Virus record (IMG/VR): IMGVR_UViG_3300012209_000005 | Location: 32,001 to 96,000 of that record | Reading direction: 5' to 3' (one strand) | Length of the DNA stretch: 64,000 bases | Source of the DNA: a virus | Shown: in pieces, positions 1 through 64,000 of the stretch | How the letters are laid out: each line of letters starts with the position of its first letter | Position numbering within the stretch: position 1 is the first letter of the stretch | Program-made: the position numbers and the translations under genes | Notes under the pieces: model-generated | Told to the model about the DNA's origin: nothing | Databases searched by the model: none | The model's input: the letters and a program-made list of their open reading frames with translations, nothing else

Positions 1-94
1 TGACCTGGGAGGAGCTGGCCGGGGAGAGTCTCACCCATGACACCGGCCATGTCGACCACGTTGATCATGTCCTGCATTCGACTGCAGCGACATC

Positions 95-238
95 ATGATT
101 GCAGCTTTCGCGATCGCCGGCATCGCCCTGGGCATGGCGACGGTCGTCGCAACCCTCCGGTTCGGGTTTCCCGGGCTGCTGGTCATGCTCGCGGTGATAG
201 CGGCGGTAACAGCTGCTATCCTTAGCAGTATCCACTAG
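95..238 (+). CDS. small two-TM membrane protein (47 aa)
   Basis: Hand translation MIAAFAIAGIALGMATVVATLRFGFPGLLVMLAVIAAVTAAILSSIH; stop abuts the tRNA. Confidence 0.5.
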   Translation: MIAAFAIAGIALGMATVVATLRFGFPGLLVMLAVIAAVTAAILSSIH

Positions 239-311
239 GACGCTTAGCTCAGCCGGGGAGAGCGCCTCCCTGACACGGAGGAGGCCGGGGGTTCAAACCC
301 CTCAGCGTCTA
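238..311 (+). tRNA. tRNA-Val(GAC)
   Basis: Acceptor GGACGCT/AGCGTCT, D arm TAGCTCAG..GAGAGC, anticodon arm CCTCC-CTGACAC-GGAGG, T loop TTCAAAC; no encoded CCA. Confidence 0.92.
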
Positions 312-356
312 CGACGAGCGTTAAACCACTGCGGAGACAGCGGAACGCTTGCTCAA

Positions 357-438
357 GGGGATGGATAAGGGTTCGACTAACCTGTAAAACCGCATGTCGG
401 AACAGGTCAGGACAGGCGTTCGATTCGCCTCATCTCCA
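357..438 (+). ncRNA. ssrA: miniature tmRNA, tRNA-like domain only
   Basis: 5' GGGGATG..GGTTCGAC and 3' GGAC-AGGCG-TTCGATT-CGCCT-CATCTCC-A match tmRNA ends; G3:U70 Ala identity pair; short P2 (AACCTGT/ACAGGT) closes a ~16 nt loop in place of the mRNA-like domain. Confidence 0.8.
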
Positions 439-516
439 CTAGTTGTGACGCGAAGCGTCATGACGCTTTAGCCCGGGGTACTGAAAGGCGCTCACCCACC
501 TGATGTCCCCGGTACC

Positions 517-717
517 ATGTACGGGGAGCGTGTGCGCAGGGAACGCAGGATCGACCGCAAGGTTGGCTACGACGAAGCAGCGGTCAAGCGCTTCTTCGAC
601 GCGCTTGACGAGAAGGACAGGAAGAAGCACGCATCACCACGCCGGGTCGCCTGGCGGCGCAAGCTGCGCCAGGAGGCATTCCCGGTCCCGGAGTGGCTGA
701 AAGACAAGCCCTCGTAG
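517..717 (+). CDS. basic hypothetical protein
   Basis: 66-aa ORF filling the gap between RNA genes. Confidence 0.5.
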   Translation: MYGERVRRERRIDRKVGYDEAAVKRFFDALDEKDRKKHASPRRVAWRRKLRQEAFPVPEWLKDKPS

Positions 718-781
718 CTCAAAGGACTAGAGCATCGCGCTACGGACGCGGAGGCTGCAGGTTCGAATCCTGTCGAGGGTG
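708..781 (+). tRNA. tRNA-Arg(ACG)
   Basis: Acceptor GCCCTCG/CGAGGGT; anticodon loop CT-ACG-GA; GGTTCGAATCC. Confidence 0.92.
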
Positions 782-785
782 CGCT

Positions 786-1040
786 ATGAAAACTGATATC
801 ATCATCGCCTTGTTCCTGCTCCTGCTGATCATCACCGTCTGCTCTCTTGTCATCAGCAAGCGGGAGAGCGATACGCGCAAGATGATGAAGGAGATGCGCA
901 GGCAGCACGAGCGCAAGGTGGACCGCAAGGTGATACTGGGCAGGGGCAAGCGCTTCGACTGCCCCGCCTGCGGGTCGACGGAGCCGTGCGGCAGATGCCG
1001 GTTATGGTGCTACCATGAAGCTGATAAGCAAAGGTCTTGA
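786..1040 (+). CDS. N-terminal TM protein with CxxC...CxxC motif
   Basis: MKTDIIIALFLLLLIITVCSL...CPACG...CGRC. Confidence 0.6.
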   Translation: MKTDIIIALFLLLLIITVCSLVISKRESDTRKMMKEMRRQHERKVDRKVILGRGKRFDCPACGSTEPCGRCRLWCYHEADKQRS

Positions 1041-1046
1041 TATGAC

Positions 1047-1517
1047 ATGTGGTACATCGCCCTAGCCGGCATCTACGTGACGCTCTACCTGCGGAACGAC
1101 CGGGTGATCACGCCGGTTCACAGGTGGCTGCACGAGCCCGTCACGGGCAGTCACGCGGCGAATATGCACGGGGTCTGGCTTGGCGGCATCGTGCTTACCG
1201 CCATCGTTATCACCGCAATCCTTACCCGTAAGACAGGCGAGGCGGTCCCCGGGGTGCCGAGGGACACCAGCTGGGTGATAGGACTGGCGCTCGCGTTCAC
1301 CGGGTTCCTGTGGTACCTGGTCCAGGTCGGCAGGAAGCCGGCTGCCGTCATCACGCGCCCGCAGCCCACGGTGACGGTGACCGCCGGCAGTAGCCACCCG
1401 GTAACCAGCACGGTCATGCACGCGGCGGGCGTCAGCTGGGAAGTGGTCGCGATCTTCGGGGTCATCGGGGTGATCGTGCTCGGGGTGCTCTACTTCATCG
1501 TCCGGTACGTGCTGTGA
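1047..1517 (+). CDS. multi-pass membrane protein
   Basis: About four hydrophobic segments in 156 aa. Confidence 0.7.
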   Translation: MWYIALAGIYVTLYLRNDRVITPVHRWLHEPVTGSHAANMHGVWLGGIVLTAIVITAILTRKTGEAVPGVPRDTSWVIGLALAFTGFLWYLVQVGRKPAAVITRPQPTVTVTAGSSHPVTSTVMHAAGVSWEVVAIFGVIGVIVLGVLYFIVRYVL

Positions 1518-1617
1518 AAACCCGGTGCATATACCCGGGGTGCCGGCGTAGGATAAGAGTTGCGTGGAGTAACCTCGCGGTCCTGTACTGCAGGAAGCAC
1601 CGCAAGGTTGTCAGCAA

Positions 1618-1690
1618 GGCTGCTTAGCTCAGCGGAACGAGCGTCCCGTTCACACCGGGAGGGTCGAAGGTTCAACTCCTTCAGCGGCCA
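1618..1690 (+). tRNA. tRNA-Val(CAC)
   Basis: Acceptor GGCTGCT/AGCGGCC; anticodon arm TCCCG-TTCACAC-CGGGA. Confidence 0.9.
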
Positions 1691-1710
1691 CGCAGTGGTA
1701 TCATGCACAT

Positions 1711-1786
1711 GGTGATGGTAGCTCAGTTAGGTTAGAGCGCTGGCTTGTGGTGCCGGATGTCGCGGGTTCGAATCCCGTCCTTCACC
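1711..1786 (+). tRNA. tRNA-His(GTG)
   Basis: Encoded G-1, anticodon loop TT-GTG-GT, GGTTCGAATCCC, C discriminator. Confidence 0.92.
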
Positions 1787-1800
1787 CGAAAGGGAGACAG

Positions 1801-1911
1801 ATGCCCAGGAAGTGCTTCATCTGCAGGAAGCGCAAGCCCGTCACAGGCGGGCACATATGCGCGGTGTGCTACGCCAACCTGAGGATGCCCAGCCCAAAGG
1901 AGGCGGCATGA
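1801..1911 (+). CDS. 36-aa zinc-finger micro-protein
   Basis: RBS AAGGGAG; MPRKCFICRK...ICAVC. Confidence 0.55.
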   Translation: MPRKCFICRKRKPVTGGHICAVCYANLRMPSPKEAA

Positions 1912-1947
1912 GCAAGCGATATACGAGGCTGCCCAGCAGGTAACCTC

Positions 1948-2027
1948 GCCAGGGTCGCATAGTGGCTATCGCAGCGGTCTGTAAAACCGTGGCTTCGGCA
2001 TCGGGGGTTCGAGTCCCTCTCCTGGCA
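1948..2027 (+). tRNA. tRNA-Tyr(GTA)
   Basis: Acceptor GCCAGGG/TCCTGGC; anticodon loop CT-GTA-AA; long variable arm. Confidence 0.92.
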
Positions 2028-2098
2028 CTAAGGTTCGTGTTACTACGAGGTGGATTACAGTGCCATCTGGAAAGTCCGGACAGGAAAATCATGGAAAC

Positions 2099-2662
2099 AT
2101 GTCAGGCAAAACCCGAATCCATGTGAAAACCCGGAATGAGATAAAACGTGAGCGTCGTCTTGTGGATACCCGTAACCATAAATGCTGGGGGTGGATGCCC
2201 GGGGGTATCGTTGTCGCGATGCTCTTTCCTCTTCACGGAGCGAACATAGGGACTCTCCTGAGAACCTGCGAGGCTGCGGGAGCATGCCTCGCGGTACCGC
2301 ACTACCCCTGGGTTCCGCAAGCGCTCAGCAAGGGCTACACGATCTCCCAGCGGGCACCTGTCCACTGGGCTAAGCCGACCTCGATGAGATGGCTGGAGCG
2401 AGAGCGTCAGCGGACAGGCGATGAGTATGTTAACATTATCGGCGTCGAGCTTGCCGATGAAGCGATCCGCCTCCCGAACCTGCCCGTGCGGGGGGAGCGC
2501 AGAACGATCATCGTCCTCGGGCATGAGCAAACAGGGATACCTCCGGAGGCCCTGGAAATGCTCGACATGACAGTTGAAATCCCGATGGTCGGCTCCGGAA
2601 GCACGCTAAACGTAGCGGTCGCAGGATCGCTTGTTCTTTACAAGCTAGCAGGGCTAAGTTGA
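2099..2662 (+). CDS. TrmH/SpoU (SPOUT) RNA 2'-O-methyltransferase
   Basis: NIGTLLRT motif 1, LGHEQTGI motif 2, EIPMVG...LNVAVAGSLVLY motif 3. Confidence 0.9.
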   Translation: MSGKTRIHVKTRNEIKRERRLVDTRNHKCWGWMPGGIVVAMLFPLHGANIGTLLRTCEAAGACLAVPHYPWVPQALSKGYTISQRAPVHWAKPTSMRWLERERQRTGDEYVNIIGVELADEAIRLPNLPVRGERRTIIVLGHEQTGIPPEALEMLDMTVEIPMVGSGSTLNVAVAGSLVLYKLAGLS

Positions 2663-2825
2663 AAACATTGCATGTTCCCCGGGACCTGAGTCACGTGGTG
2701 ATGTACGGCATGATCATGTGCGTGCTCTGCCAGCACGCCTGCTGCAAGGGCATCCTGTGCCCCTGCTGCAGGGAGAAGCACCCCTTGTACCGGGGAAGCG
2801 CAGCGTCACCCCCCCTGGAGGCGGT

Positions 2826-3062
2826 GTGACGACCACCCGGATCGCCACGGTCACCTGCGATCCTTGCGGGAGGCGGGAGCTGTCCCTGGGCGAGCACTGC
2901 GGGGGGCCCTTGCGGTGGGCCCAGGTCACCTGGGAGGAGCCCCCCGAGGACGGAAAGCACTACCGCCAGTACAAGGAGATGGACCTGTGCCCGGATCACC
3001 TGAACGAGTTCCTGAAGTGGGTAGCAGCGGAGCAGGAGAAGCAAACCTTTTCCGCAACCTGA
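2826..3062 (+). CDS. hypothetical Zn-binding protein
   Basis: GGAGG RBS, GTG start; CDPC...DLCPDH. Confidence 0.6.
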   Translation: MTTTRIATVTCDPCGRRELSLGEHCGGPLRWAQVTWEEPPEDGKHYRQYKEMDLCPDHLNEFLKWVAAEQEKQTFSAT

Positions 3063-3289
3063 CCCCGGCGGAGATCACGGAGGTCATCAGCAAGCAGCGT
3101 CGTGAGGGGGTGAGCGTCTCGGTGGCCTCCTTCGAGGACTCCCGTAAGCACCGGGTTACCGCGATCCACTGGCGCCCGGGGGACCCGAACGCGCTGGCGG
3201 AGATGATCATCCGCAACGTCGGGGACGAGGAGGTCTCGCTCATCCTCGACGGGAATGCCTACGTGGTCAGGAAGGTATCCTGACCACAT

Positions 3290-3363
3290 GCGCCCGTAGC
3301 TCAGCGGAACAGAGCACTGCCCTCCGGAGGCAGGGGCCGGGAGTTCGAATCTCCCCGGGCGTG
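3290..3363 (+). tRNA. tRNA-Arg(CCG)
   Basis: Acceptor GCGCCCG/CGGGCGT; CTGCC-CTCCGGA-GGCAG. Confidence 0.92.
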
Positions 3364-3368
3364 CGCAT

Positions 3369-3440
3369 GGCGGTATGGCCGAGCGGCCCAGGCACGCGAC
3401 TGCAAATCGCGTCACGCGAGTTCGACTCTCGCTTCCGCCT
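3369..3440 (+). tRNA. tRNA-Cys(GCA)
   Basis: CGCGA-CTGCAAA-TCGCG; U discriminator. Confidence 0.92.
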
Positions 3441-3457
3441 CTCACGGAATACCATTT

Positions 3458-3533
3458 CGGCCTGTAGCTAAACAGGATAAAGCACCCGCCTCCTAAGCGG
3501 GAGATCATGCCCGTTCGAATCGGGTCAGGCCGG
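3458..3533 (+). tRNA. tRNA-Arg(CCT)
   Basis: Acceptor CGGCCTG/CAGGCCG; CCCGC-CTCCTAA-GCGGG. Confidence 0.9.
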
Positions 3534-3564
3534 CGCACCAGTGAAACGAAAGAAGGTGAGACAC

Positions 3565-3693
3565 GTGCACATCGGACATTACGTGAAGGACATCCTGGAG
3601 ACGGTCGCGCTCGTCGGCGCGCTCGTCGGCTTCGTCATCGGGCTGGTCACCGCCCGCATCGCCGGCAAGATCCGCCGGCGCAAGTCCCGCTGA
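3565..3693 (+). CDS. single-TM peptide (42 aa)
   Basis: RBS AAGGTG; MHIGHYVKDILETVALVGALVGFVIGLVTARIAGKIRRRKSR. Confidence 0.55.
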   Translation: MHIGHYVKDILETVALVGALVGFVIGLVTARIAGKIRRRKSR

Positions 3694-3723
3694 CGGGCTG
3701 GCTTTCCGGCTATCATCTGAGAA

Positions 3724-4233
3724 ATGACGCAGCAACCGAGTTCACTCGTCATCCGGCGCTTGAGCGACTCATCCCCGACCCTGCTCGATCAGTCGGGGAT
3801 GAAAGTCGCGGAGGCTGCGGCGATGCTGGCGAAATGCACCCGGCGTCAGTGCGGCGCGGCCATCTTCGGCCCCGACACCCGGATTATTTCCACGGGGCGC
3901 AACGGGGCTCCCGCGGGGTGGCCGCATTGCACGGACGGCGCCTGCCCGAGGGGCAGGCACTACCCGAGGCATAACCCCGAAAGGGCGAAGCTCTGCTTCC
4001 CGCAGCTATGCGCATGCGGGCTGCCCCACCCGTGCCCGGAGTACGTCCAGCCTTACGAGCCCTACGACAAGGGCCCGGGGCTGTGCACCGCCATCCACGC
4101 GGAAGCTAACGCGATCATCTACGCCGGGTACAGCCGGCTGCCCGGGGCCCGCATCTACATCACGGACGCGCCCTGCCACACCTGCACGCTGCTCATCGCG
4201 GCGACGGGGATCGCCGAGGCGGTCATCCCGTGA
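3724..4233 (+). CDS. dCMP deaminase
   Basis: CTRRQCGA, STGRNG, HAEANA and PCxxC zinc motifs. Confidence 0.9.
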   Translation: MTQQPSSLVIRRLSDSSPTLLDQSGMKVAEAAAMLAKCTRRQCGAAIFGPDTRIISTGRNGAPAGWPHCTDGACPRGRHYPRHNPERAKLCFPQLCACGLPHPCPEYVQPYEPYDKGPGLCTAIHAEANAIIYAGYSRLPGARIYITDAPCHTCTLLIAATGIAEAVIP

Positions 4234-4394
4234 GCAGCAACGTGGGCGAGGGCTACGCCTTCTGGAAATGCGAGAAGTGCGACGTGACGGGGAAAGACGA
4301 TATCGTCAACGGCAGGATCACATGCTGGAGCTGCGGCAGCAGCAAGCACGTGACCTTCACCCGGTCGGTGACCTACCGGCGGGGGGGGTGGTAG
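4230..4394 (+). CDS. zinc-ribbon micro-protein
   Basis: GTGA overlap with the upstream stop; CEKC...CWSC. Confidence 0.55.
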   Translation: MSSNVGEGYAFWKCEKCDVTGKDDIVNGRITCWSCGSSKHVTFTRSVTYRRGGW

Positions 4395-4397
4395 CTG

Positions 4398-4535
4398 ATG
4401 GCGGTCAGCACCTGCAACCAGGTGGGCAGCTGCAGCTGCACATGCGAGGAATGCCGCCCGGCGGGAGGGCGACGGGCCACTCACTGCTGGCAGCATAAGG
4501 GGACCGCGGGCTGCCATTTCGGCTGCCGCAGTTAG
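4398..4535 (+). CDS. Cys/His-rich micro-protein (45 aa)
   Basis: MAVSTCNQVGSCSCTCEEC...HCWQH...CHFGC. Confidence 0.45.
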   Translation: MAVSTCNQVGSCSCTCEECRPAGGRRATHCWQHKGTAGCHFGCRS

Positions 4536-4689
4536 CGCGCCATCCAGAGCACGATCATCGCCGCGAGCGACAGGGAGATCACGCCGAAGTATGCTGTCAC
4601 CGTGCGGTCCTGCGTGATCATCCACCAGGCGAACTGCAGGTGAGTCAGGTGGCTGCCAGCTTGCCCGTGGCGCCCTCGTCCCGAGGTCC

Positions 4690-5460
4690 TCACGAGACTG
4701 CCCTCAGGTCCGCTCCCGCGAGCCTGTGCGTCCCTCTCAGCCATGTCTGGCAGTCCGGGCATATGTACCTGGGGTACGCGCTCAAAGCGGTGTAAGCGCA
4801 TCCTGAGCGCTCCACGGAGGTACCCCCGCACTGGGGACAGCGCAGGTCCCCGTCCTCTCCCCCGTGGGCGGCGGAGCCGCGCCCCCCGTCGATGACCGCG
4901 TAGCTGGGGTGGGCGGGAATCCACGGGAGGATGCGCCGGTACAGGTCCTCGTTGGCGAACACGTCCCCGCAGTTGTACTCCTCCATCTTCCGCTGCGCCC
5001 GGGTGTCCCCGTCCATGACCTTCGTCCACAGGGAGAAGCCCTCGTGCTCCAGCTTGTGCGCGGTGCCCAGCGCCTGCGACACCGATTTCAGCGAGCTGGA
5101 CATGAAACTGAACTGCCTGCGGACAGCCTTGTACAGGTCAATCTGGGCGTACGGGGACGGCGGCGGCAGCCCTGCCTGCGCGAACTCCGTGTTGATATGC
5201 GGGATGTCGAAGCGCTTCCCGTTATAGTGCAACACCGCGTCGGCCTGGTCAAGCAAGTCCCAGATCTGGCGGAGCATCGCCTCGGTGCCGTCGTCCCACT
5301 CGCTGAAAAAGAAAATGTCGTCCTCCCCCACCCACTTGCCTGCGAAGCAGAGCATATGGCGGGGTCGGACGATTTTCTCCGGGGTGACATACCGGGTTCT
5401 CAGGTCCCACACGTAGACAAGCGCCGGAGCCGACTCGATGTCCAAATTCAAAATACGCAT
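4690..5460 (-). CDS. RNase H-like (DEDD/YprB-type) exonuclease with C-terminal zinc ribbon
   Basis: LDIES, YNGKRFD, IDL, YNCGDV motifs; CPQC..CPDC. Confidence 0.85.
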   Translation of the reverse strand: MRILNLDIESAPALVYVWDLRTRYVTPEKIVRPRHMLCFAGKWVGEDDIFFFSEWDDGTEAMLRQIWDLLDQADAVLHYNGKRFDIPHINTEFAQAGLPPPSPYAQIDLYKAVRRQFSFMSSSLKSVSQALGTAHKLEHEGFSLWTKVMDGDTRAQRKMEEYNCGDVFANEDLYRRILPWIPAHPSYAVIDGGRGSAAHGGEDGDLRCPQCGGTSVERSGCAYTALSAYPRYICPDCQTWLRGTHRLAGADLRAVS

Positions 5461-5466
5461 GCGCGT

Positions 5467-5637
5467 CTACTTGGCAGCGGGCGGATCGGTCTTGTTGGGT
5501 ACCGCGTAAACGCCTGCCGCCATTGCTATCGCGACCGCGGCGGCAACATAGTGATTGCCCCCGTAGTACATCTGGGCGAAGGTGAGCGCCTGCCCGAGGA
5601 AGGCGGCGATCGCCTTGGCGTATTTACCGAGCTTCAT
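5467..5637 (-). CDS. holin (56 aa)
   Basis: MKLGKYAKAIAAFLG...AAGVYAVPN, two TM segments, downstream of the endolysin. Confidence 0.7.
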   Translation of the reverse strand: MKLGKYAKAIAAFLGQALTFAQMYYGGNHYVAAAVAIAMAAGVYAVPNKTDPPAAK

Positions 5638-5647
5638 CGTGCTCCGT

Positions 5648-5773
5648 TCAGACGGCGACGATCCTGGTGATCATCCGGCAGTTGACGCACCTGATCCAGT
5701 CGCACTGGGAGTTGCTGCAGTGCTCCTCGGTCCGGGTGCTCAGGCAATGCGGGCAGTCGGGAGTGGCGGTCAT
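5648..5773 (-). CDS. zinc-ribbon micro-protein
   Basis: MTATPDCPHC...C..C..CVNC; ATGA overlap with the lysin stop. Confidence 0.5.
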   Translation of the reverse strand: MTATPDCPHCLSTRTEEHCSNSQCDWIRCVNCRMITRIVAV

Positions 5774-6642
5774 GCGGTCACCTGGAGGGTGGCATGCGGC
5801 GGCGCCGACGGCCCCCCGTTCGCCCACACCAGGATGTTGTACGTCCACCCGCGGGTGAGCCCGCTGACAAGCGCCGAGTTCACCGGGGTGACCAGGTTGG
5901 CCTCCGTCTTGCCGTTCAGCTGGATCACGCGCACCGTGTAGCCGGCCGCGGGCTTGCCCGCGAGAGTCACCGGGTCCCAGTTGAGGGTGATAGCCACCCC
6001 GCCGACGTGCAGGTTCTTCGGCGCGGGGAACGTGTCGGGGACAGGGGGGGGCGTATTGGTGACCAGCGCCCTGAACTGGGCGATGGAACCCTTGTAGGCG
6101 TTCATGTCCACCGGGGCGTGCCCGTTGAAGGTGGCGCTGGACGTGTACTGCCACACCGCCGGGGTCATCCCGCCGTAAGCCGTCCAGCCAGGGCCGGCGT
6201 CGGAGTACGCGGTGTAGTTGCTGGACACCAGGTGCATCGTGCGGCTGGCGAAACCCGCCAGCGACGGGGAGCCAAGCTCCTGCCAGTACCAGTGCGGGAA
6301 GTACAGAAGGTGGACGGTGCCGCCGAGCTTGCGGTACTCATCGGTGAAAGCCTCCGCGTCCGCCACCGAAGGCTTTGTGGTAGACGGCTCGAAGTCCACC
6401 ATGAGGGGAATGCCCTTGCCTGTCACGGCGAAGGCATGCTGTGCCTGCCCGGGGCCGTTGCCGTGCTCCAGGAAATGGTAGGCGCAGAAAAATGCCCCCG
6501 CGCTGGCTGCCCTGGCTTTCGCGGGAGAGTAATCGGGGTTGACGTACGCGGTGCCCTGGGTGGCTTTCACCATGGCAACGGGAGCCCCGTGGAAGGAAAT
6601 CCCCGCCTGCCGCGAGGAGACATCCGGGAAGAAGATTGTCAC
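5770..6642 (-). CDS. endolysin: GH25 muramidase with FN3-like C-terminal domain
   Basis: DVSSRQ, KATQG, AYHF, DFE, WQYT, VDMN; C-terminal beta sandwich. Confidence 0.9.
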   Translation of the reverse strand: MTIFFPDVSSRQAGISFHGAPVAMVKATQGTAYVNPDYSPAKARAASAGAFFCAYHFLEHGNGPGQAQHAFAVTGKGIPLMVDFEPSTTKPSVADAEAFTDEYRKLGGTVHLLYFPHWYWQELGSPSLAGFASRTMHLVSSNYTAYSDAGPGWTAYGGMTPAVWQYTSSATFNGHAPVDMNAYKGSIAQFRALVTNTPPPVPDTFPAPKNLHVGGVAITLNWDPVTLAGKPAAGYTVRVIQLNGKTEANLVTPVNSALVSGLTRGWTYNILVWANGGPSAPPHATLQVTA

Positions 6643-6817
6643 AATTCGGAGGGTACAGGGTAATGGCCGTCCCTGTCATCAACTCTTGGCCTTCTGGGCC
6701 TTAACCACTGTGGCGCGCTCGTCCAGCAGCCTGTCCATGTATCCCCAGGCCGTCTTCCACCCGGCGGTGCCCCGCACCGAATCCTGGATGCGGGCGCGGA
6801 CCTGCCTGATATCCGCG

Positions 6818-7306
6818 TCAATCTGCTTCAGGGTGCGCACTTTTCATCGCCTCCAGCAATGCGAGGATTCTCTCCGTGTCCTCGAAAGCCTTAGCCGCAC
6901 GGGCATCCGATGCCCGTGCCGTCACATCCTGGCCGACGAGTATCACCGACAGGAGGACCAGCTGGATGTACGTCTGGGCGGTCCACGCGACGAGCGCGAT
7001 CAGCCCCGTCGCGATCAGCCACGAGGGGAAGACATGCAAGTGGAATGCCTGGGTGATGACCGCCGGGAAGGAGAGCAGCGCCAGCAGGCTGAAGGCGTAC
7101 GCGCAGGTGATCGTGCCCACCCGGGCGGTGACCGCTATAGCCAGCCGCTTGTTGAAGCGCTGGTAGGGGGAATCCGCTTTATGGTAGTCGGATGTCCTCA
7201 GGTGCACCGGGTGGTGCCCGTGGCGCGTGAATCCGAAGTGCGGTGACACATGATCCATTTCTCCGTGCACGTTGCGCACCACTTGGTGTCCGTGAAAACC
7301 GGGCAC
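6818..7306 (-). CDS. membrane protein (DUF1003-like)
   Basis: FNKRLA..VT..VGT...QLVLLSVILVGQ. Confidence 0.65.
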   Translation of the reverse strand: MPGFHGHQVVRNVHGEMDHVSPHFGFTRHGHHPVHLRTSDYHKADSPYQRFNKRLAIAVTARVGTITCAYAFSLLALLSFPAVITQAFHLHVFPSWLIATGLIALVAWTAQTYIQLVLLSVILVGQDVTARASDARAAKAFEDTERILALLEAMKSAHPEAD

Positions 7307-7521
7307 CAGCTTCCGCAGCGCCAGCAGTAGTTAACCATCACACAGGCCTTCGGGGATACTATGATCACACCCGCAGGGACGCCTGCAGCTGCGATGCCAG
7401 GATGCGGACAGCACCAGGATACCGTGGGCGAACCCCGGGGGGAGCGCAGCTTCGCTGCCCGGGGGAGGATCAACAGGGATCTCGTCGAGGAGCATCACCG
7501 CGACCTGGCAGTAGCGACAGG

Positions 7522-7704
7522 TTACACCGCCCTGTCCCACCTTCCTGAAATGCACCACAGGAGCAATCCTATGACCGTGAACAGGGTCCACGACCACGCG
7601 CCGTGGTGGATGTTCCAGGCGTTGAAGATGACGGCCAGGGCGAACGAGATGATGGCGAGCAGGTGAACCACATGCCTCCTAAGGGTAGAGCTTCCGGCAG
7701 TCAA
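7522..7704 (-). CDS. small two-TM protein
   Basis: Hydrophobic ORF; the true start is probably near 7671 after GGAGG. Confidence 0.55.
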   Translation of the reverse strand: MTAGSSTLRRHVVHLLAIISFALAVIFNAWNIHHGAWSWTLFTVIGLLLWCISGRWDRAV

Positions 7705-8098
7705 CCGGGCGGAAAACGCCGTCCACGTACGCGAAAAGCTTCCGGATGATCTCCTGCTGGCCCGCGGTCTGCGGCTTGCCCGCGGTGGCGATGGCGACGA
7801 ACTTATGCCATACCTGGTCGCTGCTCACCCGGAAGGTATTCCCGATGGTTTCGCAGGAGTTCAGCTGCGCCGCGTGAATCCGCTGGGCGGCGGCATGGTT
7901 GCTCCACCAGCTCAGCCCGATGGCGAGGGCCGCGATGACCACGGTGGCTACCGCCGCCTGGAAGACGCGCTGCTTCCACTTGATGATCGATGTCATCGCG
8001 GCGGTCAGCTTGTCCAGTGAGTCTTCCAGGGCCTGCGCGGTGGACAGGGCCTCCCGCTCGTCGTCGTCCCTGCCGTCACCCGGCGGCGGTGCTGTCAT
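7679..8098 (-). CDS. single-TM lysis-region protein
   Basis: GGAGG RBS; TM followed by an extracellular domain with a Cys pair. Confidence 0.6.
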   Translation of the reverse strand: MTAPPPGDGRDDDEREALSTAQALEDSLDKLTAAMTSIIKWKQRVFQAAVATVVIAALAIGLSWWSNHAAAQRIHAAQLNSCETIGNTFRVSSDQVWHKFVAIATAGKPQTAGQQEIIRKLFAYVDGVFRPVDCRKLYP

Positions 8099-8169
8099 CT
8101 CCCCCTCCTCCGTTCCTGCGCAGGGTCTCGGCGAGCCTGGCGACAGTCTCCTGCAGCACCTCGGTAAGC

Positions 8170-8634
8170 TCACCCGCCTGCCTGACCAGCCGGTCGATTT
8201 CCATGTCTTTCGCCTTCACCCGCAGGGGAAGCGGACTCGGGCCGGGAGCTGGTGGCCGTGCCCTGAATCTGAAGAACCTCATCGCGCCCGAGCCTTTCTC
8301 CGATAGCGACAATAGCCATCTCCAGTTCCTTCAGGGTGGTCACCATTCCCGCGATCATCGGCAGGATGCTGCCCGCCTGGCTGTCAATCAGCCTGTCCCG
8401 CTGCTCGGTGGTTTTCGTCAGCTGGGCGAGCAGGGAGTCGCGCATCTGCGCGGACTGCTGCCACAAGATGTCGGCGTCGGAGGTCCCGATCCGCCCGCTG
8501 GTCTTGCGGCGCACCCCGTACCAGGTGGCGATGCCCCCGGCGGCGGAGCCGATGATCGCGGCGATGACGGCGATCACCTCGGCGAAAAAGCTGGAATGGC
8601 TGACGGCCTCGGCTGCCAGCAGGGCGAGGCTCAT
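8170..8634 (-). CDS. TM plus coiled-coil lysis-region protein
   Basis: N-terminal TM then heptad region. Confidence 0.65.
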   Translation of the reverse strand: MSLALLAAEAVSHSSFFAEVIAVIAAIIGSAAGGIATWYGVRRKTSGRIGTSDADILWQQSAQMRDSLLAQLTKTTEQRDRLIDSQAGSILPMIAGMVTTLKELEMAIVAIGERLGRDEVLQIQGTATSSRPESASPAGEGERHGNRPAGQAGG

Positions 8635-8663
8635 CGCCGTGCCTTTCCTTTACCCGGGGAGCA

Positions 8664-8975
8664 TTACCTCGGGCCGATGATCGCCCGCATCGATGTAGCG
8701 TAGATGTACGCGCTGCCCGGCTGCGGGTACGTCCCGGGGGGCAGCCCGGTCAGGTAAATCTGCGCCAGGGCATTCGCGTCGGCGAGAGCCGAGCGGATCA
8801 TCGGCAGGTCGCCGGCGGTGAAGCCGATAGCCTCCATGTCGGCATCGGTCTGCGCGGACACCCACTTGTACATATCCACGATCTCCGTGAAAGTGTCGCG
8901 CATATTCACCAGGAACTGGGTGGTACGGTTGACGACAGTACCGACATTGGCGTCGCCGGCGGTGAAAATGGTCAC
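8664..8975 (-). CDS. hypothetical tail-associated protein
   Basis: Packed directly after the fiber gene. Confidence 0.65.
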   Translation of the reverse strand: MTIFTAGDANVGTVVNRTTQFLVNMRDTFTEIVDMYKWVSAQTDADMEAIGFTAGDLPMIRSALADANALAQIYLTGLPPGTYPQPGSAYIYATSMRAIIGPR

Positions 8976-8978
8976 ACG

Positions 8979-11351
8979 TTAAGGTCCTCTCCTGGTGAAC
9001 AGGCTGCTCTGCCCGGTAAGGGTCTGCCCGGCCGGGCTGGTGCTCCACCTCGCGGCGACGGATACCGTGTTCGCGATAGTCGTGTTAATCGCCTTGCTCA
9101 GCGTCATCCCGTCGGTGTTCCACGAGGTGGTGGCGAGGCGGTTCTGCGAGGAGTCATTCATCGTCCCCTCCGCCCAGCCGTTGAAACTCCCCCCCGAGCC
9201 TGTCCCCGTGCACAGGATATGAATATTCACGTGCCCGACGACATTGTTCCCGACCGCGACATTCTGGATAGGGACCAGGTTCTGGAATGTCCCGTTCAGG
9301 ATGTAGCCGATGTTAAGGATGGAGCCGTTTTCGAAAGTGCCCGTATAGGGAACCTCGATCTTGTACTCGGTCCCGTTCTGGGCGTCATTCGCGTTGATCA
9401 CCCAGCCTTTCGTGATGCTCGTCGCCACCGTCGAGTTGCCCAGGGTGTTCGTGCCCGTGTCCGTCTGGGAGCTGTTGATCGCCCCGGTCAGCCCGCTGGT
9501 GTTGACGACATTCAGCGTGGCGTTAGTATCCGCGGCGATGATCCCGCCGATCGATGACGGCCCCGGCAGCGAGCCCTGGGTGATGAACGTGTGCTGGACG
9601 GTCGTCGACCCCGGGTTGTAGGCGTTCCCGTAGACGTCGGTGCCGCCGCCCGGGGCGAAAGCCCCCACCAGGGTGTTCCCCGCGTTATAGGAGACGGTCA
9701 CCTTGCCGTCCGCGCCGTTGCCCGCAAGCTCCGTGGTGCTGCCCGCGGGGGTGTAATTCACCGTCAGGTACGGGGTGTTGCTGTTGTTGCTGGAGCTGTA
9801 CCCGTAGAAAACCCCGTAGGCGGCCAGGTTGCCCGGGGTGGTGAAACTCCCCGCCGGCCCGATGACGATCGCGGTGAAGTCGCTGGTGAGATGCGCGGGC
9901 AGCCAGCTGGTGAGGTTGTAGGTGGTGGAGCTGTTCTGGGCGACGTGGAACGTGGACTGCGCCTCGTGCGTCCCCGCGCCCGGGATGAACGTCGTGCCGA
10001 AAGTCCCGGTGAACGTCGTGTACCCGATGGCCACGGTCATCCCGCTGCTCTGCCCGGTGCCCAGGTTGTCCAGGTGCAGGTAGATGCTGTTGATGGTGGC
10101 GCCCGCCAGGTCCGAGCGCATCTGGCGGTAGTTGTACAGCAGGAACCCGTACTGGTCGCCGGTGGCGCCCTGCCCGTTGGACCCCTGGTAGACGGAGCTT
10201 TCCACGCTGCGGAAGTAGTTGGGGGGGTTATGCTGGGACCCGAAGTAGCTGACCGACCCGGTGGGGTAGTACTTCTTCGTCTGGGACCCCAGCCCGGCCC
10301 CGGCCCCCGCGCCGCCGCCGGCGCCCCCCGGAGCAGACCCGTTCACGCCGTTGGCGGCGTTATTCCCCCCGGCCCCGCCCGCGCCGCCGTCCGTCGGGGC
10401 GCCCCCGCCTGCGGCCCCGGTGCTGCTGTTGGACACGCTGCCCGCGTTGCCCCCGGCGGCGCTGCCCCCCGACGAGCCGCCGCCGTTGCCCCCGAGGAAG
10501 CCGTTGGAGGTACCCCCGGTGCCCCCGGGCTCCTCGGTGGTGTCGCTGGAGCCGACGCCCCCCGTCCCGCCGGCGAAGTTCAGCCCCGCCTGCCCCGGGT
10601 TGGCGTACACCAGGTTGGTGCCCCCGGCGTCGGTGAACAGGGAGGCGCCGCCACTGGACCCGGGCGTGTTCGTCGCCCCCCCGGAGCCGCCGCCGCCGAC
10701 GATCACCTGGTACACCTGCCCGGGGACGACGGCAAGCGTGGGCTCCGCCGCGTACTCCCCGCCGCCACCGCCCTCGCCGCCCTGGGTCGCGCTGCCCCCG
10801 CCGCCGCCGGCGCCGCCGCCGATGCATACCACGTTCGCCTGGGTGATATTCGTCGGGCACGTCCAGGAGTACGTGCCGGCGGTGGAGTAGGTGGCCACCG
10901 ACGACCCGTTCGTGTACGACAGGACCGCGCCGCCGGAGCTGTTGAGCACGTGAAGGACGGAGGTGGTGGTGCCGCCGCTGATCGACGGGGATGTCAGCTG
11001 CCCGCTGGCGATCAGCGAGCCCAGCAGGGTGGACGTGGAATCCAGCGACACCCCGGTCTGGGTGACCCCGCTGAGCTGCCCGGAGTTGATCACCACCCCC
11101 GCCGGGTAGGTGTTCCCGAACTGGTCGGTGCCCGGGGCCGCCGCGATCGACAGGCTCAGGCTGTCCGTCGCGGGGATGCCCTCGTAGACGAACACGCCGC
11201 TGTCGGCGATCGAGGACACGTTGAGCACCGTGGTGTTCAGCGTCATCTGCGACGCCCCCAGGGCGCTCCCCGGGATGATGGAGGCGGCGGAGCCGGTGGA
11301 GGCGACAGCGGTGGCCGCGGAGTAGGGGTCCGGCGGGATGGGAGTGGTCAC
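8979..11351 (-). CDS. glycine-rich minor tail/fiber protein
   Basis: GGGAGGGGG domain; repeated GTDxxGNxYxxG motif typical of actinophage minor tails. Confidence 0.8.
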   Translation of the reverse strand: MTTPIPPDPYSAATAVASTGSAASIIPGSALGASQMTLNTTVLNVSSIADSGVFVYEGIPATDSLSLSIAAAPGTDQFGNTYPAGVVINSGQLSGVTQTGVSLDSTSTLLGSLIASGQLTSPSISGGTTTSVLHVLNSSGGAVLSYTNGSSVATYSTAGTYSWTCPTNITQANVVCIGGGAGGGGGSATQGGEGGGGGEYAAEPTLAVVPGQVYQVIVGGGGSGGATNTPGSSGGASLFTDAGGTNLVYANPGQAGLNFAGGTGGVGSSDTTEEPGGTGGTSNGFLGGNGGGSSGGSAAGGNAGSVSNSSTGAAGGGAPTDGGAGGAGGNNAANGVNGSAPGGAGGGAGAGAGLGSQTKKYYPTGSVSYFGSQHNPPNYFRSVESSVYQGSNGQGATGDQYGFLLYNYRQMRSDLAGATINSIYLHLDNLGTGQSSGMTVAIGYTTFTGTFGTTFIPGAGTHEAQSTFHVAQNSSTTYNLTSWLPAHLTSDFTAIVIGPAGSFTTPGNLAAYGVFYGYSSSNNSNTPYLTVNYTPAGSTTELAGNGADGKVTVSYNAGNTLVGAFAPGGGTDVYGNAYNPGSTTVQHTFITQGSLPGPSSIGGIIAADTNATLNVVNTSGLTGAINSSQTDTGTNTLGNSTVATSITKGWVINANDAQNGTEYKIEVPYTGTFENGSILNIGYILNGTFQNLVPIQNVAVGNNVVGHVNIHILCTGTGSGGSFNGWAEGTMNDSSQNRLATTSWNTDGMTLSKAINTTIANTVSVAARWSTSPAGQTLTGQSSLFTRRGP

Positions 11352-11357
11352 ACGCTC

Positions 11358-13196
11358 CTAGTTGCACAGCCAGAGCACGGCGAACGAGCTGTTGAAGTTG
11401 CTCACCGAGGTGGCGAACGTCCCCGACGCGTTCAGCCACTGGACCTGGGGGGTGATCGTCTCCCCGGCGTTCAGGTAGTAGCATCCGAGCGCGGTCGCCG
11501 CCGAAGGCCCCCCGGTGGTGACCGGGACCAGCTGCTGGTACCAGTCAGGCGGCCCCTGGCTGCCCGAGGGGGCGGTGAGCCCCCCGGAGACGGGCACGCT
11601 CAGCGCGGCTGCGAGAGTCCCGGCGGTGGAGGCGTTGGGGACCATCGAGAACTCCCCGATAGCCATGTACCACCCGGGAACCGGGGCCTTGTAGCGGTGG
11701 TTGGCGGCATCCCAGCCGCCGTAGTTGTCCCCCACCGAGGCGTGGACGGGCCCGCTGACCGTATCCATGAAGATCGTCTGCCAGGTGGTGTTCGCCAGCG
11801 AGGTCTGCGCGGTCGCCTGCCGGGACAGCAAGTAGGGCTTGTTCAGCAGGAAGTTCAGGTCATTGGCGAACTTGGCGTTGAACGTGGGCACCAGCTGCCC
11901 CGGGCCCGTCCCCGGGGCCATGCCCGCCTGCAGCAGGTACCCGGTGACGTCCGGGGGGGTCCAGGCCAGGTTCGACGCCGTGCTTATCGCGTTGAACCAG
12001 ACCATGATCAGCCGCGAGTAGTACACGTTCGACAAGCTGGCGCCCGCGGCCTGGGTGTTGAGGGCGAACGCCGAGACGGTATCGCCCGCGTTCAGGTCGA
12101 GCATCCGGGTGATCCCCACCGCCGTCTGCATCTTGCCGTTGGTCATCGCCGGGGGGTAGTTGGGCCCGAAGTAGTTGACCCCGTTGACGGTGATCCCCGC
12201 CTGGTACTGCCCGGAGGTCGAGGTGATCCCGAAGATGATGTTGGCGTGGACGAAGTAAACCCCGGGCAGGGGCACCGTGTACTGGTGGTTGGCGGTGCTC
12301 CACCCGTGGTAGGTGTCGATCAGCTGCCCGGCCCCCAGCTGGGCTTTCGTCACCGCGCCGGTGGGGATCGTCTGGGAGATCGCGGAGCTGACGTTGAGCA
12401 CCGGGGGGTAGTTGAGCAGCGCCAGCGTCTGGTTGACCGTGTTATTCAGCAGCGTGTGCGTGATCGGGGTGCTGGAGGTGAAGACGGTCGCCGGGGAGGG
12501 GATCGTCGCCACCGTCTGCCCGTTGTTCTGGTCGCAGGCGCACCAGATCTGGGTGAAACGCGGGGTCTGCCCCACCGAGTTGGGCGCCGTGTTAGACACG
12601 ACGGTGAAAGCGGTCGAATTCGGGTCCGCGACCAGGGCGCTGGGGGAGAACGGCCCGGTGACGCCCGTCACCGGGAACAGGTCGATCGCGTACGCGCAGC
12701 TGTGGTGGCCGGTGTTCCCCGCCTGGATGATCCCGCAGTTCTGCTTGATCGTCGTGGTCGTCCCGGCGAACTGCGCCCAGCCCGCGCCCAGCGCGCACGG
12801 GGTCCCGGTGAACGTGTCGTGGGTCATCGTGTGGAACATCAGCGTCCAGCCGCCGCGCCGCCCGGGGAGCCCCGAGGACCCGGGGGCGGTCACCCCCAGG
12901 GTGCGGTAGGTCGCCTGGGTCCCCGGGGTGTCCGCGCCCACCCCGAAAAGGGCCGAGGTGTCCACGATGGAAATCCCGTTGCCGAGCGCCCCGCCGTAGG
13001 TGAGCCACGTCCCGGTGGGGCTGGACTTCGGCAGGATGTTATGGGACACGAATGCCTCGTGCGCCACCGGGCGGTTCGAGTGGAAGAAGGTCCCCTGCGC
13101 GGCGAAATAGGAGCCGTCATAGGAGAACATGTCCTGGTTCAGCTGGCCCGCGGTTACCGGGATGTTCCCCTGGTACAGGGAAGGGGTTACGGGCAT
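11358..13196 (-). CDS. minor tail protein with two C1q/TNF-like modules
   Basis: Two YTVPLPGVY/YKAPVPGWY...LNAGDT/LNAGET modules. Confidence 0.75.
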   Translation of the reverse strand: MPVTPSLYQGNIPVTAGQLNQDMFSYDGSYFAAQGTFFHSNRPVAHEAFVSHNILPKSSPTGTWLTYGGALGNGISIVDTSALFGVGADTPGTQATYRTLGVTAPGSSGLPGRRGGWTLMFHTMTHDTFTGTPCALGAGWAQFAGTTTTIKQNCGIIQAGNTGHHSCAYAIDLFPVTGVTGPFSPSALVADPNSTAFTVVSNTAPNSVGQTPRFTQIWCACDQNNGQTVATIPSPATVFTSSTPITHTLLNNTVNQTLALLNYPPVLNVSSAISQTIPTGAVTKAQLGAGQLIDTYHGWSTANHQYTVPLPGVYFVHANIIFGITSTSGQYQAGITVNGVNYFGPNYPPAMTNGKMQTAVGITRMLDLNAGDTVSAFALNTQAAGASLSNVYYSRLIMVWFNAISTASNLAWTPPDVTGYLLQAGMAPGTGPGQLVPTFNAKFANDLNFLLNKPYLLSRQATAQTSLANTTWQTIFMDTVSGPVHASVGDNYGGWDAANHRYKAPVPGWYMAIGEFSMVPNASTAGTLAAALSVPVSGGLTAPSGSQGPPDWYQQLVPVTTGGPSAATALGCYYLNAGETITPQVQWLNASGTFATSVSNFNSSFAVLWLCN

Positions 13197-13206
13197 GTCA
13201 GGTCCT

Positions 13207-16200
13207 TTACCACGCCAGGTACGAGTTCCCGAGCGTGTTATTGGCAGCGGAATCGGCGACGAGGACGGAGCTGTCCGGGAACCGCGGGGTGATCTGGTAG
13301 GTGACATCCCACTGGTTGGGGCCGATCGCGTGCTGGATCCGCTGGACCGGGCCCGTCACCGACAGGACCGCCCCCCCCAGCGGCCGGCGGTTCACCGTGA
13401 TCACGTCCTGGAGGTCCAGGTGGAGCAGCTGGGCGAAGGAGGTGGTGACCGCCGACTGGGTTTTCGCCGGGGACACGGTGATCTGGGCGACCCGCTGCAC
13501 CGGGTTGTTGAATTTCGCGGAATTCCAGTTGACCGCCCCGTAAGTGTCATACGGGTTCATCGCGTACGACTGGATGGACAGCCCGGAGCGGTTGAAGAAG
13601 TTCAGCTGGGAGGCGAAGTTCGTCTGCTGGTAGTAGATCGTGGTGTTCGGCCCCCGGTTCTGGGTGGCGTCGATCTGGTTGTAGATGAACGTGTTGTCCA
13701 GGCTGAACGCGGTGTCCTGGCTGAAAGGGATCTCCGTCGTGCCGTTGTCGCCGAGGACGGTGTGCACCGGGGCGTTATACAGGGCCCAGCGGGGGATGTA
13801 AATGATCGACCCGTTGGCGGTCGTGTAACAGCGCCCGCCCTCCGTCTGGGTGAGCTGGGTGAGGATATCCCCGCCGGTGCTGCCCGCGTAGGAGAAGGCC
13901 TCGGACATGGCGGTGTTCTCGCTGGTGCCGTGATTGCTGATCCATATCTGCCCGCCGCGCTTCAGCCCGAGCAGGCCCCAGGTGAGCACCTGCGCGAACC
14001 TTTCCGGGGCGGTCACCCCGATGAACCCGTTCGCCCCGGAGACGTAGTGGTTCTGCACCATCGTCGGGGTGAGTTCCTGCTTGTAGATCGCCAGGTGCCC
14101 GGCGACGAAGTTGTACCCCTGGTAGCTGACGATCGTGCTGTTGTCGTAGCTGTACCGCCCCGAGCCGAGGATCACCGCTTTCACCTGGCCGAACGCGGGG
14201 ATAGCCGGGGTCCCCCCGGTGGTCCTCACCCCGTTCAGGTAGATGTTCACCCCCGACGGGGACACGTTGATCACCAGGTGCTGGGGGTTCGGGTTCGTCC
14301 CGTTGAACGACGGGACCGTGTTACTGTTCGCGATATTCGTCCCGTTGACGTAAAGTCCCGCCAGTGCCCCGGTATTCACCGACACGGTGATCACCGCGCC
14401 GTACTTGTCGCTCGGGCTGTAGTAGGCACTCGGGCCCGCGTACGCGGTGAACAGGGTGCACGCGAAGTTGGACGCCTGCCACCCGGTCAGGAACCAGAAC
14501 TCGTAGCAGACCCCGGCGTTCGCCCCGTTCACCGGGATATTCGGGTCCGAGTAGAACATCGCCGGCCCGCCGATCGCGGGGATCTGCCCGGGGTAGTCGG
14601 CGGTGCCGAAGGCGCTGCCCGAGTCCCCCATCAGGTTGAGCGCCTGCCCGGTGGTCGCGGGCAGGCCGTCGCCGCCGTCCCGGTACGCACCGCTGCGGCT
14701 ATTCCCGAAAGCCCTGTTGATGGCCATCAGGCCGTTAGCGTCGATGGGGATTTTCGTGCCGCCGAACAGGAAGAACCCGCCGACCGTGATATTCGTCAGG
14801 GAGTTGGTGGTGAAGCTGTACTGCTCGTCGGTGGGGAAGTAGGCGTACGGGTAGTCCTTGCGGATATCGCCTTCGACGGCGCTGGGCATGGTGGTGGACG
14901 CCAGCGGGCCGTAGGCGTCGGTGGCGGTGATCTCGGTGAACCCGTACTGCGGCAAGTCCGGCCAGTCCTGCGGCCAGCGTTCCACGTACCCGAAGCCCAC
15001 CGGGTACTGGGTGGGGTTGCCCGCGGTCTGCGTCCACCACGCGGTCACCCGGACGGGCACCCCCGGCGCGATATTCGGGTAGTAGGGCGACGCCGTGTTG
15101 CCGAAGGTGAACGCGCCGTCATGGTTGTCCAGGGAGATGGTCATCTCCCCGGTTTCCTCCTGGGTCAGCTCGTACTGCCGGCCCCGGGAGATGTCGATGA
15201 CCGGGGACCCCTCCTTGCCGATGCACCGGGCGGTGATATCGGTCCACACCGGGCCCTCGACCGTCCAGGTGTAGTCCACCGATTGCGTCCAGTCGCCCGG
15301 GTCGGCCCCGAAAGCCGCTTCCACGACTATCCGGGGGAAAGCCGGGTTCGGCTGGGCGGGGGCGGTCGCGGTCGCTTTCAGGCCGACGATGATCGCGGCG
15401 GCGGGCGCTGCGGTCGTCCAGCTGGGGCCGAAGCTGACCGTGCCCGCGGACTGGCTGTTGATGAAGTAGGCGTTGACGGTGGCGTCGTAAGCGGAGGCGC
15501 CCCCCGCCGTGCCGATGTTCGTCCACCCGGCGGGGGCACTCGGGCCGGTGGTGTTCGTCCCGGTGCACAAGACGGCGAAGCACTGGTCGGTGACGGTGGC
15601 GGTACCCGGGGGGACGGTCAGCGTGCTGACCGCGGAATTCGTGTTCGCGGTCTGCGCGAAGTCGACGGAAACCATCTGCATCGCGGTCGGGGTGTCCACT
15701 TCCGCGATCACGTAACTCGTCGAGTACGCCCACCCGGTGACCGCGACGGAAATCCAGCTGACCTGCCGGGCGTTCAGCGCGATCCAGATGGCGGCGCGAG
15801 CTCCGGACTGCTGGGCGGTGATCCCCACCTGCCGCCACAGGTTGCCCTCGCTGTCCGTCACATTGACGGCGGGGGCCTTCCCGGTGGACTGGTAGCCGAA
15901 GAAGGCGACGTCCCACCCGATGAACGCGACCAGGGCGTTGCCCGGGGTTGCCGAAGCGGGGTTATTCGGGTTGATCATCGTGAACGGGATGTTGTCCAGC
16001 CCGTAGTCGTTGATCACCCCGGCGGTGACCACCTGGGCGATGCCCGTCGGCCCGGCGGGGGCGCCGCTGGCGGAGGAGGAGAAGGTGATGCCCCTGGACA
16101 CCGCGCCGATGCCCGCGGCACCGAGCACCGAGGAGGAGAAGGCGATCCCCCCGGAGACCGCGCCCGTGGTCGTCGCCGGGACGATTTCCAGCGCCGCCCA

Positions 16201-16827
16201 GGCGTACGGGTTGCCCGGGGATCCCGTCCAGCCCAGGGTGGTCGCGCCCGGGGTCCCGGTCGCGGCGGTCGCCTTCCCCAGCAGGTTGACCTCGCCGACG
16301 TCGCCGTTCGCGACGTCGGTGATCGTGGTGGTGGCGCCGTTCGGCGAGATCGAGGGCGTGTTCGCGACGGTGGCAGCCAGCAGCACCCACGAGCCGGTGA
16401 CCGTGGTGGTGATGCTCCCCGTCCAGCTGGTCGGGGTGCCGGTGGACGAGGCGGTGTTCGACGCCCCCACCGTGGCCGATGCCCCGTCGAGCACGTACGG
16501 GAAAATCGACCACAGGGCCTGCGCGCTGTTGCCCCTGGTCGCGGTGAGAGTCACCGACCCGGGGGCGCTGCTGTAGTAGAAGGTGAACAGGACCGCGTAG
16601 TCGTACAGGGTGTCGAAGACGTGCGGGCCCCGGGTGTAATTGTTCCCGTTCGAGTCCTGCACGGTCATATTCGGGTCGGACGAGGTGGGCCCGTAGCCGA
16701 GCGAGGCCATGACGACGACCATGGAGGACGCGGGCGGGGAGAACGAGCCTGTTACCAGCGTGGTCGAGGTGCTGGGCGACGCCGTGGTCGCGGCAGCCGG
16801 CGTGGAGGCGTCGAGGCTGATGGCCAT
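13207..16827 (-). CDS. large minor tail (tail tip/hub) protein
   Basis: WTDIT..ISRGRQYEL..G.MTI.LDN.DG.F motif; follows the tape measure. Confidence 0.8.
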   Translation of the reverse strand: MAISLDASTPAAATTASPSTSTTLVTGSFSPPASSMVVVMASLGYGPTSSDPNMTVQDSNGNNYTRGPHVFDTLYDYAVLFTFYYSSAPGSVTLTATRGNSAQALWSIFPYVLDGASATVGASNTASSTGTPTSWTGSITTTVTGSWVLLAATVANTPSISPNGATTTITDVANGDVGEVNLLGKATAATGTPGATTLGWTGSPGNPYAWAALEIVPATTTGAVSGGIAFSSSVLGAAGIGAVSRGITFSSSASGAPAGPTGIAQVVTAGVINDYGLDNIPFTMINPNNPASATPGNALVAFIGWDVAFFGYQSTGKAPAVNVTDSEGNLWRQVGITAQQSGARAAIWIALNARQVSWISVAVTGWAYSTSYVIAEVDTPTAMQMVSVDFAQTANTNSAVSTLTVPPGTATVTDQCFAVLCTGTNTTGPSAPAGWTNIGTAGGASAYDATVNAYFINSQSAGTVSFGPSWTTAAPAAAIIVGLKATATAPAQPNPAFPRIVVEAAFGADPGDWTQSVDYTWTVEGPVWTDITARCIGKEGSPVIDISRGRQYELTQEETGEMTISLDNHDGAFTFGNTASPYYPNIAPGVPVRVTAWWTQTAGNPTQYPVGFGYVERWPQDWPDLPQYGFTEITATDAYGPLASTTMPSAVEGDIRKDYPYAYFPTDEQYSFTTNSLTNITVGGFFLFGGTKIPIDANGLMAINRAFGNSRSGAYRDGGDGLPATTGQALNLMGDSGSAFGTADYPGQIPAIGGPAMFYSDPNIPVNGANAGVCYEFWFLTGWQASNFACTLFTAYAGPSAYYSPSDKYGAVITVSVNTGALAGLYVNGTNIANSNTVPSFNGTNPNPQHLVINVSPSGVNIYLNGVRTTGGTPAIPAFGQVKAVILGSGRYSYDNSTIVSYQGYNFVAGHLAIYKQELTPTMVQNHYVSGANGFIGVTAPERFAQVLTWGLLGLKRGGQIWISNHGTSENTAMSEAFSYAGSTGGDILTQLTQTEGGRCYTTANGSIIYIPRWALYNAPVHTVLGDNGTTEIPFSQDTAFSLDNTFIYNQIDATQNRGPNTTIYYQQTNFASQLNFFNRSGLSIQSYAMNPYDTYGAVNWNSAKFNNPVQRVAQITVSPAKTQSAVTTSFAQLLHLDLQDVITVNRRPLGGAVLSVTGPVQRIQHAIGPNQWDVTYQITPRFPDSSVLVADSAANNTLGNSYLAW

Positions 16828-16831
16828 GGCG

Positions 16832-17200
16832 TCAGCTCGCGGTGAGGGTGACCGTGATCAGGTACGTGCCGGCGCTGGAGTACAGGACGTTGGTGGGAAG
16901 CTGGCCTCCGTCAACGTAAAGACCGCCCGAGGAGAGGGTCCACAGCCCCCAGCTGGTGATCGTGGTGCCCGCGGGCACGTTAATCGTCACCTGACTCCCG
17001 GTGACCGAGCCGGCGGCAATCGCGCCCCAGGTGGTCGATACGCGGACGTAGGAGCCGCCCACGACCTCGTTCGCGCCGGTTGCCCCCGGGTTCCCGGTGT
17101 GCAGGCTGATGAAGTGAGCGTTCACCTCGTTGGTGCCACTGCCAGTGATCATCAGCAGGGCATTGTTCAGCTCGTTGACAACACTGGAGTTAGCGGACAT
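16832..17200 (-). CDS. small virion structural protein
   Basis: LHTGNPGATGANEVVGGSYVR motif. Confidence 0.7.
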   Translation of the reverse strand: MSANSSVVNELNNALLMITGSGTNEVNAHFISLHTGNPGATGANEVVGGSYVRVSTTWGAIAAGSVTGSQVTINVPAGTTITSWGLWTLSSGGLYVDGGQLPTNVLYSSAGTYLITVTLTAS

Positions 17201-17309
17201 GGATAATCACGCCTTTCAGCTATCGATCCACGCTTTAAGAAATGTACCACCCGCACAATTCACGGTTGTGAATGTAGTCTGAGTGAAAGCCATTATTTTC
17301 CCCTAGTGA

Positions 17310-20300
17310 TCACTTGTTCGTGTTCGACCAGCCGCCGGTGACCTGGCCCCGGTTGCGCATGTTGTAGGTCAGGACCCTCTGCTGCATGTTCTGCCAGATT
17401 TTCTGCCCGTCAAGCTCGACCACCAGGGCTCCCGGGGACAGGACGAGGGTCCCGCCTTCCCCCGTCCCCCCGGGCGGGCTGACCCTTTCCGGGCGCCCGG
17501 TGGTGTTGAGGGCGAGGCTCAGCCCCGGGGGCAGGAAACCGCCGTTGTCATACCAGTTGTGCGCGACCTCGTGCGCCCACGCGGCAGCCGGGGACCCGTA
17601 CCCCGGGCGCTGCTTGATGTAATTCAGCCCCCAGATAATCTGGCTCTTGTAGTCGCCCAGATTGTACGGATGCCCGTGACCGAGGCTCTGGGGGATGCCA
17701 TAGGCGCCAGAACTCGGGTTGACGGCCCAGGCATTCCAGCCGCTCTCCTGGTTCCAGAGCCTGATCAGCGGGGCCATCTGGTCCGGTCCCCAGTGATACA
17801 GGGGCAGCAGCGACCTGGCGTATGCCTGCGCGACCGCCGCCGAATGGGTGCGTGCCCCCGAATCCCCCATTCCCCCCTTGCCGCTCCCGACGAGAGCCGC
17901 CTGCGCTGCCGCTATGGCCTTTTGCATCGCGGCATTCATCCGGGATTCGATGACCGCCGCCATCTGGTTGGCGTTCGCGTTGATATTATGGTCCCCCCAC
18001 GGGCCCAGCCCGGGGATGGCCCCGGAGTAATTCGGGATGACCCCCCCGGCGGCGAAACCCGGCACCTTGTGGGCGGCGAGGAAAGGCTCGATGGCTTTCA
18101 CCAGGTGCTTGGGGACGACCGCCTCCCCGGGCTCCAGCAGCGCGTGGAAGATGTCGCCGCCGCCGTACCCCCCGGGGACTTTCATCCCGTGCTGGAACCC
18201 CCCGGGGGCCGCCCCGATGTTCTGGGGTCCGTGGGCGGCGCCCGTCCGCGAGGTGGGCCCGGACACCGACCACTTGCCCAGCCCGGTCTCGTGGATGACC
18301 ACATTCGTCCTCGGGGGGAGCCGGTGCAGGGCATTCCACAAGTCATCCGCGTGCTGCTTGGAGACATGGAGCTGGGCAGCCAGTTCCTCAAACTTTTTCT
18401 TGGACAGGTCGGTGTGGCTGCGCAGGATGTTGAAGGTGTTGATGCCCTTGCCCGCGAAGTCGTTCCACAGCTGGTCGGCCTTGGACTTGTTGATCCCCAG
18501 CTGGGCGGAGAACCTCTCGAAGGCGCCCCGGGTCTTGACGGTCTGGCCTTCCAGGGTGTTCGACGCCGCCTGGTTCCTCCCGTAGGTGTTGCTGAGGATC
18601 TGCTCGATCTGGTTAACGTCGGACGCCTTGAACTTGTACTGTTCCAGCGCCTTCGTCAGCGCGTCCTGCGCAGCCTTCGTCGCCGGGGACTGCGTGCCGT
18701 TTTGCAACAGCGCCGCCGTGTACGCCTGGGTGAGCGTGGTGATCTTCTTGGTGTCCGCGCCGGCCGCCGCCATCGCGTCGAGCACGTCGCTTTGCAGGGT
18801 GCCCGCGAAATTCGCCGCCACCTTGGAGACGTTGGTGATCTTCGCGGTCAGGTCGGTAAGCAGCCCGGCGAACTTGCCGGAGGACACCGCGTTCTTATCC
18901 GTCCACTCTTTCAGGGCCTGGTAGTTCTGGGTGAGGCTTTTCGTGCTGTCGTACGCGGGCCCGGATGCCTCCTGGCTGATCATCATCAGCTCAGCCAGCG
19001 CCGCCTTGGACTTGGAGGCGTAAGGCTCCAGCTGCTGGACGACGGAGGCTATCCCCTGCCCGTACTGCTTCTGGGTGACCACCCCGGCGGCGGCGGCGAC
19101 CCGCAGGGCATCGGTGAAGCTGTTCGCCTGGGTGATCGACTGGTTGTAGGACTGCCACACCTGCGCCGAGGACCCGGAGAAGGAGGTGAGTTCCTTGGCG
19201 ATGTCCTTCACCGACGACCCGACCTGCCCGGAGAAAGCCCGGATCTTCCCGCCGACCGCCGGGGCCAGGTTGCCCATCTGCTGCAGGTCCAGGTTCAGCT
19301 GGGTGAACGTCCCGGTCAGCGAGGTGCCCATCGCGATGAACTGGTCCCACGCCTGATTCGTCTGCTGGACCTTCGTCGTCTGCAACCCGGCCTGGATGTT
19401 CACCGCGGCCATCGTGTTGGCGAGAATCCCCCCGGTCTGGTCCATCTTCTGGTAGCCGAGGACCAGGCTCGCGACCTGGATGGCGGCCTGGGCGTTCAGC
19501 TGGCCGTTCTTCCCCATCGAGGTGGAAAGCTTGATCCCGGCCATGTCCGCGAGCCCCAGGGCGGTCACGAAGTCCACCTTGTAAGCCTTGGAAATATCGG
19601 TCGCGCCCTGGATGACATTCTTGGAAGTGTCGAAAAGCTTCTTCTGCTCGGCGGTCAGCTCCATGATGTTCTGGGCCGACCCGGAGATCGCCCCGCTGCT
19701 CAGCGCCAGGTAACCCGCGCCCGCCTTCACCAGGGCGTTAAACGAGGCCCACTGCTGGTTCTGCTGCTGGACGACCTGCGCGTTCTTCTGCGCGATGACA
19801 TTCAGCGCACTCATGTTCGACGCGGCGCCGACCGCCTTGTTGATGCCGTCGATGAACTCCTGGGTGGCCGTCTTCTCCCGACCCAGCCAGAAGCCCAGCC
19901 CGGCGAGCGCGAGGGCCCCGACGGCGAGCGCCGCCCCCCACGGCCCGAGCAGGAACTTGCTGACGGCCCCCAGCTTCCCCACCACCCCGGAGGCCGCCAT
20001 CCCTATCCCGTCGGCGGCCTTCGTGAAGCCCATCCCGGAGGCCATCTTCGCGGCGACCCCGCCCAGGTTGGCGATCATCCCGGCGAGCCCGCTGACGACG
20101 TTCGCGACCATCGCCGCCACGTTCGCCCCGATCTTCGCGAAAACCGGGATGCCCAGCGTGCCGAGCAGGGCGATCGCCCGTCCCAGCAGCCCGAAGCCCC
20201 CGACGAGGATGCCGCTCCAGCGGTACATCTCCTCGAAGATGAAAACGGCGTAGAGCAGCGGCGCGGGCAGCTGGGAGATCCACTTGATGACCTCGCTGAT

Positions 20301-21806
20301 CGCGGTCGCTATGTGCAGCGCCAGTTCCGCGGCCCCGGGCATGGCGGCGGCGAACATCAGGAGCGCGTGCCCGACGTTGCCGAGGATCTGCCCGAACTCC
20401 CGCAGGTCCTGGACCGCCTGCCCGACGAGCTTCTGCAAGGTCGCCCCCATCGGCCCCTGCAGGTCGGCGACCACTTTCGCGCCGAAGGCATCGAGCATGT
20501 GGGTGACTTCCAGCCCGACGCGGGCGAAATTGGACAGCCCGTCAGCGCCGGCGTGGGACTGGGTGCCGATAGCTTTCAGCGCTTCCCCGAAAAGCTCGTA
20601 GACCCCGGGGTTCGCCCTGTCCTGCGCGACCTGCATGGAATGGCCGAGCCCGAGCATATCCCCGGCGGTCTTGCCGACCATCGGGCCGAGGGTCTCGCTG
20701 GCGGTGTAAAGCCCGGTGACCATGTGCGTGACCTGCTGCATGCCCTGGGCCATCGCGTACGCCCCGGCCACGGCGGCGTACATGGCGGGCAGGAACACGG
20801 CCAGGAATTCCACGACGGCCATGATCACCAGGTGGATCGCCGTGCCCCACCCGGTGATCCCGAATGCCGCCAGCCCGAGGGGTATCCGCGCCGCCGCCGC
20901 GGCTGCCGCCAGGGCCGCCATCCCCCCGCCGGCGTTGTCGGCAGCCGCGCGGAAGGGGAGCAGGACCGCGTTCGCCCGCGCCAGCGCCGCCGCCGCGCCC
21001 GCCATGACGGTGCTGAACTGCGCCACGTCGGGGGTGTTCGCCTTGATCGCGGCGTCAAGCTCGCCGGCGGTCATCGCGCTCTCTTGCTGGGCGCGGGACA
21101 GTTTCTGCACCTCGGCGGCACCCGCGGCGTCCACCGCGAACATCCGCTGCTGCGCCCCGCTGGTCGCGTTCACCTCGGAGATCAACTGGATCATCGAGGC
21201 GCTCATGTCACGCCCGGAGCCCCCCACCCGCCGCCAGGATGCCGCCAGGGTGTCCGCTTCGGCCGCCGCCTCCGCTAGCGGGGCGGCCTGCTCTTTCACG
21301 GCATTGGCAGTCCTGGCGGCCATGTTCGCCTCCATGAACTGCGCGGCGACCACCTCGCGGGTGGCGGCGGCGTACTCCCGGGCGGTGATCGCGCCCTCGG
21401 CGAGCTGGCTGTCAAGCTCGCGCAGGGCGGCGGACTGCGCGTCGATGTGGGACATCTGCGCCCCGAGGTCACCGAAGCTCTCGGTGACGTTCTCGCGGAT
21501 ATTCTGGGTGACCGGGGGGAGGTTCTCCGGCGCCATTCCGGCCGTGCCGATGTTGATATCCCTGACCGTGCGGGTGACCGTCTCGTTGGTCAGGACATCG
21601 GGGCGGCCGATCTCCTCGTAGCTGATCCGGATGGTGACGTCGCGGGGCAGGGCCTCCAGCGCGGCTTCCAGCTCGGCGACTTTTTCGAGCATCGTGTCGA
21701 TGCTGTCGATGAAATCCCGGTTGGCGGCAACCATCGCCTCGATGCCGGCAAGGTACGGGGCGACATCTGCGTCGAATTCCTGGCTGACTCTCGGAAGCTC
21801 CGGCAG
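17310..21806 (-). CDS. tape measure protein with C-terminal lytic transglycosylase
   Basis: Long Ala-rich helical ORF; LWNQESGWN..A.NPSSGAYGIPQ SLT motif; start may be CTG 21806 (first ATG is 21734). Confidence 0.92.
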   Translation of the reverse strand: MPELPRVSQEFDADVAPYLAGIEAMVAANRDFIDSIDTMLEKVAELEAALEALPRDVTIRISYEEIGRPDVLTNETVTRTVRDINIGTAGMAPENLPPVTQNIRENVTESFGDLGAQMSHIDAQSAALRELDSQLAEGAITAREYAAATREVVAAQFMEANMAARTANAVKEQAAPLAEAAAEADTLAASWRRVGGSGRDMSASMIQLISEVNATSGAQQRMFAVDAAGAAEVQKLSRAQQESAMTAGELDAAIKANTPDVAQFSTVMAGAAAALARANAVLLPFRAAADNAGGGMAALAAAAAAARIPLGLAAFGITGWGTAIHLVIMAVVEFLAVFLPAMYAAVAGAYAMAQGMQQVTHMVTGLYTASETLGPMVGKTAGDMLGLGHSMQVAQDRANPGVYELFGEALKAIGTQSHAGADGLSNFARVGLEVTHMLDAFGAKVVADLQGPMGATLQKLVGQAVQDLREFGQILGNVGHALLMFAAAMPGAAELALHIATAISEVIKWISQLPAPLLYAVFIFEEMYRWSGILVGGFGLLGRAIALLGTLGIPVFAKIGANVAAMVANVVSGLAGMIANLGGVAAKMASGMGFTKAADGIGMAASGVVGKLGAVSKFLLGPWGAALAVGALALAGLGFWLGREKTATQEFIDGINKAVGAASNMSALNVIAQKNAQVVQQQNQQWASFNALVKAGAGYLALSSGAISGSAQNIMELTAEQKKLFDTSKNVIQGATDISKAYKVDFVTALGLADMAGIKLSTSMGKNGQLNAQAAIQVASLVLGYQKMDQTGGILANTMAAVNIQAGLQTTKVQQTNQAWDQFIAMGTSLTGTFTQLNLDLQQMGNLAPAVGGKIRAFSGQVGSSVKDIAKELTSFSGSSAQVWQSYNQSITQANSFTDALRVAAAAGVVTQKQYGQGIASVVQQLEPYASKSKAALAELMMISQEASGPAYDSTKSLTQNYQALKEWTDKNAVSSGKFAGLLTDLTAKITNVSKVAANFAGTLQSDVLDAMAAAGADTKKITTLTQAYTAALLQNGTQSPATKAAQDALTKALEQYKFKASDVNQIEQILSNTYGRNQAASNTLEGQTVKTRGAFERFSAQLGINKSKADQLWNDFAGKGINTFNILRSHTDLSKKKFEELAAQLHVSKQHADDLWNALHRLPPRTNVVIHETGLGKWSVSGPTSRTGAAHGPQNIGAAPGGFQHGMKVPGGYGGGDIFHALLEPGEAVVPKHLVKAIEPFLAAHKVPGFAAGGVIPNYSGAIPGLGPWGDHNINANANQMAAVIESRMNAAMQKAIAAAQAALVGSGKGGMGDSGARTHSAAVAQAYARSLLPLYHWGPDQMAPLIRLWNQESGWNAWAVNPSSGAYGIPQSLGHGHPYNLGDYKSQIIWGLNYIKQRPGYGSPAAAWAHEVAHNWYDNGGFLPPGLSLALNTTGRPERVSPPGGTGEGGTLVLSPGALVVELDGQKIWQNMQQRVLTYNMRNRGQVTGGWSNTNK

Positions 21807-21822
21807 ACAGTCACCTCCTCAC

Positions 21823-22311
21823 TTACCGGACATAAGGGCTCATGCGGGCCATGAAAGCAGAAACGGCCGAACGCTGGAGGGAGCCGTTAGAAATAACAGC
21901 TTCCAGCGCCGGCCGGAAATACGGGTGCTCGGGGACATGGACCCGGCGGAAATACCAGGACCCGCCGGTGTTCACCCAGTGCATCATGCCCTTGTTGCCC
22001 CAGGTATCGCCGCCGAACTCCTGGATAGCCGCGTACCGGGCGTAAGCCCCGACGCTGGCTTCCGCCTGCGTTCCCTTCGAAATCGTCCTGCCCCTTTTCA
22101 CGCTGCGCGCCAGGGCGCCGGAGGCATACGCGGGCGGGTGCCCCACTGCCTGCCGCCAGAACATGCGCGGCGGGTGGAACTGCTGCTTCAGCTCCACCGT
22201 CGTCACCCGGCGCTGGAAGGTGTCCGCCATTGCCGTGGCAACGGGACCCGCGGCGCTCGCGACATTCCCGGCCAGCCCCGCCAGGAAAGCAGTGTTCCCC
22301 TCCGGGGTCAT
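21823..22311 (-). CDS. HK97 gp10-like neck/tail completion protein
   Basis: SGALARS, YAAIQEFGG, PYFRPA. Confidence 0.7.
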   Translation of the reverse strand: MTPEGNTAFLAGLAGNVASAAGPVATAMADTFQRRVTTVELKQQFHPPRMFWRQAVGHPPAYASGALARSVKRGRTISKGTQAEASVGAYARYAAIQEFGGDTWGNKGMMHWVNTGGSWYFRRVHVPEHPYFRPALEAVISNGSLQRSAVSAFMARMSPYVR

Positions 22312-22314
22312 CGG

Positions 22315-23451
22315 TCACCCTTTCTTCTTCACCCGCTCCGCAAGCTCGGTGACCGCGGGCCCCATGTACTTCTCGGCCACCCGGTCCAGGGCGTAATCCA
22401 GGGCGAAGTCGCGCAGCTTATCCCGGTCGACCGCATCACGGCTCTCGTGCGCCTGCTGAAGGGCGGCGTGAATCTGCCCGATGTAGGGCTTCGTCCACCA
22501 GCCCTTGTGCACCCCGTTCCAGAAAGGCTCGCCGCCCACGTGGAACCCGAGCGGGTTCAGCTCCGTCATCGAGGAGGCATCCGTGGTGATCACCGGGGTA
22601 CCGCACGCCTGGGCCTCGACGATCGGCAGGCCGAAGCCCTCGCCGTAGCTGGTGGCCACCAGCACGTCGCATACCCCGTACCAGTCGGCGATATCCTGCG
22701 GAGACACCAGCCCGCAGGAGTACCGGTACTGGTCGACGACGCGGACCTTATCGACGATGCCGAGGTTCTCGGCGACAGCCTCCAGGTCCTGCCCGCCCTC
22801 GGTGTGGACCCCGGTGTGCAGGGACAGGATGGCTTCCGGGTGGTCCTCGCAGAAGCGGGCGAACGCCAGCATGATCTCGGGGATAGCCTTGCGGATCGCG
22901 TCATTATTCGCCATGTTCGCGCCGATGACGAAGTTGCCGTCGACCCCCAGCGACTCGCGAAGTGCCTTGCGGTCCCCTGGCGGGGAAAACAAGTCGGTGT
23001 CAATCCCGTGCGGGACGTACACCGGGTCGAACCCGGCGTCCCTCATCCGGTCGCGGCCCCACATGCTCATCGCCATCAGCTGCGCCCCGGTGGCATGCAG
23101 GACGCTGCGGTCCGCGAGGGACTGGGGCCGGCAGTCCACCGGGAGCCAGTGGGCTATCGGCAGCTCGCGGATCAGGTTCGGGTCCATTACCCAGATGTCG
23201 CCGAGGGTGATGATCAGGTCCGGCTGGACCATCTGGGCGTGCTGCGACAGCGACGGGGAGCAGTAATTCTGCCCGTACCCGGGCAGGATGGTGATGCCAT
23301 TCCACAGCGTCGGCGCGCCTTGCAGCCCCCAGTAGGTGCTGATCGTTACCTCGTGCCCCATGTCCGCGAGCTTCTGCACCCAATTTGCGGTCTGCATGCC
23401 GTAGCCGGAGGGGGCCCAGGGAACGCACGAATGCCATAGCAATTTGCTCAC
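22315..23451 (-). CDS. GT4 (GT-B) glycosyltransferase
   Basis: SGYG, VPHGID, RK, GEGFGLPIVEAQACGTPVI (EX7E). Confidence 0.92.
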   Translation of the reverse strand: MSKLLWHSCVPWAPSGYGMQTANWVQKLADMGHEVTISTYWGLQGAPTLWNGITILPGYGQNYCSPSLSQHAQMVQPDLIITLGDIWVMDPNLIRELPIAHWLPVDCRPQSLADRSVLHATGAQLMAMSMWGRDRMRDAGFDPVYVPHGIDTDLFSPPGDRKALRESLGVDGNFVIGANMANNDAIRKAIPEIMLAFARFCEDHPEAILSLHTGVHTEGGQDLEAVAENLGIVDKVRVVDQYRYSCGLVSPQDIADWYGVCDVLVATSYGEGFGLPIVEAQACGTPVITTDASSMTELNPLGFHVGGEPFWNGVHKGWWTKPYIGQIHAALQQAHESRDAVDRDKLRDFALDYALDRVAEKYMGPAVTELAERVKKKG

Positions 23452-23487
23452 GCTAGAATTCCGTTCATTCTCATGATTACTCTCCTC

Positions 23488-23577
23488 ATGGACAAGCTCT
23501 GTGAGTGCGGCTGCGGTATGCCATTGGCACCCGTAAAGTACGATCTCGCCGCGGAAAACCGCCGTCGTGCGCAGTGA
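23488..23577 (+). pseudogene. possible homing-endonuclease N-terminal remnant (29 aa)
   Basis: MDKLCECGCG on the strand opposite the operon, same orientation as the nearby HNH gene. Confidence 0.35.
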
Positions 23578-23820
23578 TCACTTATCCTGGAGCTGCTCGA
23601 TAGCCGCGTTCCTCGCCTGGTCCAGGACGGGCAGCCAGAACACGTGGTCCAGGCTCAGCTCGTCCACCTGGGCAGGCGTCCAGTGATAGGCCTTGGCGAA
23701 ATAGTCGTAGACGAGCATCTGCGTCCCGAAACCCTCCGGGTAATCCGGCTGGAATTCAGCGCGGAACCCATTGAACCGGTAGATGAAAATCTGGGTCAGG
23801 CGGTAGCCGGCTTTTTTGGG
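23578..23820 (-). CDS. tail assembly chaperone -1 frameshift extension (gpGT-like)
   Basis: CCCAAAAAAG at 23820-23811; the -1 frame is open: KAGYRLTQIF...YHWTPAQVDELSL...QDK*. Confidence 0.85.
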   Translation of the reverse strand, partial: PKKAGYRLTQIFIYRFNGFRAEFQPDYPEGFGTQMLVYDYFAKAYHWTPAQVDELSLDHVFWLPVLDQARNAAIEQLQDK

Positions 23821-24155
23821 TCCGGCAGGTTCCGCCCGGATATAAGCTCCATCAGGGGCTCGACTTCCTTCTCCAGGGCCGCGTAATCCTCCAGGTCCAT
23901 CGCGTCCCCGATCACCATGTCGGCGGCCCGGAAGGAATCGTTGGCTGGAATGGGCACCGGGTAGGACCAGTCGGTGATCACCCGGCCCAGCAGGGCATTG
24001 CGCATATCGTTCTGCATTTCCAGGAACGCGGCCCTGTTCCTGTTCCCGTCGCCGAGTTCCACCGACACCACCGCCTGGACGGCGAAACGGTCACTGGCCT
24101 TCAGCTTGTCGCGGTATTCCACCCAGCCTCCGCTGGGCAGTGATGCTCGTGCCAT
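23796..24155 (-). CDS. tail assembly chaperone (gpG-like)
   Basis: Follows the major tail gene; ends just after the slippery site. Confidence 0.8.
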   Translation of the reverse strand: MARASLPSGGWVEYRDKLKASDRFAVQAVVSVELGDGNRNRAAFLEMQNDMRNALLGRVITDWSYPVPIPANDSFRAADMVIGDAMDLEDYAALEKEVEPLMELISGRNLPDPKKPATA

Positions 24156-24207
24156 GTGCTTCTTCCTTGTCTTTCGCTTATTCGACACAAGTTAGTATCC
24201 CTGGAGT

Positions 24208-24828
24208 ATGATTGACCCCATGGAGTCCTGGTTGCCCGTAGTCGGATTCGAGTCCTACTACGAAGTTTCTGACATCGGTCATGTCCGCAGCCTGCGCACG
24301 GGAAAGATAATGAGCCCGAGCACGAGCAATAGCGGCGGCTATCCCCAGTACATATTCACCGTCGACGGCAAGCGCATCCCGAAATACGCACATCACCTGG
24401 TGCTTGAGGCATTCGACAGTCCCCGCCCTGGAGGGCAGGAGGCACGTCACCTTGACGGCGATGCCGCTAATCCCGCCCTGACGGACCCGGCGGGAAAGCG
24501 GCGGCTCACCTGGGGAACGAGCAGCGAGAACAAGTTCGATGAGGTCCGTCACGGCACGCATTACGAAGCCAGTCGCACGCACTGCGACAACGGGCATGAA
24601 TGGAGCGAGGAAAACACCCGCATCCGGCGTTACCCGGACGGGACGTTCAAGACCCGCTGGTGCATAGAATGTGCCCGCATTCGCTCAGCCGCCGTCCGTG
24701 CGGCACGCATCGAAGACGAACGCCGCTGCACGGAGGACGACTGCGGTAAGCCCTACTTCGGCCGGGGGATGTGCTCTATGCACTACGCACGGTGGCAGAA
24801 GTCACAGAAGATGCAGGGTCTTCAGTGA
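24208..24828 (+). mobile_element. free-standing NUMOD4-HNH homing endonuclease
   Basis: WLPVVGFESYYEVSDIGHVRS (NUMOD4); HHLVLEAF..RHLDGD..WGT.SEN; THCDNGHE; antisense to the operon. Confidence 0.88.
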
Positions 24829-26226
24829 CGGAAGGTCATCGTCAGACCACACGGTGTACGTGGGGATGTTATTCACCAGGGTGATGACCCCCGGGCCGAG
24901 CCCCCCGGACCCGCCGTAGTCGATGTTGTTGGCGATCCCCTCGAAGGTGTTCCCGTACCCGATGAGCGCCTTGCTCCGCATGATCTTGCTCTTGATGTTC
25001 GCCACCTGGCTCGCGGTGAAAGTCAGGGTGAACGGGGTGCCGGCGTTCGGGATGCCGGCGTTCGTCAGCGAGATCGACATCGGGGTCTGCGCGTTGAGCA
25101 GCATCAGGTCCAGCGGGGTCTCGGAGTTCGTCGGGTCCCACTGGATGGTCCCGTCCATGCCCAGCGGCCCCCGGGCGATCACGTACGGGACCTGGGTGCC
25201 GGCGACGATCCAGTAGACCTGGGTCTGGCGCTTGAAAGACACGGAGAACTCGCCGATGCCGGCGTAGTTGCCGGTGGACGCCACCGTGTTGCCCGCGAGG
25301 GTCACCGTCGCCGCCCAGTTGGGGATCGGGCGGCTGTTCGTGGTGATATTCGTCACCGCCGTGCCCGCGACCTGCGACAGCCACGAGTCCCCGGCCATCT
25401 TCAGGTTGAGCAGCTGCTCCGCGTTCCCGGAGAAGTCGATGCTCTTCAGCACCGAGCTGGGGTACATGCGGGCGCCGAAAGTGTTCGTGGGCGCGGTGCC
25501 GAAGGTGGCGTTGGTGAACACGTTGACGATGTTCGTCACGTCGGTGAACGTGTGCGTGGGAGGCTGCGCCCCGTAGGCGCCGCCGTACCCGAGCGGGGAG
25601 TTGAGCGCCGCGAACCGGTGCGTGAACACCGTGCCCGTGGGGGCGACCGTCGACGCGACCGTGGACCCGGCGGCGACCACGCCGTTGATGGACGTCGGGT
25701 GCTGGAAGCGCACCGGGGTGGTGATGAAGTTGACCACGTTGGAGACCGCGGTCGAGGAGACGAGCAGCACCTCATTCGCGTAGCTCGCCGGGGTGTTGCT
25801 GGTGGTCGCCGTCCCCAGCTGGATGTAGCTGCCCGCGCTGAAGCCGGTGGGAGCGGAGGCGAGCGTGAACTGGGTCGCCCCCACCTGGACGGTCCCGCTG
25901 ACCGTCTGCGCACCGCCGATGGCGTTGCAGGTGGTGGACATATCCCCGAAAACATTGTCGAAAAAGTACCCGTGGCTGTCCAGGAAGTTGGGACCCCCGA
26001 ACGAGAACGTGGCGCTTTCCACGCCGAGCGTCTCGTAGAACAGGTCCGTCATCGCGCCCCTGATCGCGTTGTCCTTCAGGAACTTAGGCGTGTCCTCAGG
26101 CTCGAAGGAGCCCTGCTCCAGGGGGTGCGTGATGACAGGGACAAGGGGGGTCCCCACCGTCAGCTCGCGCGAAAGCCCCAGCCAGCTGAGTACGCCCGGG
26201 TAAATGGAAGGTCCGCCGAGAGCCAC
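24802..26226 (-). CDS. major tail tube protein with Thr/Ser-rich insertion
   Basis: Position before the chaperones; tube-like beta composition. Confidence 0.75.
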   Translation of the reverse strand: MALGGPSIYPGVLSWLGLSRELTVGTPLVPVITHPLEQGSFEPEDTPKFLKDNAIRGAMTDLFYETLGVESATFSFGGPNFLDSHGYFFDNVFGDMSTTCNAIGGAQTVSGTVQVGATQFTLASAPTGFSAGSYIQLGTATTSNTPASYANEVLLVSSTAVSNVVNFITTPVRFQHPTSINGVVAAGSTVASTVAPTGTVFTHRFAALNSPLGYGGAYGAQPPTHTFTDVTNIVNVFTNATFGTAPTNTFGARMYPSSVLKSIDFSGNAEQLLNLKMAGDSWLSQVAGTAVTNITTNSRPIPNWAATVTLAGNTVASTGNYAGIGEFSVSFKRQTQVYWIVAGTQVPYVIARGPLGMDGTIQWDPTNSETPLDLMLLNAQTPMSISLTNAGIPNAGTPFTLTFTASQVANIKSKIMRSKALIGYGNTFEGIANNIDYGGSGGLGPGVITLVNNIPTYTVWSDDDLPSLKTLHLL

Positions 26227-26235
26227 ATGCTCCTT

Positions 26236-26751
26236 TTACGCTCTGAAGATTTCCCAGCAACTGACTTTGATAAGGCAGTCGTAACGCTTTTCCCGCTCAT
26301 CCGCGGTTGACTTGAGCCCCGTCACGTAGTGCATATTCTCGCCCACGTTGTAAATCTCGGAGACAAGCCCGGAGTTGGGGTCCGTGATCGTGACCGGGTT
26401 CGGGTGCGAGAACCGCAGCGCGTACATCGCCGCGTCCACCATCCCGGGGAAGATGGGGTCCTGCTGGGTCCCGCTCCCGGTGGAAAACCAGGTCAGGTAC
26501 ACGTCCATGAAGTGCATCATGCCCTTGGTGCCGGAACTCGTATTCGGCCCGGTGTTCCTCGGGATGGTCCCGCCCAGGTCGCCGGAGCGGTTTTCCTCGC
26601 CGTCCGCCGGCCAGATGTAAATATGCGGGACTTTAGCCTGGATGTTAGGGTCGGGCGGCGTGATATACGCCCTCGCGTTCGCCTTGCCGTAGGGCATCGG
26701 CAGCTGGTCCAGGATGCTGAGCAGGAAAGCCTGCGCCGTCACCAGGGGCAC
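26236..26751 (-). CDS. tail terminator-like protein
   Basis: Size and position upstream of the major tail. Confidence 0.55.
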   Translation of the reverse strand: MPLVTAQAFLLSILDQLPMPYGKANARAYITPPDPNIQAKVPHIYIWPADGEENRSGDLGGTIPRNTGPNTSSGTKGMMHFMDVYLTWFSTGSGTQQDPIFPGMVDAAMYALRFSHPNPVTITDPNSGLVSEIYNVGENMHYVTGLKSTADEREKRYDCLIKVSCWEIFRA

Positions 26752-26796
26752 GGCAGACTCCTCCCTATGCCCATTTTACTGGCTTTGAATTCAAAA

Positions 26797-27321
26797 TCAA
26801 GGCCCGTACGAGCGGATGCGGGCCTGCTGGGCAGCCAGCTCGCGCAATGCCTGCGCGACCCGCTGGGCCCGCGACGCCCGCTGCGCGGTCAGCGTCACCG
26901 CCGATGTGGAGAAGGTGCTCTTCGGCTGCGTGGAGATGGTGCCGCGCTTATGCAGCTGGCAGGCCCGCCGGTGGGCCGCCGCCGTCCGCCGGGCCGTGGC
27001 CCTCGCGGTCGCCGAGGCATGCGCCCTGGCGGTGGCTTTCGCGTGCGCGCTGGCGGTCGCCCTGGCGTGCGCGCGGGCCGTCGCCCTGGCGTGCGCGCTG
27101 GCGGTCGCCCGCGCCTTCAGGCTCGCCGCGCTGCGGTGCTTCTTCACGGTCCTGGCCACCGGGCGCCGCTTAGGTGCGTGCTTGACGCGGTGGGCGGCCC
27201 TGCGGGCTTTCTTCGCCTTCCGCGCCGTCGTGCGGGTGACCGCCCGCGCCCGCCTGGCATGAGAGGCGACCCGGGTCGCGGTTTTCGCCTGCCGCCGGGT
27301 CGTCGTGGTACCGCAGGACAT
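26797..27321 (-). CDS. histone H1/protamine-like Ala/Arg/Thr-rich basic protein
   Basis: GGAGG RBS; one acidic residue in 174 aa; ARATASAH octapeptide repeats. Confidence 0.7.
   Translation of the reverse strand: MSCGTTTTRRQAKTATRVASHARRARAVTRTTARKAKKARRAAHRVKHAPKRRPVARTVKKHRSAASLKARATASAHARATARAHARATASAHAKATARAHASATARATARRTAAAHRRACQLHKRGTISTQPKSTFSTSAVTLTAQRASRAQRVAQALRELAAQQARIRSYGP
27002..27114. repeat. imperfect 24-bp tandem repeat
   Basis: GCGTGCGCGCTGGCGGTCGCCC-type units encoding ARATA(S/R)AH; boundaries approximate. Confidence 0.7.
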
Positions 27322-27430
27322 GCGACCTCCGGTATAGTTGAGTCAAGCCCGCCTGCCTGGCGTGAGGACAGGTCACTTTTCACCACGGGATCTCGGAGTT
27401 GAACCTTGATCCCCGCCGGCGCAGGCGGGC

Positions 27431-28414
27431 CTAGACTGTCCGCCGGAACGGGTGCAGCAGAAGCTCCGCCTCGGAGTTCAGGGATTCCACGTCGCCCCCG
27501 GTGTGCTGGGAGTGCCCGCTGATGTCGTGGATGGTCGTCGTGGTCGCGCCCCGGACGAGGGCTTCGGCGGTGCAGAAAAGGATGCACGCCTGCTCGATGG
27601 TCCCGGGCATGGTGGTGAAAATGGTGCCCTGCTCATGCGGGTAGACCAGCGGCGAGGACAGGGACACCGTTCCCGGGCCGGCGGTCGTCGTGCTCGCGGT
27701 CACGTGCACCGTCTCCTGCAAACCCGAGTCTTTCACCACCCCGGTGGCCCCCAGCTGCCCGGAGTAGCTGGTTGAGGCCCAGCCGGTGGTATCATCCAGG
27801 ACGAGGGTCACGGAGCCCGCCGTGGCATTCTGGGCGATCTCCGCGTGCGGCCAGCCGTTCGTGTAGGTGATCTGCACCGCGAAGCCGTTGCGCCCGTTCC
27901 CGCGGGTGACCCACCCGGGGGCGATGATCACCGCCTGCCCGCCGAAGGCGCTCCCCGAGGGGACGTTGGAGCCGTAAATCCCGATCGGGGGAACCTCGGG
28001 CTCGTAATTGCCGGCGGGAACCGTCTGCCACTGGCGCGGCCAGGCCGCGTTCGGGGACACCTGCACTTGCGAGATGCTCAGGACCGGCCACCGTGCCATA
28101 ATCGCGCGGGCATTGTAGACGCCCTGCCCCCAGTAGGGCCCCGCCACCCCGCCGCCGGCGCCAGGGCCCACAGTCAGCCGGTAGTCGGGCCCGTGCAGAA
28201 GCTCGGTGTCGGTGGTGGCGCGGAGGACCTGGTTGCAGTAGGCATCCGCTTTCGCCGTCGCCCGCTGGCACATGTTCCACCACTCGGCGGCATTCTGCGC
28301 GGGGGTCACGTCGTCCCCGGGGGGGATGCTCGCCCAGTCGATGCCCGTGGGCGCGGTGATCAGCGTGACGGGGGAAATGTACGGCGCGCCGATGACGGGC
28401 ATCGGGGTCGTCAC
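27431..28414 (-). CDS. head-to-tail adaptor
   Basis: RATAKADAYCNQ, ITYTNGW, IEQACI, AELLLHPFRR C-terminus. Confidence 0.75.
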   Translation of the reverse strand: MTTPMPVIGAPYISPVTLITAPTGIDWASIPPGDDVTPAQNAAEWWNMCQRATAKADAYCNQVLRATTDTELLHGPDYRLTVGPGAGGGVAGPYWGQGVYNARAIMARWPVLSISQVQVSPNAAWPRQWQTVPAGNYEPEVPPIGIYGSNVPSGSAFGGQAVIIAPGWVTRGNGRNGFAVQITYTNGWPHAEIAQNATAGSVTLVLDDTTGWASTSYSGQLGATGVVKDSGLQETVHVTASTTTAGPGTVSLSSPLVYPHEQGTIFTTMPGTIEQACILFCTAEALVRGATTTTIHDISGHSQHTGGDVESLNSEAELLLHPFRRTV

Positions 28415-28420
28415 CGGGCA

Positions 28421-28633
28421 TCACCTCCCCTCGGGAGCATTCTGGCGGCGGATGCAGCGGTGGCACAGGTAGCCCCCGCGCCCTTCGTCTTCCTCGGCAA
28501 TCCAGTCGCTGTGCTTTGGATAGCACACGTCATCACCGCAGCGCACGCACTGCCCGGCGGGAGCTGCCGTCCTGGCAGCGCGTCCCCTGCGGGGTCCGCC
28601 GCAACTCCTGCACAGTCCGGGCGCTCTGCTCAC
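28421..28633 (-). CDS. small zinc-finger protein
   Basis: CRSC, CVRC, CYPKH, CHRC. Confidence 0.55.
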   Translation of the reverse strand: MSRAPGLCRSCGGPRRGRAARTAAPAGQCVRCGDDVCYPKHSDWIAEEDEGRGGYLCHRCIRRQNAPEGR

Positions 28634-28643
28634 GGGGGGGCTC

Positions 28644-29378
28644 CTACATGGTGGTGAGCCTCTCGATGACCTGCGCCTTCGTGCCCTTGTCGGAGACGCC
28701 GCGGGTGCGGGCCATCTTCTTCAGGGTGGCGATGTGCAGGGTGCCGAGGGGCAGGGGGGGAAGCGCAGCTTCGCTACCCGGGGTCTCGATGACGCCACCC
28801 TCGTTTTCAGGAAGGGGCAGGGACAGGTCTTCGGCAGCGCCGATCGCGGCAGCCGTATCCCGCTGCATCATGGGCATCCCGCATTCGCCGCAGAACTTGA
28901 CGCCCCCCGGGTTGTCGTGCCCGTTCGCGCAGATGGTGGTGCCCTTGATGATGCGCTGGTCGAAGTTCTGGCTGAGCAGCCAGAAAGCCTCGTCGGGGAT
29001 TTTCAGCCCCGCGGACTGCAGTGCCGCCAGCGCGGAAAGCTGCTGCAGCTGCTGGGAACCGCGCTCGGCGCGGACCTTGTTGACATGCTGCTCGTCCGGG
29101 GTCGCCGGGATGCCCTCGGGGGTACTCGACCAGTGCGGGTCGGAGTCCGCGACATGCTCCATGCGCGAGGGGATGCCCTGGTCCTTGTCCCCGGGGATCA
29201 CCTTGATGATCCGGGGCTTCCCGTCACCGCGCAGGTACGATTCGCAGGGGTCGCAATCCAGTTTCCAGACTTTCGCCGGGGCTCCCCGGGTCACGGGTCG
29301 GGAGTGGACATTGCCACACCCTCCGCTCCCCCCGGGAATGGAAACGCTCATCAGGTCTGAGCGTGCGTACAGGGACAT
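28644..29378 (-). CDS. zinc-ribbon and SAP-like domain protein
   Basis: CANGH..FCGECG; LHIATLKKMARTRGVSDKGTKAQVIERL. Confidence 0.7.
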   Translation of the reverse strand: MSLYARSDLMSVSIPGGSGGCGNVHSRPVTRGAPAKVWKLDCDPCESYLRGDGKPRIIKVIPGDKDQGIPSRMEHVADSDPHWSSTPEGIPATPDEQHVNKVRAERGSQQLQQLSALAALQSAGLKIPDEAFWLLSQNFDQRIIKGTTICANGHDNPGGVKFCGECGMPMMQRDTAAAIGAAEDLSLPLPENEGGVIETPGSEAALPPLPLGTLHIATLKKMARTRGVSDKGTKAQVIERLTTM

Positions 29379-29493
29379 GCGCTTCTCCTTGCTGATTTGC
29401 CCCCGGCGACCGCCGGGAGGTAGACTGGGGAATCCGCTGGTTACTCACACTCGCTGGCGGAAAGCCCGGGGTGATCGTTCCGCCACTTTCCGG

Positions 29494-29844
29494 TCACTCC
29501 GGGCTGCTCATCACGGTGGCGAACTCCGGGAACATGTCCTCCATGGTGACCTGGCGGGATTCCATCTCGGACTCCAGCACGGTCTGCGCTCCGCAGCACT
29601 CGCGCTTCCACGGGTGCCACAGCTTGTTGCAGGTCACGCACCAGCGACCCTGCTTTTTAGGATCGCGGATGAACTGCTTCTCCGGGCCGGCGTCCACAAG
29701 CCCCGCGGACGCGTACTGCTGTGCCCGCAGCGCGGGAATGTGGCGCTCGTCCACGTCCACGTGCGTTCCCGGCTTCGCCATGTACCGGGTCCCGTCCTGC
29801 GCTTTGAAGCCGAGGCACCCGGGCGGCAGGTTCACTCTGGTCAT
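29494..29844 (-). CDS. hypothetical zinc-ribbon protein
   Basis: CVTC...ECCG. Confidence 0.65.
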   Translation of the reverse strand: MTRVNLPPGCLGFKAQDGTRYMAKPGTHVDVDERHIPALRAQQYASAGLVDAGPEKQFIRDPKKQGRWCVTCNKLWHPWKRECCGAQTVLESEMESRQVTMEDMFPEFATVMSSPE

Positions 29845-29857
29845 CTGTCCCCTATCC

Positions 29858-30139
29858 TCAGTTCGTCGAGCTGACGAAGTAGCAGAAGGTGGCGGCGGTG
29901 GCGTTGCCGGTGGTGGCGTAGTAGGTGACCCCCCCGCTGCCTACCGCTGTTTCAGTGAACACCGGGGTAGCGGTGACAGGCAGCCCGCTGGTCGCGGTCA
30001 CCCGGGCATTGGTCCCCACGAACACGGGCTGGGCCTGGCTCGGCTGGTAGAGGGTCACGTTGCAGTAGCCCGGGGGGACAGTGAACCCGGGAACCGTGCT
30101 ATTGCCCGGGACCGTCACCGTGCCCATGATGTAGGACAC
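29858..30139 (-). CDS. small beta-rich virion protein (paralog family)
   Basis: Clearly similar to the neighbouring ORF: YIMG..TVP...FTVP.G.CNVT.Y..VFVGT. Confidence 0.7.
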   Translation of the reverse strand: MSYIMGTVTVPGNSTVPGFTVPPGYCNVTLYQPSQAQPVFVGTNARVTATSGLPVTATPVFTETAVGSGGVTYYATTGNATAATFCYFVSSTN

Positions 30140-30140
30140 A

Positions 30141-30422
30141 TCAGGCCTGGGCGGTGACGATGATGAAGTTGACGGACGCGGGCGTCGCCGCCGTGTTAGC
30201 CCCCCAGAAAGTCCCGCCCGAGCTGGACACGTAATTGACGAAGCTCGTCGGGATCGAATGGCACTGCAGCCCAGAAACCGCGCTCACCTTGTTGCTGGTC
30301 CCGACGAAGACGGTCGGCACGGACAAGCTGTAAAAGGTCACGTTGCACAGCCCCGACGGGACGGTGAACAGCGGCACCGTGCTCGTAGTAGGCACAGTCG
30401 CCTGCCCCATCACATAAGTCAC
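30141..30422 (-). CDS. small beta-rich virion protein (paralog family)
   Basis: Tandem paralog of 29858-30139. Confidence 0.7.
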   Translation of the reverse strand: MTYVMGQATVPTTSTVPLFTVPSGLCNVTFYSLSVPTVFVGTSNKVSAVSGLQCHSIPTSFVNYVSSSGGTFWGANTAATPASVNFIIVTAQA

Positions 30423-30431
30423 ACGCCTCCG

Positions 30432-31145
30432 TTAAAACTGCTCGCGGACCCACCGGGCATCCGCATTGAACTCCCGGCGCAGCCGGGACACCTGCATGGG
30501 CATGATCACCTTGTGCCAGTACTGCCAGGCCTGGTAGTCGGACTGGCCCCAGGTGCTCTCCGCGTACCGGTACGTCTGGTCCCGCTCCACGTTCTTGTTC
30601 ACCTGGTAGTGCAGGTGCTCGAAAACCACGTCATCGTAGAAGCGGAAAAGCCCGGGGATGGCGCGCCTGCCCAGCTCCGCCCACACGTTGTCCACGTAAT
30701 AGTGGTCCATGGTGGGCTCCATGAAATGCCCGAGCGCGGTGACGATATCGGAGGATATGATGATGCTCTCCGGGATGTCCGTGCGGCGCTTATCGTCCCC
30801 GTAGATCATTCCCGTGCCGCCCATGGCCTCCAGCCGGGAGAGCATGATCGTATCCCAGTGCGGGGTGGTGAACAGGTGGTCGTCCCCGATGTACATGAGC
30901 GCGTCGTAAGCCCCGGCCATCGCCGCCGCCAGGTGGTTGACTTTCTCGCGCACGCACCCCGGGGGGTCGAGCACCGGGTGCAGCGCATCCCCCCAGTCCA
31001 TGCCCGCGTACGTGTCCTCGTCATCGGAGTCGAGGATGAAAGCGTGATCCGCCGAGTCCGTGTTCTCGCGGAAAGACTTGGCCATCCGCTCGCAGTTCTC
31101 GCGCCGCCACCTCGTCGGGGTCATGACCAGCAGGGAAAGAGTCAT
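30432..31145 (-). CDS. GT2-like (GT-A) glycosyltransferase
   Basis: LLVMTPTRWR, LDSDD, YIGDDH, HYYVDN, FEHLHY. Confidence 0.85.
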   Translation of the reverse strand: MTLSLLVMTPTRWRRENCERMAKSFRENTDSADHAFILDSDDEDTYAGMDWGDALHPVLDPPGCVREKVNHLAAAMAGAYDALMYIGDDHLFTTPHWDTIMLSRLEAMGGTGMIYGDDKRRTDIPESIIISSDIVTALGHFMEPTMDHYYVDNVWAELGRRAIPGLFRFYDDVVFEHLHYQVNKNVERDQTYRYAESTWGQSDYQAWQYWHKVIMPMQVSRLRREFNADARWVREQF

Positions 31146-31981
31146 TGCAGTTGCAGTCCTTTCCTGATTCCCTCTTCGAGCGTGATCGCGGGAGAGTAGA
31201 ACTCCCGCAGCCTTCCCGGGTTCCCCACCCGCCAGGCGAGCCCCTCGGGCCTGCCTTGCAGGCATTCGGTTCCCGGGGAGTAGCCTGCTTCCGCCGCCAT
31301 CATCGTGATAAGCTCCCGCAGGCTCACCGGGCGCCCGGTGCACATGTTGACGGGGCCGTCCACGCCCGCGCCTGCCATCGCGAGAATCGCGGCAGCCACG
31401 TCATCGACATGGATGAAGTCGCGCACCTGGCTCCCGGACCCCCAGATGGTCACCGGGTCCCTGCGCTGGCGGACTTGCATCGCGATGTTGGCGAACGGGA
31501 ACACCAGCTTCTGCCCCTCCCCGTACACGGTGAAAGGACGGGGAACCGACACCGGGACAGACGACCGTGAGGCCAGCATTTCCCCGGTGAGCTTAGCCCA
31601 CCCGTAAAGCTCGTCCGGAGCCCAGGTATCCGTCAGGTCTATATCGTTCTCGCAAAGGGCATACGGGGCTCTCTGGAGCCCTACGGGGTATGCTGCGACC
31701 GAGGAGACGTAGACGATCCTGCCCGGACGGGTGCGCTCCGCCCAGCCGAAGAGCGCCGCGTCGATTTCCAGGTTCTCCGCGTGAGCCATCGGGGACTCGA
31801 TGAGGACGCGCCCCCCGACCACGGCGGCGCAGTGAATCACCAGGTCGAAGCGGGTCCTGTCCTGGCGGAAGAAATCCCGGGCGTCACGGGCATGGTCAAC
31901 CCCGGTGACGTCGCAGTCAGCCAGCCGCCCGAGTACCCGGGTGGCGATGAAACCGGCGCTGCCGGTGACGAGGACCCTCAT
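31142..31981 (-). CDS. NAD-dependent nucleotide-sugar epimerase/dehydratase
   Basis: TGSAGFI, SS, YGWAK (YxxxK), RDFIHVDD. Confidence 0.92.
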   Translation of the reverse strand: MRVLVTGSAGFIATRVLGRLADCDVTGVDHARDARDFFRQDRTRFDLVIHCAAVVGGRVLIESPMAHAENLEIDAALFGWAERTRPGRIVYVSSVAAYPVGLQRAPYALCENDIDLTDTWAPDELYGWAKLTGEMLASRSSVPVSVPRPFTVYGEGQKLVFPFANIAMQVRQRRDPVTIWGSGSQVRDFIHVDDVAAAILAMAGAGVDGPVNMCTGRPVSLRELITMMAAEAGYSPGTECLQGRPEGLAWRVGNPGRLREFYSPAITLEEGIRKGLQLQ

Positions 31982-32892
31982 GCCCGAAGCGCAGCTTCAG
32001 CGAAAAGCTTGCGGTAGTAGCCGACGGTGACTGCCAGCCCGTCCTCCAGGCTGCGCATCTCATCCGCCGCGACCCCCGGCACCAGCCGGGCGGTATCAGC
32101 GAGCACCTCCGAGCCCGGGGTCTCACCCGGGCGCATCGGCAGGTACTCGATATCCGGGGTGATCCCGACCTGCCTCATCACCTCCACCCGGACCATGGAC
32201 GCGATATCAGCGACAGTGGTGGCGCGTCCCGTGCCCGCGTTATACAGCGTCCCGTCCGCCGGGCCGTTCTCCAGGGCGGTCACCAGGCACCGCGCCACGT
32301 CAGCGACGTAGATCATGTCCATGACCTGGCTCCCGTCCCCGTACACACCGATGGGCTCGCCGTGCAGGGCCCTGGCGATGAAGGAGGGGATGATCTTGCG
32401 CACCCGGGAGGTGCCCCATGGCTGGGCGACCGACTGGCCCGGACCGTAGGCGTTGAAAGCCCTGACGCTGCAGACTGGGAGGTCCCGGTATCTCGCGTAC
32501 ATGACGGTGAAGCGCTCGACGCACGTCTTGGAAATCGAGTATGTCGAGTACTCGAAGTGGTTGCCGACCGCGATATTCACCAGCGGCGTCCGGTACCGGG
32601 CGCAGGCCTCGCAGATGTTCAGCCCGCCGCCGATATTCACCTCCGCCGCGGGGCGGGGGTTGGCGATCGTCTCCTGGGTGCCCAGGACGCCGGCCAGGTG
32701 GATCACCGCGTCCACGTGGACGACCGCCTCGGTGACGGCGGTGGCATCCCGGATGTCCCCGAGGATAATCTCCTCACCGGAGTCGGGGTCGCGGTGCCTG
32801 TCGAATATCACGGCCCGGTGCCCGCGGGCCCGGAGTTCGCGGACGGTCGCGGACCCTATGAAGCCCGCCCCCCCGGTGACCAGGACTTTCAC
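31978..32892 (-). CDS. NAD-dependent nucleotide-sugar epimerase/dehydratase
   Basis: TGGAGFIG, HLAG, YSISK, FNAYGPGQ. Confidence 0.92.
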   Translation of the reverse strand: MKVLVTGGAGFIGSATVRELRARGHRAVIFDRHRDPDSGEEIILGDIRDATAVTEAVVHVDAVIHLAGVLGTQETIANPRPAAEVNIGGGLNICEACARYRTPLVNIAVGNHFEYSTYSISKTCVERFTVMYARYRDLPVCSVRAFNAYGPGQSVAQPWGTSRVRKIIPSFIARALHGEPIGVYGDGSQVMDMIYVADVARCLVTALENGPADGTLYNAGTGRATTVADIASMVRVEVMRQVGITPDIEYLPMRPGETPGSEVLADTARLVPGVAADEMRSLEDGLAVTVGYYRKLFAEAALRA

Positions 32893-33007
32893 GGGGCATC
32901 GTGCTTCGCGCAATACGGGAAGTTCTTTCCCGTGCACTTGTACTGGCTGCACGTGTCATCCCTGCGGGCCTTATCGACCCACTCCCGGATTTTCCTCTTC
33001 CGTGATT

Positions 33008-33544
33008 TCATGCCGCCTTCTTCCGGAGGATAGCCATCCCGTACCGGCAGGTGACGCTCTCGCAGTCGCTGTCATCGGTCAGCAGCGTCAGGAAGTGCTG
33101 CACCGTCTCCAGCATCACCGGATCGTAGGAGCCGTCGATGTATCGCTCGATCCCGATGAACCAGTCCTCGACGACGTAATAGCCCCCGGGGGCGACGCGG
33201 GACCACAGGAGATCAAAAGTCTCGCGGGTCAGCTTCCCGTCATGAGAAGCATCATCCACGATGAGGTCAAATGGTCCCAGCTCCGCCAGCCGGGGGCTGG
33301 TCTGGGACGCGATAATCCTCCTCGTCCCTGCCGGAAAGGTGGCATCAGAGCTGATGTCAACCCCGGTGATATCCCCGAGCGGGAACAGGGACTGCCACAT
33401 CCGCAGCGACTCCCCGTTTTCCACCCCGATCTCCAGGACCCGGACCCTGGGACCGAGAACTGACGCGAGCTTCACGTACGAGGGGAAGTAACCGTGCCGG
33501 TATATCTTGTCCGTGTTGAAATACGATTTCACCGCGCCTGCCAA
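33008..33544 (-). CDS. class I SAM methyltransferase, sugar O-methyltransferase-like
   Basis: TDK..HGY, VLEIGV, FDLIVDDASH, GGYYVVED. Confidence 0.85.
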   Translation of the reverse strand: MAGAVKSYFNTDKIYRHGYFPSYVKLASVLGPRVRVLEIGVENGESLRMWQSLFPLGDITGVDISSDATFPAGTRRIIASQTSPRLAELGPFDLIVDDASHDGKLTRETFDLLWSRVAPGGYYVVEDWFIGIERYIDGSYDPVMLETVQHFLTLLTDDSDCESVTCRYGMAILRKKAA

Positions 33545-33594
33545 GCTGGTTCCCGGTTAAGTGGTAATGCCAGGAACCAGCTTACAGGATTGCA

Positions 33595-34098
33595 TCAGAG
33601 CACGCCGGCGGAAATCGTCAAAGGGGTTGCGGCCGGCGTCACGGTAGCCACCGTGGCACTTGCCGCGTGATCGTAGACAATCGGGGTCCCGGTGGTAACC
33701 ACCGTGTTGCTGGCCACCGACGAGGCAAGCACGTATTCCACGCCCGTGCTATTGCCGACGCGCAGGTACGTGCCGGCGGTCACCGCGGCTGCCACCGTGA
33801 AGCTGGTTGCGCCCGCCGCGACCGCAGCCGCGGTCAGGGTGGTAGTGGCGATAACGCCGCTGACCCCGGAGCAGGCGTACAGGTTGACATTCGCGGTCTG
33901 CAAGTCCACCGGGCGGTTCCCGGGAGCGAGCGGCAGCCCGTTACCCGGGCTGACGCCAGGGCCGCCGATGTAGGCAGTGCTGGATCCCAGGTTAACGAAC
34001 CGGCACGATGCGGCAGCCCCGGGCGTGGGCGTGAACACCAGCAGCGGAGCCGGGGTCGCGACGACATTATTCGGGACGCCAGGGCCAAGGTTGGGCAT
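33595..34098 (-). CDS. beta-rich virion/decoration protein (paralog family, with insertion)
   Basis: NLGSSTAYIGG..V...NGLPLAPG motif. Confidence 0.65.
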   Translation of the reverse strand: MPNLGPGVPNNVVATPAPLLVFTPTPGAAASCRFVNLGSSTAYIGGPGVSPGNGLPLAPGNRPVDLQTANVNLYACSGVSGVIATTTLTAAAVAAGATSFTVAAAVTAGTYLRVGNSTGVEYVLASSVASNTVVTTGTPIVYDHAASATVATVTPAATPLTISAGVL

Positions 34099-34141
34099 AA
34101 GTTCTCCTTAAAGTGAAGAATCTCTTCAGTCGGCGGAGAAC

Positions 34142-34465
34142 TCAGACGTACGCGACGTTGAGCGCGTAGCCGACGGAAGCAGAGCCCGCGACCCCGCCCT
34201 GGGTTGCGCCCCAGAGGATCGCGCCGCCCGGGACCTGGCACTGGGTGAGGATCACCGAGCCGCCGGTCGGGACCACGAAGCTGCTCGTGGTGGCAGCAGA
34301 GGTCGCGCCCGTGCCCAGCGAGAAGAACGCGGTCGCGGTTCCGGAGTTGGTCACGACGAGATCCCTGACGTAGGCATACGTAGCCGAAGTGTTCGCAGGG
34401 ACCGTGTACAGCGAGGTGGTGGTGCTGAAAGGCGTGGTGACTACCCACTGGGCGTTAATCGCCAC
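34142..34465 (-). CDS. small beta-rich virion/decoration protein (paralog family)
   Basis: YVRDLVVTNSG.AT.F; directly after the capsid gene. Confidence 0.65.
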   Translation of the reverse strand: MAINAQWVVTTPFSTTTSLYTVPANTSATYAYVRDLVVTNSGTATAFFSLGTGATSAATTSSFVVPTGGSVILTQCQVPGGAILWGATQGGVAGSASVGYALNVAYV

Positions 34466-34511
34466 ATGTCTCCTTTGTATTTCTTGGTATTTGCGGCGAC
34501 GCCGCCGTGAT

Positions 34512-34546
34512 CCGAAGGAGGGCCCGGAAGGGCCCTCCTTCGTTCG
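34512..34546. terminator. hairpin after the major capsid gene
   Basis: CGAAGGAGGGCCC-GGAA-GGGCCCTCCTTCG perfect stem. Confidence 0.7.
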
Positions 34547-34547
34547 G

Positions 34548-36464
34548 TCAGCTGAACGGCGTGATGTCGCTGACCTGAAGTCCCTGCAGAATCCCGCTGT
34601 ACATGGGGGCGTGCGCCACCATCGCGCCGAGCAGGAAGATGGAGTACCGGAAGGTCGCGTCGATGACCGGCCATGCCACGCTGATGTAGTCCTGCACCAC
34701 GGTCATCTCCCACGCGTTGTCCACGTGGCTCCAGGTCTGGGGCAGCTGGTAGCTCATGAGAAGCGCGGTGCCCTGGGACATCCAGGGGTGCACGGTCAGC
34801 TTCACGGTGCTGCGGGTCACCGGGTTGACGAACTCGGCGACAGCGGCACCCGCGCGGATCCCGGAGATCTGGTCCTGCTGGATGTTCAGCAGGTAGTTGA
34901 GGCTGTTACCCTGCAGCAGCATGTCGTTGGCGAGACGCATCAGGTCACCGCCGTCGGCGACGATCTCCGACGGGTCCGCCTTGTACACGCCGGGGGCGAC
35001 GTTGTTCAGCCCGTTGTTCTCCCACAGCGCATCGAGCGCGGTGAAAATCGCGTTCGTGCTCAGGTGGGTGCCGACGCCCTGGTTGACGTAGCCGCCCTTC
35101 CAGGCGTTGCTCCCGGTGAAGCCCACGTTCGCGTACGGGCCGGAGCCCTGCGCGGACAGCCCGGCCAGAGTGGGGATCAGGCCTTCCATGCGGTTGCCGC
35201 CGCCGGTCCCGGTGTCAGCGGCAGGCGGGGCGACCGCCGACGCCAGGGGACCCTGGATGGTGAAGCGGATGCCGCCGACCGCGTTCGCGGTCTGCACGCC
35301 GGCGCTGGTGACCCCGGCCTGGACAGTGGTCCCCGCCTGGAGGAAGGCGGTAGCCACGGACACGGTGGCGTTCGTGCTGACGTAGATGTTGTACTGCTGG
35401 GCCCCGGGCACCGGGTTGATGGTGACATCGGCGACAACCCCGCTCGTGCGGGACGTGGTGATATCCGTGGAAATCGCGGAGCCGACGGTCTCGCCGAAGA
35501 AGTTCAGCGCGGTCACCGACACCGCGAAGTGCCCGGCGGTGCCGCCGCTGATCGCCGTCTCGTTGGAGCCCGGGGTGCGGAAGGCCGCGGTCACCTGGCC
35601 GGGAACCGGGAGGTTCTGGCTGGAGCCGGCCATCATCTGGTACTCCTCGCCGAGCATCATCTCCTGCAGCAGGACCAGGTTGGCAAGCGCGGAAACATCC
35701 TCGAACCCCTGCCCCTCGAACTGCGCGAGCCACGACAGCGACTCGGTGAGGCCGAAGAACCGGTAGGGGACGGAGAGCTTGAACTCGGTCTGCTTGCCCG
35801 TCTGGGGCAGCTGCAGCGGCCAGTTACCCGAGGTGCTCTGGGTGAGGGAGCCGCTGCCGACAAGCTCGGGCATGGAGATGTCCACGATGCCCTGGCCCCC
35901 GGTCTGCGACCCGGAGATCCCCAGCAGCCCGTACACCTGGCGTGCCGCGCCCTGCCCGGCGGGACGGGGGAACTTGTTGCGGAACAGGGTGTACACCGGG
36001 TAGATCAGGCGGGACGGGGCGAGCAGGTCGAAGGGGACCAGCCCGTAGGGGACCCCGTTGAGCCCCAGGTTGCCGGCGGTGAAGCTCTTGTTCAGCTGGG
36101 CGCTCTGGTTCAGCTGGTAGGACAGCGGCGCGAAGCTGCGGTGCTGCCGGAAGTCGGTGGCCAGCGAGCCGAGCACCGCGTCGGTGTCGCGGACGCCCCG
36201 CATGGTGGCGGTGCGCACGTCAAGCGCCGCCTGGGTCGCCTTCGTCAGGATCTCGCCGGAGTGCTGCCCCTCGGACAGGGGGACGCCGTTGTTGGTCACG
36301 TGACCGACGCCCTTCACCAGGTCCTTGGCCTTGGTGGTGAAAAGGGCCTCGTAGTCGGACCTGCGCGCTGCCGCCCCCATCTGGGCGTTCACCGCGCCGA
36401 CAGGCGCGCCCGCGCCCATCGCCGGAGCGTTAAGCTCCTCGTCGGCAGTCAGAATATCTGCCAT
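34548..36464 (-). CDS. major capsid protein with inserted FN3/Ig-like domain
   Basis: Follows protease/scaffold; PFDL..P..IYPV.T..RN..PR..G.G motif; strong codon bias; followed by a hairpin. Confidence 0.85.
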   Translation of the reverse strand: MADILTADEELNAPAMGAGAPVGAVNAQMGAAARRSDYEALFTTKAKDLVKGVGHVTNNGVPLSEGQHSGEILTKATQAALDVRTATMRGVRDTDAVLGSLATDFRQHRSFAPLSYQLNQSAQLNKSFTAGNLGLNGVPYGLVPFDLLAPSRLIYPVYTLFRNKFPRPAGQGAARQVYGLLGISGSQTGGQGIVDISMPELVGSGSLTQSTSGNWPLQLPQTGKQTEFKLSVPYRFFGLTESLSWLAQFEGQGFEDVSALANLVLLQEMMLGEEYQMMAGSSQNLPVPGQVTAAFRTPGSNETAISGGTAGHFAVSVTALNFFGETVGSAISTDITTSRTSGVVADVTINPVPGAQQYNIYVSTNATVSVATAFLQAGTTVQAGVTSAGVQTANAVGGIRFTIQGPLASAVAPPAADTGTGGGNRMEGLIPTLAGLSAQGSGPYANVGFTGSNAWKGGYVNQGVGTHLSTNAIFTALDALWENNGLNNVAPGVYKADPSEIVADGGDLMRLANDMLLQGNSLNYLLNIQQDQISGIRAGAAVAEFVNPVTRSTVKLTVHPWMSQGTALLMSYQLPQTWSHVDNAWEMTVVQDYISVAWPVIDATFRYSIFLLGAMVAHAPMYSGILQGLQVSDITPFS

Positions 36465-36494
36465 ACATCTCCTTTGCAGGAAAGAAAAGTTCTC

Positions 36495-39350
36495 TTAATC
36501 GGAAATAGTTCCCTTGTACCGAAGAAGAGCGTTGTAGGCAGCTTCCCGCTCCGCAGGATTCTCGCTGGTCCGCCAGGTACGCTCAAGCTGGCGGATCATC
36601 ATTCCCTGAATGCGCTCGTGGTGCTCGGCCTGCTTGACGATCCCCGCCGGGGCATTCTTCTGAGCAGGATTACTGAGCGCCAGCCCGGCGAAAGCGGCGG
36701 TCGACGGGTCAGGCTGGTTGGCCAGCGCATCCCAGCGCTGGTCGTTGACCGCGAGCCGCTGCCGGTAATTGTCGATCTCGGTGTTCTGAGCCGCGATTTT
36801 CTCCTCGTAGGAAGCATTCCGCTCTTCGAGGGCGGTAATCTTCACCTGGAGGGGCTCAAGGATCTCCGACATCATCGTCTTCATGAGGTCGGGAGTCAGT
36901 GCGTTAGCCCCCGCCGCCTTATTGATCTCGGCGGGAGGCTCGGGCATGGCCACCACCGGGGCGGCCGGGGCCGGGGACTCGATGCCGAGCGCCTTGCGGA
37001 TATCCTCGATGGAGGTGATGCCCTGCTGGACCTGCTTGTGAAGGTCCATCGCATAGCGCTGGGCGGTCCGCTTCGACAGCTTGGTGCGCGCCTGCGCCTC
37101 GGTGATCTCGCCCAGCCGGACCTTGCGCTCCAGCTTGCGGATGTACTTGTAGACGTCGCTGAGGACCTCGCCGTCGGTAAGGTTCACCTCAGCGGAGCCG
37201 TAGGCTGCGCCTTCCGCAGACTTGCCCACCCCGACGGCGCTGGGGGCACGGGCGCCGGTGCCCTCCTGGCGGTAGGCGTCCTGGTCGAGCATCGGGCAGG
37301 AGCTGGGGAACATGTGGTTCAGGTGGTCGTGGAGCATCGACAGCGCCCGGCGGGCCTTCTCCTTCTCCACCTCCGCGTAGCGGATCGCGATGGGGACGCC
37401 CTGCTGCTGCGGGTACTCGAAGTCCGCCTTCATGTGGCTGGGGCTCGGGGACTGGTGCCCGGCGCCCAGCGGGGGGCGGCCGAAGCTGTGCGCGTTCGGG
37501 CGGGTGTCCGGGACTTTCGCGGAGCTGTTCGGGGAGCCGTAAGTCCCGTACGCGGAGTGGCCGTCGGTGATCGGCGGGCGGTGGAACTTGCCCGGGCTCA
37601 TCTCGCCGGGGCTCGGGAAGGACGAGACCCCGGGGTTGGCGTCCCGGAAGGCCTTGTGCGCCTCGTGCCTATACTGGTTGACCTCCGCCGGGTCCGCCGT
37701 CTTCAGCACGGACGCCGCCTGCCAGGCGTTCTGCGCCTCCATCGCCTCGGTCAGCGACTTGCCGGTGGCGGCGTTCAGCGCCTTGCGCTGCCACAGGTCG
37801 GTGTCCAGCAGGGTGTCCACCCCCGCCAGGGGGAAGATCCGGGCGACATCGGCGGGGTCGTACGCGGGGCAGGTGAAGTCATGGAGCATGCCCATGTCGG
37901 TGTCCATGCCGATGGTCTTGTAGCGCATCAGCACGTCTGTTGCCTGGCCCTTCATGTGGGGCTTGGCAGGAGACTCCATCAGGTCGCCGACCGGGGCCGG
38001 GTCCATGTCGGCGGCCTCCTCCGCGCCGCTCGCCGTCTTCGGGTCGACATGGCACTTGCCGGTGTGCTCGTGCGCCTCCGTGCAGCCGGCGGCCTTGGTG
38101 CTGCTGTCGTCGTCCGCGTCGCCGTCATCACTGCCGGCAGGCTTGTTCAGCCACGGGGGAAGGTTGCCCTTCTTGCCCTTCTTCGGCTTAGGTGCTGCCT
38201 TCTCCGAAGACTCCGCGGACTCGGGCTTCGGGGACTCCTTCGGCTCCTCCTTCAGCGGCTTGCCAGGGGAGGTGTCATCAGCGTCCCCGGGGTCCTTGAC
38301 CAGCTCGGGAACATCCGTCTTCTCGGCCTCGGCGACAGGGACGGCAGTCTCCTCGTCAGGGGTTACCGTCTTCTCGTCACTGCTGCTGTCGAGGGGGTTA
38401 CCCACACCCAGTTCACGTGCCCTTCTGGCGATAAGCCGCTTGGCTGCTTCTGCGTTGCCGTGCCCGGAGCGCGCCAGGATCGCGGCCCGGCGCAGCGCGT
38501 CGGTATCCGGGATCGGGTAGGACCCGTCCGGGAGGGCGTTGCCGGCGCTCGCGTGGTGGCGGCGCTGCTCGGCGGAGAACTCCCGGTGGTCCTTGCCGAG
38601 AATCTCGTCCTCCGCCTCGGCGATGGCCTTCGCGGCCAGCTCGTCGTAATGGCGCTTGACGATCTTCTCCTGCATGACGCGCATCAGGTCATCGGGGGTG
38701 AAGTCGAGGTTGAAGTTGTCAGGGACGGAGAACGAGGAAATGTCGTCACTCAGCGCGGTGACATCCTTAATCAGGGTGTCTGCCTTCAGTGCCTTGGCGA
38801 TTGCCTCTTCCGACCCGAAAACTTCCCCGGTGTACTCGGCGTGCCCGTCGATGCTCTTCACCAGCTGGAAGCCGCAGGAGGCATTCGCCGGGCGGTCCAC
38901 CAGGGAAATCTCCACGATCTTCCCGGCCTTGATGACGCCGCCGCGCGCCTTCCCGGTCACGTCGCGCTCGATGGTGGGGTTGGCGATGCCCACCGAGTAG
39001 GCGCGGAGCACGCCCTTGGAGACGAGCTTCTTCGCGACAGGCTCCACGATGAGGGACTTCACCCAGGTGGCGCCGTCGCCGTCGGTGCTCGCTTCCATCC
39101 CGATGCCGGCCGGGTCGCGCTGGGGGTTATGCTGGACGCGGACGTTCCCGCCGGTGGCGAGCCATTCCGAGATGGCCTTCGAGCTGAAATCCGGGTGAAC
39201 GATCTGCTGATCATGATCGACAGAGCCGTCTGTGGCGCGCCCGTAGACCATCAGGTCACCGTCAGGAGTGCTCTCTACCTTCTCGATGGCGAACGTTGCG
39301 AAGACATCCGCCTTCAGCAGCTCGCCAGAACTGGTGAGAGTATCTGCCAC
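36495..39350 (-). CDS. prohead protease-scaffold fusion
   Basis: VYGRAT..VDHDQQ, QH, YSVG, EISLVDRPAN; internal LPDGSYPI domain; C-terminal coiled coil. Confidence 0.88.
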   Translation of the reverse strand: MADTLTSSGELLKADVFATFAIEKVESTPDGDLMVYGRATDGSVDHDQQIVHPDFSSKAISEWLATGGNVRVQHNPQRDPAGIGMEASTDGDGATWVKSLIVEPVAKKLVSKGVLRAYSVGIANPTIERDVTGKARGGVIKAGKIVEISLVDRPANASCGFQLVKSIDGHAEYTGEVFGSEEAIAKALKADTLIKDVTALSDDISSFSVPDNFNLDFTPDDLMRVMQEKIVKRHYDELAAKAIAEAEDEILGKDHREFSAEQRRHHASAGNALPDGSYPIPDTDALRRAAILARSGHGNAEAAKRLIARRARELGVGNPLDSSSDEKTVTPDEETAVPVAEAEKTDVPELVKDPGDADDTSPGKPLKEEPKESPKPESAESSEKAAPKPKKGKKGNLPPWLNKPAGSDDGDADDDSSTKAAGCTEAHEHTGKCHVDPKTASGAEEAADMDPAPVGDLMESPAKPHMKGQATDVLMRYKTIGMDTDMGMLHDFTCPAYDPADVARIFPLAGVDTLLDTDLWQRKALNAATGKSLTEAMEAQNAWQAASVLKTADPAEVNQYRHEAHKAFRDANPGVSSFPSPGEMSPGKFHRPPITDGHSAYGTYGSPNSSAKVPDTRPNAHSFGRPPLGAGHQSPSPSHMKADFEYPQQQGVPIAIRYAEVEKEKARRALSMLHDHLNHMFPSSCPMLDQDAYRQEGTGARAPSAVGVGKSAEGAAYGSAEVNLTDGEVLSDVYKYIRKLERKVRLGEITEAQARTKLSKRTAQRYAMDLHKQVQQGITSIEDIRKALGIESPAPAAPVVAMPEPPAEINKAAGANALTPDLMKTMMSEILEPLQVKITALEERNASYEEKIAAQNTEIDNYRQRLAVNDQRWDALANQPDPSTAAFAGLALSNPAQKNAPAGIVKQAEHHERIQGMMIRQLERTWRTSENPAEREAAYNALLRYKGTISD

Positions 39351-39368
39351 ACGCCTCCATTTTGGTCA

Positions 39369-39444
39369 TGAAAAAAGGCACACCGCCGTAAAAAGGCATA
39401 GTGCACCTGCTCGTGATTATATATAACATCGGGTCATCATGCAA
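39369..39444 (-). promoter_or_regulatory. sigma70-type promoter followed by hairpin and U-tract
   Basis: TTGCAT-17-TATAAT, then GGTGCAC..GTGTGCC and a T run before the protease RBS. Confidence 0.65.
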
Positions 39445-39831
39445 GAGCCATTCGCGAAGAATGCCGCTGGTGAGCTGCTCCAGGGACCACCCGAAAGGCA
39501 GCGATTCCCTTTCCACCGCCGCCCCGGGCTGCTCGCCGACAGCTTTCGCGAGGATGCGGTAAGCGTCCCGGCGCATCGACCAGCATTCCGCGGCGAGCTT
39601 CTCCTGCGCCTTCGACGGCTTGCTCTCCACCGCCTGGAGAAGCTCCAGCTGCTGGACGGTGCCCAGGTAATGGGCACGCATCGAGGGCAGTGAAAGCCAG
39701 TCCGCATTCACCACGTTCCTCCTTTAAGCGGCCGGGCGACCCACTTGCCTTTCAGGTCAAGGACATAGCCCGCGTCGGTGAAAATGATCCCGTGCTTCAG
39801 CTGCGGGTTAATTCCCGCCTTCTCGCAGTGG

Positions 39832-40194
39832 TTAAGCGCCCTTGCCAGGACCATGAGAAGGATTACCGGGTCCTGAATGGCTCTGCTTGAGCTTCTCCCA
39901 TTCGGCGAGCGCCCTTTGCGACGCCGCCCGGACTTCGGGGGTGACATGTCCCCTCCCCCAGTGAAGGTTGCCTTTCGCCCACCGCTTGAGGGCGTTGATG
40001 GCCGTGGCGATAGCCTGGGACTCGGGCATGCCATGGTCCCTGATCAGGGCGCGGGCGATATTCTGGACGTACGCGGGAAGCTGCTGCCTCTCCGGGGTGT
40101 GCTTATCCGGGGTGTGCCAGAGGCCCTCGCGGCCGAGGGGGTGATGCTCGGTGCTAACCCGGGGGGTCTCTGCGGACTTGTCCACCTGAGGCAC
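39832..40194 (-). CDS. head-module hypothetical protein
   Basis: LPAYVQNIARAL...AIATAIN..KRWA...ALAEWEKLK, a domain seen in actinophage head modules. Confidence 0.65.
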   Translation of the reverse strand: MPQVDKSAETPRVSTEHHPLGREGLWHTPDKHTPERQQLPAYVQNIARALIRDHGMPESQAIATAINALKRWAKGNLHWGRGHVTPEVRAASQRALAEWEKLKQSHSGPGNPSHGPGKGA

Positions 40195-40352
40195 TTTCCG
40201 CCGCCGCGGGCTTTGTGACTACCGGGGGAGAGGCATTCAGCGCCTCGAAGCACTCTGGGCAGATATTCCCGTCCCGGTACGCTTCCCAGCCCCCGTAGCC
40301 CCCGTCCCCGGTCTTCTCGCACTTAACGCACTGCATATGCTCCTTTGCCGGC

Positions 40353-40646
40353 TCATGTCACCAGGACGTTCGTGGCATTGCCCACGTATGCCGTCGCCGT
40401 CCCCGCGGCGGTAATCGCGAAAATCGACTCAGACTGCCCGCCCAGCAGGATCGACTCGTTCACCGGCAGCGCCAGGTACTGGGTGGCGGTCGTCGCCATG
40501 ACAGAGCCGCCCAGGTAGATGGTCCCCGGTCCCGCGTTCGAGATCACCACATCCCGGGTGTAGTTGGCGGTCGACGCGGTGTACAGCTGGGTAGCGGAAC
40601 TGGTCACCGTCACCGGGGTAGCCGCATTCAGCAGCGAGAATCCCAC
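40353..40646 (-). CDS. small beta-rich virion protein (paralog family)
   Basis: YTRDVVISNAG.GTIYLGG resembles 34142-34465. Confidence 0.7.
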   Translation of the reverse strand: MGFSLLNAATPVTVTSSATQLYTASTANYTRDVVISNAGPGTIYLGGSVMATTATQYLALPVNESILLGGQSESIFAITAAGTATAYVGNATNVLVT

Positions 40647-40658
40647 ATGCTCCTTTTG

Positions 40659-41009
40659 TTACGCGGGGACCTGGATCCCCAGTTCCGCGGCCTTGCCCGG
40701 GTCCAGGAAGCGGGTCTCGAAATGCCCGTCGCCGTACCAGACATCCGCCACGTCCGTGTCCCTGGCCAGCCGCATCTTCACCACGGTGCGGGTGTACGGG
40801 TTGACAAGGACGCTCACCTGGACGCCGGCCGCCTTGCCGGCGACAGCGTTCTCGTCCAGGTAGATGTCCAGCGTCTCCGTCTGCCGGTACGCCGCGGCGT
40901 CCTCGCTCAGCTCGCGGTAGGAATCCTCGCACAGCCACACCTGGCGGACATCGCCCTTGCGGGCATCCCACTCATCGCGGCAGAGATCCTGGAATGCCTT
41001 AAGCTTCAT
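40659..41009 (-). CDS. hypothetical protein
   Basis: GGAGG RBS; ATGA overlap with the portal stop. Confidence 0.65.
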   Translation of the reverse strand: MKLKAFQDLCRDEWDARKGDVRQVWLCEDSYRELSEDAAAYRQTETLDIYLDENAVAGKAAGVQVSVLVNPYTRTVVKMRLARDTDVADVWYGDGHFETRFLDPGKAAELGIQVPA

Positions 41010-44000
41010 CGTGCCTCCTGTTTCGGGCTCGCGGAATTTTCCGAGACCATCTTGTTTTCCGGGCTGGAACCGGAATGGACCTGGTGGGTGTGAGTCTGCT
41101 CAGCTGCCTCCCGGTCCTTCTCGTCGATGTAACCGACGTACCCGAGAACGTCCTGCCCAAGGTTTTTCCTCGCCAGGGCACGGTGGTGCCCGTCGACAAT
41201 AAATGCCTTGCTGCTCGTGGGTTCCTGGACGAGCACCGAGGGGGCGACATGCCCGCTGTGGGCCTTGATCTGGGCCTCGAATTCCTTCGTCTTCTCCGGC
41301 TGGTGCGAGGCTGCCCACTTGTCGATGTCGTCGGTGTCCACCCGGTTCCACGGGATGAAGACGGGGCCCGTCCACCGGGCCCGCCTGATCCAGGCGATAG
41401 CCTCCGGCGGGAAGTTTTTCGCCATCTGCACGTAAACGTGCTCGGCGTCCACCGGGTTCGGGTCATGGTAGTCAGACGGCCCGCCGGCATCAGCGGGGTG
41501 ACTGGGGAAGCCCTTCACCTTCTTCGGGGAAGGCAGGTCTACGATAAAGTTTCCCTCGCCCGGGACATCGTGCCCTGTTGCCTCGGCGGGGTCCGCGGGC
41601 CGGGGGGCCTCTGGATGCCCCGCACCCGGTCTGCCAGCCATTGGAGGGCGCACACCCACAACGGGATGCGGCGCCCCCTTCTTGTTGCCGCCCGGAACAG
41701 ATTGGGCTCCGACGCCCGGGTCACCCGTGGTTCCGCCCTGCGGGTACATGCCGTCCGGGTCCCCATCGGGGAGCCGTCGCGCGGGAGTACCCTTACCCGG
41801 CCGCTTCTTAGGATAATCCTCGTCATCAGAGCCTCTCGGGTAGATGCGCGCTTCCTCTTCATCCGACCTGTCATCGCCGACTGGCCAGTGCGGGGGCTCG
41901 GTCGCGCCCATCTCGCCATCTGCCTGGCCGCCGCCCGGGGGCTTATTCGACGGGTAGCCATTCGATGCCGCCGGGCTCGGGTACGGCCACCGGGAACCGC
42001 CGCCGGCCGCGGAATTGTCATCGGCCCGCAGCCATTCCCCGTTCTCGGTGCGGATATTCTGGAGCTTGGCGATGTCCTTGAAGTCAATGGCATCCCACTG
42101 CTCCCGGAACGGGGGGTGCAGCTTCAGCTTGCCCACTTCCTTGTACGTGAACCAGCCGGTGCCCATCGTCTCGTCGGGGGTCTTCCCGTTCATCTTCACG
42201 GGGAACACCCGGCCGGCCTCGCACACGTAGATGAAGCAGCTCCTATCCTCGTCGTAGCGCTCGTGGGCGACCTTCGGGGTCACCGGGGGGATATCCCCGA
42301 TTTCCTCGGTAGTCTCCCGGACCGCGGCGTCGAAAGACGGCTCCCCCATGTGGGCCATGCCCCCCGGCAGGCCCCACGTGTTATCGGTACGCTTCTGCAG
42401 CAGGTACCGGGTCCTCCCGTCCGCGTCCTGTCCGGTGATCATCAGGAAGCACACCCGGGACGGGTCTTCCTGCTTCCTGATATGCGCCTGCGGGGGCTCG
42501 GCGGTCACCCCGGCGGGGGCGGACACGCACCGGCACTGGACGTGCAGGGGGGCGTCGCCCCCGGCATAGATGGCATCGAGGGGGATGACGCCGGCGGCTG
42601 CCGCGCCCTTGCACGCCGCGCAGGTGCGCTCATCCGGCGCGAGCAGCAGGTGCTTATGGGTCACCCCGCGGTCCCTGTACGCCTGCAGCACGCCCGCGTT
42701 CATGGCGCGGGCCACCTCGGTGCGGGCGATCACCTCGCTGCGGGCATTGCTGTTGCCCAGCCCGGTGCGGGAGATCTGGTCCACCCAGTGCCGGGTCTCC
42801 TTGGTCACCCACGCTTCACGGTTGTAGTCGTCGTGCGCAGAGGTGAAGTCGGCCTTCCCGCCGCTGGCGAGCGCGGCGCCGCCCTCGTACCCCAGGTCCC
42901 ACGCCTTCTCGTACAGCGGGGTGAGCACCGGAGTGAACACGCTGGCGATCGAGTCGGAGATCATCGAGTTGAGCACGCCGACGGTCACGTACTCCCCGGC
43001 CGCCTGCTTCTGGCGGATCTCCCGGCCCTGGGCCTCGGCGTCGGCGAACGCGGAGGAGATCTCCTCCTTGTACCTCCCCACCAGGCCCAGGTCGTGCTCC
43101 CACCCGGGGAACTGCTGCTCCGCAGGGGCCTCGCCCCCGGTGATATAGCGCTTCTCCCCGTCCTGCGGGGGAGGTTCCCCGCCGTAGGTGTCCTTGATGT
43201 ACTCCAGCCCAGCCGAGACCTGCACCTTGCCGATCTCGCGGCCCACCGCGACGTCCACGCCCGTGCCCGCGTCCAGGTCCTCGGCGATCCTCGCCAGGGT
43301 GATCGTGTCGATGTGGCGGGGCTGCCAGGACCAGATGACATCACGGTCCTTGCGCAGGAAGCGCTTCAGGCTCTCCAGCTCGGACAGGGCCGCCTTGTTG
43401 CGGGCCCGCCCCTGGGTGGGGGTGCGCCCCTCGCCGCGCTTGCGGGAGCCTGCTTGCGGGCTGCGGCCGGCGCTGCCCCCGGTCTTCCCCCGCTGGGGAC
43501 GCTGCAGCGCGCCCGCCGCCGCCGCGTGCGCGGGGGTGCTCGGGCTGGCGCGCGGCGGGGACTTGGGCGCCGGGTGGCTCCCGTTCGGCTTCGTGGTGCC
43601 GCCGCTGGAGCGCGCCTTCGGCTTCTTCGGCGAGGAGGAAGGCGACTTCTTCTTGCCGCCGGAGGATGAAGAGCTGCTGCTGCCCTGCTGTCCCTGCATC
43701 GCCATTATCATCAGCTTCTCGGCGTCGGAGAACGGGACCGGGCCCTGCTGGGTCATGACGATAGGCTCGGAGGTCTCCTTCATCCCCCACGGGGGCAGGT
43801 CCAGGCGCTCGCGGATCTCGTCGACCGAGGAAATCCCGTTCTGCAGCTGGTCCACGCCCAGCTGGGTGATCGCCTGCTTATCCTCGTCGTCGGTCATGCC
43901 CTCGAACTGGAATTGCGTGTCCGGGCAGTCGCAGATGACCTGGATGACATGGTTGAAGATATCCTGGATGAAGCTCAGCAGGGGCTTGGTGGACGTGCGC

Positions 44001-45331
44001 GACTTGATGTTCCGCGTCTCCTGGCCCATGAACCGTATCCCCGACGCGGACGGGCCCTGCTGGGTGCCGCCCACGTTGGGGATGATGCCCAGCTCGATCG
44101 GCTGGATGTCGAAGGCCATCACTACCTGGTTCATCACCAGGTAGTCGAAAGAATCGCTCAGGTCCACCGGGCGCTGCGGGTCCACCTTGCTCCCCGGGGG
44201 CAGGACGATGACCTTCAGGTGGTAGGCCGGGTCGCCCGCCAGGGCATTCAGCGCGTTCTGGAGTTCCCCCACCTGCGTCGGCGTGATGTTATTGTCGCCA
44301 GGCGAGATATATACGGCCGGAACCGTGCCCTCAGTGAAGTAATCAAGCTGGAACTCCTGCTTCTGAAGTCCCGAGATGATCGGCAGAAGCGCTCTTTCAA
44401 TCGGGGGGAATCCATACGGGGTCTCCCGTCGTGGCCAGTAAGGGGCGTAGAGCATGGTGTCGGCGCTGAACTGGTTGACCTGGGCGCCCTCAAGCCCCGC
44501 CTCCTCGATGTCAGTACCCATCGCGATCGTCATGTAATCGCTGCGGGGCACCCCGTACAGGTACTGCTGGTACGCGGGGGCGGGAGGGGCCGGCTTGCCC
44601 CCGAAAACATCGATCAGGGGCCGCACGGTCGGTCCGGCTATCAAGCGGATGCTATCCAGGTTGCTGCCCAGGAGCCCCCGGCCGCCCATTCCCATCCGCG
44701 CGCCGTATTTCGGCCGGAAAATGATGCTCAGGGCGTCGAAGACGAAGATTTCCTCCAGCAGCGCGGCCAGGAAGGAGTCGAAATTCCAGAAATCCGGGTC
44801 AGGGCGGCGGAAAAAGCGGGTGAGCTGCTTCTTGCGCTCCCCGAAGTCCCGCATCGCGCCCTGGTCTTTCTGGTAGACCTTCGCGGCGTCGGTGGTGAGC
44901 GCGATATTCCAGTCCAGGCCCCGGATCTCCTCGATCCGCAGCTCGATGGCAGCCCGCGCCACAGAGTATTTTTCGGCGAGGACGCGGAGATTCTCGAAAG
45001 AGCTGAGCTTCAGCCCCTCCGTGCCCGGGGGGGTGGGCAGGTTCCAGCTGGGACGAGGCTCCCAGTACCGGGGGCCCGGGTACTGCCCGCCGAACGGGGG
45101 GTTGTTGACGGGGGTCGGCTGGATGGGCGCGGCGGGGGCGAACGCGCCGTCGGTGAAAACCTCGGCGGGACGGTCCAGGAAAGGACCGTAAGCAGCGTTA
45201 TAGGAACCGCCCGCCATCGCGTTTGCCATGGCGGGGCTGATCCTGCCCATGCCCGCGGCATTCGCCGGGGAGTAACGCCCCCCGGCCGGCAGGGCTTTCA
45301 CGGCTGCCACGATCGCACCCGGACGCGCCAT
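41006..45331 (-). CDS. portal-MuF-Nudix-ParB-like fusion protein
   Basis: Portal (YGFPPIE, DYFTEG.VP, DEIRERLDLPP); MuF (IARTEV..TC..C..HVQCRC); Nudix box (GGMAHMGE...AVRETTEEIG); DGHHR. Confidence 0.88.
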   Translation of the reverse strand: MARPGAIVAAVKALPAGGRYSPANAAGMGRISPAMANAMAGGSYNAAYGPFLDRPAEVFTDGAFAPAAPIQPTPVNNPPFGGQYPGPRYWEPRPSWNLPTPPGTEGLKLSSFENLRVLAEKYSVARAAIELRIEEIRGLDWNIALTTDAAKVYQKDQGAMRDFGERKKQLTRFFRRPDPDFWNFDSFLAALLEEIFVFDALSIIFRPKYGARMGMGGRGLLGSNLDSIRLIAGPTVRPLIDVFGGKPAPPAPAYQQYLYGVPRSDYMTIAMGTDIEEAGLEGAQVNQFSADTMLYAPYWPRRETPYGFPPIERALLPIISGLQKQEFQLDYFTEGTVPAVYISPGDNNITPTQVGELQNALNALAGDPAYHLKVIVLPPGSKVDPQRPVDLSDSFDYLVMNQVVMAFDIQPIELGIIPNVGGTQQGPSASGIRFMGQETRNIKSRTSTKPLLSFIQDIFNHVIQVICDCPDTQFQFEGMTDDEDKQAITQLGVDQLQNGISSVDEIRERLDLPPWGMKETSEPIVMTQQGPVPFSDAEKLMIMAMQGQQGSSSSSSSGGKKKSPSSSPKKPKARSSGGTTKPNGSHPAPKSPPRASPSTPAHAAAAGALQRPQRGKTGGSAGRSPQAGSRKRGEGRTPTQGRARNKAALSELESLKRFLRKDRDVIWSWQPRHIDTITLARIAEDLDAGTGVDVAVGREIGKVQVSAGLEYIKDTYGGEPPPQDGEKRYITGGEAPAEQQFPGWEHDLGLVGRYKEEISSAFADAEAQGREIRQKQAAGEYVTVGVLNSMISDSIASVFTPVLTPLYEKAWDLGYEGGAALASGGKADFTSAHDDYNREAWVTKETRHWVDQISRTGLGNSNARSEVIARTEVARAMNAGVLQAYRDRGVTHKHLLLAPDERTCAACKGAAAAGVIPLDAIYAGGDAPLHVQCRCVSAPAGVTAEPPQAHIRKQEDPSRVCFLMITGQDADGRTRYLLQKRTDNTWGLPGGMAHMGEPSFDAAVRETTEEIGDIPPVTPKVAHERYDEDRSCFIYVCEAGRVFPVKMNGKTPDETMGTGWFTYKEVGKLKLHPPFREQWDAIDFKDIAKLQNIRTENGEWLRADDNSAAGGGSRWPYPSPAASNGYPSNKPPGGGQADGEMGATEPPHWPVGDDRSDEEEARIYPRGSDDEDYPKKRPGKGTPARRLPDGDPDGMYPQGGTTGDPGVGAQSVPGGNKKGAPHPVVGVRPPMAGRPGAGHPEAPRPADPAEATGHDVPGEGNFIVDLPSPKKVKGFPSHPADAGGPSDYHDPNPVDAEHVYVQMAKNFPPEAIAWIRRARWTGPVFIPWNRVDTDDIDKWAASHQPEKTKEFEAQIKAHSGHVAPSVLVQEPTSSKAFIVDGHHRALARKNLGQDVLGYVGYIDEKDREAAEQTHTHQVHSGSSPENKMVSENSASPKQEAR

Positions 45332-45337
45332 AATGTC

Positions 45338-45676
45338 CTAACTGATCGTGAGCTGCCCGACGATATCCGCCGGGATCTCCGGGCTGTCGGTGATCTTCAG
45401 CCAGATGGTGTAGGTCCCCGGGATCAGGGCGATAGCCCCCCCGGGGCCCACCAGGCATTTCGCCCGGTACGGGTAGATGGGGTCGACCGCGCTGTAGTTA
45501 TCCCACGAGCTGGCCTGCCAGTCCGAGGACTGCGGGACCTGGGTGGGGGTGGGCATGAAAGCCATCTGCACAGTGCCGGCGGTCGGGTTATAGGAGACGC
45601 CCAGCTTCTCGGCAGCCACGGGGATCAGGACATACTTCAGCGCCAGCCGGGTCTGGCTGATTACCGAAAGTCCCAT
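45338..45676 (-). CDS. BppU-like Ig-fold virion protein
   Basis: CLVGP....L.PGTY.IWLKITD.PEIP. Confidence 0.6.
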   Translation of the reverse strand: MGLSVISQTRLALKYVLIPVAAEKLGVSYNPTAGTVQMAFMPTPTQVPQSSDWQASSWDNYSAVDPIYPYRAKCLVGPGGAIALIPGTYTIWLKITDSPEIPADIVGQLTIS

Positions 45677-48600
45677 TTACCTCGCCCATTCGCTTGACGG
45701 CACCCCGTACTCCCACCGCTGCTCCGGGTCCGCGTAACCCCAGCGCCCGTCGTCAGTCCCGTACTTCCACTGCCCTCCCGGGCTGCCCTCCGCCCACTGG
45801 TGGTGCGGCACCCCGGTCCTGGTCGCCAGTGCCCCGGCTGTCTCAGCGGGAGCCTGGAAGGGGACCAGCTGGATGATCATCCCCCGGCGGGCCTTGTCCG
45901 CCCGGGTGAAGTTCACCCTCCGTGTCGTCTTGAACTCCGGGGGGTAAGCCGGGATGACCGCGGTCTTCGGGATGCCGGTGAACTTCCCGCGTCGCGGCGG
46001 GGACAGTTTCGGACGGCGCGGCGACAGCCAGCCCGGGACCGCGGGCGGCGCGGGGAAGGCGATGACGCTGAAATACTGCCCGTGGCTTTCGCGGACCAGG
46101 CTCCGCTTATCCTGGCGCGTGAACTGCGGCAGGCCCGGGTTCGCGGACAGGCTGAACTGCCCGGGGTTGAAGAACCTGCCCTGGCTCCGGCGCAGCGTCA
46201 GCCGCTTCGGCTGCGCCTGCCGGGTGAACCCCGGGTAGGCGTTCCCGTTAAGGCTGAACTGCCCCGGGCTGGAGAACTTCCCGCGCGGGTACCGGACGAC
46301 CCTGCGGGAATCCTGCCGGGTGAACGAGGGGTAGGCGTTCCCGTCCAGGTTGAACTGCCCCGGGGTGAAGAACCTGCCCCTCGGCGGGCGGATGATCCTC
46401 CTGCTGTCCTGCCGGGTGAACAGCGGGAAGGTAACGCCCTGGTTGCCCTGCCCCCATGCCTGCCCGGGGAACTTCCCCTGGCTGCGGCGCAGGGTAACCC
46501 GGGAAAGCCCCGCCTGCCGCAGGTACAGCGGGAACTGGACCGGAGTCCCCCCGGGCGGCGGGGGCGCCTCGGCGAAGAAGAACCTGCCCCTCGGAGCGCG
46601 CAGCGTGAACCGCGACGCGTTCCCGGACTGCCGGGTAAACAGCGGGAAGGCGGCACCCTGGTTCCCCTGCCCGAGACCCGGGACGCCGAACCGCCCGTGC
46701 GGGATACGTGCCGGGACTGCCCGTTCCTGCCGCGTGATAAACTGCGGCGGCGGGATAACCTTCCCTGCGACCGGGACCCCGAAGACCCTGCCGCGCGGGT
46801 TCCGCAGCGTCAGCCTGGACGCGACCCCCGCCTGGCGCTCGTACAGCGGGAAGACTATGCCCTGGTTACCCTGCCCCAGCCCGGGGAACTGGTAGCGCCC
46901 CCGCGAGATGCGCAGCGAGATCGCGCGCACCTGGCGGCCGGCGAACTGGGGCGGGGGAACGACCTTCCCGGCAGCGGGAGTCCCGAAGAACCTGCCCCGC
47001 GGGCTGCGCACCGTGAACCGGGACGCATTCCCGGACTGCCGCTCGTACAGGGGGAGCCGGGTACCGGTGTTCCCCTGTCCCCACTCCTGGCCGAAGAATA
47101 TCCCGCGGGTCCTGCGGGCGGCGGCGATGAGCCGCTGCGTCCCCTGCGCCTGCCGGGCGTACAGGGGGAACTGGATCCCCTGGTTGCCCTGGCCCCAGCC
47201 TGGACTGAGCCAGTGCCCCCGGGAGATGCGCGGGGCCCACCTGGGCGCGGAGCCCGCGATGCGGGTGAACGAGGGGAACGCCTGGTTGACCAAGCCGAAC
47301 TGGCCGGGACTGAAGTACTGCCCTTCGCTGCGCCGCAGGGTCAGGCGCTTCGACTGGGCCTGCCTGGCGTACAGCGGGAAGGCGGTTCCCTGGTTACCCT
47401 GTCCGAAGCCGGGAACCTGGTAGCGCCCGCGTGCGACCCGCACGGGCGGGACCGCGCGCAGCCGGCTGGCGAACTGGGGCGGCGGGGCAGTCGCCACGAC
47501 AGCCGGGACACCGGAGAACCTGCCCCTGGGGTTCCGCAGCGCCTGCCGGGAAGACTGTGCCTGGCGGGTGAACAGCGGGAAGGCTACGCCCTGGTTGCCC
47601 TGCCCCAGCCCCCAGCCGAAGAACCGCCCCTGGGACTGCGACCAGCGCAGCATCAGCCGCTGAGCCGAGGTTCCCGGGCGCAGGAACGCCGGGACCGCGG
47701 GAACCGCGGCGACCGTGGTAAAGGAGACGGTCAGCGTCCCCGCCGGGTGCGCCGAACCCAGCGTCCACGTGACGCTGTAGGACGCGGGCGGCGCGCCAGC
47801 GCGGACCGCACCCCGGCCGGAACCCGCTATCCCGTCATCGAAGTCGGAGAGCGCGGTGAACCCGGCGGTCGCCGTGACCCCGGTCGCCTGAGCGTAGTGA
47901 ACCGCCGCGACAACCAGGTCCGCCGGGCCCGTCGTCGCGATAGACGGGGTGGCGATCGTCGTCGAGCTGGCCGCGGCGGACCCGTCGGGGCTGGCCGAGT
48001 CCAGTCCCAGGTACGCCGGGGGGCTCTTGTACTCCTGGATGTTCCAGGCCCAGGTCTGGGACGTGCCGCTGTTGCCCTGCACCCACACGACGGACGCGGC
48101 ATTCAGCGCGTACCAGCATTCGACCCGGGTGTTGCTCTGCCCGGATACGGCCCCGCGAGTGGCGAGCCGCCAGGTGTTGCCCGCGGAGTCGGTGACCGAC
48201 GTCAGCGCCCCGGTGGCCAGCCCCCCGGAGCGGGTGAAAATCCCGACGAGCAGGGAGCCCTGCCCGGTGGTGATGGTGATCTGCGGCGTGTTATTCGCCG
48301 CCGCGGCCGACCCCGTGACCTGCAGGATCGTCAGGAAGCCGGGGAAGAACCTGCCCTGGCTGCGGCGCAGGGTGAGGTGCTGCGACCCGGAGGAGGACTG
48401 GCGGGCGAACGGCGGCGGGAACCCCGGGACAACCGGGGTGACCGGGGCGGTGAACTTCCCCTGGCCGCGGCGCAGGGTGGGCCTGGGCTGGGCCTGGCGG
48501 AGGTACAGGGGGAACCGGGTTCCCTGGTTACCCTGTCCCCACGCCTGGTTGAAAAACTGCCCGCGCGCCGGGCGGACGGTACGCAGGCTCAGCCGCCGCG

Positions 48601-50161
48601 ACTGTGCCTGCTGCGCGAACAGCGGAAACGCGGTGCCCTGGTTGCCCTGGCCCCACGCCTGGAAAACCCTGCCACGCGGCGGAGTGCGCAGCGCGAGCCG
48701 GGAGGGGGCGCCGCGCTGGATGAACGCGGGAACCCCGGTGACGGCGGCAGGCGCGGGACCCGCGTCCGCCCGCCACGGCGGCCACGGCGCGAACGGGGTC
48801 CCCCCGGGCATCCCCGGACCCCGGGCCGGGGCGGACCACGGGGCGTGGAGGTCCGCCCCGGCGCTGTCCCCGGCGATGCTCCCGGCCAGCTTGAACGCGA
48901 CGAAAACCGTGGCCCAGGCAGTGGCAACCCCGGCGCCGGTGATCGCAGAACTCGCCGTCTCCGCGGCCCCGGTGCTGCTGCCGTATGACGGCACGCAGTT
49001 GAAGATGACCGTGGCGTTTCTCGCGTTGGCGTCCCGCGTATACGTCGTGCTGCCGGTCGGGGCGGCCCAGGTGAGCGTGGAATTCTCGGAGTCACCGCCG
49101 ACCGCGACCAGGTATTCGCCCGCCGCCGTGGTCGAGTACGCGCCGCAGGCGATGGGGCCGTTCGCGGAAATGCTCCCCGTGCTGGTCACGGCGGTGCCGT
49201 CGGCCATCGCGGTCGTGTTGCCGGCGAGCAGCCCGGAGACTTCCTGGATGACGAACCCGAACGACTGGTTACCGCCGGCCTGCGTAGCCGTGAGAGTCGG
49301 CTTAGTGCCGACATCAGCGGCGGGCGTGTCCATCGCCCAGACGCTCAGCTCGCCGCTCGCGGCGGCGTTATTCAAGAACGCCGACCCGATCTTCGTCATC
49401 GCGTTGAGCGCGGCGTCCTTGACCGCCGTAACCTGCGGGTTACCGCCGCCCCCGGTGGTGATGAACGCGATCAGCTTACTGCCGGACACCACGTTGTTCG
49501 GGTACGTGACAGCGGCGGCACCCGGGTCAAGGCCAGTGCTGGCCGACTGCAGAACCCGCCAGGCCGGCCCGACCAGCACCATGATGCCGAAGGCCTGGCC
49601 GGTGTCACCCCACACCGGGGCAGTCGCGGTACCCGCGGCGCAGCTCAGGTTGTACGCCCGGCCGTTGCCGGCGCCGTCGCCCTGCGCGGTGTAAACATAC
49701 CCGCTGGTGGACCCGGCGGTAGCCGCGCCGACGTCAAGCGCGTACCCCCAGTAAAGCTCCCCGGAGGTCGCCGGGGTCAGCGACGCCCAGGTGGTGTTGC
49801 CGAGAGTAGTGTCGATGTGCCCCTGCACGTCGAGCACCGGGGTCCCGGTGGTGGAGGAAAACTCCTGCCCGGCGATACTCTGCCCGGAGACCGTGCCCGC
49901 GCCGAATGTCGCGGTCACCGTGGCCGTGCTCGTGGAGGTGACCGTCCCGAGGAACACCTGGGCGGTAAAAAGGTTCGCGGTGCCCGCGAACGACGTCCCC
50001 AGCAGCGACCAGGTGACATTCGTGCTGGCCAGCGACGTGCATACCGCCGAAGCCTGGTTGATGACACTGCACAGGATGAAGTTGCCCACCCCGCCGGGGG
50101 TCAGCGAGATCGTCGAGGCACCCTGCTCCCCGAACCCGGTCCCGACCGCGGTGAAGGTCAC
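45677..50161 (-). CDS. 1494-aa virion-associated repeat protein
   Basis: Three Thr/Ala-rich beta domains plus many RGRFF..GQGNQG..FPLxxRQ repeats. Confidence 0.75.
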   Translation of the reverse strand: MTFTAVGTGFGEQGASTISLTPGGVGNFILCSVINQASAVCTSLASTNVTWSLLGTSFAGTANLFTAQVFLGTVTSTSTATVTATFGAGTVSGQSIAGQEFSSTTGTPVLDVQGHIDTTLGNTTWASLTPATSGELYWGYALDVGAATAGSTSGYVYTAQGDGAGNGRAYNLSCAAGTATAPVWGDTGQAFGIMVLVGPAWRVLQSASTGLDPGAAAVTYPNNVVSGSKLIAFITTGGGGNPQVTAVKDAALNAMTKIGSAFLNNAAASGELSVWAMDTPAADVGTKPTLTATQAGGNQSFGFVIQEVSGLLAGNTTAMADGTAVTSTGSISANGPIACGAYSTTAAGEYLVAVGGDSENSTLTWAAPTGSTTYTRDANARNATVIFNCVPSYGSSTGAAETASSAITGAGVATAWATVFVAFKLAGSIAGDSAGADLHAPWSAPARGPGMPGGTPFAPWPPWRADAGPAPAAVTGVPAFIQRGAPSRLALRTPPRGRVFQAWGQGNQGTAFPLFAQQAQSRRLSLRTVRPARGQFFNQAWGQGNQGTRFPLYLRQAQPRPTLRRGQGKFTAPVTPVVPGFPPPFARQSSSGSQHLTLRRSQGRFFPGFLTILQVTGSAAAANNTPQITITTGQGSLLVGIFTRSGGLATGALTSVTDSAGNTWRLATRGAVSGQSNTRVECWYALNAASVVWVQGNSGTSQTWAWNIQEYKSPPAYLGLDSASPDGSAAASSTTIATPSIATTGPADLVVAAVHYAQATGVTATAGFTALSDFDDGIAGSGRGAVRAGAPPASYSVTWTLGSAHPAGTLTVSFTTVAAVPAVPAFLRPGTSAQRLMLRWSQSQGRFFGWGLGQGNQGVAFPLFTRQAQSSRQALRNPRGRFSGVPAVVATAPPPQFASRLRAVPPVRVARGRYQVPGFGQGNQGTAFPLYARQAQSKRLTLRRSEGQYFSPGQFGLVNQAFPSFTRIAGSAPRWAPRISRGHWLSPGWGQGNQGIQFPLYARQAQGTQRLIAAARRTRGIFFGQEWGQGNTGTRLPLYERQSGNASRFTVRSPRGRFFGTPAAGKVVPPPQFAGRQVRAISLRISRGRYQFPGLGQGNQGIVFPLYERQAGVASRLTLRNPRGRVFGVPVAGKVIPPPQFITRQERAVPARIPHGRFGVPGLGQGNQGAAFPLFTRQSGNASRFTLRAPRGRFFFAEAPPPPGGTPVQFPLYLRQAGLSRVTLRRSQGKFPGQAWGQGNQGVTFPLFTRQDSRRIIRPPRGRFFTPGQFNLDGNAYPSFTRQDSRRVVRYPRGKFSSPGQFSLNGNAYPGFTRQAQPKRLTLRRSQGRFFNPGQFSLSANPGLPQFTRQDKRSLVRESHGQYFSVIAFPAPPAVPGWLSPRRPKLSPPRRGKFTGIPKTAVIPAYPPEFKTTRRVNFTRADKARRGMIIQLVPFQAPAETAGALATRTGVPHHQWAEGSPGGQWKYGTDDGRWGYADPEQRWEYGVPSSEWAR

Positions 50162-50189
50162 CGGGACCTCCTCCCGTTACGGACAGGGC

Positions 50190-50750
50190 TCAGCCCAGGA
50201 TCTCCACACTCAGGCTGTAGCAGGTCAGGGTGGGCGCCCCGGTGGTCGCCGACCAGGCAGCCCCCACCGTGACCACCTTGGCCAGGCTGGTGTCGATGGT
50301 CACCGTCCGCGCAGCCGCGGTCTGCGGGATCGGGTACACGGTCTGCGCGGTGGCCAGGCCCGTGGTCGCGCCCGGGAGGTGGATGAGCCCGGAGCCCTTG
50401 ATCGTCCCGGCGGTGCCGGTGGTGCGGATCTCCCCCTCGTATTCCATCCACCACGGGACCGCGGTCTCCGAGACCACGACGGCGAGCGCCGCGCCGGCGG
50501 CGATGGCAGCCCCGGCGATCCCCCCGTAGTAGAACCCGAGGGTGAGGGTGTCGGCGGTGGAGCCGATGGTCAGCTCACCGCGGGCGCGCAGGCGGAGCAC
50601 GCTGCCCTGCTCCAGCATCCCGGCGGGGATCGTCTTCCCGAGGAAGAGGACGTTGGAGGTGGCGTCGGTGAGGGTGGCGGCGGTGACCGGGGTGCCGTCA
50701 GCGGCGGTGAGGGGCCCGACCGGGGCGGACCAGTAGGTGCGCGCAGCCAC
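50190..50750 (-). CDS. virion structural protein
   Basis: Thr/Ala-rich; AGGAG RBS. Confidence 0.65.
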   Translation of the reverse strand: MAARTYWSAPVGPLTAADGTPVTAATLTDATSNVLFLGKTIPAGMLEQGSVLRLRARGELTIGSTADTLTLGFYYGGIAGAAIAAGAALAVVVSETAVPWWMEYEGEIRTTGTAGTIKGSGLIHLPGATTGLATAQTVYPIPQTAAARTVTIDTSLAKVVTVGAAWSATTGAPTLTCYSLSVEILG

Positions 50751-50782
50751 ATGGGCTCCTTAGATCGAGTTGAAGTAGGCCG

Positions 50783-51286
50783 TCACTCCTCGATCTCGAA
50801 CGAGACCACGTAGAGGTGCGCGCTCGGGAGCGCGTTGCCGATGTTGAAGAACGCGATCCCGTTCCCGGACGCCCCGGAGACGTACAGCTCCTCCAGCAGC
50901 TCCCACGGCAGGTCCACCCCGGACTGGGTGTTGAAGGAGACCTCGAAGGAGTAGTTCGCCAGCGCGGTGCCCGCGAGAGTCGGGGTGGTAGACCACGCCG
51001 AGTCCAGTGCCACCGAGGTGGCGAAGCTGTTCGGGTCCAGCTTGTTCAGCGCCGCCGTGGTCGTCTGGGTGCCTCTCACGCTGCACCGGATCGCGGCGAC
51101 GGACACCTGCTGCGAGGTGGGCGCGCCGGTGCCGGCGCGGACCCCGAGAGTGAGCCGCCTGACCTTGAACGAGGAGCCCGCGGTCAGGACAAGCGCCGCG
51201 AACAGGCCGCCGGTCGTGGCGGATGCCGAGTTGATACCGGTACCGAGAGCAGCCGCGCTTTCCACGACTCCGTTAAAACGTGCCAC
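50783..51286 (-). CDS. virion structural protein
   Basis: GGAGG RBS, GTG start; beta-rich, ends FEIEE. Confidence 0.65.
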   Translation of the reverse strand: MARFNGVVESAAALGTGINSASATTGGLFAALVLTAGSSFKVRRLTLGVRAGTGAPTSQQVSVAAIRCSVRGTQTTTAALNKLDPNSFATSVALDSAWSTTPTLAGTALANYSFEVSFNTQSGVDLPWELLEELYVSGASGNGIAFFNIGNALPSAHLYVVSFEIEE

Positions 51287-51584
51287 ACGCCTCCATGACG
51301 TTGTTTCCGGGCATAAAAAAAGCCCCATTCCGGGGCATGGGCATAAAGATCCAGTTCCCACTATATATGAGACTGGAACTGCAGCGCAATAATAACGGCT
51401 TGTTCTGCTGTGCCGCGATACTCGCGTTGATCATCGAGGACGTGACGCGGATCATCCATTCCATCGCCTGCGCCTCGGTGAACCCGGCGAGAACAGCCGC
51501 CTCGAACATCCTGCGGGCATTTTTCGCCATCGGGAAGAAGTCATCCTCGTCACCGCTGAACGGGTCCTGGGGTAGTCCGTCCAT
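51273..51584 (-). CDS. hypothetical protein
   Basis: MFEAAVLAGFTEAQAM motif common in actinophage small proteins. Confidence 0.6.
   Translation of the reverse strand: MDGLPQDPFSGDEDDFFPMAKNARRMFEAAVLAGFTEAQAMEWMIRVTSSMINASIAAQQNKPLLLRCSSSLIYSGNWIFMPMPRNGAFFMPGNNVMEACGTF
51315..51389 (-). promoter_or_regulatory. promoter followed by intrinsic terminator
   Basis: TTGCGC-18-TATAGT flanked by inverted repeat CAGTTCC/GGAACTG; GCCCC-GGAAT-GGGGC then a T run. Confidence 0.6.
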
Positions 51585-51587
51585 TAC

Positions 51588-51824
51588 TTACTCCTCATCG
51601 AAAACATCCTCGGGATAGATGGTCTCCGAGTCGTCATAGGCCTGGTCAGGCCAGTATTCCACCTTGACGCGGGTCCCGGCCCCCGGGCCCTGGCCCAGCC
51701 ACTCCTGCAATTTCACCCGCGGGCAGGCGCGCAGATGGTAACCCCCGCAGTCGTAACATGCGCTGTCGGGGCGCTCGGGGAAAACAGCGCGAAGATCCCT
51801 CTTCTCCTCAGCGGTCAGTTTCAC
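51588..51824 (-). CDS. small Zn-binding protein
   Basis: CYDCGGYHLRACPR. Confidence 0.6.
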   Translation of the reverse strand: MKLTAEEKRDLRAVFPERPDSACYDCGGYHLRACPRVKLQEWLGQGPGAGTRVKVEYWPDQAYDDSETIYPEDVFDEE

Positions 51825-52020
51825 CGGTCTTCTCGAACTCCTTCCAGGGTATGCAGAACGCGTCGTCGTAATGCCGGCCGTTATGCCCTTTCCTCAGCGT
51901 GCAGATCAGCCACGTCCCGCCCCCGTCGAGGAACGCGCGCACCCTCCTGCCGCAAAGGGTCTGCCCAATGGGGTCAGAGCTTTCGCCCGGCGAACCAGTT
52001 TTTCTTTCCGGAGTACTCAT
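51808..52020 (-). CDS. small Zn-binding protein
   Basis: C...CTLRKGHNGRH. Confidence 0.5.
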   Translation of the reverse strand: MSTPERKTGSPGESSDPIGQTLCGRRVRAFLDGGGTWLICTLRKGHNGRHYDDAFCIPWKEFEKTGETDR

Positions 52021-53698
52021 GAGAAGCTCCCGGTGCCATCGTCCTGGCTACCTGCGCCATATAGGCCATCGGGTCGATATGGCATTCGGGGCAGTGATCT
52101 TTGCTGATCGGGTACTTGCCCCCGCAGGTATCGCACTGGGTGAGGTAGCCTTTCCACCAGCGTGTCGCGGCCTTCTCCTCGTTGCGCCTCTCCGCGTACC
52201 TGTCGCGCCTGTCCCAGTTAGCCTCCGTCCCGCAGGCGGGGCAATGCGGCTTCAGCTTGTGCACGAGCACGCCGCACTTGGAGCACGGCTGGAAGGAATA
52301 CGCCTGGAACCAGTTGATATCCATGCCTTTCACCAGCTGGAACATCGCCCAGACGAAGGCGTCGGCATGGTCGTCGGCCAGCTTCTTGCGGTCCTGCTCG
52401 GGCCTCATCCGGGCCAGCTGCAGCTCAAGCTCGTCGTGGTACCCGACCATGTGGATGCGGCCCACCTCGTTGAGCCTGGCGATCTGCAAGGCGCGGATTT
52501 CCTTCGTCTTCATGGCCCGCACCGTGAAAATGTCGATGGACGAATCCCGGGACCGGATCGCGTCGGGCACGTAGTCGCCGCCCTGGTTGACTTCCAGGAT
52601 GACCAGGGACGCGCCGTGCTTAAACCACATCGTCTGGACGATCTGGGTGAGCCCGTCCGGGGTGTACTTCCCGGAGGCATCCTCAAGCACATAGGAGTGG
52701 TATTCCCCGTTCACCTGCCCCTTGCCGACAACCACGATGCCGCTCTCGTCACTGCGGGCGTTCGTCGTCATCGCCGGGTCCACCCCGATCATCACCTCGT
52801 CAAGCTGGGGGATCTCGGACTCGGTGACCCGGAAGCGGTCGAAGTCGCGGCGCTTGAAGAAGGACATGGCCGACTCAAGGCCCAGCTCGGCCTCAAGCTC
52901 CTGCAGGATTTCCTCCGGGGACAGGGCGGCGTACATATCCTTGACCGCCTGCTCGGACAGCCAGTGCGCTTCCTTCGTCTTCGCCCGGGTCAGGTGGTAG
53001 TGCACGGGATCGGCCCTGCACTGCTTGATGAGGAAGTCCATGAGCTTGTTGCCCTCGCGGGGCGTGGCGGTGATCACCACGCGGGGCTCGCCGCCGTCCG
53101 CCCGCTTGATGCGCAGCGCGGGGCGCAGGACCTCGGTGTAAAACTTGTCGTCGGAGTACGACGCCAGCTCATCCAGCCAGGCGAACGTCAGGTTGGACCC
53201 GCGGATGGTGTCCGGGTTCTCGGCGGAGAAGCCCTGGATGCTCGACCCGTTGTGAAGCTCGATTTTCAGGTTGTTCTTGTTGTAGGAGCGCTCCTCGCCC
53301 CCGGCGAACCTGTCCAGCACCTTGCGGATCCCCGAGGGGCCCTCGAAGCAGACCTCACGGACCCCCTGGAAGGTGGGGGCGACCACCGCGATCTGGCACC
53401 CGGGGTTGGTGAGCGCCATGTGAACCACCCACTTGGCCCCGGACTGCGTTTTGCCGTACCCGCGGCCGGCGACGAAAACCCAGTACACCCAGTCCTTGCT
53501 CACCCCGGTGCAGCCGCAGGCGCGTTCCGACCCGTCAGGGTCGGTGTACGGCTTATGATGACGCGGGTGGTCGGGGGGCAGCTGCTTGTTGGTGGCCTCG
53601 TGCTCCCAGCGGCGCTCGTCGCGGAGCTTCTCGGAGCGGATCTTATCCAGGAGCTGCTGGAGCTGCCCGGGGGTCAGCTTGCTGTAATCTCGCGGCAC
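51974..53698 (-). CDS. terL: terminase large subunit with C-terminal double zinc ribbon
   Basis: Walker A AGRGYGKT, Walker B AWLDE, nuclease GVDPA..SDESG, DDHADA. Confidence 0.93.
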   Translation of the reverse strand: MPRDYSKLTPGQLQQLLDKIRSEKLRDERRWEHEATNKQLPPDHPRHHKPYTDPDGSERACGCTGVSKDWVYWVFVAGRGYGKTQSGAKWVVHMALTNPGCQIAVVAPTFQGVREVCFEGPSGIRKVLDRFAGGEERSYNKNNLKIELHNGSSIQGFSAENPDTIRGSNLTFAWLDELASYSDDKFYTEVLRPALRIKRADGGEPRVVITATPREGNKLMDFLIKQCRADPVHYHLTRAKTKEAHWLSEQAVKDMYAALSPEEILQELEAELGLESAMSFFKRRDFDRFRVTESEIPQLDEVMIGVDPAMTTNARSDESGIVVVGKGQVNGEYHSYVLEDASGKYTPDGLTQIVQTMWFKHGASLVILEVNQGGDYVPDAIRSRDSSIDIFTVRAMKTKEIRALQIARLNEVGRIHMVGYHDELELQLARMRPEQDRKKLADDHADAFVWAMFQLVKGMDINWFQAYSFQPCSKCGVLVHKLKPHCPACGTEANWDRRDRYAERRNEEKAATRWWKGYLTQCDTCGGKYPISKDHCPECHIDPMAYMAQVARTMAPGASHEYSGKKNWFAGRKL

Positions 53699-53727
53699 AC
53701 ACCTCCCTGCTCCTCCCGGGCATGGCA

Positions 53728-53763
53728 AAGCCCCCGGGGGTTCCCGCTTTTCCCCGGGGGCTT
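53728..53763. terminator. hairpin after the LysM gene
   Basis: AAGCCCCCGGGG...CCCCGGGGGCTT. Confidence 0.55.
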
Positions 53764-53776
53764 CACTCGCGCATAG

Positions 53777-54619
53777 TTACGGCTTACAGACCCACTGCGC
53801 CCAGGTGTCCCCGCTGGCCCTGAACTTGGACACGGCGTTCTCCGCGTTCACGTACGGGTTGTTCAAGTCGCCCCCGACGACCGCGCCGAGGATCTGCCAG
53901 AGCCCGGTCGCGCCGCTCGGGTTGTAGGCGCTCACCCGGCCCCCCGACTCGCACTCGGCGACGGAAGCCGCGGCGGACTCAGCCCACGCGGGACCGCCCG
54001 CGGACACCCACAGCCTCTCCAGCCCCGCGAACGAGTACATCCCGCTGGCATTGTAGGCGGCCACCCTCACCGACGCGTGATGCCGCCGGAGTGCGTGACG
54101 CTGCGGCGCGGAGCAGGCTGTGTCCCACCCGTCGCCGTCCCCGTCACCGCACTTGTACGGGTGGCCGTAGGTCCCGGCCTTCGGGGGGTCCGCCTTCGGG
54201 GCCGCCTTCGGGGGGTCCGCCACGGCAGCGGCGGAGCAGGACAGGACGAGACGCTCCCTCGGGAAGATCAGGTTCGGGTCTTTCACCTGGCTCTTGTTCG
54301 CCGCCGCGATCCCCGTCCAGTCGCCGGCGTCATGGCAGCGGCCTGCCGCGATCCCCGACAGGGTGTCGCCCGCGCGCACGGTGACGAAGCTCAGCGCGAC
54401 GGCCCTGGCGACGGAGGCGCCGAGGGAAGCGGAGCTTCGCTCCCCGACGGAAGGCTTGTAGACGGCATCCGGGGCAGGGGCGGTGACCGCCGGGCCCTGG
54501 TGAGGGGTGACAACCTGCGCGTGCGCGGCAGGTACGATGAACATGGCGCTCGCGGCGACAGCTGCAGGACCTGCTGCAAGCGAGGCTGCCTTGATGAGGG
54601 GACGGCTATGCCTGCCCAT
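53777..54619 (-). CDS. secreted LysM and lytic transglycosylase (Rpf/SLT-like) protein
   Basis: MGRHSRP leader and AHA signal site; TVRAGDTLSGIA..DPNLIFP (LysM); CESGG..AYNPSGATGLWQI. Confidence 0.85.
   Translation of the reverse strand: MGRHSRPLIKAASLAAGPAAVAASAMFIVPAAHAQVVTPHQGPAVTAPAPDAVYKPSVGERSSASLGASVARAVALSFVTVRAGDTLSGIAAGRCHDAGDWTGIAAANKSQVKDPNLIFPRERLVLSCSAAAVADPPKAAPKADPPKAGTYGHPYKCGDGDGDGWDTACSAPQRHALRRHHASVRVAAYNASGMYSFAGLERLWVSAGGPAWAESAAASVAECESGGRVSAYNPSGATGLWQILGAVVGGDLNNPYVNAENAVSKFRASGDTWAQWVCKP
54424..54445 (+). repeat. reference copy of the dispersed hairpin repeat GGGAAGC-GGA-GCTTCGCTCCCC
   Basis: Other cores at 3987, 7441, 28760, 31986, 54826, 55354, 60180 and a degenerate one at 2795. 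Confidence 0.8.
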
Positions 54620-55000
54620 ATGAAAGCTGACTCCCTGGATGAGGGTTATGCCCTTATTCCCCAGCCGGAAGGACAAGCAAGAAGTCCGGGGTCCGGGGAC
54701 ATCAAGGCCTGGTAAAATCCGCACCAGGGCGCAATTGTCCTTGGTCCAGATATACGGTATCCTTGCATCCGATGTCAACAGCTGTCAGGCGAAACGGGAA
54801 AAAGGTCACGGAAGCATCTCCAGGAGAAGCGGAGCTTCACTCCCCGGGTGACTGGCTCCTGCAGCAATACGAGAAAACCCTCGCCGCTGACTTCTTCTTC
54901 CCGGGGACGGCTGTCGTGCGGCCGGTCATCCAGGTGCTCGCTGACCACCCGTCGCGCTGCGCGCTGTGCGGGACCTCTGACTGGGACGAAGACTCCTGGA

Positions 55001-55423
55001 CTATGCGCTGGCAAGCTCCTCGCACAGATCAGCCAGGCCTTCTACCAGCATCAGGAGCTTGCTCCCCGGGTACGCCCTCGGGTGCCTTCCCTGCCGGCGG
55101 AAGGCCGCCATCCTGATCGTCCCCGAAGGCTCCAGCGCCCCCGGGTGCATATGCCCGACGATGCGCACCAGGTCCCGCAAGTCCCTCTCCGGCAGCTGCA
55201 GGAGCTTAGCCGCGAAATCCAGCGGCCAGTGATCCCCGTTACTCTCGACCAGCTCCCGGCCCTTCCAGCCCCGCGAGGGAGGTGGCGGCGGGGTGACGGG
55301 CCTGGACATGATCTCATCCGCCTGCTGCTGGAGAAGCTCCATCTCCCACGGGGCAAGCGGAGCTTCGCTCCCCTGGGGGATATCCTCCGGGAGCGGCGGG
55401 AGCGGGTGCGATCCCTCAGGCAT
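55001..55423 (-). CDS. putative HTH DNA-binding protein
   Basis: WPLDFAAKLLQLPERDLRDLV..GRHPRAY. Confidence 0.55.
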   Translation of the reverse strand: MPEGSHPLPPLPEDIPQGSEAPLAPWEMELLQQQADEIMSRPVTPPPPPSRGWKGRELVESNGDHWPLDFAAKLLQLPERDLRDLVRIVGHMHPGALEPSGTIRMAAFRRQGRHPRAYPGSKLLMLVEGLADLCEELASA

Positions 55424-55425
55424 TT

Positions 55426-55959
55426 TCAGGCTCCGATCAGGCCGGCGAGATCGGCGGGGGTGACATACCCCGGCCACCGGCCATCCGTGAACAAGCGGAC
55501 CCCGGCCTGGGCGTAGCACCAGTCCACCAGCTGGGAGCAGATCAGGCGCCCGCTGGAGGCGATGTAATCTTTCAGCCCGGGGACGGGGACATGAAACCTG
55601 CGGGCGGCGAGGGCGAAATAATCGGCGGCTGAGTAGCCGATGCCCTTGCACGCGAGCGCGTTCCGGATGATGAGCTGATACTGGGCGTCCGTCATCGCCG
55701 CGATCCGGCCCGTGGACCAGATCCAGTTCCTGTCCTCGCCCGTGACCTGGGCGTGCCGCAGCGGGCTCAGGCGGGCCCCCCGGGGCTGCGCGCCCATCAC
55801 GTACCCGTAAGGGGCGTTCTTGTCAGGCTGCCCGACGTAGACGCAGGCGTGGTCGTACCAGGACGAGGCTGACCCGTTCATGTATTCCGCGACGGTGATC
55901 AGCGTGCCCGTATTGCCCCTGGTGTGGACGCAGGCGAAATCTCCTGCCTGCGGGCTCAA
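55426..55959 (-). CDS. permuted papain-like NlpC/P60 (YiiX-type) enzyme
   Basis: GDF, HACVY precede ICSQLV; VTPADL. Confidence 0.82.
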   Translation of the reverse strand: MSPQAGDFACVHTRGNTGTLITVAEYMNGSASSWYDHACVYVGQPDKNAPYGYVMGAQPRGARLSPLRHAQVTGEDRNWIWSTGRIAAMTDAQYQLIIRNALACKGIGYSAADYFALAARRFHVPVPGLKDYIASSGRLICSQLVDWCYAQAGVRLFTDGRWPGYVTPADLAGLIGA

Positions 55960-56585
55960 GGGAGGCCCACCACGTTGTCCTGCCAGATGAGGACCATGTT
56001 GTCAGCGTACGAGCTGTACTCCATGCGGGCCCGGGGCCTGTTGCCGTCCCCGTCCTTGCAGGTCGTGTCTATGCAGAGGACCTCCCCGGTCAGCGCCCTG
56101 GAGCGCAGCGTGCGGCGCTTGCAGAACGGGCACCGGGGCTCAGTGCCCCCGGGGCTGCGGGGGAGCCTCCTCGGGATTTCCGTCATGCCCAGGGCAATCG
56201 ACGCGTTGCGGGACCACCGTTCCAGTTCCCTCGTATTCACCCGGACCGCGAAATCGTCCGCCTTCTCGCAGAGGCTGACCACGGCTTCCAGCGCGATCTT
56301 CGTATTAGCGTCCGAGCAGCCCCGGTACCTCGCGGGAAGGCCCAGCTCGAAGCGCAGGTCCCGCTCGATTTTCCTGCTCAGGGCGTGGAAGTCCAGGTAG
56401 GCGTTGGCGACGGGGGCATGCCAGGGCGGCTGGGAGAAGTCCACTTTCCCATGGAAAACCCCGGAAGGCTGGCGGGGCCTGACCGCGAGCAGTCCCCCCA
56501 GCTTATGGTTGAGGGTCAGCGCGCGGCCGGCGGAATCACGCAGGCGCGTCCGGATGGCAATATGAGCAGGAATTTCCCTGGGCAC
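55956..56585 (-). CDS. zinc-ribbon protein, possible late-gene regulator
   Basis: CPFC..VLC...C; first gene after an AT-rich promoter-like spacer upstream of packaging genes. Confidence 0.6.
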   Translation of the reverse strand: MPREIPAHIAIRTRLRDSAGRALTLNHKLGGLLAVRPRQPSGVFHGKVDFSQPPWHAPVANAYLDFHALSRKIERDLRFELGLPARYRGCSDANTKIALEAVVSLCEKADDFAVRVNTRELERWSRNASIALGMTEIPRRLPRSPGGTEPRCPFCKRRTLRSRALTGEVLCIDTTCKDGDGNRPRARMEYSSYADNMVLIWQDNVVGLP

Positions 56586-57102
56586 ATATTTTACTATACC
56601 TAAAACTGCAGGCGTTATCCCGTTACGGGGTTACGCGGGCCCGATTCCGGGGTCGAGGTCGATCCCCCCTCGCCCGGAAGGGGGCTCCCGGAGCTTATCG
56701 AAGTAATCATAAGCAGCCTCGCTGACCAGCCGGGCTATTTCCTCTTCTTTCATGCCGAAATCGGAGTGCAGGAACTCGACGACCATCTGCACGACGATCG
56801 CGGCACGGTCTTGCGGGGTGCTCAGGGTATCATCCTCAGGTCTTTCGCCCGCGCGGCCTCCCTGGCGGCCCGGCGGTGCACGGGACGCTGCTGCTCGGCG
56901 GCCATGCCCAGCCTCCAGAACACGGACAGTACCACGACGGCCCCCGTCACCGGCCACATAAGCCCGGCCCAGAGCCAGCACGGGGGGTCATCCCACTGCC
57001 CGCACCTGTACTGATTATGGCCGGGACTCGTATGGGCGAAATTCCGGGCGTAGCCCGCGATGGCCAGGTACCCCGGCAGGCATACCGCGAGCCATATCCA
57101 GG

Positions 57103-57459
57103 TCACCACTTCGCCATCTCGGTCACGATGGCGATCGCCAGGTACACTTTCAGCTGCTGGGCGGGCTCCAGCTCGTTCAGCGGGCGCAAGTTCGGGTGCT
57201 CCTTCCTGATCGGGTCCTTCGCCTCGCCGAGCTTCCACTTGCGCTTAGTCATCCAGCGCACCCAGTGGGCCTGGATGTCGGAGGGGGAGGCCCCCCTGAC
57301 GATGAGCCTGACCCGGGCGCGGATGAAATCCTGCTGCTCCCCCGGCAGGGTGATCCAGGGGCCGTCAGGGGCATTGTCACCCAGGCGGGCGTTCAGCCTG
57401 CAGTGCGCCCCGTGGACGACCTCGGCCATGTCGTCGACGCTGAAATCCAGGTCAGTCAC
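57103..57459 (-). CDS. RyR-domain protein
   Basis: HWVRWM..RKWKLGEAKDP.RKEHPNLRPLNEL. Confidence 0.8.
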   Translation of the reverse strand: MTDLDFSVDDMAEVVHGAHCRLNARLGDNAPDGPWITLPGEQQDFIRARVRLIVRGASPSDIQAHWVRWMTKRKWKLGEAKDPIRKEHPNLRPLNELEPAQQLKVYLAIAIVTEMAKW

Positions 57460-57659
57460 AGGTATTCCTCCGATACGTCCAGCCACTCGGCATGCCGGAA
57501 TGCTCGCGCGTGCCGGCATTTCCCCTCCCTGCGGTAATCCGGGCACAGGCACGTCCACTCGCTCGTCCGGTAGTCCCACCGTGCCGCGTAGCGGACCGGC
57601 CGGGGGTCCTGCTCATACGGCTGGATATCGTCATCGTCGTCCCACCACATGACCCTCAT
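57456..57659 (-). CDS. SWIM zinc-finger protein
   Basis: WTCLCPDY....KCRH. Confidence 0.7.
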   Translation of the reverse strand: MRVMWWDDDDDIQPYEQDPRPVRYAARWDYRTSEWTCLCPDYRREGKCRHARAFRHAEWLDVSEEYL

Positions 57660-59577
57660 TCTCCCATGGCCATTTCGCGCTGTACCCGGACTCGATCCGC
57701 TGCATGACCGAGAAAGACGCGTCGGTCAGCCCCGCCAGGGCATACCGCCGGGCCCCCGTCGGGAAGGCGCCGTGGCTGTACCCGGACAGGTTCCAGGCGT
57801 ACACGGGGACGCTCTCGGGCAGGCACGCGGTGATATCCCCGATCTGGGACGCCCACTGCGCGTTCCACCCGGGGCCCCCGGGGATCGTCTGCTCGTCGGA
57901 GAAGATCGCCACCCGGGTATGCACCGAGGAGTCGAAGCACTGGCGGAGGTTCTGCTCGATGGCCGTGCCGTACCCGCAGACCCCGATAGCCCCGGTGACC
58001 ACCTCCATCAGGCGCAGCAGCGAGGCCCCCGGCTCGATGCCCTCGAAGTAGACGTGCCCGTCATAGCTTTTCTCGCGGCTCCCCCTCCCCCACGGGTCAC
58101 TCGCCCTCCCGGGGGGGTCCGCGAACCCGAACACGTCCACGCGGCCGGCGTTGCGCACCGCGAGAGCCATCGCGAAAAGGGCAGCCGCCTGCAGGCGGGT
58201 CGGCCGCCTGGTGTCATCAGGCTTCCCGCCGCCCCTCCTGTCCTTACGGGGAGGCTGAGACAGCGGATTCGCCATCGACCCGGACATGTCGATCATGATG
58301 AGCGTGCGCCCCCCGTCCAGGTGCGGCACGTTCCGGATAGACGCCTGCAGGGCCTGCTCCAGGGACGCCAGCCAGTGCACCGAGCGGGTGTTCATATGCG
58401 CGGCCAGGAACCGGAACGGCAGCTGCCGGGACTCCGCTACCTCCCCCGGGTCCGCCAGCCGGTCCTGGATTTCGCGGATCATCGGCGGCTTGATGCCCGC
58501 TAGCTCGAAGTTCCGCAGGTTGCGCAACACCGCCATATACCCCATCCAGGGCAGGACCAGCTCCCAGCGCTCTCTCTCGGACAGCGCCCCGGGGAGGTTA
58601 CCCGCCCCCTCCCCCAGCCAGGAGGTCACCCACTCCCACTGGCCGGCGGCAGCCCGCTTGATGCCGCGGCCGGCGAAGCTGTCGCGGTCGGCCAGGGCCT
58701 GGGCGGCGAAAGCGTGGCGGTCCTTAGGCGGCAGCCTGCCCAGGTGCCGGCGCTGGTCGATCGCCGGCAGCCCCGCCGGGTTCCCGTCGCCGTGATGGCG
58801 CTCGTCCAGGAGGTACCGGAAGAGCTTCTCCCGGTGCTGCGCCTGGCGGTGCAGCCAGGCGAGAACGTAAAGCTCGCGCGCATAGCGCGGGTCATCCCGG
58901 AAAAGCTCGCGGAGCGAGTCCCGTTCCTCGGCCGAGGAGGAGTCGTCCGCCCACCTCCCGAAGTACTCATCGGTGACGGCGAAATCCTCGGGCAGGGTGA
59001 CCAGGCGGGGACGCGGGTGGACAAGCTCGATGGCGTCCGCGAACCGCAGCGGGCGCCCCGGCTTATCCCAGCGGATCACCGACCGCTCGTTCCACATCCG
59101 CAGCATCGCCTTCTCCGCGCCCAGCTTCACCGCTTTCGGCAGCTTGCCGAAGGTGCGCAGGCAGTACTGGATGATCTCGGTGACCTCATCGCCGCGCTGC
59201 AGCACCTTATCCACCAGGTCCGCGACGACGGCGGTCGAGTTGGGGGTCCCGTTCAGCGACCAGGCGGTTTCCGCGGCGAGCATCACCGCCGAGGTGCGGA
59301 TGAAAGCGTCGCTGCGCAGCCAGGGCAGGAAGCCCCGCAGCCAGCCGAAGTCATCCCTTGCCAGCTGGCGGGTCAGCTCGACAGCCCTGGCATCGGCGGT
59401 CCGGGCGTCCTCGTAGAAGCTGCCCTCGCCCGCGAAGACGGTGGTCGCGCGCATGAAAAGCTCGGTGCGAGGGTCGCAGGCGAAGCCGGCGCCGCCCTCG
59501 TGGGTCTTTCCGGACGGGGTGGCCTCCGTCTGCAAGGGCGCGGTGAGCAGGCGGGACCCCGTGTTGAGCTTCGTCAT
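57631..59577 (-). CDS. Ro60/Rsr-like TROVE-vWA RNA-binding protein
   Basis: THEGG, SFYE, YMAVLRNLRNF, RQLPFRF, MIDAS DMSGSM, GT, SDEQ. Confidence 0.92.
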   Translation of the reverse strand: MTKLNTGSRLLTAPLQTEATPSGKTHEGGAGFACDPRTELFMRATTVFAGEGSFYEDARTADARAVELTRQLARDDFGWLRGFLPWLRSDAFIRTSAVMLAAETAWSLNGTPNSTAVVADLVDKVLQRGDEVTEIIQYCLRTFGKLPKAVKLGAEKAMLRMWNERSVIRWDKPGRPLRFADAIELVHPRPRLVTLPEDFAVTDEYFGRWADDSSSAEERDSLRELFRDDPRYARELYVLAWLHRQAQHREKLFRYLLDERHHGDGNPAGLPAIDQRRHLGRLPPKDRHAFAAQALADRDSFAGRGIKRAAAGQWEWVTSWLGEGAGNLPGALSERERWELVLPWMGYMAVLRNLRNFELAGIKPPMIREIQDRLADPGEVAESRQLPFRFLAAHMNTRSVHWLASLEQALQASIRNVPHLDGGRTLIMIDMSGSMANPLSQPPRKDRRGGGKPDDTRRPTRLQAAALFAMALAVRNAGRVDVFGFADPPGRASDPWGRGSREKSYDGHVYFEGIEPGASLLRLMEVVTGAIGVCGYGTAIEQNLRQCFDSSVHTRVAIFSDEQTIPGGPGWNAQWASQIGDITACLPESVPVYAWNLSGYSHGAFPTGARRYALAGLTDASFSVMQRIESGYSAKWPWENEGHVVGRR

Positions 59578-59603
59578 ATCAGGCCTTTCGGAGCAGGGAC
59601 GTA

Positions 59604-59933
59604 TCAGGCGTCTGCGGCCACGGGCTCGTCCTTGCGGTGAGCCAGGGTCCACTCCCGCACGGACTTCTCGCGGGCGGCGGCATCCCCCGGATGCCAGGGA
59701 CTCGCATGCCAGGCGGCAGCCAGGATGACGCGCCTGGCCGCGCGTGCCAGCTCGGATAGCTGCCAGGGGGTCAGGCCCCCGGCAGCCACATTAGCGGCGT
59801 GACGCCTCTCCTGGGCCGCGTGCAGGGCCCCGTGGCGGACCTCGGCCCGCCGGCGGCAGGCGGCGCGGGCATTCTTCTTGCGCTCGCTCTGGGGCCGCTT
59901 GCTCTTCCCGCTCTTCTGCGCCTTCCCTGCCAC
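59604..59933 (-). CDS. basic hypothetical protein
   Basis: GAGGAGG RBS, GTG start; Lys/Arg-rich N-terminus, GLTPWQ. Confidence 0.6.
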   Translation of the reverse strand: MAGKAQKSGKSKRPQSERKKNARAACRRRAEVRHGALHAAQERRHAANVAAGGLTPWQLSELARAARRVILAAAWHASPWHPGDAAAREKSVREWTLAHRKDEPVAADA

Positions 59934-60100
59934 TTTCGTTCCCTCCTCGAAGACGCACCCGTAACCAGTCTGGCCAGGCGCGGCTCTTTCAGCATACCAG
60001 GCCCCGGAGGGGCGCTGGCCAGCAACAAGCGGGGCGGCCCGCACGGGCGCAGGGATTCCGCGGGCCGCCCCTGTTCCGTTGCCAAGGGGAACAGGGCGCA

Positions 60101-60162
60101 CAGTACACCCGATTCGACACGAGGGCAAGCCCGCTGTAGAGTGCGAGGGTCACCAGGACTGT
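60101..60162. promoter_or_regulatory. divergent promoter region
   Basis: Minus-strand TTGCCC-17-TACTGT; strand switch between 59933(-) and 60225(+). Confidence 0.5.
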
Positions 60163-60224
60163 GAAGGTCCCAGGGGAGCGAAGCTCTGCTTCCCAGGGGA
60201 CTCAACGAAAGGAAGAAATCCTCC

Positions 60225-61193
60225 ATGGGAGAACGCATGGGCGTAGACGAGTTGGGGGAACCCACCTACGCGAATGAGACGATCACCCCCGAGATGGCGC
60301 AGCGCTACCTCGACATGTACCTGCGCAACCGCAGCGTGCGCAAGGGCAAGGTCACGGAATACTCCGAGGCCATGGAAGCGGGGGCGGGCAGCGCGGACAA
60401 CCCGGGCGGCTGGTTCCTGAACGGGGAGGGCATCGCCTTCGACTGGGACGGGAACCCGGTGAACGGCGCGCACCGCTTCCGCGCGTGCATCAAGTCGGGG
60501 GCGGAATTCCGCACGCTCGTCGCGCGGGGCATCGACCCGGCGGGCTTCATGGTCACCGACTCCACCGCCAGCCGGCAGTTCCGCGACGACCTGGCCATCC
60601 GGGGGATCACCTGGGCCGGGCAGTCCGGGGGGCTGCTGCGCAAGATCGCCTGGTGGAACCAGGTGGCGGAAAAGGACGCGGTTACCCGCAACACGGACTC
60701 CGGGCGCGGGGGGCTGGCGGGGCTGGGCAGCTTCCACGTCGGGAGGCAGGACCTGCACCAGATGTGGGATGCCCCCGATCCGGTCACCGGGGTCACCTAC
60801 GGCAAGGAGGTCACCGAGACCGTCCAGGAATGCGCGAAGTGGAACAACGACTTCCCCGGGGACCGGGGGGCGCTGCTCTTCGCGCACTGGCTGCTCACCC
60901 GGGAGGGCAACAACCCGGAGACGATCCGGCGGTTTTTCGCCATCCTCACCTACGGCTCCGAGGATGAGCACGCCAACCACGTGCTCCTGAAGGTGCGCAG
61001 GATGCTCGACGGCAGCGACGTGTCCCGCGAGCGCGAGCTGAAGATGAAAGGCAAGCGCCAGGAGACGCACGCCTACTGGCTGCTCGCCAACTGGAACCGC
61101 TGGGTGGCGATGGCCCGCCTGCCCAGCTTCAACCTGCCCGGGGACGACGGGACGGTCGACAACCCGTTCCCGGTCCCGCGCCGCGTCAGGTAA
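60225..61193 (+). CDS. ParB-like N-terminal domain protein
   Basis: ITPEMA..L..NR.V...Y..M..W..NGE.I.F..G...NGAHR. Confidence 0.7.
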   Translation: MGERMGVDELGEPTYANETITPEMAQRYLDMYLRNRSVRKGKVTEYSEAMEAGAGSADNPGGWFLNGEGIAFDWDGNPVNGAHRFRACIKSGAEFRTLVARGIDPAGFMVTDSTASRQFRDDLAIRGITWAGQSGGLLRKIAWWNQVAEKDAVTRNTDSGRGGLAGLGSFHVGRQDLHQMWDAPDPVTGVTYGKEVTETVQECAKWNNDFPGDRGALLFAHWLLTREGNNPETIRRFFAILTYGSEDEHANHVLLKVRRMLDGSDVSRERELKMKGKRQETHAYWLLANWNRWVAMARLPSFNLPGDDGTVDNPFPVPRRVR

Positions 61194-61231
61194 GCTGCCT
61201 GGCGACGGACCGCGAGGGCTGCTGTAGCGTA

Positions 61232-61264
61232 AGGGACGTGTCCTCCTGCGGGGGCACGTCCCCT
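61232..61264 (+). terminator. hairpin
   Basis: AGGGACGTG...CACGTCCCT. Confidence 0.5.
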
Positions 61265-61284
61265 GCCTGCCTGGAAGGTGCCTG

Positions 61285-61509
61285 ATGGAGAACCCCGCCA
61301 CCTGGGGCAAGGCCGAGCATATCGTCAACAAGGTGATCGAGGATCATTTCGACCATCACCACAAGGTCACCGCGGGCGAGGAAGAGCCCATCGCGGGGCT
61401 GTCGCTGGTCAGGAAGATCACGGACGCATTGCGCGAGGCGGGCCTGCTGTCCCGGTCCCGCGAGGACCCGTACGAAAGCTGCCCCTGGTGCCACCCGGAG
61501 TCATCATGA
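61285..61509 (+). CDS. hypothetical protein
   Basis: GLSLVRKITDALREAGLL; overlaps the next start. Confidence 0.6.
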   Translation: MENPATWGKAEHIVNKVIEDHFDHHHKVTAGEEEPIAGLSLVRKITDALREAGLLSRSREDPYESCPWCHPESS

Positions 61510-61871
61510 TCCTGGCTATCGTGGGCACCCGGAGTTTCGGGAACCCGAAAGGGCTCGCCTACGCGAGAATACTGATTTCCAGCGAGGTCTGGAGCACCCG
61601 GTGGGCCGGGTTCGTCACCGGGGACGCCCCCGGGGTGGACACCCTGGTCAGGGAAATCTGCGAGGAAGCGGACTGCCCGTGCGAGGTGCTCAGGCCCGAG
61701 CACCGCCGCTGGGAGCCCGACGGGTATAAAGCACGCAATGCCGCGATCGCGGCGACCGCGGACGAGATGCTGTGCATCCGGGACCCCGGGTCAGCCACCT
61801 ACGGGTCCGGGTGGACAGCCGACCACATGGAGACGCTGGGGAAACCCGTGACGAGGGTGCTGATCTCTTGA
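61506..61871 (+). CDS. SLOG (YspA/DUF2493-like) protein
   Basis: LAIVGTR, VTGDAPGVD, RN..IA, GSGWT. Confidence 0.75.
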   Translation: MILAIVGTRSFGNPKGLAYARILISSEVWSTRWAGFVTGDAPGVDTLVREICEEADCPCEVLRPEHRRWEPDGYKARNAAIAATADEMLCIRDPGSATYGSGWTADHMETLGKPVTRVLIS

Positions 61872-61994
61872 ACAACTACGGTTCATGTCGGTGCCCCGGC
61901 TGCCGGTACGAGCCCACCCCGGTACCACTGACAGGCGGCCTGTGCGGGATGTGCGCCGAAGACGGCTGCACCCCTATGCGAGAAGAGGCTGACA

Positions 61995-62762
61995 TTGAAC
62001 ATGGATGAGCTGTCCCCGGCGAAGGTGATGATCGCCGGCGACTGGCACGCCAACGCCCGCTGGGCGGCGCACGCCATCCGCGAGGGCTGTGACCAGGTGA
62101 AAACCGTGCTGCAGCTGGGGGACTTCGGGCTGTGGCGCACCGAGGCCGCTTTCCTGAAGAAGGTCAGCGGGGCGCTGGAGGAGAAGGACGCGGTGCTCTA
62201 CTTCATCGACGGTAACCACGAGGACCACGCCTACCTGGGGGAACTGGTGAAAGGGCTCCGGGGGCTCCAGGTACCGCTGGAGGTTGCCCCCAGGATCTGG
62301 TACCTGCCCCGGGGGTCGCGGTGGACGTGGCACGGGCGGCAGTGGCTGGCGCTCGGCGGGGCCGCGTCGGTGGACCGGGCCTTCCGCATCGAAGGGCACT
62401 CCTGGTTCCGCGAGGAGGAGATCAGCCTCATCCAGGCGGGGCTGGTGGCACTGCGCGGTCCCGCCGAGGTGATGATCACCCACGAGTGCCCCCGGAAGGT
62501 AACGGCGCACCTGCCGCTGGGGACGCCCTGCCCCGGGTGGGACCTGGAGGTGTCCCAGTTGCACCAGGAACTCCTCGACCGGGTTATCATGCACGTCGAG
62601 CCCTCGTACCTGTTCCACGGGCACATGCACACCGCCCACGCCGGCACGTTCACCTACCCGCACGGGAAAGTGCAGGTCCGGGGTCTGGACTGCGACGGGC
62701 GGAAGGGCAACTGGGCGATCCTGGATACGAAGCTGATGGCGTGGCAGGAGGAGCCGTCGTGA
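61995..62762 (+). CDS. calcineurin-like metallophosphoesterase
   Basis: GDWH, GDFG, GNHE, THE, HGHMH. Confidence 0.9.
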   Translation: MNMDELSPAKVMIAGDWHANARWAAHAIREGCDQVKTVLQLGDFGLWRTEAAFLKKVSGALEEKDAVLYFIDGNHEDHAYLGELVKGLRGLQVPLEVAPRIWYLPRGSRWTWHGRQWLALGGAASVDRAFRIEGHSWFREEEISLIQAGLVALRGPAEVMITHECPRKVTAHLPLGTPCPGWDLEVSQLHQELLDRVIMHVEPSYLFHGHMHTAHAGTFTYPHGKVQVRGLDCDGRKGNWAILDTKLMAWQEEPS

Positions 62763-63472
62763 GGATAGCCATCATCGGGATGGGCACGCTCGGGCAGGCG
62801 CAGAAGCGCTGGCTGGGCGAGGACATCTACGTCACCTATGACCCGGAATACGACGGCGAGTACCCGGGGGGCGCTATCGCCGAATGCGACTTCGCCATCG
62901 TGTGCGTGCCCCCTGATCAGGCAGAGGCGGCGGCGGAGGCTATTCCGGTGCCGGTGCCGGTGCTCCTGCGGTCCACCGTGCCCCCGGGGACGACGGAGAA
63001 ACTCGGGACCCGGGCAGTGTACTGCCCGGAGTTCATCACCGACCCCGCCACGGGCAACTGGCGCGACCCGGACGACGTGCCCTTCCTGATCCTCGGCGGG
63101 GAAGGGTCGGTGATCGCGAAATTCCGCGGGTGGCTGGCCCCGGTGTTCCCCGGGATGATCATCCGGTGCAGCTCGCGGGTCGCGGAGCTGGCCAAGTACA
63201 CCGATAGCGCCTTCCTGGCGGCGAAGGTGACGCTCGCCAACGAGATGGCGCGGATCGCCGCCTGCTACGGGGTGGACTGGCGGGACGTGGAACAGGCGTG
63301 GCTGGCAGACCCCCGGACAGGGTACACGCATACCTCGGTCACCGAGGCCGGGGGCTTCGGGGACGGATTCGCCAGGGACCTGGCGGATATCGTGCACGCG
63401 GCCTTCCTGGGTGACTACGACGCGCAGTTCCTGATGGCGATCGAGGAGGCTAACGCGAGGTTCCGGCAGTGA
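62759..63472 (+). CDS. UDP-glucose/GDP-mannose dehydrogenase-family protein, truncated and lacking the catalytic Cys
   Basis: GMGTLG, CVP, STVPPGTT, PEF, AELAKY, ANE, DPR; ends without the C-terminal domain. Confidence 0.8.
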   Translation: MRIAIIGMGTLGQAQKRWLGEDIYVTYDPEYDGEYPGGAIAECDFAIVCVPPDQAEAAAEAIPVPVPVLLRSTVPPGTTEKLGTRAVYCPEFITDPATGNWRDPDDVPFLILGGEGSVIAKFRGWLAPVFPGMIIRCSSRVAELAKYTDSAFLAAKVTLANEMARIAACYGVDWRDVEQAWLADPRTGYTHTSVTEAGGFGDGFARDLADIVHAAFLGDYDAQFLMAIEEANARFRQ

Positions 63473-63521
63473 CCAGCGACGAGGATGAGGCGAAATCCCT
63501 GATCAGGGAGGCGCTCGTCCT

Positions 63522-63857
63522 GTGAGGACGATCTGCCACCCGGGGACCGCGCACCCGGGGCGGGTTTACTCCGACTGGATCGACCCTGCCACCGGGCACG
63601 CGGTCACGGCGGCATACCAGATCGCCCGGGGGTTCGCGCGGGGGGTTTACACGGTGACGGAGGGGCGCCAGCGCGTCACCTTCGGGGTGCTCACCCCGAC
63701 CCCGGGGTGCAGAGCACTTCCCTCCTCCGGGGGCTCTGGCTCCTTCGGGAAAATCCTCACCCTGATCATCATCCTGGCCGTACTCTGGGGAGGGTACAGC
63801 CTGTACCGGCATTACCGGCCGAAGCGCTTCCCGGGGCGGAGCACGAGCAGAGGATAG
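63522..63857 (+). CDS. C-terminal TM hypothetical protein
   Basis: ILTLIIILAVLWGGY. Confidence 0.55.
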   Translation: MRTICHPGTAHPGRVYSDWIDPATGHAVTAAYQIARGFARGVYTVTEGRQRVTFGVLTPTPGCRALPSSGGSGSFGKILTLIIILAVLWGGYSLYRHYRPKRFPGRSTSRG

Positions 63858-64000
63858 GAACATGAAAGTAATCGTGGAGCAGCGGCACATCGACGCGGGC
63901 AGCCCGTGCACGGAGGCGTGTCCGGTGGCGCTGGCGATCCTGGCGGCGGTCAGCATCGTCCCCTCCGGACAGGACGGGGGGTGGCTGATGCGCCCGCTGC

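Follow-up and report, generated by a model that had tools for sequence, protein, structure and literature searches.

A tmRNA gene reduced to its tRNA-like domain in a phage tRNA array is a member of a large, mostly unannotated phage family

The stretch analysed here, referred to as the window, comprises 64,000 nucleotides. It corresponds to bases 32001-96000 of an IMG/VR phage contig of 115,415 bp with a CheckV completeness of 93%. Judged by its sequence, the element at window positions 357-438 on the + strand is a genuine phage gene for a tmRNA that is reduced to its tRNA-like domain (TLD). One phage TLD-only RNA was known before, that of Mycobacterium phage DS6A, and the window RNA is a relative of it in a large and mostly unannotated phage family. 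This family probably redirects the ribosome rescue system of the host.

Identification of the TLD-only tmRNA

The Rfam tmRNA model RF00023 matched window positions 357-441 (+) at 57.3 bits (E 7.6e-20), above its gathering score of 47. The alignment spanned model positions 1-374, with 290 internal positions deleted and 2 nt in their place. A second covariance model, R1, was built from 31 other viral sequences, excluding the window element and that of DS6A. It matched the element over model positions 1-78 of 78 with 68.8 bits and an E-value of 7e-15, while the three true tRNA-Ala genes of the phage reached at most 29.8 bits. The identity proposed in the initial annotation, a TLD-only tmRNA, is thus borne out by RF00023 and, independently, by R1. 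Counted through the discriminator A438 the RNA is 82 nt long. The CCA end is not encoded, the bases after A438 being C-U-A. The parts of the element are as follows.

357..438, +, TLD-only (CDS-less) mini-tmRNA (RF00023 57.3 bits; R1 68.8 bits)
357..363, +, 5' strand of the acceptor stem, GGGGAUG, read from the sequence; 7 bp with 431-437; G359 is G3
364..376, +, unpaired D-loop analogue with the GG and UUCGA(C) signature, aligning to the RF00023 consensus
377..410, +, helix 2 remnant; the RF00023 alignment puts its bases on P2a and P2b
377-384 with 403-410, +, P2a, with one A.C mismatch
385-389 (UAAAA) opposite 401-402 (AA), +, A-rich internal loop
390-392 with 398-400, +, P2b hairpin of 3 bp with the 5-nt loop CAUGU
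410..413, +, GGAC motif, the partner of the 5' GAC in tmRNA TLDs; at least 90% conserved in alignment A3
414..430, +, T arm; 5-bp stem 414-418 with 426-430 and 7-nt loop UUCGAUU
431..438, +, 3' strand of the acceptor stem and discriminator A438; U435 is U70

In the RF00023 alignment the element has the 7-bp acceptor stem, the T arm and the stemless D-loop of a tmRNA TLD. Both termini are present, helix 2 is short and closed, and the length of 82 nt falls within the approximately 65-95 nt of the TLD-only class. The alanine determinant G3:U70 is formed by G359:U435, A73 is A438, and the D-loop analogue ends in UUCGAC at 372-377. The 5-nt loop of P2b takes the place of PK1, the tag template and PK2-4. 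Neither PK1-PK4 nor a resume codon, tag reading frame or stop was found in the mini-tmRNA, and no sequence is left to form them. As it has no resume codon or tag reading frame, the mini-tmRNA cannot template a degradation tag. All of the parts listed in the initial annotation (the two termini, G3:U70, the D-loop ending and the T arm, in a molecule with neither tag ORF nor pseudoknots) were therefore found where it had placed them.

A possible mini-tag frame starting from the conserved GCA of the P2b loop (392-394) was rejected, as the frame runs into the T arm, has no stop within the mature RNA and is not itself conserved in the relatives. No convincing ORF covers the mini-tmRNA on either strand. 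The sigma-70 promoter scan gave nothing close to the mini-tmRNA, and the only two terminator-like matches lie on the opposite strand over a tRNA. ARAGORN, also when run with -m, called no tmRNA in the window or in the genome, where it found 8 and 41 tRNAs, respectively; it had been predicted that tRNA finders would miss the element. The minimum free energy fold recovers the acceptor stem, P2 and the T arm with a z-score of -1.78 against shuffled sequences, which is only modestly better. The structural support comes from the covariation in the relatives and not from folding energy.

The TLD-only family in viral genomes

IMG/VR was scanned with two patterns. The first described the complete TLD with its two halves 25-55 nt apart and yielded at least 119 loci; the matches listed were all of 68-92 nt and had the same architecture. 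In the second scan the only acceptor-stem base that was fixed was C66. It likewise yielded at least 119 loci, and a well-formed acceptor stem was found in 113 of the 125 matches listed, the remainder including 3' ends of ordinary tmRNAs (L162, L163, L167 and L168). The Rfam tmRNA model reached its cut-off in 13 of 17 sampled family members. The initial annotation had considered the form to be rare. This does not hold, since viral metagenome contigs commonly contain the same architecture, which is also present, unannotated, in cultured Streptomyces phages.

A similar pattern was run against 185,579 bacterial and archaeal species genomes, and only two of the 120 matches were TLD-only, almost all others being the 3' ends of normal tmRNAs. 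The TLD-only form is thus characteristic of phages. The two TLD-only genes in bacterial assemblies (L268:1497-1573, R1 81.6 bits; L287:6053-6131, R1 59.5 bits) are presumably prophage-borne.

The carriers are unrelated phages that span 45-76% GC. No other tRNA was present within the fetched flank for 99 of the first 119 loci. Recurrent contexts, with the element on the coding strand, were terminase-TLD-portal and prohead protease-TLD-capsid (L008, L020, L012 and similar loci). Many small phages had the mini-tmRNA as their sole tRNA-like gene, placed inside the head-morphogenesis operon. Large carriers were represented by 44 contigs with a length of 30 kb or more, of which 23 had a completeness of at least 90%. 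A search for SmpB found no gene in any of these 44 genomes, so any SmpB-dependent action must use the host protein. The integrase search covered these 44 genomes; six of them encoded a tyrosine integrase, and in none of the six did it adjoin the element.

When ARAGORN was run with -m on family members, six TLD-only genes (L015, L020, L060, L086, L117 and L118) were stretched into "tmRNAs" of 324-487 nt with implausible tag peptides; for L020 the stretched call reaches into the ORF region of the neighbouring terminase. All six calls are probably false full-length tmRNAs.

Conservation and covariation

The MAFFT alignment of all 125 sequences had its 5' ends out of register. Therefore, a length-homogeneous alignment of 31 members (A3) and a model-guided alignment (A4) were used instead. 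RNAalifold on the 31 length-matched members returned the acceptor stem, P2a and the T arm, with double changes in 13 of 19 pairs. When the four-helix structure was imposed on the 31-member alignment, 96.8% of the cells were paired versus 70.9% in shuffles, and the covariation score was 0.666 versus 0.14 in shuffles and at most 0.137 when the partners were slid. For 100 distinct sequences the corresponding values were 96.3% versus 67.5% paired and a covariation of 0.678 versus 0.136, in an alignment that leans toward the model structure by construction. All four helices covary across the family. Compensatory changes were seen in six of the seven pairs of P2a; in the T arm 100% of the cells were paired in the 100 relatives and four of the five pairs covary.

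The acceptor stem has a particular pattern. Among the relatives pairs 1-3 and 7 are invariant while pairs 4-6 covary. G1:C72, G2:C71, G3:U70 and A73 were present in 113 of the 113 well-formed members listed, with these bases unconstrained in the scan, while pairs 4, 5 and 6 vary freely among the same members by compensatory change. C74 was kept in 89 of 92 unique members. In alignment A3, TCGAC and the D-loop GG are invariant or nearly so. Together with GGAC, these nearly invariant TLD motifs form the predicted SmpB-contact signature.

Comparison with known tmRNAs

Standard tmRNA, as represented by RF00023, aligns with the window RNA end to end in the TLD, including its alanine identity and SmpB-contact motifs, and at the base of helix 2. 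The window RNA differs from it in being without 290 of the 374 model positions, that is PK1, the resume codon, the tag frame and PK2-PK4. With tRNA-Ala it has in common an acceptor stem with G3:U70, A73 and a T arm, but it has neither a D stem nor an anticodon arm.

The initial annotation had named two precedents, and both are real. Mycobacterium phage DS6A is listed as "TLD only" by Hudson, Lau and Williams 2014 (PMC4131195). Nawrocki, Petrov and Williams 2025 (PMC11915505) counted 9 "Standard, no CDS" forms among 97,179 tmRNA sequences, with DS6A as the named phage example, and also cover the mitochondrial forms. According to the accounts given in PMC4131195 and PMC11915505, a DS6A-type TLD strongly inhibits the endogenous tmRNA in E. 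coli (Mao et al. 2009). Mitochondrial tmRNAs without an mRNA-like region were described by Jacob et al. 2004 (PMC1370551), as cited in PMC11915505. Text searches of the literature for mini, truncated or TLD-only tmRNAs in phages retrieved no description of a broad family.

We located the DS6A element at JN698994 28478-28560 (tmRNA Website entry Phage__Mycobacterium.9); it is unannotated in the GenBank record. Like the window RNA, it has the G3:U70 acceptor stem, the UCGAC D-loop end, P2a, the A-rich loop, a short P2b, the T arm, A73 and an unencoded CCA, and the internal run AAAACCGCA is common to both. The two have diverged, with 75% column identity including flanks. R1 gives 68.8 bits for the window RNA and 63.9 bits for DS6A, whereas in RF00023 the DS6A element (43.2 bits) falls below the cut-off that the window RNA exceeds. 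The contexts are also unlike. In DS6A, a 60-kb temperate phage, the RNA is flanked by gp33 and the gene for DNA pol III, whereas the window RNA lies in an array of 41 tRNA genes together with genes for PTH2, a GGQ protein and a SpoU protein.

The tmRNAs of jakobid and other protist mitochondria (RF02544), likened here by description, also have no mRNA-like region and are presumed to work with SmpB without tagging. As a rule their genes are circularly permuted and in two pieces, and they function in an organelle into which SmpB is imported, whereas the window RNA is a one-piece phage gene that would act in a host with a complete tmRNA of its own.

Megablast and blastn searches of the region and of a 96-nt element sequence against cultured phages gave only tRNA-level matches and no relative of the element. 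TLD-only genes, both unannotated, were found in the Streptomyces phages LuckySocke (OR725497 17977-18054; R1 92.8 bits) and BRock (KX925554, about 97143-97220; R1 81.9 bits). As in the window, the TLD lies directly downstream of tRNA-Val in a large tRNA array, in phages of 112-115 kb. However, the LuckySocke and BRock TLDs have no BLAST-detectable nucleotide similarity to that of the window, their terminases are unrelated to that of the window phage at the level tested, and neither phage has a gene for PTH2 or RF-1, both of which are present in the window phage. The annotation of GiJojo gives a hypothetical protein at this spot.

Genomic neighbourhood in the window phage

The phage has a GC content of about 62-69% and carries 41 co-oriented tRNA genes at genome positions 18.6-35.5 kb, 8 of them inside the window. 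The mini-tmRNA sits within this array, on the strand of the flanking tRNAs. The following genes of the array are relevant here.

window 238..312, +, tRNA-Val(gac), found by ARAGORN and Rfam; 44 nt upstream of the mini-tmRNA
window 708..782, +, tRNA-Arg(acg), found by ARAGORN and Rfam; next tRNA downstream of the mini-tmRNA
window 2060..2662, +, SpoU/TrmH-family RNA 2'-O-methyltransferase (PF00588, 68.2 bits), directly after tRNA-Tyr
genome 25445-25945, +, PTH2-family (archaeal/eukaryotic-type) peptidyl-tRNA hydrolase (102.4 bits, full profile)
genome 27574-27942, +, stand-alone GGQ (RF-1 domain) protein of 122 aa (PF00472, 60.9 bits)

All 41 phage tRNA genes have C at position 74 and a base other than C at 75, and none encodes CCA. 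The A73-C74-U-A end of the mini-tmRNA is of the same design. Because of this tRNA-like C74-nonC end, the mini-tmRNA looks built for tRNA-type 3' maturation and CCA addition. Profile searches of the phage found neither a CCA-adding enzyme of the PF01743 family nor a bacterial Pth (PF01195), and the SmpB gene is absent from this phage as well. The SpoU/TrmH methyltransferase may modify the phage tRNAs or the D-loop of the TLD.

The GGQ gene precedes the start region of the window by 4.4 kb. Its product has an intact GGQ motif and is best placed in the family phrog_3122 (E 4e-28). It was rejected as ArfB, the match being 24.8 bits against a cut-off of 100, limited to residues 16-48 and without a basic C-terminal tail; an assignment as PrfH equivalog was likewise rejected. 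The protein matched 231 phage records, 205 of which were Mycobacterium phages, while PTH2 matched 33 phage records. The best cultured match of PTH2 was in Mycobacterium phage WXIN (45% identity). WXIN also encodes the RF-1 protein and, according to its annotation, a member of the TrmH family, but it has no TLD-only RNA. The best matches of both PTH2 and the GGQ protein are in Mycobacterium phages, and the best-covered matches of the terminase are in Gordonia phages at about 31% identity. Taken from sequence, this suggests a high-GC actinobacterium as the host. When the neighbouring 156-aa ORF was used to search IMG/VR, no close relative of the phage was found there.

Two further observations were made in the array. 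A sub-threshold match to the manA RNA motif (RF01745) at genome 19058-19285 (+), with 47.4 bits against a gathering score of 55.2 and an E-value of 3.8e-9, lies immediately upstream of tRNA-Ala(ggc). At genome 20341-20416 (+), ARAGORN called a tRNA without an assigned identity and with a four-base anticodon (tagg), which could reflect an odd anticodon loop or a frameshift-suppressor-like tRNA.

Discussion

We favour, with a probability of roughly 60%, the explanation that the mini-tmRNA is charged with alanine, binds SmpB and competes with the host tmRNA, so that ribosomes are rescued without ssrA tagging or the tagging pathway is blocked. The RNA would be co-transcribed with the neighbouring tRNAs and matured by the tRNA-processing enzymes of the host, as suggested by the N73-C74-nonC end that it has in common with the 41 tRNAs. 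CCA would then be added and alanine charged by the host AlaRS, for which the invariant G1:C72, G2:C71, G3:U70 and A73 argue. The D-loop GG...UCGAC and the GGAC motif, in a phage with no SmpB of its own, point to binding of the host SmpB. The Ala-TLD with SmpB, perhaps joined by EF-Tu, would compete with the host tmRNA for SmpB and for stalled ribosomes, which it would have to enter. In the absence of a resume codon and tag template, rescue would become uncoupled from ssrA tagging. As a consequence, either trans-translation would be blocked, or the nascent chain would gain one alanine and be released untagged by a hydrolase. This hydrolase could be ArfB or Pth from the host, and the GGQ protein and PTH2 encoded by the phage itself are further possible candidates. 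The peptidyl-Ala-TLD might end in a block, be hydrolysed by an enzyme of the ArfB or Pth type, or undergo further rounds of alanine addition.

The main and serious rival to the charged mode is a pure decoy. The RNA would act as an SmpB sponge that titrates the host SmpB away from tmRNA, also destabilising tmRNA, and would neither be charged nor enter the ribosome. The conserved SmpB-contact signature is in agreement with such a role, as is the finding that no carrier encodes its own SmpB, and a sponge explains the sole published phenotype as it is related in PMC4131195, citing Mao et al. By that account charging is not needed for the one phenotype tested, so that a simple decoy could suffice. 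However, a sponge needs none of G3:U70, A73, G1:C72 and G2:C71, which are invariant in all 113 listed members while the neighbouring pairs drift. Nor does it need a tRNA-type 3' end, and yet C74 is retained almost throughout (89/92). The charged form is favoured over the sponge because of this strict alanine identity set beside freely covarying neighbours, although the invariance could partly reflect inheritance or a constraint on processing or stability. We regard the pure sponge as possible, but as a minority option. The initial annotation had put forward two functional options, an SmpB decoy and tag-free rescue. These are still the best two explanations, and the weight shifts toward the charged, ribosome-acting form since the alanine identity set does not vary within the family.

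In this phage the mini-tmRNA, the GGQ protein and PTH2 together might form a self-contained, tag-free ribosome-rescue pathway. The Ala-TLD with the host SmpB would accept the stalled peptide and a phage hydrolase would free it; in a variant of this scheme, repeated TLD rounds would add short C-terminal alanine tails. If true, ssrA-directed degradation would no longer reach those phage proteins that are translated from mRNAs broken or cut by nucleases. PTH2 was, however, found in none of the 46 other carrier genomes and an RF-1 protein in one of them, and no TLD-only RNA was found in five cultured mycobacteriophages chosen as matches of PTH2 and/or the GGQ protein. On these counts (0/46, 1/46 and 0/5) the phage hydrolases were rejected as general obligate partners of the RNA, and the three-component pathway in this phage is itself doubtful.

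The element could also be regarded as tRNA-like punctuation, a signal for RNase P and RNase Z to cut polycistronic phage transcripts, with the released RNA having no role of its own. Its position elsewhere between co-oriented genes (terminase and portal, prohead protease and capsid) speaks for this. Yet a minihelix of acceptor stem and T arm suffices for cutting, which leaves the alanine set, the tmRNA-specific D-loop and GGAC unexplained, and in the window the genuine tRNAs on either side already provide cut sites. We therefore find it unlikely.

It is slightly harder still to see the RNA as one half of a split tmRNA, with a separate phage tag-template RNA, or the template of the host itself, working together with the TLD. 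Helix 2 is closed by its own hairpin and offers no free strand for a second piece, and an Rfam search of the whole 115-kb genome found no other tmRNA part. A six-frame search for tags with ALAA-type endings gave only two weak hits (window 4409-4498 and 33578-33670), which were judged to be due to chance.

A function as alanine donor in a non-ribosomal reaction, such as cell-wall or lipid aminoacylation, by an anticodon-less tRNA-Ala that is kept from translation would account for the invariant alanine identity set and the missing anticodon arm. It would not account for the tmRNA-specific features, and RF00023 and R1 score far above tRNA-Ala. With no Fem/MurM-type or aminoacyl-lipid synthase gene among the neighbours scanned, we consider it highly improbable.

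The ssrA gene is a frequent integration site of phages, which then contain its 3' end, and our scans did pick up some ssrA 3' fragments (the four loci named above). Nevertheless, a non-functional remnant, be it an attP fragment of the host ssrA or a tRNA-Ala or tmRNA pseudogene, is effectively refuted by covariation, as both acceptor halves are present and covary with each other, a tyrosine integrase occurs in only 6 of the 44 large carriers and never next to the element, and the element is conserved across unrelated phages of 45-76% GC; the initial annotation had argued against an attP remnant from the presence of both ends, and here it was right.

In the literature, TLD-only tmRNAs have the status of curiosities, and annotation based on ARAGORN misses these genes or mis-extends them to false full-length tmRNAs. 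The unannotated copies in cultured Streptomyces phages make the role of a message-less tmRNA, whether decoy, tag-less rescue or alanine tailing, directly testable. Phages repeatedly carry this stripped-down tmRNA head with its alanine identity under strict selection, which points to deliberate manipulation of host ribosome rescue and not to decay.
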